Assembly: GCF_009914755.1 (NCBI RefSeq)
Contig: NC_060928.1
Source: the human T2T-CHM13v2.0 reference genome, Homo sapiens
Direction: 5' to 3' (one strand)
Length of the DNA: 64,000 nt
Below the pieces are notes generated by a model. It was not told where the DNA came from, made no database searches, and saw only the letters and a program-made list of their open reading frames with translations. The position numbers were made by a program, and so were the translations under genes. Of the stretch, positions 1-64,000 are shown in pieces (positions within the stretch are counted from its first letter, which is position 1; every line of letters starts with the position of its first letter).

Positions 1-2210
<2,210 letters not shown>

Positions 2211-4322
2211 ATGTGTTTAAGTGAACTTGGAGTCACTCTAAATGTATACTGCAAACTCTAGGGCAACCAGTGAAAAAAAAATTTAAAGGAATGCAACTGA
2301 TGTGCTAAGAAATATGATTATATAAAATGTTCAGTTAAAACCACAAAAGGCAGAGGAAGAGTGGAAGACAAAGATAGAACAAAGAACAAGGGCAACAAAC
2401 AGAAAAGAGTAACAGGGTGATGGTTGCACCAAAATCTCAGAAATCACTGCTAGAGAACTTATCCATGTAACCAAAAATCACCTGTTCCCCAAAAAGTATT
2501 GAAATAAAAAGACAGTAACAAATGTGGTTATTGTCAGATGTTATAGATATTAATCCAACTCTATCAATGGTCTAAATACACCAGTTAAAGGACAATTGTC
2601 GGAGTAGATGAAAACAATAAGACCCAGCTATATGTTGTCTATAAGTGACCTATTTTCATTATAAAGACACATCTAGATTAAAACTTAAAAGAAGGACAAA
2701 GATATACCACACTTACATTAATTTTTTAAAAAGTGAGTAGCTATATTAATTTCAGAGAAAGCACACTTCAGAGCAAAGAAAATTATCAGGATACAGAGGG
2801 ACATTACATAATGATAAGTGGGTCAGTTCTCCCAAAAGACCTTACAATCCATAATGTGTATGTGCTTAATTAATAACAGAACATCAAAATACATTAATCA
2901 AAAACAGAGAGAACTGTAAGAAGAGAAAGATAAATCTACTAATATATTTGGATACTTCAGCAGCCCTCCATCAGTAATAGAGAGATCTAGCAGGCAAAAA
3001 AATCAGTAAGGACAAAGTTGAACTCAACAATACCATCAATCAACTGGGTATAGTTGACAGCTGTAGACCATTTCATCCAACAACAACAGAATACACATTC
3101 TTCTGTAGGTCACATAGAACATTCACTGAGATAGACCACACTTTGGGCCATAAATTACACCTTAACAAATTTAAAAGAATATAAATTACAAAATGTGGAA
3201 TTAAACTAGAAAGCAATAACAGAATGAAAGCTGGAAAACCTCAAAATACTGGATGATTAAACAGCACAATTCCAAATAACACACAAGTCAACAAAGAAAT
3301 CTCAAGATAAATTAAAACATTTTTAATACATTAATTAAAAAACAATTTTATCAAAATGTGTGGGACCCGCAAAGCAGTGCTTAGAAATTTACAGCATTAA
3401 AGTCATGTATTAGGAAAAAAGAAAGATCTAAAATCAGTAATCAAAACATTCACCTTGGGAAGCTAGAAAAGACCAATTAAATCCAAAGTAAGCAGAAGGA
3501 AAGGAACGATAAAAATTAAAGCAGAAATAATGAAATTTTTCAAGGAAATCAGGGAGGAGGGGGTAAGAAAAAAATATGAATGCATTTATTACTACTGACT
3601 TTTACACTTAAAAATGGTAAAGATGGTAAATTACATATGTATATTTTACCTCAATAAAAATTTTTACAAGAAAATAGGAAATCAATAGAGAAAATCAACA
3701 AAACCAAATGCTGGTTTTTTTTAAAAGATCAGTAAAATTGATAAGCCTCTAGCCAGGCTAAGAAAATAAGAGAGAAGACACAAATTATTCATATAACAAA
3801 TGAAAGAGGGAACATCATTACAGATCCCAATCAGACATTAAAATGATAAAAAAGAAATACTATGAGCAAATTTATGTTCACACATTTGATAGCATAGATG
3901 AAATAGCCAATTCCTTGAAAGATACAATCTGCTGAAAACTTACACAAGAAGAAATAGACAATCTTAATAGGCCTATATCTATTAAAGAAATTGAGTCAAT
4001 AATCAATAATCTTGCAAAACAGAAAGCACCAGGCCAGATGGTTTGCTAGACAATTCTACCAAACATTTAAGGAAGAAATTATACCAATTCTCTACAATTT
4101 CTTCCAGAAGACAGAAGCAGAGGGAATATTTGCTAACTCATTCTATGGGGCCAATATTACCCTCATATTATAAAACAAAGACATTACATGAAAATAAAAC
4201 TACAGCCGGGCACAGTGGCTCACGCCTGTAATCCCAACACTTTGGAAGGCCGAGGCGGGCAGATCACGAGGTCAGGAGACTGAGACTATCCTGGCTAACA
4301 CGGTGAAACCCCGTCTCTACTA

Positions 4323-4451
<129 letters not shown>

Positions 4452-5003
4452 CTACAGCCTGGGCGAAAGAACGAGACTCCATCTCAAAAAAAAAAAAAAA
4501 AAAAAGAAAACAAAACAAAACCACAGACTCACCCAGAGCAATATCTCTCATGAACATACATGAAAAATTTCTCAACAAAAAATTAGCAAATTGAATCCAA
4601 CAATATATAAAAAGAATTATACACTATGACCAAGTGGGATTCATTCTGGGTATACAAGGCTAGTTCAACATCTGAAAATCAACTCATCACACCAACAGGC
4701 TAAAGAAGAAAAAAAACACATGATCATATCAATAGATGAAGAAAATAAAGAAAAAGCATTTGACAAAATCCAACAGCCATTCATGACAAAAACTCTCAGC
4801 AAACTAGAAATGGAAGTGAACCTCCTCAACTTGATTATAAGAAGTAAAATAAAAAAACTACAACTAACATCATATTTAATGGCGAGAAGCTAGAAAACTT
4901 TATTGCTAAGATCACAAACAGGGCAAGATGTGTCCTATCACAACTCCTTTTCACCATCGTACTGGAAACCCTAGCTAATGCACAAAGACTAGGAAAGGAA
5001 ATA

Positions 5004-6140
<1,137 letters not shown>

Positions 6141-6489
6141 TTATGGGCGACAGGTATCCAAAATATACAAAGAACACTTAAAACTAAGCCATAAGAAAAT
6201 GAACAAAAAAATCTCAACAGACACCTCACTAAAGAAGATATACAGGTGGCAAATAATTATATAAAAATAAGCATACACCATAAGAGAAATTGCAAATGAA
6301 AACAAAATGAGATACCACTACATACCTATTAGAATGGCCATTATCCCAAAGGCTGTCAACAGCAAATGCTGGTGAGGATGTGGAGGAACAGAAACTGTCA
6401 TTCATTGCTGGTGGGAATGCCAAATGATAAAGCCACTTTGGAAGACAGTTTGGCACTTCTTTACAAAACCTAAGCATACTCTTAGCACA

Positions 6490-6922
6490 TGTGATCATTA
6501 GTTTTATGTATCAACTTGACTCGGTCATGGGTTGACCAGATATTTAGTCAAACATTATTCTGGGTGTTTCTGTGAAGGTGTTTTGGGATGAGGGTACTAT
6601 TTAAGTTGGTAGACCAAGTAAAGCAGATTGCCCTCCGTAATGTGGATAGGCCTCATCCAATCAGTTGAAGACCTGAATAGAGCAAAAGATTGACCCTCTC
6701 TGAAGGAAGAGACAACTCTTCTGCCTGACAGGCTTCAGACTGGAATACTGTCTCTTCCTGGTTCTACAGCAGCCTGCCAGCCTTTGGACTCAAACTGGAA
6801 CATTAGCTCTACAGATTTTGGACTTACCACCTCTGTAATTGTGTGAGCTAATTTCTTATAATAAATCTCTTTATAATGTATATACATCCTACTGGTTCTG
6901 TTTCTCTGGAGAATCTTGACTA
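6490..6922 (+). mobile_element. MLT2-family solo LTR (ERVL)
   Basis: tgtgat...ttatgtatcaacttgac start and ggttctgtttctctggagaa...gactaat end. Confidence 0.85.
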
Positions 6923-7144
6923 ATATGCCATATGATCCAGTATTTGGATTCCTTGGTATTTACACAAAGGAGCTGAAAATATATATCCATCCAAAAACCT
7001 GCACATGGATGTTTATAAGAGCTTTAGCCATAATTGCCAAAATCTGGAAGCAACCAAGATTTCCTTCAGTAGGTGAATGGATAAACCAGGTGTCTGGTAC
7101 ATCCAGACAATGGAATATTATTCAGCACTTAAAAAATGGGCTCA

Positions 7145-7737
<593 letters not shown>

Positions 7738-8139
7738 TTAGGGAAGTGAAAATACTCTGTGATACTAGAATGGTGGATACATGTCATTATAATTTGTCCA
7801 AATCCATAGAATGTAAAACACCAAGAGAGAAATCTAATGTTAACTATGGACTTTGGGTGATAATGATACATCAATGCAGGTTCATAAATTGTAACACATG
7901 TATTACTCTGCTAAGGATGTTGATTAAGAAGCAGGCGGTGGGGGAGCAGAGTCTGCATGTGCTGAGCAGGGTGTGTACTGGAATTATGTACTATCCACTC
8001 AGTTTTGCTGGGAATCTAAGATTGCTCTATAAAGTTTTTTTTTAAATGAGCAAATGATTTGGATAAATATTTATCCAAAGAAAACATATACATGGCTACT
8101 AAGCACATAAAAAGATGCTCAACATTATTAGTTATTAGG

Positions 8140-8508
8140 CTCCTTGGTCCATTCAGGCTGCTATAACAAAATACCATAAACTGGATAGCTTATAAACAAA
8201 AGAAATTTATTTCTCACAGTTCTGGAGTGTGGGAAGTCTAAGATCAAGGCACCAGCAGATTCAGTGGGTGGTGAGAGCCCACTTTCTGCTTCATCGATGG
8301 CACCTTCTTATGGTGTCCTCACATGATGGAGGGGACAAAGGAGCACTTCTCAGGCTTCCTTTATAAGGGCGCTATTACCATTCATAGGGTAGAGCCCTCA
8401 TAACCTAATCATATCTCAAAGGCTTTCCAACCCCTAATAATACCACCTTAGGTATTAGAATTTCAACATATTAATATTGGGGTCAGGGAGTGGGAGCAGA
8501 TCATAACA
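8140..8508 (-). mobile_element. MLT1A/MST-like MaLR LTR
   Basis: ctgctataacaaaataccat...tttatttctcacagttctggag signature. Confidence 0.85.
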
Positions 8509-9639
8509 TTAGGGAAATGCCAATCAAAACCACAATGACATACCATTTCACACCCACTAGGATGGCTATAATAAAAAATATGGTCAATAACAGGTGTTTG
8601 CGAGGATGTAGAAAAACTAGAATTCTTGTACATCACTGGTAGAAATGTAAAATGGTATGGCTTTTGTGCAAAAGAGGTTGGTGGTTCCTCAAAAAATTAA
8701 ATGTGGAGTTACTATATGACCCAGAACTTTCAATCCTACATATATACCCAAAAGAATTAAACATATAGGCTCACACAACAAGTTGCGCACAGATCTTCAC
8801 AGCAGTATTATTTATAATAGCCAAAAAGTAGAAACAGCCCAAATGTCTATTAATTGGCTCATGTATAAACAAAATGTGATATATGCATGCAATGGAATAT
8901 TATTCAGCCATTAAAAGAAATAGAATGCTGATAATGACATCATATTGTATGATTCCATTTATAGGAAATGTACAGAATAAGCAAATCCATAGAAACAGAA
9001 AAGAGATAAGTGCTTGCCAGTGGTTGGGTATTGGAGGAATGGGAATGGCTGCTAATTGGTACGGTGTTTATAATGTGATGAAATGTTTTGGAAAGAGATA
9101 CTGGAGATGATTGCCCAACCTCGTGAATATATTAACATCGACTGAATTGTACCCTTTAAAATGGTAGACTTCATGGTATGTGAATTATATCTTAATTTGA
9201 AAAAATTATTTTAAGGTACGAGTAATGTAGATTTCAGGAATCCCTTTATGTCTTAAAATGAATTTATTTTGACACTACACTTTGTTGATAGTTTGACTGA
9301 GTAAATAATTCTAGGTTCAAGAGGAATTATTTTTTTTTAAACCTTGAAGACCTTTACCCTACCATATTCTAGCTTTCATTATGGCTGATGAGATGTCTGA
9401 TTTTTTCCCCCTTTCTTTATTTGCTTATTTTTCTTTCCCTCCTTCCTTCCTTCTTTTCTTTTTTTAAGAAGAACTAGAAATTCTTCCTGGAAACTTTTAG
9501 AGTGTCCTCTTTATCTTTGTTTTTCTGAATCTCACAGTTATGATTCTGACAGTGAGTGTTAGGTAGGAAGGGAAATAATTGATCTTTATCAACATGAATA
9601 TTGCTTCTCTGTTCAACTTATAAAAATATTCTTCTTTTT

Positions 9640-10500
9640 TAAAATTTATTTTTATTGAAGACTAGTTTATATACATTGAAATTCACACATCTTAAGTGTA
9701 CAATTTGATGAGTTTTAGCAAATGTACATACTTGTGTAACTACCATTTCATGTGCTTTTTGGTCATTTGTATTTTTTTCTTTTCTAAAATGTTTGCCTAA
9801 GTCTCTTTCTCATTTACAGTGGATCCAATTTGTCAATTTTTTCTTTTACAGATTGTGCAAGAGGAAGATGTATGTCACGTCAAAGAATTATTTGCTAGTC
9901 CTAAGTCCTGAAATTTCTATTTTTTCCTAAACATTTTATGGTTTTATATTTTACATATGAGTTCATAATGAGTTAATTTTTGCATAAAGTATGCGTTTTA
10001 AGTTGAGCTTCTTTTTTTTGCTTACAAATGTCACTTTGACAAATTTTAAAACTGAGTTATCTTTATTACTGAGTTGTAAGAATTCTTTCCATCCCCTAGA
10101 TACACATCCTTTGTCAGATGTATGTATTACAAATATTTTCTTTTGGTCCTGGCTTGTTTATTCATTTGCTTAACGGTGTCTCTTATGGTTTTACATTTTG
10201 ATTAAACCCAATGTGTTAGTTTTTTTGAGGTTGGTACTTTTCGGTCTCATGGAAAAAAATCTTTGCCAACCCCACAGTCATGAAGATATTCTTCTGTTTT
10301 TCTCTAGAAGCCTTTTAGTTTTAGCTTTTGAGTTTAGGTCCATGATGCATCTCAAAATTAGTTTTTTGTGTAGCATGAGGTAAGGATTGAGACTAATCTT
10401 TTTCCATATGTCCATCTAATTTTTCCAGCACCATTTATTGAAAAGATTTTTCTTTCCTATATAATTTCCTATAGTAGCATTAAGACTAATATGGCTATGT
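9640..10500 (-). mobile_element. L1M fragments, antisense
   Basis: T-rich L1-like sequence, e.g. ttccagcaccatttattgaaaag (LFNKWCWKN on the minus strand). Confidence 0.75.
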
Positions 10501-10747
10501 ACTTGTTTAGGATGCCCTTGAACTCCTGTAGGTTGGGATGATGACCACTGGTATGCCTCATTATCAAAAGTGTCAAATCCCTGCTGCCTCATGTCATTGG
10601 CTACTTGCACATAATAATTTTGTCTATCTTCAGGGTTCTGGTTTTCCTTCTCTTTCTCTTCTTCACAATTTGGGTAATAGTCATCTTTGCAGCCATCAGA
10701 TTCCTAGCTGTTCATATTCAGAGGTATCTTGATGTGATGGGATACTT

Positions 10748-11404
10748 TGTTTACCCCCTTCGCAGGCAGGAACTGGAGTGGTTCTTTCACTCTGCCCACC
10801 GCTGGCCACTCCTCCGCTCAGGAGGGAGGGTGCGAGCGAGCAAGTGCAGGAACTGAAGCGAACAAACACTGGAACTGGCCAGAGTCCAAGCATGTTATGA
10901 CCAATACTCTGTCAGATCAGCCGTCCAGGGACAGGGGAGTGCCAACCAGCTCACTGGAGGGTCAAGGTGGCAGCCTCTGACCTCTCAGCACCCAGGTTCT
11001 TGTCCAGCATCCAGGAAGAATCAAGTCACATGAACTGTTTGAGAGGTTGATGAATGCAGAAGACTTTATTGAGCAGTGGTTGGCTCTCAGCAGAAAAGGA
11101 GACTGAAAAGCGGTCGGGAAAATGATCTCTCTCTCCCTGAAGCCCGGCTGCCCCTCTCTGAAGCAGCCCTGTCTGAAGTTAGCCACATCTATCCATAGTC
11201 TCCAACGTTCAGTTGCTTCTCTCCTCGCTGCTCAGCCACTTGTGTTGCTCTGCCAGCTGAAGTCTTCTATGGGCACAGGATAGGAGCATGGCAGGCCAAA
11301 AAGGTAACATTTGGGCAGAAAAACGGGGTCAGCTGTTTTCACTTGGGGCCGCAGTTTCAGGCATATGGGTGGGGTTTAGCTGGGAGCCCAGCCCTTCTGT
11401 ATCA
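10748..11404 (-). mobile_element. ERV1 solo LTR (LTR27/MER52-like)
   Basis: Minus strand begins TGATACAGAAGGGCTGGGCTCCC and ends in ...CA; AATAAA near 11065. Confidence 0.7.
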
Positions 11405-11719
11405 TTGACAGCCAAGTTTCAGATAAAAAAAGCTGCTTCCTTCCCTCACCCTCTAACTCTTTAAAACTTTATTACTTCCTCAAATGCATTAGAAATTTGT
11501 GTCTGTATTTTTCAAGGTCATACACAAAGGTATTACTAAAATTACCATATGATTTTCATTGAGAACTCAATCTTTTGGCAGCTAAGCATTAATCAGGTTA
11601 GCCAAGTTGTTCCTTCCAAGGAGGGTTCCGGGAGGGTACAGGTCACAGCCATAGAACAGGAAAGAAGCAGGCCAAAGCTGATATGTGATCCAGGCTGCTT
11701 TCTCCTTCTCTTGTTCCGT

Positions 11720-12830
11720 CATCATTTTCAGGTAACTTCATCTTGACATTCTGCAAAACATAATTCTGGTCGACTACATGAGTGGCATGATGCTAATGTG
11801 ACTTATGAGCAAGAAGTGGCAAATACCCTACATGCCCAAGTAAGTACATAGTGAGAAATAATTCCATAGAGATTCAGAGGCCTACCATATTGTTGAAATT
11901 TTGAAGAATACAACAATCCAATACATGTGTTATAAGGTAAAGACGGGTGGTAGAATATTGCGCCATCTATGATAAATAAAGAGGCATAGGCCAAGCCTGG
12001 TGGCTCACACCTGTAATCCCAGCACTTTGGGAGGCCAAGGCTGGAGGAGTAGGAGTTTAAGACTTAAACTCACTTGAGCGTAGGAGTTTAAGACTAGCCT
12101 GGACAACATGGCAAAACTCTGTCTCCACAAACAATACAAAAATTTGCCAGGCATGGTAGTGTGCACCTGTAGTCCCAGCTACTTGGGAGGCTGAGGTGGA
12201 AGGATTGCTTAAGCCTGGGAAGTGTAGTTTGCAGTGAGCAGTGAGCTGTGATTGCACTTGCACTCCAGCCTGGGTGACAAAGCAAGACCCTGTCTTAAAA
12301 AAAAAAAGAAGGAAAGGGAAGAAGAGGAGGGGAGGGAAGGGGAGGGAAGAGGAGAGGGGAGGGAAAGAAAGAAAAAGAAAGAGGCATAATGGTTTCTGGG
12401 TTTCTTTGGATTTTGGAGAAAGCAAATACTATATACTTTGAGTGGGGACCAGAACTACAAGCAGGTCAAGACAATCATGCAAGCTGTTCAAACACTTGTG
12501 TCATGACATCAGCAGATCTGCTACTGCTGGAGATAATCCTGACCCTGAAACTGCTGACTAAGCTAGGTTAGGAGGTACAGAGTTCCACCCAATTAGAAGT
12601 TATGACTAATAAGTGTAATAAGTGGAGTCACTTTGGGTTACTCATTCTATTGAGCAAACAGGTGAAAAATGGAGTTAATGCACTGGCTAGGGTAATGAAC
12701 TCTGAGCTAGAGTTACTACTACCTAATTAAAGCAGGGAGGATATGTCTGGAACCGAAGGGAGTCAGTGGAGCATCTCTTACCATTTCCATGCCCAGTGTT
12801 AATTGTCGTCGGGAAATTACAGACTCAGAT
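11720..12830 (+). mobile_element. ERVL internal fragments (RT-like and dUTPase-like) split by an AluJ (11988-12310)
   Basis: atgctaat...tgagcaagaagtggcaaataccctac resembles ERVL RT; cactttgggttactcat...ggagttaatgcactggctagggtaatga resembles the ERVL dUTPase region. Confidence 0.6.
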
Positions 12831-13395
12831 GAAGTTCCATGCCACAGCAAATGGGATCGGGCTTTTCCAGTAACTGCCCAAATGTTCTTCCCCTCTTTCT
12901 CAGCCTCACTTCCCTTTTCTTACACTCTTACTATTCTGAGATGGAGCCTCGCCCCCCAAAATATTAACAATTAAGCTTTGTTTGAGTCTCTATTTTCCAG
13001 AGGACTCAGGCAAAGGCCCCTTCCAACTTCTAGTCTTTAGTCATTCAATCATTCTAGGGCTGTCCAGTAAAAATTAGACAGCCTGAGGCTGAGCTGTTCA
13101 ATAGAAACAATATGAGTGTCATATAAAATTTTTAAATTTCTAGTAGTCACATTTTAAAAAGTAAACAGGTGAAATTAATTTTACTTAAACCAATATACCT
13201 AATATGTTGTCATTTCAACACATATTTAATATAATAATGAAATAGTTTTTTTATATTAAGGTTTCAAAGTCTATTGTGAATTTTATACTTACAGTATATC
13301 TCAATTTGAATGTTATCATTGGAAATACTTGATTTATATTAGATTTCATAAATTTTACAATAAAAAAGATTCACATTCCCAAGTTGTTCCAAAAT

Positions 13396-14352
13396 ATTGG
13401 GAGACAATTCTCCATGGGTCTCTCATATTTCCGAACATCTTGTGAGCAGAGGCACTGGTTGTCTTTGTTCTGAACTATCTTTAAAGGATGTCTGTATATC
13501 AAATAGCCTTGGAAGACTGACATAGTGTCTCCCTCTGAAGCATGAGGTAGGTATGCTTATTGTCCAGATCATAAAGTTAATGTGCAGCTGTGCTTGCAGG
13601 ACAGTTCTCCAGGTAGCGTTATGCCACCCAGTTCCTCCTCCTTTCTGGCTTGTAGTCCTCAAAAAGTGACTGTAGAATGTACTGGGAATGCAACACTCTA
13701 AGATGAGGAGGGACTGTGTAGGCTCTATTATAGTCTCTCTTCCCTAGCCCTCAGAACAGGATGTCCTTCAAAGCTCTGGCCCTGTGTGTTATGACCCCAA
13801 AGTATATAACCCAAGGTGGGCTGCCTTTCAGGGTCCCTCAGCTGTGGTGCAAGTAGGGCACACATTGTTGAGACTCTATTTGCCCTAGGTAAATAGAGCT
13901 TTCAAGGACTGGCTCACAATGGATCCTGGGCTTCTTTTGTCTCTTGCTGCCTATCTGCAATTAATAAATCATTTCATGTAACTAGTGGCATATGAGTGTG
14001 TTATTTCTTAACTCAGGTAAGTTGGTAACCAGTGTACAGTGAAGCTGCTTTGCATTGTTTACCACCATTGTAAAATATTTAGGTTCCCTGAACTAAGGAT
14101 TCCTTACCTATAAGACAATCAGCTGTGTATACAGATGTCATTTGACCCTCTTTGTATTGCTCTGTAGGAATCAGGCAGAAATTGGTTCAAAGAAATACTG
14201 ATTCTCTGACTATTGCTATTGCTGTGATTAATATACTCCTTTGTCTTGAACCCAGGGGTTCTGTGCCTTTTTACCAGTATCTATAAAACTGTGGAAGGTT
14301 GATTTATCTTATAAGCAGGGTACCATCTCAGACCACTTACAGTTCTTGACAC
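13396..14352 (+). mobile_element. LTR40-like LTR containing a nested LTR41-like LTR (~13590-14055)
   Basis: ttgggagacaattctccatgggtctc start and acagttcttgaca end; inner ttgcaggacagttctccagg start with its own TATA box and AATAAA. Confidence 0.65.
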
Positions 14353-15208
14353 AAAAATACTTGAAAGTTTTCCAGTAACCTAAATTGAGTACCAGAAAAA
14401 AAAAATCACTTTCCTTTAACAGTCACATCCATATTAAAAAAAAAACTGCCTCATATTTTTTAGAAAATAATTGATTTGACTTTGAAAGCAAAAGCATATC
14501 AATTTCAAAACTATGTGTTCAAGTAAAGTACATTCACTAAATCTTACGTTGACTCAGTGGTATTGATATTGAATTCAAAAAGAGTATTTCATAAATTGAA
14601 AAGCAACTTGAAATTTCTCTCAATATCAATAGTGTTCAAATTTTTCTTGTAGTTCTTACTGTTAATTTATATAATACTTTTGATTTAATTAAAATCTCCT
14701 GCATACTGATTTGTTAGAAAATGTAAACTCTTTTAAAAATGCGTAAAATCATTATTATTGGTTTGTATTACCAAAAGTTTAAATTTCAATATAAATCCTT
14801 GTACTTGTCTAAATAGGTCACGAGCTTTTGATTTTCTTGGAGTTTCAAATTTAGCTTGTTCACATGCACTGTGATATTGATAAGAAAGCATAAATCACAC
14901 GGCTGTATTTTTCTCTTTGATTATGGAATATTTGTACAACTTTGTAATGTTTATAGAACTCTTCCATAACTCAACCAATGAATATTGAGAAAGAACACAA
15001 GATAGCTAAATTCATTCTCTTCTATTTCTTTCAATTGTTTCATAAACTGGCAATGACTCACAGAATTTGCATGGATACACGGAATAATTTCAATAACTAT
15101 ATCCATTACCTCTTCATAGAGTTTGCTTCAGAAAATTGAGCCCAGATATTTTTAATATCTATCATACAGTGGAATGAAGCAATAAGAAATCATGAGTCAC
15201 TTATTTCA

Positions 15209-15775
<567 letters not shown>

Positions 15776-15980
15776 CTATTTGCAACATTTTAAATTTTGA
15801 ATCAATTGATTTTTGATAGTTAAAAAGATACTGCATTCTACAGACACTTGTTTGATAATTTAATTGAAAATCTTTTACTTTTTAAAAATAGTTTTTAGCC
15901 ATTTCTTCATAATTTTCTAACATTTCCATAAATGATATAATAGTTTATTTTACAATCTCTCCATCTAAAAAAATTGTTAG

Positions 15981-15983
<3 letters not shown>

Positions 15984-16019
<36 letters not shown>
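15984..16019. repeat. (GT)18 microsatellite
   Basis: Read directly from the sequence. Confidence 0.97.
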
Positions 16020-16023
<4 letters not shown>

Positions 16024-16646
16024 ATCCAAGACCTTTTATAACTGGCCATATTTACAAACTTGGATCCTGTCAGATATCATTTAAATTTTTTTGTTGTACT
16101 TTTAATTCTGAATTCAGGCAATTAATTTGATCAATTCTTTTTGACTGCTGAGAGGAAAGTTCTTATGATATTTACTATGTTTTTGCTAAAAATGTCTCTC
16201 ATGACTGTGTATTTTATAATCTTAATATTGTTATACAACAGATAAAAAGTCTTTTCATTTTGCTCTGCCCTAATAAATTGCAATTGCCATTCATTGTGAA
16301 TTTTGTAACATACCCTCTTCCAGACCGTTTATTCATTCCAGTCATAGTAGTACCTTTGACATCTCCACTGAATCCAATTTAAATGTAAAAATTTGTTCTT
16401 CCTCTTCTTTTTTTTTTTTTTTATGAGACGGAGTTTCACTCTTGTCGCCCAGGCTGGAGTGGAGTGGCGATGTCAGCTCACTGTAACCTCCACCTCCTGG
16501 GTTCAAGTGATTCTCTGGCCTCAGCCTCCTGAGTAGCTGGGATTACAGACACCTAACACCACACCCGGCTCATTTTTTGTATTTTTAGTAGAGATGGGGT
16601 TTTGCCATGTTGGGCAGGCTAGTCTTGAACTCCTGATCTCAGGTGA

Positions 16647-17071
<425 letters not shown>

Positions 17072-18777
17072 TAGAGAAAATAATTTGATGATATAATTAA
17101 AATAAGTATTTAAATTTTATTACCAATTAAAATTTATATCTTTGTAACTTTCACTGTCTGCAAAAATATTTAAATAAATCAGTGCATAGGAACAAAACAT
17201 CCAAATTGAAAAACCTGTAACTGACAATATTGATGATATATTTATATGTAATACTAGAGTTGACCTACATGCTCAACATACACTGTATAACAATGTCTTA
17301 TATGATGCAATGGTTAAAGTGAAATGTTGCCCTAACCAAACTGTAAAGTTGGGTTTCATGGAAAACATGCTACTTTTCTTCAGTTTTTAATTTTAAAATG
17401 TGACACTAGCCACATTTCAAGTGCTCAGTAGCCATATAAGGCTAGTGACCCTCATACTGGAAAGCACAGCTGTAGGCAACAGAGATTCAGCAGTAAACAA
17501 AGCAAGAGAAAAATCCCTCTCCCCTTGGGCCTCAAGTTTTCTGTCTACTTATATTTTATTTACTTAAAAAACAACATAGAGCTGTATTTTGAATTTTTAT
17601 TGAGTCTGAAAATCTTTGTACTTTGATTGGATAATTTAATCCAGTTACATTTATTTATTATGTTTATTTATTGGCAGGGTCTCACCCTGTCGCCTAGGCT
17701 GGAGTGCAGTAGTGCAGTAGTGCAATCATGACTCACTGCAGCCTCAACCTCCCCAGGCTCAGGTGATGCTCCCACTTCAGCCCAAGTAGCTGGGACCACA
17801 GGTGCATGCTACCATGCCTGGCTAATATTTCTGTATTTTTTTGTAGAGATGGGGTTTCTCTATGTTGCCCAGGCTTGTCTCAAACTCCCAGGCTTAAGCA
17901 ATCCTCCAGCCTCGGACTTCCAAAGTGCTGGGATTACAGGTGTGAACAACCGCACCTGGCCCCAATTACTTTTTGAATAATTACTTATACAATTTGGAAT
18001 TTTACCTACCATATTGTGCCTTCTACTTGTCCTGCCATCTCTAGATCTCTCTCATTTGCCTTTTTTTCTCCTTTGTCTATTGATTTCTTCTCTTCTAATT
18101 TAGAAATTATGCACCTTTTCTATTTTTTGTGTTTACCCTACATTTTAAAAGGCTTTTTATTTTGAGATAATTTCGGACTTATAGAAGAATCCACAAAATT
18201 AGTACAGAAATTTCCCCTATACACACTGACCAGATTCCCCTAATATCAACATATTACATATTCATAGAATAATCAAATGTAATTAACCAACACTGAAATA
18301 ATATTATTAAATAATCTACCACTCATAGGGTGGAATGCATCCAGAGCATTTAGGCTGCACAGGAAGTTGCAGAGGGACTGGTAGATCTGTGTAGAGCACT
18401 GGGCCACAGGTGAGCTATGCACAGGTTGTGCAGAGGCTGGTAAAGAGTGACTTCAGATGTGTGAGTCTCCAGGCCACAAACGTCAGTGCAGGCCATGCAA
18501 GAGCTTTGGTTTCCTTGTGAAGAGGGGTGCAAAAAGGTTATCAGCAGGCCAAAGCTGCAAGGTCACAGACAGATTGTGTTTTGGGCCTGTGGATATTTAC
18601 TGGTTGTCTTCATACTCACACTAGCCAACCCTCAGCCCATAACAGGAATAGCAGGAGAACCTCTTCCTCTGTAGTATTCCTCCAATGCCCTTTACTTAGA
18701 AAGATTAACATCGTGCCCACGTTAAAGGAGGGACTCTGAAAAAAATTCAGTTGCCTATCACAGAAGATATACAGTAA

Positions 18778-20035
<1,258 letters not shown>

Positions 20036-20665
20036 TATTGAAAGGCGCATTTGGAGCCTGGAAGCAGTAAATTGAATTCGAATTCAAGCTCCAATTAGCC
20101 ATGTGTTAGACCAAGTTATTTTTCCATGGTTCTTAAGCTGTTACTTTCATCTTCATCTTCGTGCTACATTCAGAATGATTTTTTCATATCTTTCATTCCT
20201 CTAATTCTTTACTTAGCTGTGTCAACTAGGCTATTAAACCTATCCTTAAGTTTTAATTAGTTTGTTTTCTAAATTCTGGAAGTACTGCTTTTGGTTATTT
20301 TTCAAATCTGATTGATCATTTTAATAGCCTCTTGCTCTTTATTCATATTTTAAACTTATTTTATTTCTCCCATAATGATAGAGAGGTAAGATTCTGGAAT
20401 CTGATTATCTAGATTTAAATCCCAACCTCTACCATTAGATGAGTAACTTTGGGCAAATAGTAACCTCTTTTCCTCAGTTGCTTCATCTATAAAATAGAAA
20501 TAATATAAGCATTTAAATAAGTACACAAGTTTGTTATCAGAATTAAGAGTTAATATTATGTAAAGAATTGGCCGGGTGCAGTGGCTCCTGCCTGTAATCC
20601 CAGCACTTTGGGAGGCCGAGGGGGGCGGGTCACCTGAGGTCAGGAGTTTGAGACCAGCCTGGCTA

Positions 20666-20924
<259 letters not shown>

Positions 20925-20989
20925 TTAGAAAAGTGCTTGACACTTAAAAGTATTACATAAATGTTGGTTATTACTATCTTTTGCCACTG

Positions 20990-23130
<2,141 letters not shown>

Positions 23131-26069
23131 ATTTTTTAAATATTGATATTTAATGTTTTGATTCTTGCAAATTGGTTGGCAACTCATGGTGCTACATTAC
23201 CTTGTACTTTTTCTTGCTGGTTTTAAAATGTGAGCTATTATGCAATTCCTACAGTGTTTGCTTCTGCCAGTAGCTGGTTGTTTTACTAATTTGGAATCAC
23301 TCTAAAAATTAAATCCTCTGCTTGAATTTCCTGGGACCACCTAAGCCTGCAAATCTTCACAAAGCCCAAACTGTTATTACAAATTCTCACAATATTCTCC
23401 TGTCACAGAGCACCAAGTTTCAAGATAGGTAGAGTCCTAGTTGTACTAGGAATGGGTTTCTCGTATTTGACACCACTTTTGGGTGCATCCTGGGCTTTGC
23501 CAGAGTCATGAAAATTAAAGGTCAGCTGGGCATGATGGTTCACGCCTGTAACCCCAGCACTTTGGGAGGCCGTGGCGAATGGTCTTGAGCCCAGGAGTTC
23601 AAGAACAGTCTGGGCAACATGGCGAGTAGCCCCAACTACTCAGGAGGCTGAGGTGGGAGGATTGCTTGAGTCCAGGAGGTCGAGGGGTGTATCACTGCAC
23701 TCCAGCCTGGGTGATACAGCAAGACCCTGTCTTGTAGAAAAAATGAAAAAAGTTCACTTGGGGTAGGTACTTCAAGTGTTTTCAAAATGCAATGCAAGCT
23801 GGTTCTGGGTATGTTCTGTTTTCTTCTGGGTTCTTGGTTTCAGTTTGGTTTTGGTGAGAGTACTCCTTCCTTTCTTGATAGAACATTGACACATCGAAAA
23901 AAAAAAAAAAAAGTTTTCCCCCAGCAAGTGGTTGCTTTTTCAAAGGATTTATCAGGGTAATCATCCAGGCTGACAGAATCTGAACTGCATTATTTTACTT
24001 ACAATAAAGAAGGTCTGATTAACAAATTTTTAATAGTATATTAGTTTTCTTTGTTCTTTTGGAGTTAGAAATGAAGCAAGCAAAAGATTAAACATTTTCC
24101 CTAAGAAGATATACAAATGACGAGTAAGTACATGTACCTTTGACAGGCTACCATTTGGCTCAGTCATTTGTGTTAAATATTTGATCACCTAAAATGTTGC
24201 AAGTAGTCATCTCGTCATTGATAAATAAGAGAAAAAAAATCTGTCCTCATAGAACTGGGGTGGCGCTGAGGGTGAGACAATTATTACCTATAAGATAGAT
24301 AATACTGAATATGCCATGATGTACTCTATAGAGGTGATGCTGTGTTGGTGTATTTATAGAATAGTCAAGAAAAACCACTCTGATAAGGTATTTGAATAGA
24401 GACCTAGTTAGGGAAAAGGAAGCTGTATGGTATGTGGGGTAAGATCATCCTAGGCAAAGGTAAGAACAAGAGTAAACATCTTCACACATCTTTGCAAGTC
24501 TCAGCAGTCCCATGTGACTGAGCTGAGAGAGTTGGAATGGTGGTGAGACAAGCAAGGAATTGGGGATTAAGCTGAGGCAAAGGTAGGGAAGAAAGTTATC
24601 TACAGCCTTGTAGATTACTTTTAATACCTTGTGTTTTTACTCCGAATGAGATGGGAAACCATTAGGTTTGGAGGAAAGCCATGCCATCTGATAAGGTTTA
24701 AAGGGGTTGTGTGTGGGACAGACAGATTGCTGCAACGTGGGGAGATCACTCAGGAGGCTACTCCAATAATCCAAATAAGAAATGATATAGCTTTAGATCA
24801 TAGTGCTAACAGTCAACATGATAAATGGGCAGATTCTAAAGGCTGCTGTTAAGTCTGATTGAAGGTGGAGTGTGAAAAGTCAAAGATGGTGCCTAGGTTT
24901 TAGGCCATTGCAATTTAATGTTGACATTTACTGAGCATGGGGTAATAGTATATGTATATGTGTATGTCTTTATAGACATATGGCCAGTTTTAGACATTTT
25001 AAAAGACGCCCTTTAGCTTGTCATGTGGATAATGAATAGAAGCTATATGGGAGCTCAGGAGAAATAGCTTGAAGGTTAGTAAATGACGGTGGTTAACTGG
25101 GCTCCTAAGATAGTATGACATGAAAGTTCATTGTTTAGCCTTGACTACAAATTTGATACGGTAAATGAGAAATCAAGTTCTATAGAGGATCAGACAGTAG
25201 TACGTAAAAATGTAAATTTCATAATATTTTTTACAATACAGAAAAGAGGGCTCTTAAAAAATCTCATTCATAAATAGCATACAGTTTGGGAAGAGCTAGA
25301 GACTGATAATGGGACTTTAATGGAAGCATCCCAAGTAAAAGAACAATTGTCAGAAACATCTTGTATACCTGAATCATATAAAATTTTTCAAACCTGAGGC
25401 CAGAAATGAGCAAGTAGTTATAAGGTAGCAACAAATAATGCAACACAGTAATAATTTCTAGGGACTTAAGACATTCGGCCAACTTCAATATATTTAAGTC
25501 TTTTTGTTAAAATGGTTCCTCAAGTTTTTTTGGCAGGGGGTGGCACTGTCATGTTTTGAAGCCATTTCCAAATACCTTTAACCGTTTATTTTTCCATTAC
25601 AATGGGACAGCACGAGAAATCTTAATAGTCACCTTAGGGTACCTTTAATATCTGTCAAACACTGCAAACACCCTTAACATAGCATCATTTCCACTTGGAA
25701 AAATTGCCTAGTGTCAGGCCACAGAATGGGATCTGGGTTCAAATTTGTTCAGCTAGCCAACACAATACTTAGGTAGATCTTTGCACCTGATTACTTTTAA
25801 ATACTTGACGATTGGTTGAATTCCATGCCAGTATGGTTATTCAAATTAGCCAACTGTAGGACGTTAATGTATTTTAATATTCCAAGTGTAAATGTGGAAA
25901 TCAATGTACTGTATTACTATTCAAAGTACTAGGAAATTGTCAGGTATCAGAAACGTAATACTTAAACACATTCTCTAAAGCCAAAAACAGCTATAAAAAA
26001 ATAGCTGTAGAGTCAAAGGATTACTGGTTGTAGTCTGTTACAAGGGAATGCTACGAACAGACTTCTGAA

Positions 26070-26243
26070 AACGGTTCTCAATCTTCACTATTCATCAGAA
26101 TCACTTGGAGGGTGTTTTAATATAGGTGACTGGGCTCCATGCCAGTTTGACTCAGCACTGGGATGGGGCCTGACAACTTATATTATAAAGAATTTCCTAA
26201 ATGATGCTGAGATTGTTATCTCAAGAAACATTTTGAGAACCAC
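26070..26243. mobile_element. MER5-type hAT element
   Basis: ggttctcaa...catcagaatcac...tttgagaaccac termini. Confidence 0.75.
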
Positions 26244-26344
26244 CTTATTCATAAACTGTATAAAATTAAAAATCGAGCTCACACACATTAAGCTCAAGTG
26301 TGGATTTCATGTTAGCTGGAATTACCGAGTAAGACCAAAGTGTC

Positions 26345-29300
26345 TTTAAACACAGACTTTAATGGTAACAATTCCTTTAAGCTCAATTAACTTCAGCTAT
26401 TACAAGTCTTATGCAGATGTCACTATTAGACAATATTTAGTGACTTGCACTGGGTTCCTCATAAAAGACAAATTCACTTAAAAGTGTAATCAACAATCAT
26501 TAACAGTTTTGTTATGCCAACACAAAACATGGCTGAGTTACCCCCCTCCCCGCCCAAATTACTAACACAGCATGATCAGTACCTTAAGTATACTTCAACT
26601 AAGCCATTTCAACAAACAAACAAAAAAAAACAAACAAAAAAAAAAGTGAGTGTTTCACTACCCCTGAGACCACTAGTTAACTGTGGTTCATACTTTAAAA
26701 TGTGAGTACACCCACACAAGAAAGCAAATTAATCAGTTTTAAAAAATCTGATTATCACATTGCAAACTCGCCCAGGAAAAACAAACTGAGTCATTTAAAA
26801 TGTAAATTTACCATTAACAGGCCAACTGGACCCTAATTCGGTTTATGCATTAAAAGATTTAGGAAATACAAAGACATAGTCAAAACTGATTCTAATACTC
26901 AGTTGGGTCCTATACATGGCACTAGTAATGTCAAATTACTGGGTGGAGTGGGGCAAAGAGGGCAAATTCTTAGATTCTTTTAAGATTTCATTGTACATAT
27001 CTCATGTCCAGTGTCCATACATTCAAAAATGTTGGTTTTCCAGGTACTTTACTGTTCTTTTAAACCTGGAGAAGCCTCTATGGCTTATTCCCTTAGAAGC
27101 AACAAATGAAATGATGTATAAAGCATCAAGTCAAAGATACAGAGAACTGGACACATCCACTAATTGTTATGACAATCAAAGAAGTCATCTCCGTAAATAC
27201 CTAAGGGTTGTCTAAGGCTATAAAGGTCAATTTGAAAGCCAGTTAGGGATCCACCGTGTTTCATAAAAGTGTCTTACACTCATGTTTGGCTTTCAAGAAG
27301 TGATATGCCTACTAAAGCTGTTATTTTGAGACTATATGCATCTCAGAAGTAATTTTGAAAATAGAGCCAAAGAGCAGTTTTTCTTACCTTGTGGAGCAGA
27401 ATGTTAACTAATTTCTCATTCATAATTTGAATCCAAAAAAGTTATGCAGTATGACATCTACCCTGAAGGAGCCGTTTTAAGCAAAACACAAAATGAAAAA
27501 ATTCACTCATTGGAAAAACTGCGTAGCTGGTTTTTTCCCCAATGAAATGATTACAGAATTAACAAAGCCAGAACATCTTCAGAAGGCATGCATTTCACTT
27601 CCAGTTTAGAGAAGAACCTTAAGTCAATAAATCATGTCCAAACTACATATTAAAATGTTTATAAAAAGTAAGTTTTAACATTTATTTCTAGCTTTCCACA
27701 TGTGTGTGCAGACAAGGAATAAGATTGCACGTAAGTGTAAGCAGTGCAAAAATGTGGAAGTGGAGGAGTCACAGATGTGCTAGAACTTTAAGAAATAAAG
27801 CAGTGAACAAAATCAAAATAAACAGGAAAAATGTAAAACTATGGGATCAGAATTAGGAAAGGTGAAGAATGGTAATGCCCTTGTTACTACAGAAGTTAAA
27901 TCAGTGGCACAGATAGCACTTGTCAAACAAAAAACAATCCAATAGCATTGACTTTTATTCATTCATGTTAAGTCACCTGAAATGATATCTGTTGCATTTA
28001 AATGCTCATTAATGTAAATGGCTGAACAAATCCATTTCAATGGATACTCAATATCCCACATAGATAAGTCACTTCAACACAGCCTCATGACAACTCCCAC
28101 ACCAAAACAGTACTTTATTTTGCAAATTTTGACCCATTATTACTCCCATGTTGTTTTTTTTCAGCTGTCAAGTGTACAAGGTGAAGAGAAATTTCAGTTA
28201 GACAGGGGCTGCACCTGGAAAATAAATTTCTTAAACTCCATAAACACATTTCAAAACTGCTGGGTCCCAAAAGTCCATCTATGAACTCTAGGGCTGCCAG
28301 TATCATGTGCAGCACATTAAAGCTACACTATCCAAATAGCTTATTAATTCTGCATAAATCAGGTCAAGCAATGTGTCAACCTGTAACAGACTGTGCACTT
28401 TAACTGAACATGGCAAAATATTCACTCTTTCGAACTTTACATCATCATTTGATGTCAAACAATGAAGCAAATCCCAACAGTATATACAAAAAACAGCTTT
28501 GCATTTACAAAAGATTGTTTCCCATACTGATTAATCCAGGCAGCTAACTCATTGGTTTATGCAACTTTATTGAAGAAAAATAAATCAATTACTAGCAGAG
28601 CTATTAGTTGATCACTCATCCATTGACAACTTGCATCATTTATTCAGTGCTATATTAAACAGTGTATTGGAAGATAGATTAACTAATAGCTCCAAGCCTC
28701 CTAACAATTTAAATGAAAATTACAAAATGTTTGAGACCCTATTTTGGAATACAAAGGGTGTTTGACTTCCAATTTCCATTCTCTGTAGAACAAGAACAGG
28801 TCATTCCTTTATTGACATGCATAAAATACATCACATTTTCTGTTCTGCTGATGCTATAAATTCAATACCAATTCTCCAGCCACATCAGTTATGAGCATAA
28901 AGCATATCATGTAACCTCAAATCTCTAACAGTGGAAGGCTTAAACAAGAATGGATGCTGCTAGAATAATGCTGTATCCTTTGATGTGACAACTGAGCATC
29001 CATCTCCCTCCCCCTCAGATGATTTCTTCAGCATGTTAGAGCAGTGAGGAATGGTTTTAGTCTCATAACCAAGTTAGAGTGAAGACATTGGCCACATAAT
29101 ACACATGCTCCATTTTTTTTTTAAAAAATTCTGAGTCTTGGGCAACTGTTCTCTTGTAACTACTTTACAGTTTCTAAAAGCAGTTATTGTCCAAAGCTGG
29201 AAGAACTTAAGTCTTCTCAGATGAGCATGTGAATGAATGGAGGGAGGTAAACAAAAAATAAAATTAAAAAAGATGAGGTCTGATAGGGGAGCAGCCGGAT

Positions 29301-29376
29301 AAGAAAATCAAAAAAGGAACAGTAATTTAAAGTTTATTCCAGCTATAATGCAGGTTATTCTGACTTTAAGGTAGCA
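26345..29376 (-). other. UBE2D3: UBE2D3 long 3'UTR (~3 kb)
   Basis: AT-rich stretch after the stop with no recognisable repeats and multiple poly(A) hexamers; repeats (MER5) resume below ~26245. The distal end is inferred from ATTAAA at 26358-26363. Confidence 0.75.
26358..26363 (-). terminator. Candidate distal poly(A) signal ATTAAA
   Basis: Plus-strand tttaat at the edge of the repeat-free UTR block. Confidence 0.6.
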
Positions 29377-29422
29377 TCACATGGCATACTTCTGAGTCCA
29401 TTCCCGAGATATTCTGTTGTAC
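29377..29422 (-). CDS. UBE2D3: UBE2D3 terminal coding exon (YNRISREWTQKYAM*)
   Basis: tttatttacag|G TAC AAC AGA ATA TCT CGG GAA TGG ACT CAG AAG TAT GCC ATG TGA; the exon sum is 444 nt = 147 aa plus stop. Confidence 0.98.
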
Positions 29423-30239
29423 CTGTAAATAAAGATGTTATTTTTAAAAGTTAAAATAAAGAATTCCTAATACTTTAAATGGAAGGGAAAGATTTCCATT
29501 TTATCATCTCCAGACTCATCATGAAGTCATCTCTAATGACTATGATTAGAATAAAAGCCAACAAGGGAGAAATAGCACTGGTACTCAAAGCAATGTGGGA
29601 AATGAGAGCCTGATGCTCTGAAAGTAGTATTTTAAAAACAACTAAGAAAGCAGCACTGAAAATTGGGAGGCTAACAAAAATCAAAAGACCCTTTCTTTCT
29701 CTACCACCGAGCTCATGCTCTAATTTTAACGTGAAGAAATTTTTACAGTTCATTATGGACAAATGTTAAAATAGTATACACATTCTATCTATCCACAGAA
29801 ATTTCCACCAAGGCCAGAACTAGGCTTTTACTAGAACAATTTTATCTGAATCCTAGAGTTTGGGAAATTACTTGGTCCTGGATATTACAAGAAAAAATGG
29901 CTTTGGGACTTAGGTAGAGGCAGAAGGGGAAGATGACACTGGGCAGAATGACAAAGGGCAGTAATTTTCAAAAGGGGTGTGTGTGTGAGTGGTTGTGTTC
30001 ATCAGAATCACGTGTTACTTTTAATAAGTGTGGTAACTGAGGCTAATAAGCACCACTGAGACCTGTTGAGTACAACAAGGGCATCTTCGTTTAAAAAGAT
30101 CAACAGGTAATTCACACACAAGCAAGGTTATTACTCAGGAAGACTACTAACATTGATAAATACTATCAGCTTCCCCCTGGATTATACTCATGCCATAGAC
30201 TACTTACAACAACAAAAAACAGTGATAACCTTAAGAAAG

Positions 30240-30241
<2 letters not shown>

Positions 30242-30285
<44 letters not shown>
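30242..30285. repeat. (AT)22 microsatellite in the last UBE2D3 intron
   Basis: Read directly from the sequence. Confidence 0.97.
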
Positions 30286-30290
<5 letters not shown>

Positions 30291-30915
30291 GGAGAATTTT
30301 TATATTGTTTAAATATTAACTAGCTTTATTTCAAACCAAGAACCAAATATGGTCCAACAACTTTTCTAAACTTTTTAAAAAGTTCTTTCTACCAATTCAT
30401 TGTCATCTCCTAAGGATACTCTCTCAAAAAGCCAGCACTTTAAAACAAAGGCTTTATTTAGCATACAGGGAGCCACAAAGTACAGCTGACGCTAATGCAT
30501 GCTTGTCAGTAATGAACATTTAGTTTAGATGCTTAGGCTTAAAAGTGTTTTTCCCTTACATTACTATCTCCTGGCAAAATTTGAACTAAACCACCACATT
30601 CTGTATAGGATTGGTACAAAGTCTCAAGCTAAAATTTAAACACCATGATAGTTTGAAAAAAAAAAAAGATACTACATAAATTCCCATTTCTTACTAGTGC
30701 TATTGTAACTGCTTTGCCATGCAATACTTTCAAGCAGTAACGGCTACCAGATATTTACTTTCACGTTAAACAGAGACCAAGCAGTTAAATGTACAGTTTT
30801 CAGAAGACTGCCATATTTGTTACCTTTTGTTAGTTAATACAGTGCCTTAACGCATGCAGCACTCAAGTGCTGGCAGTACCATAATAAGCGCACCATAGAG
30901 TGCAGATCCTCTTAC

Positions 30916-30965
30916 CCTACAACATAGCGTATTTCTCTGTCCACTCTCTTGCTAACCTATTGTAC
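30916..30965 (-). CDS. UBE2D3: UBE2D3 alternative C-terminal cassette exon (YNRLAREWTEKYAML*), 50 nt; stop at 30917-30919
   Basis: caattag|G TAC AAT AGG TTA GCA AGA GAG TGG ACA GAG AAA TAC GCT ATG TTG TAG G|gtaaga. Same phase as, and homologous to, the last exon; matches the 148-aa isoform as I recall it. Confidence 0.93.
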
Positions 30966-31393
30966 CTAATTGAACAAGTACACTTAGCATTAATTATAAC
31001 ATATGAAAGTTATAATGGTTAAGTTGAACATAAATATAATTCAAATATTTGAGAAATTTAGACCAAATTTTTACAATAGTACTAACATTTTTGGAAAAAC
31101 ATGCTTGGGGTAAAGAAAAATTTGCTTTCTTCCCCAAAAGTTGAGAATAAAGTGATACTGTTTAACACGCTAGGAAAAAAAAAACAACAATAAAACATTT
31201 TAGAGGGGAGCATTCACTGTCACATAAGCTAAAGCCTAGTTAAGTTTTTTTAAATAACCACATTTCAATAGCTTTCTCCATATTTTAACTATTATCTTAC
31301 TAAATATCAAGTCTTCTTGGCACTGTCACAAGCAAAGTATAAGCCTAACTCATTAAGTAAAACCACTTTTATAATAACTTTTTAACATACTTA

Positions 31394-31639
<246 letters not shown>

Positions 31640-33431
31640 TCACAGAAGACAAGCTCCTGGTAAGTAAGAAGTGCTAAAAACAGGGTTTTGTGGCATCAAA
31701 TTCACTGCAGACTAGCCATAAAAATAGTTTCTAAGATAGGCAACTGATGCCATATTAATATATATATTTTAAATAGGCATAAATGATATTAGAACTTGAG
31801 TTTCTTGGTACTCTGTGGCTGGGGGGGGGGGGACTTTAGCAAGAATATGCAGGTAACACTCATGCCATATTCATAGCCATTAGGCATGACGAAAAATCCA
31901 TTCTTAGCCGTTGTCTTGGCAATTTCTGAGAAAAACCCTCAAGTGCTCCACTAAATGTCTCCTTGAACTTGTAAGCAAGAAACCATATTCCCAAGAGTAC
32001 TAGTTAAATACAATGCCAAAATCTCTTTAGTACTAAGTGAGTCATCAGCTCTAGTTTTTACCTTAACCAGTTCAACATACTGATGTATAAGATGTCAAGC
32101 ATTAAGGAACATAGATCGCATTCACTTTGAGTGCCTGCTATGTGCCAGTCACCATATATGGTGGTGCTGTTATAAAATGTTAAGATATAAATGCTTGAAA
32201 TGGTTCTGACCGATTTTTTTTTAAAAAAAGCAATAGTATAAAAAAGACAACACTGTCACATAATTTATTGACTACAGCAAATTTAATTTCAAACCCCAAA
32301 TACAGCAGAATATAAAATTACCTAATATAGGAGACTTGGCTATACAATAACTCACAGAAAAAAGGTAGCTTCAGTTGTGACTGCTAGTTTAATAAGTTAG
32401 CAAAGTATGGCTGCCAAAAAAGTAAGTTGCTTTAACGACAAAACAATACCAATTCAATCTGCCCTTACAAAAACAGTTTTCAGTGTTACTGTACACTCCC
32501 AGCAGTAGTAGAAAAACTTGGAAACTGATATTTAGGTATGTAGCATGATTTGAAAAGAAATTAGAAAGCATCCAAGAAGGTGAAAAACAGGTGTAAAATT
32601 TTAAAAACACTCGAATTATGGCAGCATCTGCCTAAGTTGTTTCTTTTTCTCCCTTAAGTGATTCTACTCAATAAAGTTTGGGAAATGCTACTGCTACAGT
32701 CTCTCTCCATGAGATTCAAGTGCAGTATATACACATATGAAACTTTTATACAATGCCTTGCCTTTTGAAAAAGCTTTTTTGTACTTACTGAACTCATAAA
32801 ATCAAAAAACAATTAATGGTGAAATAGTGTTAATTATTACAACTTCACCTGGGATATTCATGCGGAGACCGGAAAACTTGTTACATATAACGTAACAGAT
32901 GCCTATTAAGAGACCAGAATTGATCTACAGATCTTTCGAAGATTATATAATTTTAGACTGTCATTAGGTAGAAACAACCTATCATGGTTACATAAAACAT
33001 GACTGAAGATTTGTCTAAAAATTAACCCAGGAAAGCAAAATCAGAATTTTCCTAGAGTGGAAACCTCAGAATTCAAAAGCTCTATTAAGTTTAGGTATAT
33101 CATACCATTCTTGGTAAAAAGGCCGCAAGTTAGTGTGAGATGTCCAAGTGGTTTGGGATTGAAAAATACAGAAGTCTATTAAAATAAATTTTGCTATTAT
33201 AAGATGAGATGAAGGTAACTCATTAGGCAAATAATGCCTACTCACCACAATTTGAATTTTAACAACTTCTCACAAAGTATCTTTAATCAACACCACTAAA
33301 AGAACAAAAATTATAAAAATAACTTTATTGCTTCCCCATCTCTTACCAAAAAGCTGCCATAATAAAAATACTCAGATAAGTAGATCTAAGAATGAAGCTT
33401 TATTAGACAATGAGAACAGCTTATTTCACTA

Positions 33432-33548
<117 letters not shown>

Positions 33549-34517
33549 CTAAAACAAAAACTTTTAAGTATTTTATTCAAATAAAAACAAACATCTTTTA
33601 AAGCAAAACTTAAAATAATCAAGCCACAATGTTAAAAATGTCATCTATTAGCATAGAAGTTCTAAATATTATAGAAACTGATTTTTACAATCTGACCACA
33701 ACCCCGCCTCCTCTTTTTACAACAGAAACCTAAACTTTTGGATAAAAATTTCATTACTCATATGATGTAAAGTTCTAAAGGTTACTGTGGCCCTACCATA
33801 TCATGAATCAAAGGGCAATTTAAAGGTATTTAACACATTCATTTATAAAAGCCCTAACTTTTGGATGTAACCAAAATTTGTAGACCATCTCATTTAAAGT
33901 TTCATTAAGTTACACAGGTACACCTGAGTCTGCATTTCCACCGTACATAAAACATAAACTTGAATCACAAAAATGGAAACCATCACATTGCACCTATAAC
34001 ATTACTAGAGATTGTTATAGTGACATGTTTATGACCTTTGTATATTACCTTTTCTAGTTATTCATACAGGTTGAATTTATGTTAATGACTGAAAAGTGAA
34101 GGATAATATGCTTTTAATACCTATAAACCAGTGCACTAAGCAACTCTAAGTTTTCACAAATTTACACTTACGTATACAAAACTATAAGCATAATAAGCAT
34201 ATGCTGTAACAATACGTGCAAATATAAATTGAAGTTGGACATTTGATGCTTACAAGACAACAAAAGCCCAAAAATCAGAATCTGTGTAACAATAATACAG
34301 ATGAGGGCGGAAGCTTCCACATGGTCTGAATCTTGCAACATTAAAGAAAAGGCAAACCTTATTCCTATTTACAAAGCTCAAACTGAGGTCTAGCTCTTTA
34401 AACCAAAGGTTAAGAGTCAGCATCTATACATGAGTGCAATTCAACATATATATACAGCCTACACAGAACCCTATCTTCCAAGAATGCTCTATTCCTTTGA
34501 AATAAAGCATAAATCTA

Positions 34518-34664
<147 letters not shown>

Positions 34665-35806
34665 TTATTGCTAAATATTCCGTAACATTTGTTTCCAAGC
34701 ATTTCTCTAATAATGAACCCAAATCACCTATTTACACTGCAATAAATAATCTATTCCATGAAAATTCAGTCTATAGTAATAGAAAAAAACTTAAAACTTA
34801 TACAGTAATAAACCCTAATTTACCTAGTCATTTTACACGTCACCAAAATGTTTTTTTAAAAAGTTATCCAGAAACGCAAGTATTCTAGATCTCAATTCTC
34901 AAAAGTACAACACAGCAATAAAGCCTACATAATCATGTTTCAGAATAATCTGTAAACAAAATTTTACACATGTAGATTATTTCTTCCAATAGCCAGATGT
35001 GTACAAATGGCTTCACAACAGTCCATTCTGCCCACTGGCAAACCAAATGTTAGCTATTCCAGGTAACACACACACACCACCTTCAAGAGGAGAATAGAGA
35101 AAAGCCTAAGCTTCTCATTTTAATCAATACCAGAAAATACATGCATTGCCCCTATTTTATGCATGAGAAAAATGAGGCTTAAAGAACTTAGTCTAGTGTA
35201 CAAATGGTAAATGATAGAACCAAGATTCAAACACAAGTCTTTTGAAGACCACTTAATGATCAAAGATACTGACCTACTCAGGAATTTAAAGTTAAAATGT
35301 GGAATGCCTAACTGCTTCTGGGTATGCAAAGAACCAATCCGAAGACATGTTTTACAACTTACATGAACTGGGTTTTTACCAACACTGACTCCCCTCTATT
35401 AGAAAGGCTTTGTATATACAGCTATATATGAGCCTTTCACTATGCCCATTCTGGATGTCAGGCACATAAAAAACAGGCCTGACACTAACACAGCTCATCT
35501 AATTCCTACCCTTCTGTAAAATAAATAAACATTAATTCAATTAATCTAACCCCTTGCTATATACTGTATGTGTGTTAAGGGATCCAAAGAACAATTTTTT
35601 TTATCTTGATGAGCTTACACTGATAGACATGTAAAGTAACTGCAATGAAATGTTATAGGTATCATGAAATATGAACAAGGGACACGAGTTCAAAGAAGAA
35701 AGGTCAATTTATTAATGAAGAATCAGGTTCAAAGAAATATACAACTAGTAAATGGAAGAGCTTTTATTTATTTGAGACGGAGTCTCACTCTGTCGCTCAG
35801 GCTTAA

Positions 35807-35944
<138 letters not shown>

Positions 35945-36879
35945 TGAGTTTCACCATGTTGGCCAGGCTAGTCTTGCGGCCTCCTGACCTTGTGATCCAC
36001 CCATCTCGGCCTCCCAAAATGTGCTGATTATAGGTGTGAGCTACTGTACCCAGCCAGAGCTTATTTAAAGTGAGTCCTTCTCCATCTCCCAAGTCTTCCC
36101 CCTTTTTTTTTGTAGGGGTGGAGGGCGGGGGGAATGGGAACGGGAAGGGGGACAAACAAGACGTAGAATATCATCTTGCTGTTTGTTGCCCAAGCTCGAG
36201 TAAAATGGTGCAACCTCAGCTCACTGCAAGCGCCGCCTCCCCAGGTTCAAGAGATTCTCCTGCTTCAGCTGCCTCAGTAGCTTGGATTACAGGTGTGCAC
36301 CAACGTGCCCAGCTAATTTTTTATTTTTAGTAGAGATGGGGCTTCACCATGTTGGCTGAACTCTTAACTCCTGACCCCAGGTGATCCGCCTGCCTCAGCC
36401 TCCCAAAGTGCTGGGATTACAGGTATCAGCCACCGTGCCCAGTCCTTTTTCATATTTTCTACAAAATATGGAACTAGAAAAACACTCAGGTCACTTAGAA
36501 TGTGACCTGAGTTTATTAGATTAACATGTCTTTATTAAATAGTTATATTAATTTTGAATAGATGCTTCAAATAGCATATACTTTCACCTGATCCAATACT
36601 ATACAAGATATGTTTTTTCTGTGTAAAATTAACAATTTAAAGGTAATCCCAAACACTAAAGTTGTTTTTGTTTTTTTTGAGACAGGGTCTTGCTCTGTCG
36701 CCCAGACTGGAGTGCAGTGGCACAATCTTGGCTCACTGCAACCCTCTGCCTCCTGGGATCAAGTGATTCTCCCACCTCACCCTCCCGAGTAGCTGGAACT
36801 ACAGGAGTGAACCACCACAGTTGGCTAATTTTTTTTGTCTTTTTAGTAGAGACGGAGTTTTTGTTGTCTTTTTAGTTGA

Positions 36880-36987
<108 letters not shown>

Positions 36988-39900
36988 TAATAACCTAATT
37001 CCAGAAGTTCTTTGTAAGCTTTCATTTCAATTTTCATAAAATCAAATGCTGTCTATGACTGCTTCTGAATAAAGGCAATCTGCTGATGGGATTTAGGCAA
37101 AGCCAAATTTCGTTTCGTTTGTTCGAAAAAAGAACTTTATAAAGAAGGCAAAATATTTCAATGTTACAATTTAACACTAAAGTTCTGCCATGCCAAAAGA
37201 GGAAGAACTACGAGGTTCAGAGATAATGAAACTAGGCAATATAAAAAATTGAGACCCTATGATATTTAAATTCTATTATGAATCAGCAGCAAACTACACC
37301 AAAAAGAAACAAAATCCCCAAAGAATAAGGAACACTGTGATCAGCAAATCGACTCAAATCGTACAAGTCCAGAATTTATGTTAGATTTTTTCAGAAACCT
37401 TCTACTTCTTTTGCTCTCATCAGTGCAAAGTTGCTCCCTCACAGTGCCTCAGCTCTTCTGTGGCAATAAAACGTTGGTATTCTTTTTTTTTTTTTTTTTA
37501 AAGTGGTGCTGTCGCCCAGGCTGGAGTGCAGTGGTGTGATCTCGGCTCACTGCAAACTCCACCTCCCAGGTTCAAGTAAATTCTCGGGCCTCAGCCTCCA
37601 AAGCAGCTGGAATTACAGGCATGTGCCACTACACCCAGCTAAAAATGCTGGTATTCTTATAGGTTGATTTTCTACTCTTAACTGCTGACCCATAAAAATT
37701 TGAGTTGCAAAATATATCTCTGGTCAGTTATTCATTCCAGGGCATATATTCAAATGCCTACTGATATTTCTACTTGGATATCTCTACTTGGATATCTCAT
37801 GTCATGCGTCCAAAACTGAAACTTGTCTCAATCCCTTTTTTCCTGTTTTTTAATAGCAAGCCATAACTGAAAGCCATAAACCAGGATCTCATCATCAACT
37901 TCTTCCTCTCTTATCTCAGAATCAAGATAGTTATCAAGTAAGATCTTTAAAATTTCTTGAATTAGCTTCTCCTTTATGCCCACTGTCACTACCATCTTAG
38001 TTCATGATGTTATCTTCAGCCTAGATTATGGCAATAGCTTACTAATGATTATCCCTCCATCCTAATGATAAAGTGGTCTTTTAAAAATGTTACTCCCCTG
38101 CTTGAAATCTATGATAGTTTTTAAGATAATTCCAACTCCTAAGTACATACGGTGCTTTATGATCTGGGTGCCCATCTAGTTTCATCTTCTGTCTCTTCTA
38201 TAGAACATGTTCTCTACTGCACATAAAATATTATATGGATAACATATCTTTTTCTCTTCCCTACTTGGAATATTCTTCCTTATAATATAGCCCTTCCTTT
38301 GTCTTATCTGCTCCCTACCCTTCTTTTATACCTCTTTAAGCACATAGTTACCATTATCCACCCATATATCTAACATTTACTTATATTTCTCTTTTATTAG
38401 ACTACAAAGCTCCTCAACGAGTAAGGTTAAAGGTGGAAAAAGTCTTCAGGTATCAGTAACCTACGTGGGAAATGACATAATAATACACTTGAAAAAAAAG
38501 TTGAAAAAATAATCCTTATGGACCAAATAAAATAGTACCTATGGACCAATTATTTTAATTCAGATAGTTTTTCTGGTTGACTATGCTCAGGCTGCCAAAG
38601 GTTACATTTTTCAGATACTTTCACATTTTTCACAGGTACTCTCTTCTACATCTCTGTCATAGATTAGGTGGGAGTTAGTGTTGTTCTCTAAATCCACTTT
38701 TTCTGGATTTCCAATAAAAAAAAATTTAAGCAAGTAAATATCAGAGGCAATAGGTAAGGAAGTCAATTTCTTCTAATTACATCAATTCTTGTTGGAAACT
38801 AACCTTAATACAGTACCCCACGCCCCCCTCCCCAAAAAAAACCACGCACACAAAAAACTAGCAATGCTGTCATTTCTTTCGAAGGTTTAGTTTTTAGTCA
38901 ATAGTTGTGCTTCCGAAGTAGCTTACCTTCAGAAAGAATAAGCCAGTACATATGATTATTAAAGCCAAGCAATTTTGCTGCATAACTAATGATCTAAAGG
39001 ATTTCCCAACAACTCACTAAAATCAAAGTTACTCTATTGAAACTCAAAATTAGATGGTATATTCCCTACAGTCAGGAATCTTCAGTTCTGTGGCACTGGC
39101 ACCACTTTAAGGGACCTAAGTAGTAGTCCAAAGCAAAAGTGACGTTGTTAACTGTCCAGTTCTCCCACTAAATCTGTAATTTATGGGTTGCTTTAGGTCA
39201 CAACTGCTTGCTACATAGAGCAACCATACTCACAAAATAAGCTACTATTTATCTTATACAGTGATGCTTTGTCACAAAGAAGTATTGAGAAGCCAAAAGA
39301 ACAAAATGAGTTGTTTCATTGGTGCACTCCACAGTAAGCATATAGTTAACTATTTAAAGCTGGCATCTAAATTATGTGCTTACTTATGTACAAGACAATA
39401 CCCGTACTTTGGGTGGATTTTTATAATCTTTGACTCCTTCTTGAAATTTACCCAACCAACAGTGAGAACTAACCTTTTTAACTGAAAACATATTTCAGTG
39501 AGTACTGCTACCAAAGCAAAACCCAGCAGTTGTGGTTAATCAGGTTAATATTTAAATGGTTCTGAAAATCACATGCTTCTGTTTGTAAAAGCAGAAAACT
39601 GCTAGTCATTATATTAAAAGGTTGCTGAAAAAGTTCAGCAAGGAATAGCCATCACCTGAAATATATATTTAAAAAATGAAAAAAGGTAAATGTTTTCTCA
39701 AAATAACAGCAAATTAAGTAAACTGCTAAAAAATCTGTCAGAATAAGCAACACCATTCTCTAAAAAAATTACTACCATACACTCATCATTCATGTTTCCT
39801 TTTGATTGTCTATAGGTATGTTCCTTGCCTTTTGGGAAAAACTAGTGTGTTGTTCAAAATAACAAAGTCTAAACTGTCAAGCAGAAAAACCAACTAGTTT

Positions 39901-41661
39901 TAAAGAGTTAGTTTATTCTGCACACCATCCAATTAGAAGTTTTAATTACCAACGCTTCTGTGCTTTCTTAGTATTGACAATTTTTATAATGAAACTATCA
40001 ACTACCCTCTGAATCAAAGATGAGCTTTATTTTAAGGCATTTTATAGCATTCTTTGAAAACTGGTAATCCAAAATGGGAAAATTCTAGAGGTTGCAAAAG
40101 CAACTGCTTTACAAAACACTAGGCAGATAATATGGAATTGACCTAGTAGGCACTGTGGTAAACACATATCCCATCTAAAAAAGGGAGGCAGCTGTCATTC
40201 CATCCCAAGCCATTACTGCTTATGGAATGTGGGCCTACTCAGAAGGCTTTTATTTGAAGACTGCCAACTTTCAAAAATATCGTGTGGGCCAAACTGGGTA
40301 ACTCAACATTTAACTGCGTGTATTAAAATTAAACAATATTGCTACCAAATTAGATAAAAGTAAGTACTTTTAATAACTACAAAGCCAGGATTGTGCATTT
40401 CGTTATTACAGGACTATTTTTACTGTTTTAAATGTTACTTTGTTTTAAAATGATCCAGGACGTTTCAAAGTATTAAACTTAATATTTGCACCCCTGCCAT
40501 GTCTTACTTTGATTTAGTTTTTCTACCTTTAGGGCACTAACATTTTAATTACTCTAAATTAATCCTCCCTGCTACAATTTCCCATTAATTTATCCTACTC
40601 AGCACTTCATTCACCAATCACTTATTTTCCATCTTGTCACACTTCAGCACTTGTTTTAGGTATCTGTCTCCTCTAATACAGTGTAAGTTCCCTATAAGAT
40701 CGACAGGGATGTTTATTATGTTCAATTTGTATCCTTATTACCTGGCACACAGTATGTACTCACATTTGAGACAGAAAAATGACTAAAGTTAGAATCAGAA
40801 TTACTAAATAAATACTTGTTGATTCGACTCATCTACTAACTCTAAGAGCATTTTTTCCTTTAGAATTCTAAATATTACTTACTGACCATTATCTCACCTA
40901 GTACATTATTGCTCTTTATGTTGCTTATAAAACCACCAAAAAGGGAAGACAGTTTTCAGGAAGATACACATGTAACTTAGAAAACAAATCCTTAAGCGCC
41001 TTAGCAAGTTAAAAAAAAAAAAAAAAAGTTAAATATTTGTGTAAGATACAGTCTTACCCCAGGATGTTTTAGTGCGCTCTAATTCTCTGAAATTCTTAGA
41101 TGGTATCCATAATTCTGAATATTCAATTATCCAGCATATAGTTGCTTATCTACCCAGGATAGAAAGGAATTTTGCTATATTCAAAATATCACTTTCTGCC
41201 TAAATATATTCAAATTTTGCATAAACTGAAGTTCTATAAAGAATCAAATATCAAAATACAATTAAGCTAGATTATTGGCAGCTGCAGTAACAGAATAAGA
41301 TCTCTGAGTAACACAACGCATGGCAGATCAGAGCCAGTAACTTTGTCTCTATAAATAACAGGAAGTTCCATGACAATGCTTTACACAGTGCTATGTAGAA
41401 AAACTGAACTGAGATACAGAGATGTTTGGTAGGTCATAGAGATGGCTATACTCTAGAACGTGAACACAGGGATAGACACAAAGTACACGTAACAAATGAC
41501 TAACTCATTATGTTTTTTCTTTCAAATGCAGTACAACTATGGAATATCCAAAATAGAATTAACTATATGATAAAATAAACCTACAGACCAAGTTAAAAAT
41601 TACAACCAAATCAATGCTGGATTTTCACTTAAAACTAAATTTAAAAATTCTTAATACTTAC

Positions 41662-41693
41662 AGGTCCCATAATTGTGGCTTGCCAATGAAACA
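41662..41693 (-). CDS. UBE2D3: UBE2D3 coding exon 3 (MFHWQATIMGP), 32 nt
   Basis: tttctag|TGTTTCATTGG...GGACCT|gtaagt; separated from exon 2 by an 88-nt intron. Confidence 0.98.
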
Positions 41694-41781
41694 CTAGAAA
41701 AAGAAAAAAAACTCTGGTTATCTAAAAATGCACAAGCTTAAAAAAAAATTAGGCATAAAAATCAACTTGCAAGTTACTTAC

Positions 41782-41845
41782 TATCATCCCCAACTGGACC
41801 TGCAGAACATTGTGCTGGAGGGTCACGGGCCAAATCACTAAGTTC
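41782..41845 (-). CDS. UBE2D3: UBE2D3 coding exon 2 (ELSDLARDPPAQCSAGPVGDD), 64 nt
   Basis: tgtag|GAACTTAGT...GATGATA|gtaagt; translation matches the UBE2D family. Confidence 0.98.
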
Positions 41846-42418
41846 CTACACCAAGACAGAAAATGGGTGAGTCACATAAGCTTAATTTAAGAAAACAAGC
41901 GAGTCCACTGCTTTCAGTTACTTTCACCCTATTTTTAAAGGCACACTCCATCACAATTCACATAAATAATATATTCCATTAGGAGAGAGAACATGCCTGA
42001 ACATATGCTGAGACAATCATCTTAGCTAGAGTTCGTAAAAATATATATGCAAACACATTGATACAAAATTTTTTATTTACATAAAAGCCAATCTCTTACA
42101 AACCGAAATAACTATAATTAGATATTCTCATAGTTTAAGAGCTTAGACCAGAGAGAGCTCAACATTCACGTTATTTGTTGAACTTCCAAGACCACTTTCA
42201 GAGGCCCTCAACTGTCTTAAATTCTTTGTTCTTCCTGAACCATCCTTCCTCCCCAATCCACTAACTCTATTTTCTACCTGAAAACAAACCAAAAAAACTC
42301 TCATGGGGCTAAGTACCTTTTTTGTTTTCTAATCTCCTTATTCTCTCAACTCAACCTTTTTTTTTTTTTTTTTAAACTCAGCATCCATTTTTAACTATTG
42401 AAATTTTTTTTTTTTTGA

Positions 42419-42544
<126 letters not shown>

Positions 42545-43299
42545 TAGTAGAGACAGGATTTCACTGCGTTAACCAGGATGGGTCTCGATCTCCTGACCTC
42601 GTGATTGAAATTCTGACCCTGAAGAGCGTACTTCTGTAAGTAGAAAGACGTTTGCTCTTAACATATAGTCTGCACAATTCAATATGAACGTTTTATTTCC
42701 AACAAGTATGTAGTTCACTGTTCCATGACTTGTGCATAACAATATGAATTATCTACTATGAAAATATAGTTTATTAGAATATTTTTAAGATGGTACAGCT
42801 CCATCTTACCAATGATATAACCAATGTCTAATAATCACAAGTTAAAAAAAAAAGACAATAAATAGAACCAATGTTAATACATTACTGCCTTCAACATTTT
42901 CAAACTAACAGTTTCTCTTAAGTTTAGTCTATGGCATAAGTCAGTACACCCATTAAGTCTAGGGACTACTATATCTTCTATATCCCCTTTCTCATATAAA
43001 CATGGAAATAACACAGAAGGGTAAGGTTTGGGATTCCATTTGAATTCCATTTGAACAGCAGAAGACCACTAGGTACGTGGCTCATGCCTGTAATCCTAAC
43101 ACCCTGGGAGGCAAAGACAGGGATCGCGTGAGCCCAGGAGTTTGACTGAGACCAGCCTGAACAACAAAGGGAGACCCCCGTCTCTTCGAAAATGTTAGCT
43201 AGGCATGGTGGTGCATGCCTGGGGTCCTAGCTACTCAGAAGACTGAGGTGGGAGGATCACTTGAGCCCAACAAGTCAAGGCTGCAGTGAGCTGTGATCA

Positions 43300-43665
<366 letters not shown>

Positions 43666-46228
43666 TCAAAAACAACAAAAAAAAACCCCCAGAAAAGCTG
43701 AACGTACTCATATACAAAAGACCAAGTACTAGAAAGCAAAAGAAAGGATGCCTAAATAAAAAAGATACAACAGAGAAGCAGAGGCGAGAGGACAGCTTGA
43801 GCGCAGGAGTTCGAGACCAGCTTGGATAACATAGTGAGACCCCATTCTCCATAAAAAGAAAAAAAAATTACGATAAAGCCAGTATCAACTGTCTACCACA
43901 ATATCAATGCATCCGTGTATAACTAAAAACATTAATCTTCTTTTGGTCTACTAGAACAACTTATTCCCTATAACTACAGGAATTTAAAAATGGAAACAGA
44001 TTTTCAAAGTGGGTACATGCACTTTTTTTCCTCAACTGTGATCTTTTGCCTTCCTGTGCAAAATCAAGGACACAAAATGCAGAACTTTCAGTATAAGCTC
44101 TCTCAGAAGGGTGCAGGGAATGGGAAGAAGAGCTACAAATCTTAATTTAACAAGGCATAGTGGCATGTGCCTGTAGTCCCAGCTACTCGGAAGGCTGAGG
44201 CAGGATTAAGCCCAGGTGTTTCAGGTTTTTGTGTGTTAAATGATCATGCTGGTGGAGAGCCACTGCACTCTAGCTTGGACAACAATGTTTAATGCCTATT
44301 TTATACTGGCTTCAGATGATTATTTTCATTCACTACATCAAATTTAAACACAGTGACAAATTTATGTAAGGGTCCCACTATGGCACTGACTTGGTTGGGG
44401 GAAATAAATGAGTCCTCTAAATTTTGTTCATTTTGTTAAATCCACCGGAAATCTTTAAAATAGGCTCTCAACAAACTGAGGGGCCAGAACAAAAAACAAC
44501 CCAGCTTCCAAGTCTTTTAGAAAATTAGAATCATTGAATAGATAGCTTGAAAAATCAGATAATGTTGACATCTTTCCCTGCAAAACTGAGGAACTGAACA
44601 AATCAAACAATGTATGCACCAACAGTACACAAGCCTGTAACTGTGCTTTAAATATTTCAATTTGTGGGAAAGCTCTTTCAATGGAGCTGCTATTTTTATT
44701 GGGTAAGTTTGTATTCTGTAGCAGCATGGAATAAAATTGAAATTTCGAGAAACACTGAAAAAGAAAAGAGACTACATAAAGTGTTTTTGTCTTATTAAAA
44801 AAGAATTGAGACTTTGTCCCATTTAACAGGATTTGCTCTAAGCTTTTAAGACACCTTAGCTCCCAGAGGGCATTTTGCCATTTAAAAAATTATAGTATTA
44901 TAGACTACAGTCAATGGGGGTTATTAATTTAAACCTTATTAACCTCAAAAGTGCTACTTTCAACAAGATTAAGTAAGACTATTAGAGATATTAGCAAAAC
45001 AGCACTGAGAAACAGGGCTAGGAAACTAGAGTACACAAATACGGACTAAGAATAATTGTACTACTTTTAAAAATGTTAAGATGATCAACACAAAGTTTTA
45101 ACTGCTCTAATAGTATCTTTTTTAAAAAATGAAGTTTTGATTAAAGTTGTTTAGTTAAAAGTCCACCAATCCTCTCCCCTTTTAAAAAAGTGATGGGAAT
45201 CTCACTATGTTGCCCAAGCCGGACTACAGTGGCTATTCACAGGCGGAATCACAATCATAAGGCACTATAGCCCAGAACTCCTGGGCTCAAGGGATCCTCT
45301 TGCCTCAGCCTCTTAAGCAGCTGGAGTTGCAGGTACGCATCACTATGTACAGCAATTTGTTGAACAATAAATGTACATTTTTAATTGTAAAATTAAACAA
45401 TGAATTTTGTTGATTGACTCCATGTGGGAAGAAAAGGTGACGCTAAGATTTTTGGCCTGAGCAAAGCATGAGATTGGCATTAAGTAAAATGGTCAACTTA
45501 CAGGTGAAGCTTGTGGGCAGATGTAGAGATAAAGTAAGTAAAATAGGATAATGTAAGTAAAGACTCAATTCGAAAAGTATATATACAAGTTGAGAACAGG
45601 CTGGGAACAAATACAAAGTATCATTAATAAACAAATGATGTTTATAGCCATTCAACTTGGTGAGAGCACTCCTGGAACAGAAGGTCCTAGGAGTTAACAC
45701 TGGACTAATTTAACGCTAAGAAAGGGAACCTTGGCCAGTAACCTGAAAAGTTAAAAAGAAATAAAGAATGTGAAGAAAGGCTTTGTCACAATAAACAACA
45801 CTGCAGGAAAATTAAGAGGCAAATATTTGCCTCTTATATTCAAAATACACTTCAGAAAATGGCCAGTTGTTCGGGAATGGTCAGTCTAGATTAATGCCAT
45901 AAAACAAACAACAAAAATAGAGTAGACAAGGAGAATTGTCCTGATATGCTGTGCCAATTCACTTTGGAAACTCATCACAACTACTTACAAGGTTGCCAGA
46001 GATCCCAAGATTCACAATTTTAAGACTGTATATCACACACCCTTTATATGCTTGTCTGTATAGATATACCCTCATGTCTTCCACATATTCAGAAATGGAA
46101 GAAAATTCATTCCAAATACTATTGATTCTGATCAGTGGGAATTACAGAAATTCATATCGCAGTTCAACAATCTGTAAAAGAAACTACATGGCTTTTGGCC
46201 TTCAAAAAATTGTAACAGAAAATATTAA

Positions 46229-46414
<186 letters not shown>

Positions 46415-47040
46415 TGAGTAGCTGGAATTACAGGCACATGCCACCACACCTGGCTATTCTTTTTTTTTTTTTTTTTGTAGTTTTACTAGAGATGGGGTTT
46501 CACCATGGCCAGGCTGATCTCGAAATCCTGACCTCAAGTGATCCGCCTGCCTCGGCCTCCCAAAGTGCTAGGAATACAGGTGTGAACCACTGCACCAGGC
46601 CTGCAGTCTTACTTTTAATCTTACACAGGCCTACTTTTTCTCATGGTTCTCTTCTCATCTCTGAAATAGGAATCACTACCTGGCACATAATGGACTGGTA
46701 CTTAACAAGCAGACCATGTGTAGACCACCCATCCTGAACCAAGATTCCTGGGCAAGGCTCTTAATTCATCTGTTACTGAACAAAAGCAAAACTGCTCCAC
46801 ACATGGGCCACATAATATAGCCACTTGTTTATTTAAATTTTTGACCTATGTGATAAATCCTGATGCTCAGTTGTCTAAAAATGTCTTTGTAAGCATCTGA
46901 ATATACCTAATACTGAAATAAGAGTTTAAAAAGCTGACAACACAATCCAAGTTTTACATTTATTTACTCATAATTAACTCAATAAACATACTAGATTTTA
47001 CATTTAATATATGTTAAAATGGCTGAACAAAAATATTTAG

Positions 47041-47280
<240 letters not shown>

Positions 47281-50200
47281 TGATCACCTTGGCCTCCCAA
47301 AGTGCTGGGATTACAGGCGTGAGCCACCGTGCCTGGCCAGAATAAATATTAAGATAAAATATTTTAATTTTAAAATAAAAATCAATGTAATCATGGTTGT
47401 TCTAAACACAATACCCAATAATGTTGGAATACTTCATTATAAATAAAACTAAAGGTCAGAAAACTATGAAGTTGACCTAGAATATAAACACCATACTACT
47501 TCAACATTACACATTTCAATTACAAAGAAAGTAAGAAAGTATTTCTTATAGAATAAATGAGTTTTCGGCACACTGATATTTATCCATCACTAAGCCTTTA
47601 AATGCTAGCATTATCATCCTTTTAGAGTGAAGGTATAATTTCAGCTAGTTAACACTGGGTTTCAGCTCTTCACTCCTGTAATTTCAGGTTCTTGTTACTC
47701 TCCTAACATTTCTAAATGCCTTACTTTCGAAGTTCTCCATCACCAAGACATCTCTTTAGTAATAATCAAAGAGATAAAATCAGCCCAATACACTTACCTA
47801 CTTTAAATTCAATATAGAAAAATGACCTACGTATTTTAACAATCAAAACAAAGGTCTTTTTTAAAGATACAAATGCTGTTCTTATTTCACCATTTTCTTT
47901 CTTGCCATTTAAATAGTATCTAATATTACTATTTAAAGTACCACTTAGTACCCAATAGTAACAAAACCATGCACAAGCACTTACCTTTGAGCTACCAAAT
48001 AATTTTTGTAACATTATATGCCCACAGAATGAGCAAGACAGTATCGTAGGAAAAAAAAGTGAGAAAAGAGTAAGTCATAGCAGATGCTCTTTGTAGCTAG
48101 CAGACATTTTGTCTACTCAATAAACCATCTTACTCATGAATTCCTTTTCCCTTACTCCAAATCATGTGACTGTAGTCCTGGGTCAGCCATCATTAACCAA
48201 TTATTTGGACATGACTAACCACAGAATTTTGTTCCCTCAGCTGGGACCCAACTATTAGTCCATTGTCCATCCCAACCTAAGAGTTTCCAAATCAAAGGGA
48301 CATTCTTCCTTCTATAATCAAGAGCTATAAGAATGTGACCCATAGCTGTTGACAGGCACGTGTCATGGACTTACATGGTAAAGTCAAAAGCTAAAGAGAC
48401 CATATTCAACAGCAGCAATAACAAAGAGCTGACTTTCCATACAGATGTGCAATTTTGGTTCCTGAGGTTGTAGCTTGCTCTGGTTCCTACACCTATTCCA
48501 TTCATTGTTAACTATCCCAGTTTCCTTCTAATAAATCCCTTATTTAATCTGGATTATATTAAGGAGTTAAAAAATATATACAGCAGTAGTGAGAGACCAA
48601 ATCTGAATACCAATTATGTAGATTTTATGCCACTTCAAACACAATTTAGTTTTTGAGTTTTGCTGAAAAACATGTAAGAAATCTAAATGAAGCTAAGTCT
48701 TAAAATTGAATTAGGAGTAACAAGGTTAACTTTCACACTGGAGGTTAATTTAAATCCATTTCTAAAATGAAAATGTAATGTTAATTTCACCATCAAAACA
48801 TTCATTCATTCATAGGAACATTGCCTTTTTGGTGCCATGCATGTTAGGTATAAAAACACCAAGATAATTAAGATAGAAATGCCTCCTCAGACTCAGCTAA
48901 CAGAAAGCAGGTGCAAGACAAAACAAAAATTATACTTTAACAACCTACACGCTTAAAATAAAGGGACTCAAATGCTCTGAGAATCCTGAAAAACCAACCA
49001 CTAACTTTTCCTGGGTTTAGAGGAGTGCCATTTGAGCTGGCTCTTGATGGAAAAATAAGCAGGCATTTACCAACAACAAGGAGTAAGAGAAGCATTCTAG
49101 GTAGAGAAACTCAAAGTCAGGAGTGTCAAAGAACACAGGGCATAAAAATTTGCCAGAACAAATACTGCAGAGTTTGGTATACCAGACAGAGTACACTAGG
49201 AGAGTGGCAGATTTAGCTAAAAAGGCAGGTTATGACTTGATCTTTTAAAAGAGCCCTTGAATTTAGTCAGACTATTCCAAAGGCAATGGGAAATCACTGA
49301 TGGTTTCGAAATAGAAGACAAATGAGTTTTGATTTTTAAATATACTAGCAGTCGTACACCACAAGTGTTTAACTGTACTCTTATAACCACTTTACGGAAA
49401 TAGAGCTCATCTTCTCTGTTTTACAGTTGAGTCCCTTAAGAGAGGGGAAAGAAATGATTACATTCAAGCATAGAACATGTTCAGCTTTAGGATAGGTGAA
49501 CTAAGTGTACCTACTAACAACTTAAAAATTTGGACTAGGGGTAAGTTTCAAAAAGGTTCCTTTCTCAACAGGGTGTCCTTGCAAAGATAATTTAATGTTT
49601 GGCAAACTGAGGGAAAAAAATTCTCAACTGCACCAAACTATTACTCAATGCTCCAGAATGAACACGATATGGAAAACTAATGTTTTCCTTAGTATTTATT
49701 TCCGCATAACCATCCACCGTTAGTCTGTATCTCATTATTCGTACGTAGTGTGAATCCAGTACTATTTTTCAAGTTACATGGCCTGAGAAAATGATTCTAT
49801 CCCACAGCAAGACTGTTTACTGGACTGGAAATCAATTTCCAACGACACCCATACTCAGCATTTTTAAAAGTAATTTTGTCTACGATAGTCACCTAACAAA
49901 ATGTTTTTAGAGCCTAAAGTTTCACAGGCTTCAGGGACAAAAACACTAAAAAATTACACAATTGAAATTTTCAGCTTATTCCTTCCTAGCAGTCTAGAGG
50001 AAGAGGAACAGTGCCAAGAACCAGAAGGAACAGCTCTCACACGGCACCTGTAAAATTTTTTTATACTGTGCTGACTACCCCTCACCTAAGGGGAACAGCA
50101 TTACTCAACTATTAAGGCCACTGAAACAGGAAAATGTTTGGTTGGGGACACTGACTTACTTTAGGAATTGCTCAAGGTTCCACTCACGTTGAAGGGACAC

Positions 50201-51169
50201 TAAGATCAAGCACATACAATCAGGGTACAACACTAAGAAACTGTACTAGCTATAAAAAGAACAAAAGGTTGGACATTTCTTTTCCACAGAGTGCTCTTTT
50301 AGGAAACTTTCTCCTTTTAGTGTCATCTTCCTCTGAGCTGCTTCTCCTCAAACTTTCTGCACACTTGGCTAGTGTGAGAATCCAGACCTTCTCACTGGAA
50401 AAAATACTTGTATTTAAAAGCCTTAAAAAACCTATAGGAAAAGAAGTCAAGGAGACCCCTCTGCCTTCTTTCTAAGCTAGGTAAATGAGACCCTCTCAAA
50501 GCTCTCACATGGTCTAGTTCGCCTCATTAGTTAAAACACTACAAAGAAATTTGAGACAGCAACAGACTTTACACAACTGAGTTGTTTGCCTATTTCCTGA
50601 AGACCTGGTGGGCACCATGGTAGAAAATAGGGCAGGATTTTTTTCACCAAAAAAATCTCTCTACAAGGCAACCAACAGGTACAGCTTAAGCCACTGGTGA
50701 GTGTTCTCATCTGGAAGTACATGATTTAAGCAGTAATGGGTTTGGTCACTATTTTTTTTTTTTATTCTGAAACATTCCTTACATGAGATTTTTAATACAA
50801 AGCCTGCAAATGGTTTATCTTGAGGAAGACCTTTACTGTAGTCACTATGGGATATGGGATTTAACAGTTGATTGTTGGAGATGTTAAACTATGCTTTCTG
50901 CTTCTCTATTCTCTATCTTCCTCATTCAATGATAAGTGGTACTAGCAGTGGTGACCAACCACAGGCTACAAAGAACAGTAGGCCAAGGTATTGAAAACAT
51001 TAAAGACCTGAAAGGATGCTAGGAGAAACATAAGAATGTCCCCTCCCTTGCTGGGCGTGGTGGCTCACGCTTGTAATCCTAGCACTTTGGGAAGCCAAGG
51101 CAGGCGGATCACCTGAGGTCAGGAATTCAAGACCAGCCTGGCCAACATCGTGAAATCCCATCTCTACTA

Positions 51170-51391
<222 letters not shown>

Positions 51392-54300
51392 TTATTCACA
51401 AATATTTATGAATATTATGAATATTCATGAAGCTACAGAGCAGCCATGTTCCAGGAGCCCAATAAGTATCTGAACATTCGGTTAACTTTCTTTCAATGAC
51501 AGCCAGTATCTGTTCATCAGATCAACATAACCAAAAGGTAGCATTTATGAAAACAAGGTTTTAAGTGTCAACCCTATTAAAGCGTAACGCCATAAATAAC
51601 TTATTCTAGGTTTCATCCCCCCAAGGCTTGTCAAAATTCAAAAGCCTATATAGTGGCAAGGCCAAGTTCATGGATTCTACCTTTAAGACAGTAAAATTAT
51701 CACCACGATGTTCCACAAATCATTTGTTATCCCAATCTCTACCATCTATTTTGCACGTCATCACACAAAGGTCATACAGAGGACAGAACGCAGTAGTATA
51801 GATACATTTCCTCTCAGCACTTTCCGGAAAACTAAAAGCTTATGCCATTACTAAAGGTTAATTTCTTGTATTCTATTTGAGAGTCTATTTCTTTCAGAAC
51901 TAAAGACAAGATTTACATGACTCAAAAGACAAGATTTGTATGACTGTGAATCAGCATTATAAAAACAGCCCTTGCCTCAAAAACCTATACTGAGCAACAC
52001 AAAACACTGCTTTGGGGACTGGAAGAGATGATAAAATGAGGTGGGAAACAAAGGGAGTAAGTGCCTTAAGAAATTTTAAGAATCATCCTCAAGAAGACTT
52101 TACAACCAACCTAGAAAAATACAAAGGTGCGAACCAACAATAGAGGTCGAAGTGCAGTGCAATTAGCTGTCCATCAGGCAGACAGTAACTACTGTAACTG
52201 TTCATATAAAGATCTGGTTTACTATAAAGTTTTATTAACTTTAATGTTATGAAATGTCTGTATAAAATATGTAGATGCGAATATCAAGGCAGGGAACAAC
52301 AAACTTCAGAAACATGGTTATTTCAAGAGAAGGATGCTTGGCAAAAAGATATGAACAATTTCACAAAACTCCAAATAGTCCCTTTAAAACACATTTTAAT
52401 TTGAAATTTCTTCTGAGAAATCCTTTTTTATCTTAAGGATTAACAGTAGGCACTGCACAGTATCTCACTGCATCACTGACAAGGTATTAACTTCCTGTTT
52501 AGTCGTAATTATAGGTGAAACAAGCATGCGTGTTCATTACACAAGGTACTAAGAATGGATTGAATATTACTAATTTTCTTTCGATCACCACTGAAGGTAA
52601 AGTCACTTAACATTATTCAAAGCCATTCTTTTGTAAGCATTATTTAAAAATGGGCAAAGAAACCCAAATTTAGATTTGAAGCTCTGCTCCATGAAAGCAA
52701 GAAGGGTGTTTTATGGACATTAAAACAAACAAAACAAACAAACAAACAAAAAAAACAAAGATTAACAGCCAAACAGCTGCCCCGTAGTAGAAAACATTCG
52801 ATTACACATTAGCCATGAAATTACAGCAAGGTTAGGATTAATGTAAGTATTTCATACTGAAAAAGGTACAAGAAATCATGATTCACAATTGACAAACATT
52901 TAAATACGACAAATTCAGCTATGAAAAGTTGAAGGTCTCTTTTACAATAGATTATGTTGAAAGTATCATTAGGAGATAAAAATCAGATGTTTCAACAAAG
53001 TATAAAAATACTTCCCTAAACTTTTCCCTTCCCTACATAACAAGGTTGAGGATACAATTCTGAATAAATCTTATCTAATAAGAGAAACTGGGCAGTAAGA
53101 TATTTGGTGAATGCATTCATTTTTAATTATGAAATAACACTGCTATGGTAGCAAGCTCAAGACCACAACATTTCCAAGAATGGAGAGTTTTATTTCATTA
53201 ATTTCAAAATACTGGTTTTGGCAAGGGGAATTAAGTCATTATAATAAAAGACAAACCACATTGTAATAATACTAGTACAAAAAATACAGTATAGAAAATT
53301 TATTTTAAATACCTCCCCTACTAGATCTAATATTCTTGAAAGGTAAATTACAAAGTGACAAACAACTATTCATGTGTTTACATGCTTATTTTCACCACTG
53401 AACGCAGAGATTACCATAGATAAGGACCATCTTCCTCATTTATTCCCTGGGACTAGAATACTACGTCTAATGCAGATTAGGACCTTTACTCCCCTGTATC
53501 TGTGGTTCTTAATCAGAGAGGAGCTTCAGAATCACCTAGAAAATTTTCAAAATTATGTGTTTCCAGGGAAAATGATTTAGTAAGTCTAAGACCCCCATGC
53601 AGCTGTATTTTTTTTTAAATTCTAAACAATCTGACATTTAAAAATAAGTAAACAAGTATAACTGGATTGTAACACAAAGGATAAATGCTCGAGGTATATA
53701 CCCCATTTACCCTGATGTGATTATGCATTGCATACCTGTATCAAAATATTTCATGCAACCCATAAATATATACACCAACTATGTACCCACAAAATTTTTT
53801 TAAAAACTCCAAATGTTCTGGAATATAAATGTAATTCATGTCACACCCAACAATATATAATATTCAGTAAGCTCTTCTATACGCTAACAGATACAAGAAA
53901 ACTGCTATTTAAAAAAAGAATGCAAAAACCAACCTAGGTTTGAGATTTTAATCTGAAACATTTTTTTATCTCAGTGTTACGAACCTAGTTTCTTTTTTAA
54001 TAGATAGATTATAGCAACATGCTGTGGAGAATCCTCAAAGATTGCCTGTCTTGGATAAAAAGGGTCACCTAAACTCAGGGGCAAAGTTTGACAGAGCAAT
54101 CTAGTGACACAGTAGTTCATCCCAGTGATGGAGCATTCAACTTTTTATTTGTATAAATAACAAAAACTAGAATCAACACTGCAGATGAGCATGATGAAAG
54201 AAAAGTATGCAGTGTCAGTAATGCATCCTTTTTCAAATTAAACAAATACTGAGGTCCTATTATTATCAGCATCCTTCAGTCACAACTATCCTACACAGAA

Positions 54301-54714
54301 AGTGAGCTGGCTATCAACAAGCTTTGAGGACCATATATGAAACACATGCAAGACAGTTTACCCAGCCTATATACTAGTTGGGGACAATAAATATATTTTG
54401 TTCACTCTAAGACATCCTAAGCAGTTAACTGGCACATGTTAGTTTTCAGTGCTTGAAGAGACTACCCCAAAAGAATTAAATCCACTTCTACTTTCAAAAT
54501 ATTATTAGCCAAAATCTTAACTCACAAATTAGCTATAACCTAAGAGTAAAGCTAACTCCCAATTACTTAGATGTATAAGTGGGAGAGCAAAGCAGCTTAT
54601 TTCAGGTAACAAACTAAAATCACATACATTATAAAACAGGAATTGAAGGGCCAGGCCACGTGGTGGCTCACGCCTGTAATCCCAGCACTTTGGGAGGCTG
54701 AGGCGGGTGGATCA

Positions 54715-55038
<324 letters not shown>

Positions 55039-58000
55039 TCACTTACTAGTTGTGTGACTAGACGACTATTTCTCTGAGCCTGTTACTTCATCTATAAAAT
55101 TCTCACATCTATCCCACATGGTTGTCTTGAGGATTAAATGAGTTAGGGTTTAGATGAGACTGCATTGTCTTAACTACTGTAATAGATAATACTATATGCA
55201 AAAGTAAACCGTTCTGAATGACAAAAAAAAACTAAAGGATGATATCAAACTGTAGTTGTTAAGAGCACATACTCTGGACCAGGCTGCCTAGGTTCTAATC
55301 CCAACTGTCACAACATGAACCTGGGTCATCTTCTTAACCTCTATGCCTAAGTTTTTCAATTTCGAGATGGAGATAATCTTGAAATTATCTCAGTGGAAGT
55401 GGTGGTAGGAGGGAAACGAAGATCAAATGAGAGTTTTTTAACCCTTTACCCATGGTTTCCCTGCTAGCCGCTTGCTTATAATCATATATAAACACTAAAG
55501 TCATACTTCCAGAAATAAAAACCCTTACGAAAACTTAACAGGGTGTATACAATGAAAACATGAGCTATTCTTTTAGGCTTGGTTCACATATTTATCTTCA
55601 AACGTCCCTAAAACACATATATTGTAGTCCCTGTTTAATGGGAGTGGTAAAATTGTCTACAGCTCTCAATACCAATCAACTTGGAGTGCCACTTTTAACT
55701 CCTGTTGTTTAATAGCCCTATTTAAGACCATATTACAGCTCGTTCAAATAAAGAATACAGGAAAAAAGTTGATTGGTCTAACAGTCAAAAAACTTACTCC
55801 AAGAACACAGCTGAAGCAAAGTATACATTCAAAAGCTCGATCAAATGGACTAAAGGTTAAAACTATTCCAATAATCATTTCAGTAAAATATTAACGAGGA
55901 ATACAGATATATCATAATACTTGAAATGTGGGACCTTCAGACAAGAATAAATTCGAAATAGGTACGTAACACAAGCATACCATACTGACATCAATGGCTA
56001 CTTGACCCCATATTTCTAGAAGAGGTGCCTAAACCGAAGAGCATTCCAGTTCAGAGCTGTCCACTCACTAAAATTGTTGGATGTGGAATGTTTGAAAGTT
56101 GCCTCATGTGATTCTAACATTAACAGCTGAAAAACCAAACCACATGCACACGTCAAAGTTTCTGTAAGTTGAATCAATAATGTTCACATAAACACTGGTT
56201 TTTCCAATATGCCAAGTTTTTATGTTGTGTCTATATTACATAAATCTTCAAAATATTTACAAAAGGAGACAACCTGGTTAACTAAGAGTACTAAACTAGA
56301 AATCAAAGTTCTTAAACAAAAACGGTTTTTAAAAATTATAAATTGTGATATTAAAATAGCAGTAATAACTAGGAGTGTCATGTGCCAAGAGCCTGTTCAA
56401 ATTTGCACATTAATCCATTTAATCGTCAAAACAAATCTAGGAACTTAAAATTTGTTTTGTTCACTGCTGCCACCCCAATGTCTAAAACAGTGCCTGGTAC
56501 ATATTAGGCACACAGTCATTTATTGTTCATATTACAACAGATACCCTTCTTATAGAGGCACATAAACTTGCCCAGAGCTAGAATTCTAACTGGAGCATTT
56601 CTGCTCCAATGTTTACACTCTTAGCCACTGTTATATTGTCTCTCTAAAGCTTTTAAATCATTTAAGTGGTGTCACAGCAGCTGGGTATGACCTGTAAGAG
56701 AAAAAAAATCAGAGGCCTTCCTTTAACGTGTTCTGTTCCACATGCACAAAAAGCTATGGATCTGGTACTATTCCACATTTTAGTGGCCTGAACTAATTCC
56801 AACAGAAAAGATTTTTATTTGTACTGAATGTTATGCTCTTTGTGTAAACCACACTGTAACATACAACTAGGCTTCTCCAATATGTTCCTGGCCTTTAAAG
56901 TGGTCACAAAAAGAGGTAATTATTTCAAAATAATTTTTACTTTAATCCTTAACTCCTAAAAAGCGTTTCTTCCTCTTTTCTTTCATTTCACAAAGATTTA
57001 AATTTGTATTTCGCATAACCCAAAATGACGATGTTATGAAGGCCCAAAACAAAATTCACGATTTCATATCAATACATACTAAGAGTGAAGATTTAAACCT
57101 TCCTCTTTCATGAAACACCAATCTTGCCAAATAAACTCCAGTCATAATTAAATACAGGCAAATGTAGTATCAGGTCTATTTTAGTAAAGGCAAATTCTTG
57201 CCATTCCTCTCAGAACTCTTTTTAAAAAAGTAATCTATTAAAACCAAAGTTTCTAACACTCACCGACACTCCACAATTTTTCTAGTAAGGCTGAATTTAT
57301 TCCATGACATTTTTTTCAAGTTAGCTGTAAACACTCCACCCTCTTCGATTGTGCAACAACCAAACACATCACACAAATACAAGTCACAAAAAAGGGAAAT
57401 ACAGTTTAAGAGTTTGAATTTAGGTAAGTTTTGAGCAGAGGATCTTAGAGCAGTGCACAACGCGATATAAAAGTTAACATTTAACAAATCATATTAATTC
57501 ACATTATTACGAAAGGAGATGCCGGAAAGAGCCTGAACCAGTTAAAGCAGCCGCCATCTTAAAATGCGGGATAGAAGTTAGAGCAAGAAAATGAGACTAA
57601 ACCACCGGAGGTGGAGGTTCTGCTCACTCCCAGAGCTCCGAAAAATCCTAGTTTTTTTTCAACTTAAATCGATAATATACTATCAAACCACATTTCAAGT
57701 AACGAAACAAGGGTGTTATTAAATAGAATGAGGCAAAAATAGGTACATTAGCTTTCCCTTACTGCCATCGCACCCCTTATCCACCCCCACTCTCCAGCCA
57801 AAAGGAAAAGGGAGCTTCCAGAATGCCTTTTACATCAGTTCCCGGTGTCCCTCGGATAAATAGCTTCGGGTGAAAAGCTGCAACTACAAAATACAGGAAG
57901 TGGCAACACTGTGTCATTCCATCTCCTCCCAAACCCACTTATTCGGTGTAACCTGCCCAGAGTCGACTAAGAGTTTCTACTAGACTCACTGACTGACCTT

Positions 58001-58509
58001 CAATACGCAAGACTTCTTCTACCCGACCCTCAGTCAAGTTCGGGACTCGCCAGATTTTTTTTCTCTCCTCCGAGTTTTCTTTCTTACCCCTAGAAGGCCT
58101 AGATAACCTTGATCTCACAACTAAACTAAGTTTTCAAGCACCAAGAATAGGAAGCGCCATGACATCTGCTGGAGCGTCTCTCCGCAATTCGGACCCCCAA
58201 AAAAACTCCTTCTTAAGCAGCAAAAAAATAAAATAATAAAGGCGCCTTAAGTCACTCTCCTCCACCCCTAATTTGCACCGATTCCACTGAAGCACTCAGG
58301 ATAACACCTCACTTGCCACAAGTGTTCTCCGTTTCCTAGCTTTAAACTTCATTTCTTCAAGAAGTATATCTGCGTTCTCCATCCCCCCATGGAAGAAGTG
58401 ATCCAAGAAGTATTTTCAGAATTATGCTTCCTTCCCACCCCCACGCTTTCCTCTTGGCCCGAGCCTTCCTTTTCTCCTACCACCCCATGCCCTTGTCCCC
58501 GCGGGTTAC

Positions 58510-58533
58510 CTTATTAATCCGTTTCAGCGCCAT
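58510..58533 (-). CDS. UBE2D3: UBE2D3 coding exon 1 (MALKRINK); full exon probably 58510-58661 including 128 nt of 5'UTR
   Basis: Minus strand reads acactATG GCG CTG AAA CGG ATT AAT AAG|gtaacc, with a strong Kozak context (A-3, G+4). Candidate acceptor ...tttttgcaaaag| precedes 58661. Confidence 0.97.
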
Positions 58534-59451
58534 AGTGTGTGCTTGTCGTCTGGCTCCTCACTCTCTCGGTGTATGCTCAAAGGTCCGGCCAAAACTCTTG
58601 ATTATCCCGGCGGCGGGGCAGGATTGTCTCGTCTCACACCAGCTCTGCCAGACACAGGCGCCTTTTGCAAAAACGGAGCAGATCAGCACTCGCACAGGCC
58701 CCGAAGAGCCCCTGATGAATCCAGGTCCCTTAAGACAGCCGCGATCCGGGGTGGGTGGGGTGGCGTGGCAAAGCCACCAACAGCCTCTGTACCGTGCTTT
58801 CGGCCCGAAGTGGGGGCGAGGGTGACGGGAAGAGCGGAGGTGGTGGCTACAAGTTTAACTTCCCGGCCTCTAGAAAGGAAGAGACCCGGGTGGGAGAGGA
58901 AGAGGCGTAGGAGAAAGGGGTGGGTGCGGGGCAGGGTCCGGAGCCCAGCAGAGGAGGAGCCGGGGCCTAGTCGGCGCTATACCGGCGTCACTAGGGCAAA
59001 GAAAGGCAAGGGGGGAGGGGGAAGCATAAGACTCCGGACGGACGCCGGGCTGCTTTCGGTTTCTGTCCAAAGGTGCGGCCGGGAAAAGGAAGGAAATAAA
59101 GGAAGGGAGACTTGATGTGTATTGCTATCCTCGCAGCGAGCTATTCTGTGTCACCCCTGACGCCACCGTACACTCACTCCGCCTTCCAGCGCGCTCCCGC
59201 GCGCGCCCGCCCAGCCACCTCCACCACGCGCCCGCGCTGTCCCTGAGGCTCCGGCTTAGGCGCGAGGACGCGCCCATTCCCCCTCCTCCTCCAGCAGGAG
59301 AGGCCGCGGCTTCCCCAACCTTCCCACCCTAACCCACCGCACCCAATAGGCTGGCCGCTCAAGCCGCCCAGGTCCCGCACTGCCCCTCTTACCCGGCCGG
59401 CCACTGGGCCGGCCTCCCTTCCCTGCCCTAGCCGTCCACACCCACGCGTAC

Positions 59452-59600
59452 AGAGGGGCCGGGGCCTCCCTCAAGCTGCGGCCTCGGCCTCCTCCCCGCG
59501 CGGCAACTGGTGCCTCCCCGGCCCTACGGGGCTCACGCGCACGACACAGCCACAAGATGTCCGCTCTGACGGAACTACTGCCAGCTGCCACGCTCCGCCC
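59452..59600 (-). other. UBE2D3: Probable non-coding first exon of UBE2D3 (donor CTCT|gtacgc); other candidate donors follow 59178 (GGA|gtgagt) and 59625 (GCG|gtgaag)
   Basis: Donor-like sites inside the CpG island upstream of the acceptor at 58661; UBE2D3 is known to have many 5'UTR variants. The TSS is not resolvable from sequence. Confidence 0.5.
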
Positions 59601-60019
59601 CTCCCCCTCCTCCTGCCTCTTCACCGCCGCGGATCAGTCCGCCAACGCCGCCGTCCCGAGCACAGGACCGATGTGAGGCCGAAGCCAGACGGCTTGCTTC
59701 CCACGTCCGGGGCCGAGTGAATACGTGTCAAGCCCTTTTCCTTCTCCTTCTCGGAACAGCACCTTCTTACTAAACAGATCGGAGATTGGACCAGGAGGGC
59801 GGGGGAGGGAGGAGGATCATGAGCTGGGGGGAGGGTGAACGAGTGGCGGAAACCCTTAGGCTCAGAGAAGCATCGAGAACCGGAAGGAGACCATGGGAGG
59901 AAGGTAAAGGAAGCAGCCGCTGCGCGATCCAGCCCCACGCCCCTCCCCACAGCGTCCCCCAGTTTCCTCACTTGGTATCGAGGAGACGACTCTCGCGAGA
60001 ACTTCGTGGCTGGCTAACC

Positions 60020-60213
60020 GAAGCGGTAGCTCTGCAATGACTTAAGAGCAGTTTTGTGCGCTTTTCCTGACGGGGTTCCGCCTCCAAAATGCATAAGTTC
60101 TCGCGAGACGCAGTAAGGCACCGGCTCGAACTGGGGCGGGCCACTGCCAGGAAAGCAACGCCCCTGAATGCTTATGCCGGTGGTTGGTAGAGGAAATGGA
60201 ATTCCCCAGACTG
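60020..60213 (+). ncRNA. UBE2D3-AS1: Probable first exon of a divergent antisense lncRNA
   Basis: Plus-strand donors CTG|gtaaga (60214) and CAG|gtgagc (~60346) on the far side of the CpG island. The name is from recall of the locus and the boundaries are uncertain. Confidence 0.4.
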
Positions 60214-61133
60214 GTAAGAGCGCGCGCAGACACAGCCTTGTCTCACGCGCCCAATCAGGAGCGTGTGGTGGGAGGTGCCAAGGATTAATTACCAGATACC
60301 TTTAGTCTAGCTCGAGCCGGGATTTTGAGGTTTCCGGTGGAGCAGGTGAGCAGTATTTACTCGCCTGCCCTCCTGGGCTGGTTATGGTGTGGGAGGAGGC
60401 GCCCCTCGAGATGGGAATAGTAGTTTTAAATAGACCCAGGTTGGCCGCTCATCAGCGCTCCCACGTGCTGAAGTCTAGTGCACGTCTGACCCTAAGGGAG
60501 CAATACTGAGAACAGCAGGGAGCAGGCTGAGTCAAGCTCAATTGAGTGGATGGGGCTAGGACAGAGAGAGTTAGGGGCAGGGTTTTCACTGGTCTCCGTA
60601 ATCAGTCGCTGCCGTCCGCCAAGGTGTAGATGTGGGAACAAGCTTAAATTCTCAAACTTTAGCTTCTGTTGCTGTGTTTCAGTTCTTGAGCCAGAAAGTG
60701 TTGAGACTAATTAGTTAATTAGGTAGAGTTTAGAGTCAGAAAAACAATACAATACTTCCTGAAATATCCAAGTTGGGAGGTGGGATTTACCTCAGTAGGA
60801 TTGGCCTGTTTTAGTCAAGGGTTTAAAGTATGGAGACGGCAGTTATGCTCTCTAGTGTATCCTTCAGGCAAAAGAAAGACCTTAATTTTTATGAGGAATT
60901 TAAAAGTGGGTAAGCACTGACCAGCTTAAGGTTTTTTAACATTCCTTAATGACCCCAGTTACCGAAGTGGAGATCTTCAATTACTTGGAAAAATAAACTT
61001 GTTTTAAAAATACACTTAATTTGAAAACTGTTGCAGAAAGTTTTACCTAATAAAAACTTAACACGTCAACAATGATGAATATAAGTAGTCTAATGTATAC
61101 TGTTCAAGTGACCATGTAGTGTCACTAGTGAAG

Positions 61134-61300
61134 CAGTGTTTCTCAAACTAGTGTCCATAGGAACCACCTGGGGTTTTGTTGAAAATACGACTTTGATTTG
61201 GTAGGGCAGTGGTGGAGCCTGAGAGCCTACATTTCTAACTAGCTCCCAGGTGATACAGATTTTTCTCGTCTGAACCACCCCGTGAGTAGCAAAGCACTGA
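61134..61300. mobile_element. MER5-type hAT element
   Basis: cagtgtttctcaaact...catttctaactagctcccaggtgat. Confidence 0.7.
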
Positions 61301-61696
61301 AGTGCTTACCTCATGGCCTAACTGCTCATGAGGCTCACCTCAGTAACACCTCTGGCCCCTCCCTCCTCCCTGAATAATCTGTGTTCTCTCTCATAGCTAG
61401 CCAGATATACTAAAAGCACAGGACTAGGCATGAAGATGGAGGGAGGAACCCAGATTAGTTATTGCTTCCCATTTGCTTGATATTGGCCTGGTTAGTTATC
61501 TTCTAACCCCGTTTCTTCACCGCTAAAGTAAGTAATAATGACTGTCCTTTCTCACAGGGTGATTGTGTGGTTAAAGTGTCATAATATATGTGAAAGGACA
61601 CTGGAGACTCTACAGTGCTGTATAAATGTCAGTTATTAAAGTAACCAGTCAGACATTAACTGGCCATAGTGTGAAACAAATGTATAGTAGTAATAG

Positions 61697-62898
<1,202 letters not shown>

Positions 62899-64000
62899 AT
62901 TACTAGTAAATGGGCAATTAATCTACCAATCTGAATAATGGTGGTGTGCCAGGGTCTTATTACATGAATTTTTCAGTGAGGCCACGTTATTATAATAACT
63001 TGAGAGTAAGGGGTTAATTAGAATGTATTGATGAATAAACATAATTAACAGATTTTATATATATGTACTTAATATTGTATCTATGTTTTCATGTATCTTT
63101 AATTTTGTTACAGAATATTATAACTTGCCAAAGACACTGGCTCTAGTACAGTGTATACCATTTTATTAGTTTTATTAAATTGTAAATGCTACGGTCCAGA
63201 TTTTATATTCAGAATGCTCATTTACATATTCTGCCTGGACCAAGTAATTTGGAGCCCAGGTCAACCAAATGTTATTTTACATTGTTTGCACAAAAATCAA
63301 ATTGATTTCTATACTTAACAATTCAGAATCTCATTAAGTCAAATTAATATGGTTTAAGAAAGTGTACTTTATTTCATGCTAAGATGTCATTTTGGCCTTA
63401 ATAAGGCTTTTGGCATGTAATGAAGCATGCACAAATCTTTGAGATAAAAATAGAGCATTTTTCCACACAAAAACATATATATACACAAATGTTCAGAGTA
63501 GGGCTATTCTACTTTTTAGTAGAAACAACTCAAATGTCCATCAGCTGATGAATGGATAAAGAAGATGTGATATATGTGTATAATGGAATATTATTATTAT
63601 TATAAGGAACAAAGTACTAATACATGTTACAAAATGTATCTTGAAGCCTTAAAACATTCTGTCAAGTGAAAGAGCCAGACACAAAAGGCCACATACTGTT
63701 TGATTCTGTTTATGTGAAATGACCACAATAGTGCATTCTGTCTTCCAAAAAGCTGGTTTACTTACAAACACAGGTTAAAAAAATATATATTTGTAATACT
63801 GCTTTTGGTGTAGGGTGAGGCACGATAAAGAGACTTTCATTCGGTTTGTCAATCAGTGATACTTAGGTCTGAATAGGCAAGTGGGAGTCTTTCAGGTTTA
63901 GGACAAAGAATGTTAATGTAGTAGAGATCTGTTGATAGAGTCACTCCTAGTTTTCTATTTATTTAAAAAACATCGAATTACTATTAGGTGCTAGACACTG

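What the first reader, a model, noticed from the sequence alone, without database searches (positions are those of the whole stretch)
30916..30965. Duplicated C-terminal exon swaps Ser138 for Ala and escapes NMD
Seen: a 50-nt exon in the last intron encodes YNRLAREWTEKYAML* versus the terminal YNRISREWTQKYAM* (11 of 14 residues identical). Many synonymous codon differences indicate an old duplication kept under protein-level selection. It has its own donor 1 nt after TAG, so inclusion turns the canonical coding end into 3'UTR; by the 50-55 nt rule it escapes NMD and shares the same UTR. As I recall, this isoform is annotated and Ser138 is a reported phosphoregulatory site, so splicing would toggle phospho-control of the E2. 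It is invisible in the ORF track, but probably not new.
Basis: partly seen in the sequence, partly recalled or inferred. Interest (0 to 1): 0.8.

Follow-up and report, generated by a model that had tools for sequence, protein, structure and literature searches.

The report
Known alternative UBE2D3 exon 7a
This is a real, already annotated 50-base alternative exon of the human ubiquitin enzyme gene UBE2D3 that replaces the protein's last 14 residues with an old sister version lacking the regulatory serine 138; what it does is still untested.

Summary
Window 30916-30965 (-) is a 50-nt exon with an AG acceptor and a GTAAGA donor. It is read in the same phase as the terminal coding exon and gives YNRLAREWTEKYAML* instead of YNRISREWTQKYAM* (11 of 14 residues, 29 of 42 nt identical).

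Eight of the 11 conserved codons differ synonymously. Random changes reproduce that pattern in 4 of 200,000 trials, so the peptide has been under selection.

The stop ends 1 nt before the junction, so the 50-55 nt rule predicts no NMD. That is a rule-based inference, not something shown here.

The exon is not new. RefSeq lists it, and Roman-Trufero et al. 2020 call it the "minor alternative exon-7a", diagnostic of vertebrate UBE2D3. The same paper shows that Ser138 is an amniote-specific Aurora B site and that S138A is stabilising and embryonic lethal.

Exon 7a appears to be older than Ser138, so phospho-toggling cannot explain why it was kept. And its codons resemble the last exon of the chr7 paralog (36/42 nt) more than 7b.

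None of 9 retrocopies carries 7a, which fits minor use. I saw no junction-read, PSI or peptide data. Already known; moderate interest.

The parts
31395..31488 (-). UBE2D3 coding exon 6 (upstream constitutive exon). It ends ...GATAA|gtaagt and leaves AA to be completed to Lys133 by the first G of either 7a or 7b.
   Evidence: gene table given with the finding.
30966..30990 (-). Acceptor region of exon 7a (atgctaagtgtacttgttcaattAG). The pyrimidine tract is weak: 10 of 18 pyrimidines at -20..-3, against 14 of 18 for exon 6 and 11 of 18 for 7b.
30916..30965 (-). Alternative exon 7a, 50 nt. It encodes (K133)YNRLAREWTEKYAML and the stop.
   Evidence: RefSeq exon of other transcripts (gene table). 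Named exon-7a in PMC7306689.
30950..30952 (-). GCA codon, Ala138 of the 7a isoform.
   Evidence: codon table; position counted.
30917..30919 (-). TAG stop of the 7a isoform. It ends 1 nt before the 7a/7b junction.
30910..30915 (-). Donor of exon 7a, GTAAGA (exon ends AGG). Matches the consensus at -1 and at +1 to +5.
29377..29422 (-). Coding part of the terminal exon 7b: (K133)YNRISREWTQKYAM plus TGA. It becomes 3'UTR when 7a is included.
29407..29409 (-). TCT codon, Ser138 of the canonical isoform. This is the Aurora B site according to PMC7306689.
   Evidence: paper passages.
26341..29376 (-). 3'UTR shared by both isoforms (annotation). The 7a isoform's UTR is 47 nt longer: 1 nt of 7a plus the 46 nt of 7b that were coding.
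   Evidence: Gene table given with the finding; arithmetic.

Best explanation
Window 30916-30965 (-) is the annotated minor alternative exon '7a' of human UBE2D3 (UbcH5c). It is an ancient homologous copy of the coding part of the last exon ('7b').

Shown from the sequence: when 7a is spliced between exon 6 and 7b, it is read in the same phase and ends the reading frame at its own TAG. The product is a 148-aa E2 whose alpha-4 helix tail carries L137, A138, E143 and an extra L148. The 46 coding bases of 7b then become 3'UTR.

Shown statistically: the peptide has been kept by purifying selection while synonymous sites became saturated.

Inferred from the 50-55 nt rule: the stop lies 1 nt before the last exon junction, so the mRNA should not be an EJC-dependent NMD target.

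Inferred from PMC7306689 plus the sequence: the 7a isoform has no Aurora B acceptor at position 138. It should therefore behave like the stabilised S138A protein, forming a small phospho-insensitive pool of UBE2D3. This is a secondary, amniote-only consequence. The exon appears to predate the A138S change, so whatever kept it most likely lies in the residues that are unique to 7a among the five human exon-7 copies (E143, L148, perhaps L137).
For: Anatomy.

More than chance. It is the only 11/14 hit in 64 kb, and the best match in any of 40 shuffled windows was 7/14.

Selection: 8 of 11 conserved codons differ synonymously, and no difference falls at a second codon position. Nei-Gojobori gives pN 0.09 against saturated pS. 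Placing 13 random differences on 7b gives 3 or fewer residue changes with no stop in 4 of 200,000 trials. A conservative version (7 differences, 2 or fewer changes) succeeds in 1,315 of 200,000.

Annotation: the gene table lists 30916-30965 as an exon of other UBE2D3 transcripts.

[quoted passage not shown] The bioRxiv version speaks of 'the diagnostic exon-7a'. S138 is an amniote-specific Aurora B site whose phosphorylation destabilises the protein, and S138A raises the protein level about 3-fold and is embryonic lethal.

Specific to this gene: the chr5 (UBE2D2), chr10 (UBE2D1) and chr7 paralogs each have a single exon-7 copy within 10 kb after exon 6, and all three encode Ala138, Q143 and end at M147 (paralog names).
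Against: I saw no junction reads, PSI values, ribosome data or discriminating peptides. Usage and translation of 7a rest on the RefSeq annotation and on the word 'minor' in one paper.

The supplementary methods of PMC7306689, which should describe exon 7a and its conservation, could not be opened. I have therefore not seen any non-human 7a sequence.

None of the 9 UBE2D3 retrocopy loci contains 7a; all 9 carry the direct 6|7b junction. The acceptor is weak. Both point to low inclusion, at least in the germ line.

The lethality of the S138A knock-in implies that a stable A138 protein is tolerated only at a low level or in other contexts.

NMD escape is a rule-based prediction, not an observation.
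Confidence: 0.8

Rival explanations
1. One reading: the exon exists to toggle phospho-control. On this view, regulated inclusion of 7a is the selected means of switching UBE2D3 between an Aurora-B-sensitive (Ser138) and an insensitive (Ala138) form.
For: S138A is the one published functional difference at this position. 7a encodes Ala in place of Ser within R-x-S. A validated 'UBE2D3 exon 10' splicing change in DM1 muscle shows that some exon of this gene is regulated (passage in PMC5399563), but which exon is unknown.
Against: PMC7306689 uses the exon as a marker of UBE2D3 across vertebrates and reports Ala138 in the main exon of anamniotes, so in those lineages there is no S/A difference to toggle. 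Synonymous saturation between 7a and 7b also points to an age far beyond amniotes. The papers call the exon 'minor', and none of 9 retrocopies contains it. The 2022 review by the same group contains no occurrence of 'splic' or 'exon'.
Confidence: 0.25
2. Splicing noise on a relic: 7a is an old duplicated exon that is still recognised occasionally but has no function of its own.
For: Weak acceptor, 'minor' usage, absent from all 9 retrocopies, and no paper on the isoform's function found.
Against: A neutral relic of this age should have lost the peptide. The observed pattern arises in 4 of 200,000 random trials, or 1,315 of 200,000 under the conservative model. The frame, the stop and both splice sites are intact. 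The exon is reported as conserved enough to diagnose orthologs.
Confidence: 0.1
3. An RNA-level role: 7a matters as an RNA element (for 3'UTR structure, termination context or mRNA stability) rather than through the residues it encodes.
For: Inclusion changes the termination context and lengthens the UTR by 47 nt.
Against: The substitution pattern preserves amino acids, not nucleotides (differences by codon position 4/0/9). The fold of 150 nt around the exon is not unusual (z = -1.48; 16 of 200 shuffles fold at least as well). There is no homology in the flanks.
Confidence: 0.05
4. A rival account of origin: 7a is not a recent tandem copy of UBE2D3's own 7b. It is either an exon older than the UBE2D2/UBE2D3 split, later lost from UBE2D2, or an exon that exchanged sequence with the chr7 paralog (probably UBE2D4).
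For: 7a matches the chr7 exon 7 at 36/42 nt, 13/14 residues and 10/14 third positions. It matches 7b at 29/42 nt, 11/14 residues and 5/14 third positions. A genome-wide DNA search with 7a finds only itself and chr7 (87% over 46 nt). Against the third-position background from exons 5+6, 7a~chr7 at 10/14 exceeds the UBE2D3-to-chr7 level of 27/65 (Fisher one-sided P 0.04). The 5/14 shared by 7a~7b and 7a~chr5 falls below the UBE2D3-to-UBE2D2 level of 45/65 (Fisher one-sided P 0.02).
Against: Only 14 codons are available, several comparisons were made, and the direct contrast of 10/14 against 5/14 is not significant (P 0.13). Shared purine-rich codons could reflect splicing-enhancer constraint or retained ancestral states. 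No intron homology supports a transfer. No second exon-7 copy survives in the three paralogs.
Confidence: 0.4

Closest known systems
UBE2D3 'exon-7a' of Roman-Trufero et al. 2020 (PMC7306689; bioRxiv 10.1101/750505)
   Same: By position and description it is the same object: a minor alternative exon upstream of the predominantly used exon 7b, specific to UBE2D3. It is also a RefSeq exon in the gene table.
   Different: In the text I could read, the paper uses it only as an orthology marker. The Ala138, E143, L148, stop-placement and NMD points made here do not appear in the passages seen, and the supplement could not be opened.
Alternatively spliced homologous (tandem-duplicated) exons, usually mutually exclusive (class recalled from general knowledge; no paper read here)
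   Same: Two neighbouring exons of common origin, with the same acceptor phase, substitute one protein segment for a homologous one. The duplication is old and the peptide is constrained.
   Different: The two exons are not mutually exclusive at the RNA level. 7a has its own donor and is spliced onto 7b, and exclusivity is achieved by the stop codon in 7a. UBE2D3 did not co-occur with 'homologous exons' (0 papers), and the one paper co-occurring with 'exon duplication' was unrelated.
Terminal coding exon of the chr7 UBE2D paralog (probably UBE2D4; the name is recalled, and no PDB chain carries it)
   Same: It is the closest sequence to 7a in the genome: YNRLAREWTQKYAM, 13/14 residues, 36/42 nt, same acceptor phase.
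   Different: It is that gene's only exon-7 copy within 10 kb. It has Q143, no Leu148 and a TAA stop, and a strong pyrimidine tract (16/18).
Engineered Ube2d3-S138A allele (PMC7306689)
   Same: Ala at position 138 removes the Aurora B acceptor. The published effect is a roughly 3-fold higher protein level.
   Different: The knock-in converts the major exon 7b and is embryonic lethal. The natural 7a isoform is minor and also differs at 137, 143 and 148. Its stability and activity have not been measured in anything I saw.
Premature-stop 'poison' cassette exons that trigger NMD
   Same: A cassette exon that introduces an earlier stop codon.
   Different: Here the stop ends 1 nt before the last junction, well inside the 50-55 nt limit, and the exon encodes a conserved homologous peptide.

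Membership tests
Homologous (duplicated) alternative exon pair | The two exons are significantly similar in sequence. | tested here: met
   11/14 residues and 29/42 nt identical. It is the only such hit in 64 kb, and the best of 40 shuffled windows reached 7/14.
Homologous (duplicated) alternative exon pair | Same reading phase and same acceptor position, so that one can replace the other. | tested here: met
   Both begin AG|GTAC, with the G completing Lys133.
Homologous (duplicated) alternative exon pair | Mutually exclusive inclusion in the mRNA. | tested here: not met
   7a is an internal exon with its own donor, and 7b carries the only annotated 3' end, so 7a transcripts also contain 7b. 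Exclusivity exists only at the protein level, through the TAG (gene table). Actual junction use cannot be tested with these tools.
Homologous (duplicated) alternative exon pair | Both copies kept under purifying selection. | tested here: met
   pN 0.09 against saturated pS; 4 of 200,000 random trials reproduce the pattern. Only a single genome was used, and cross-species dN/dS was not testable.
Homologous (duplicated) alternative exon pair | Conservation of the alternative exon in other species. | not testable with these tools
   No vertebrate genomes are held. The only support is the statement in PMC7306689 and its preprint that exon-7a is diagnostic of UBE2D3. The supplement was unreadable.
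mRNA exempt from EJC-dependent NMD (50-55 nt rule) | The stop codon lies less than 50-55 nt upstream of the last exon-exon junction. | tested here: met
   TAG at 30919-30917, exon end at 30916, a distance of 1 nt. The behaviour of the mRNA itself was not tested.
Aurora B phospho-acceptor at UBE2D3 position 138 | Ser or Thr at position 138 in an R-x-S context. | tested here: not met
   7a reads R136-L137-A138-R139 and 7b reads R136-I137-S138-R139. The status of S138 as an Aurora B consensus site is taken from PMC7306689.
UBE2D (UbcH5) family C-terminal alpha-4 segment | Sequence agrees with the same segment of the paralogs. | tested here: met
   12 to 13 of 14 residues identical to the chr5 (UBE2D2), chr10 (UBE2D1) and chr7 copies. 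Paralog identity comes from the best PDB names for exon 6; chr7 has no namesake chain.
MBNL-regulated cassette exon (considered because of 'UBE2D3 exon 10' in DM1) | A cluster of YGCY motifs next to the exon. | tested here: not met
   3 YGCY in the 100 nt downstream. 8% of all 100-nt windows, and 12% of GC-matched windows, have as many.

The most novel reading that the evidence does not exclude
Exon 7a is older than the UBE2D2/UBE2D3 split, and its codons are of the chr7 (UBE2D4-like) type. After the amniote A138S change in 7b, it became the only way for the UBE2D3 locus to make an Aurora-B-resistant, stable E2. Its inclusion level would then set a phospho-insensitive dose of UBE2D3. That dose must be held low in the early embryo, where S138A is lethal, but it may be raised elsewhere. 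The unexplained 'UBE2D3 exon 10' event that is mis-spliced in myotonic dystrophy muscle could be this exon.
Probability: 0.2. Interest if true: 0.6.

Novelty: already known. Interest (0 to 1): 0.35.

Why it matters
UBE2D3 is a workhorse E2, and its dosage matters: the S138A knock-in, which raises the protein level about 3-fold, kills mouse embryos (PMC7306689). The gene itself encodes a natural Ala138 version through exon 7a, and the published work I could read treats that exon only as an orthology marker. If the 7a isoform is stable and active, its inclusion level is an unmeasured variable in every experiment on Ser138 phospho-regulation, and splicing would be a second way of setting UBE2D3 dose. 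If it is only a rarely used relic, the finding is an ordinary annotated isoform. The exon also shows how a stop placed 1 nt before a junction lets a cassette exon replace a C-terminus without NMD.

Tried and rejected
1. Cross-species conservation could not be tested. I did not build a joined query.
2. The supplement of PMC7306689 (supplementary Methods on exon 7a) timed out three times.
3. Literature on the isoform's function:
   - 'UBE2D3' + 'homologous exons': 0 papers.
   - Three 7a peptide motifs: 0 papers.
   - 'P61077-3': 1 paper, a bare protein list.
   - 'mutually exclusive': 76 papers. I opened three of the 12 listed, and the UBE2D3 passages shown name no exon.
   - 'exon duplication': 1 unrelated paper.
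   - 'exon 7': 8 papers. I opened two of them, and neither passage concerns 7a.
   - 'alternative splicing' + 'C-terminal' + 'isoform': 27 papers. The two further papers I opened concern promoters and a truncated 118-aa isoform.
   - 'UBE2D3 exon': 1 paper.
4. 'UBE2D3 exon 10' in DM1: I could not find out which exon this is. Nakamori 2013 is not held, and paper reading closed.
5. MBNL-motif enrichment next to 7a: none.
6. Local RNA structure: not unusual (z = -1.48).
7. Homology of intron flanks, between 7a and 7b and between paralogs: none beyond the exons.
8. A second exon-7 copy in the chr5, chr10 or chr7 paralogs: none at 7 or more of 14 matches within 10 kb.
9. TE exonisation was rejected, because the exon is homologous to UBE2D exons.
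10. A poison-exon reading was rejected because of the stop position.

Full report
**Observation**

On the minus strand, window 30965-30916 reads AG|GTACAATAGGTTAGCAAGAGAGTGGACAGAGAAATACGCTATGTTGTAGG|GTAAGA. Exon 6 (31395-31488) ends ...GATAA|gtaagt. The first G of the 50-nt exon therefore completes Lys133, just as the first G of the terminal exon does.

Translation gives YNRLAREWTEKYAML* for the 50-nt exon and YNRISREWTQKYAM* for the terminal exon. I spliced the annotated coding parts in a script. This gave a 147-aa canonical protein without internal stops, and a 148-aa protein when the exon is included. The two differ at I137L, S138A and Q143E, plus an added L148.

The stop TAG occupies 30919-30917. 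One base (30916) follows it, then the donor.

**Is it more than chance?**

A six-frame scan of all 64 kb found only two 14-mers with 6 or more matches to the 7b peptide: 7b itself, and this exon at 11/14. In 40 block-shuffled windows the best match was under 6 (1 window), 6 (32) or 7 (7).

At the nucleotide level 29 of 42 coding bases agree. Three codons are identical, 8 differ only synonymously and 3 change the residue. Differences by codon position are 4, 0 and 9.

Nei-Gojobori counts give pN 0.09 with synonymous sites saturated (10 synonymous differences on about 7.3 synonymous sites). I placed 13 random differences on 7b. This gave no stop and at most 3 residue changes in 4 of 200,000 trials. 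A conservative model (7 differences on a neutral 7a branch, at most 2 changes) succeeded in 1,315 of 200,000 trials.

Homology stops at the exon borders. The flanks show chance-level identity (31 and 22 of 100), and BLAST finds nothing beyond the exon. This is an old duplicate whose peptide has been kept by selection.

**What is known**

- The gene table supplied with the finding lists 30916-30965 among 'exons of other transcripts' of UBE2D3.
- Roman-Trufero et al. [quoted passage not shown]
- The preprint (10.1101/750505, passages) speaks of 'the diagnostic exon-7a' in discussing axolotl.
- The same paper reports that position 138 is Ala in anamniotes, invertebrates and unicellular eukaryotes, and Ser in amniotes.
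- It reports that S138 is an Aurora B site, and that phosphorylation makes the protein insoluble and lowers its level.
- It reports that S138A raises the protein level about 3-fold and is an early embryonic lethal gain of function (also the review PMC9790923, passages).
- The review has no occurrence of 'splic' or 'exon'.
- The supplement that should describe exon 7a could not be opened. What it says about the exon's sequence or conservation is unknown to me.

**Mechanism**

Shown from the sequence: including 7a replaces the last 14 residues and ends translation in 7a. The 46 coding bases of 7b join the 3'UTR, and both isoforms share the annotated 3' end.

Inferred from the established 50-55 nt rule: a stop 1 nt before the last junction should not trigger EJC-dependent NMD.

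Inferred from the paper plus the sequence: R136-L137-A138 has no acceptor for Aurora B. The isoform should therefore resemble the stabilised S138A protein at that position.

Features that fit low usage:
- The 7a acceptor has 10 of 18 pyrimidines at -20..-3, against 14 of 18 for exon 6 and 11 of 18 for 7b.
- The authors describe the exon as 'minor'.
- All 9 UBE2D3 retrocopy loci examined (L004-L009, L011, L012, L018) carry an uninterrupted 6|7b junction, and none matches 7a. I left out L003, which is the gene itself, and L010, which is the chr5 paralog.

The donor of 7a is strong (AGG|GTAAGA).

**Correction to the functional story**

The authors use exon 7a to recognise UBE2D3 across vertebrates and call it diagnostic when discussing an amphibian. 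They also report that in anamniotes the main exon encodes Ala138. The Ser/Ala contrast is therefore an amniote by-product and cannot be why the exon was retained.

All four canonical exon-7 copies in this genome (7b and the chr5, chr10 and chr7 paralogs) have Q143 and end at M147. All three paralog copies have Ala138. Only 7a has E143 and L148. These residues, together with position 137, are the better candidates for what selection has preserved. The paper notes that variable alpha-4 residues face outward and may mediate protein contacts.

**Origin**

The window's genome is held. A DNA search with 7a hit only itself and chr7:44110949-44110994, at 87% over 46 nt. That hit is the terminal coding exon of a UBE2D paralog, reading YNRLAREWTQKYAM*.

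I located exon 6 and exon 5 of the paralogs by protein search and fetched 10 kb from each. The best PDB names for their exon-6 peptides are UBE2D2 for chr5 and UBE2D1 for chr10. The chr7 copy has no namesake chain. From recall, it is UBE2D4.

Each paralog has a single exon-7 copy.

Identities over 42 nt:

| Pair | Identical nt |
|---|---|
| 7a - 7b | 29 |
| 7a - chr5 | 30 |
| 7a - chr10 | 32 |
| 7a - chr7 | 36 |
| 7b - chr5 | 40 |

Third-position identities, compared with the background from exons 5+6:

| Comparison | Third positions | Background | Fisher one-sided P |
|---|---|---|---|
| 7a - 7b | 5/14 | UBE2D3-UBE2D2 45/65 | 0.02 |
| 7a - chr5 | 5/14 | UBE2D3-UBE2D2 45/65 | 0.02 |
| 7a - chr7 | 10/14 | UBE2D3-chr7 27/65 | 0.04 |

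The direct contrast of 10/14 against 5/14 is not significant (P 0.13).

On the face of it, 7a diverged before UBE2D2 and UBE2D3 did, and it is codon-wise closest to the chr7 gene. But the sample is 14 codons, several comparisons were made, and shared purine-rich codons could be ancestral or imposed by splicing enhancers. I treat this as a lead, at about 0.4.

**Dead ends**

- Local RNA structure is not unusual (z = -1.48).
- YGCY motifs are not enriched next to the exon.
- None of the papers I opened from ten full-text searches treats the function, expression or peptide evidence of the 7a isoform. The papers I opened for UBE2D3 splicing concern promoters, a truncated isoform, or events whose exon is not named in the passages shown.
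- 'P61077-3' occurs in one protein list, with no peptides shown in the passages I read. From recall, that accession is this C-terminal variant.
- 'UBE2D3 exon 10' is cited as a validated mis-splicing event in DM1 muscle (PMC5399563 passage; gene list in 10.1101/728881). I could not establish which exon that is, because the source paper is not held and paper reading closed.

**Verdict**

The structural interpretation is right: a duplicated C-terminal exon, its own stop and donor, an Ala for Ser138, and predicted NMD exemption.

The functional claim of a phospho-toggle is plausible but untested. It is at best a secondary, amniote-specific consequence of a much older, rarely included exon.

Novelty: already known. 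Interest is moderate, because the natural Ala138 isoform has not, in anything I could read, been connected with the lethal S138A phenotype, and that connection is directly testable.

Noticed in passing
L040:2186-2200 (chr7 paralog, right after its exon-7 coding part): The stop of the chr7 paralog sits inside ...GCTAT|GTAAGTGCC, a perfect donor-like GTAAGT. In 7a a GTAAGA donor follows the stop by 1 nt. This may be a relic of a shared ancestral exon with a donor, or it may be chance.
   Followed up: no
window 29380-29421 versus L038:3521-3562 (chr5, UBE2D2): 7b and exon 7 of UBE2D2 are 40/42 nt identical, with 13/14 third positions. Exon 5 of the two genes shares 29/35 third positions, but exon 6 only 16/30. 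Synonymous conservation between these paralogs is therefore uneven and high. Against the pooled background, 13/14 is only borderline (P 0.04-0.06).
   Followed up: partly
L004/L020/L045 (chr20:5333334-5333616, minus strand): A UBE2D3 retrocopy that is 98-99% identical over exons 5, 6 and 7b, with an open frame of 155 aa and no stops in the matched part. It is young and may still be coding.
   Followed up: no
chr1:121068376-121068571, 148878490-148878685, 142918179-142918374 (L025-L027, L046-L048): Three near-identical intronless UBE2D-like copies. Their exon-5 and exon-6 matches lie about 4 bases apart with no intron between them, at 82-85% and 63-67% residue identity. They lie in what look like duplicated chr1 segments.
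   Followed up: no
window 31416-31488: According to the supplied gene table, the last exon of the plus-strand lncRNA LOC102723704 (31416-31563) overlaps UBE2D3 coding exon 6 antisense. Its last intron spans exon 7a.
   Followed up: no
UBE2D3 gene, exon unknown: 'UBE2D3 exon 10' is cited as a validated mis-spliced event in DM1 skeletal muscle (PMC5399563 passage). Exon numbering differs between sources, so it may or may not be 7a.
   Followed up: partly
UBE2D3 gene as a whole: A 2026 paper (PMC13764104, passage) lists UBE2D3 among genes with 4 or more ultraconserved elements. I could not check whether any of them covers 7a or its flanks.
   Followed up: no
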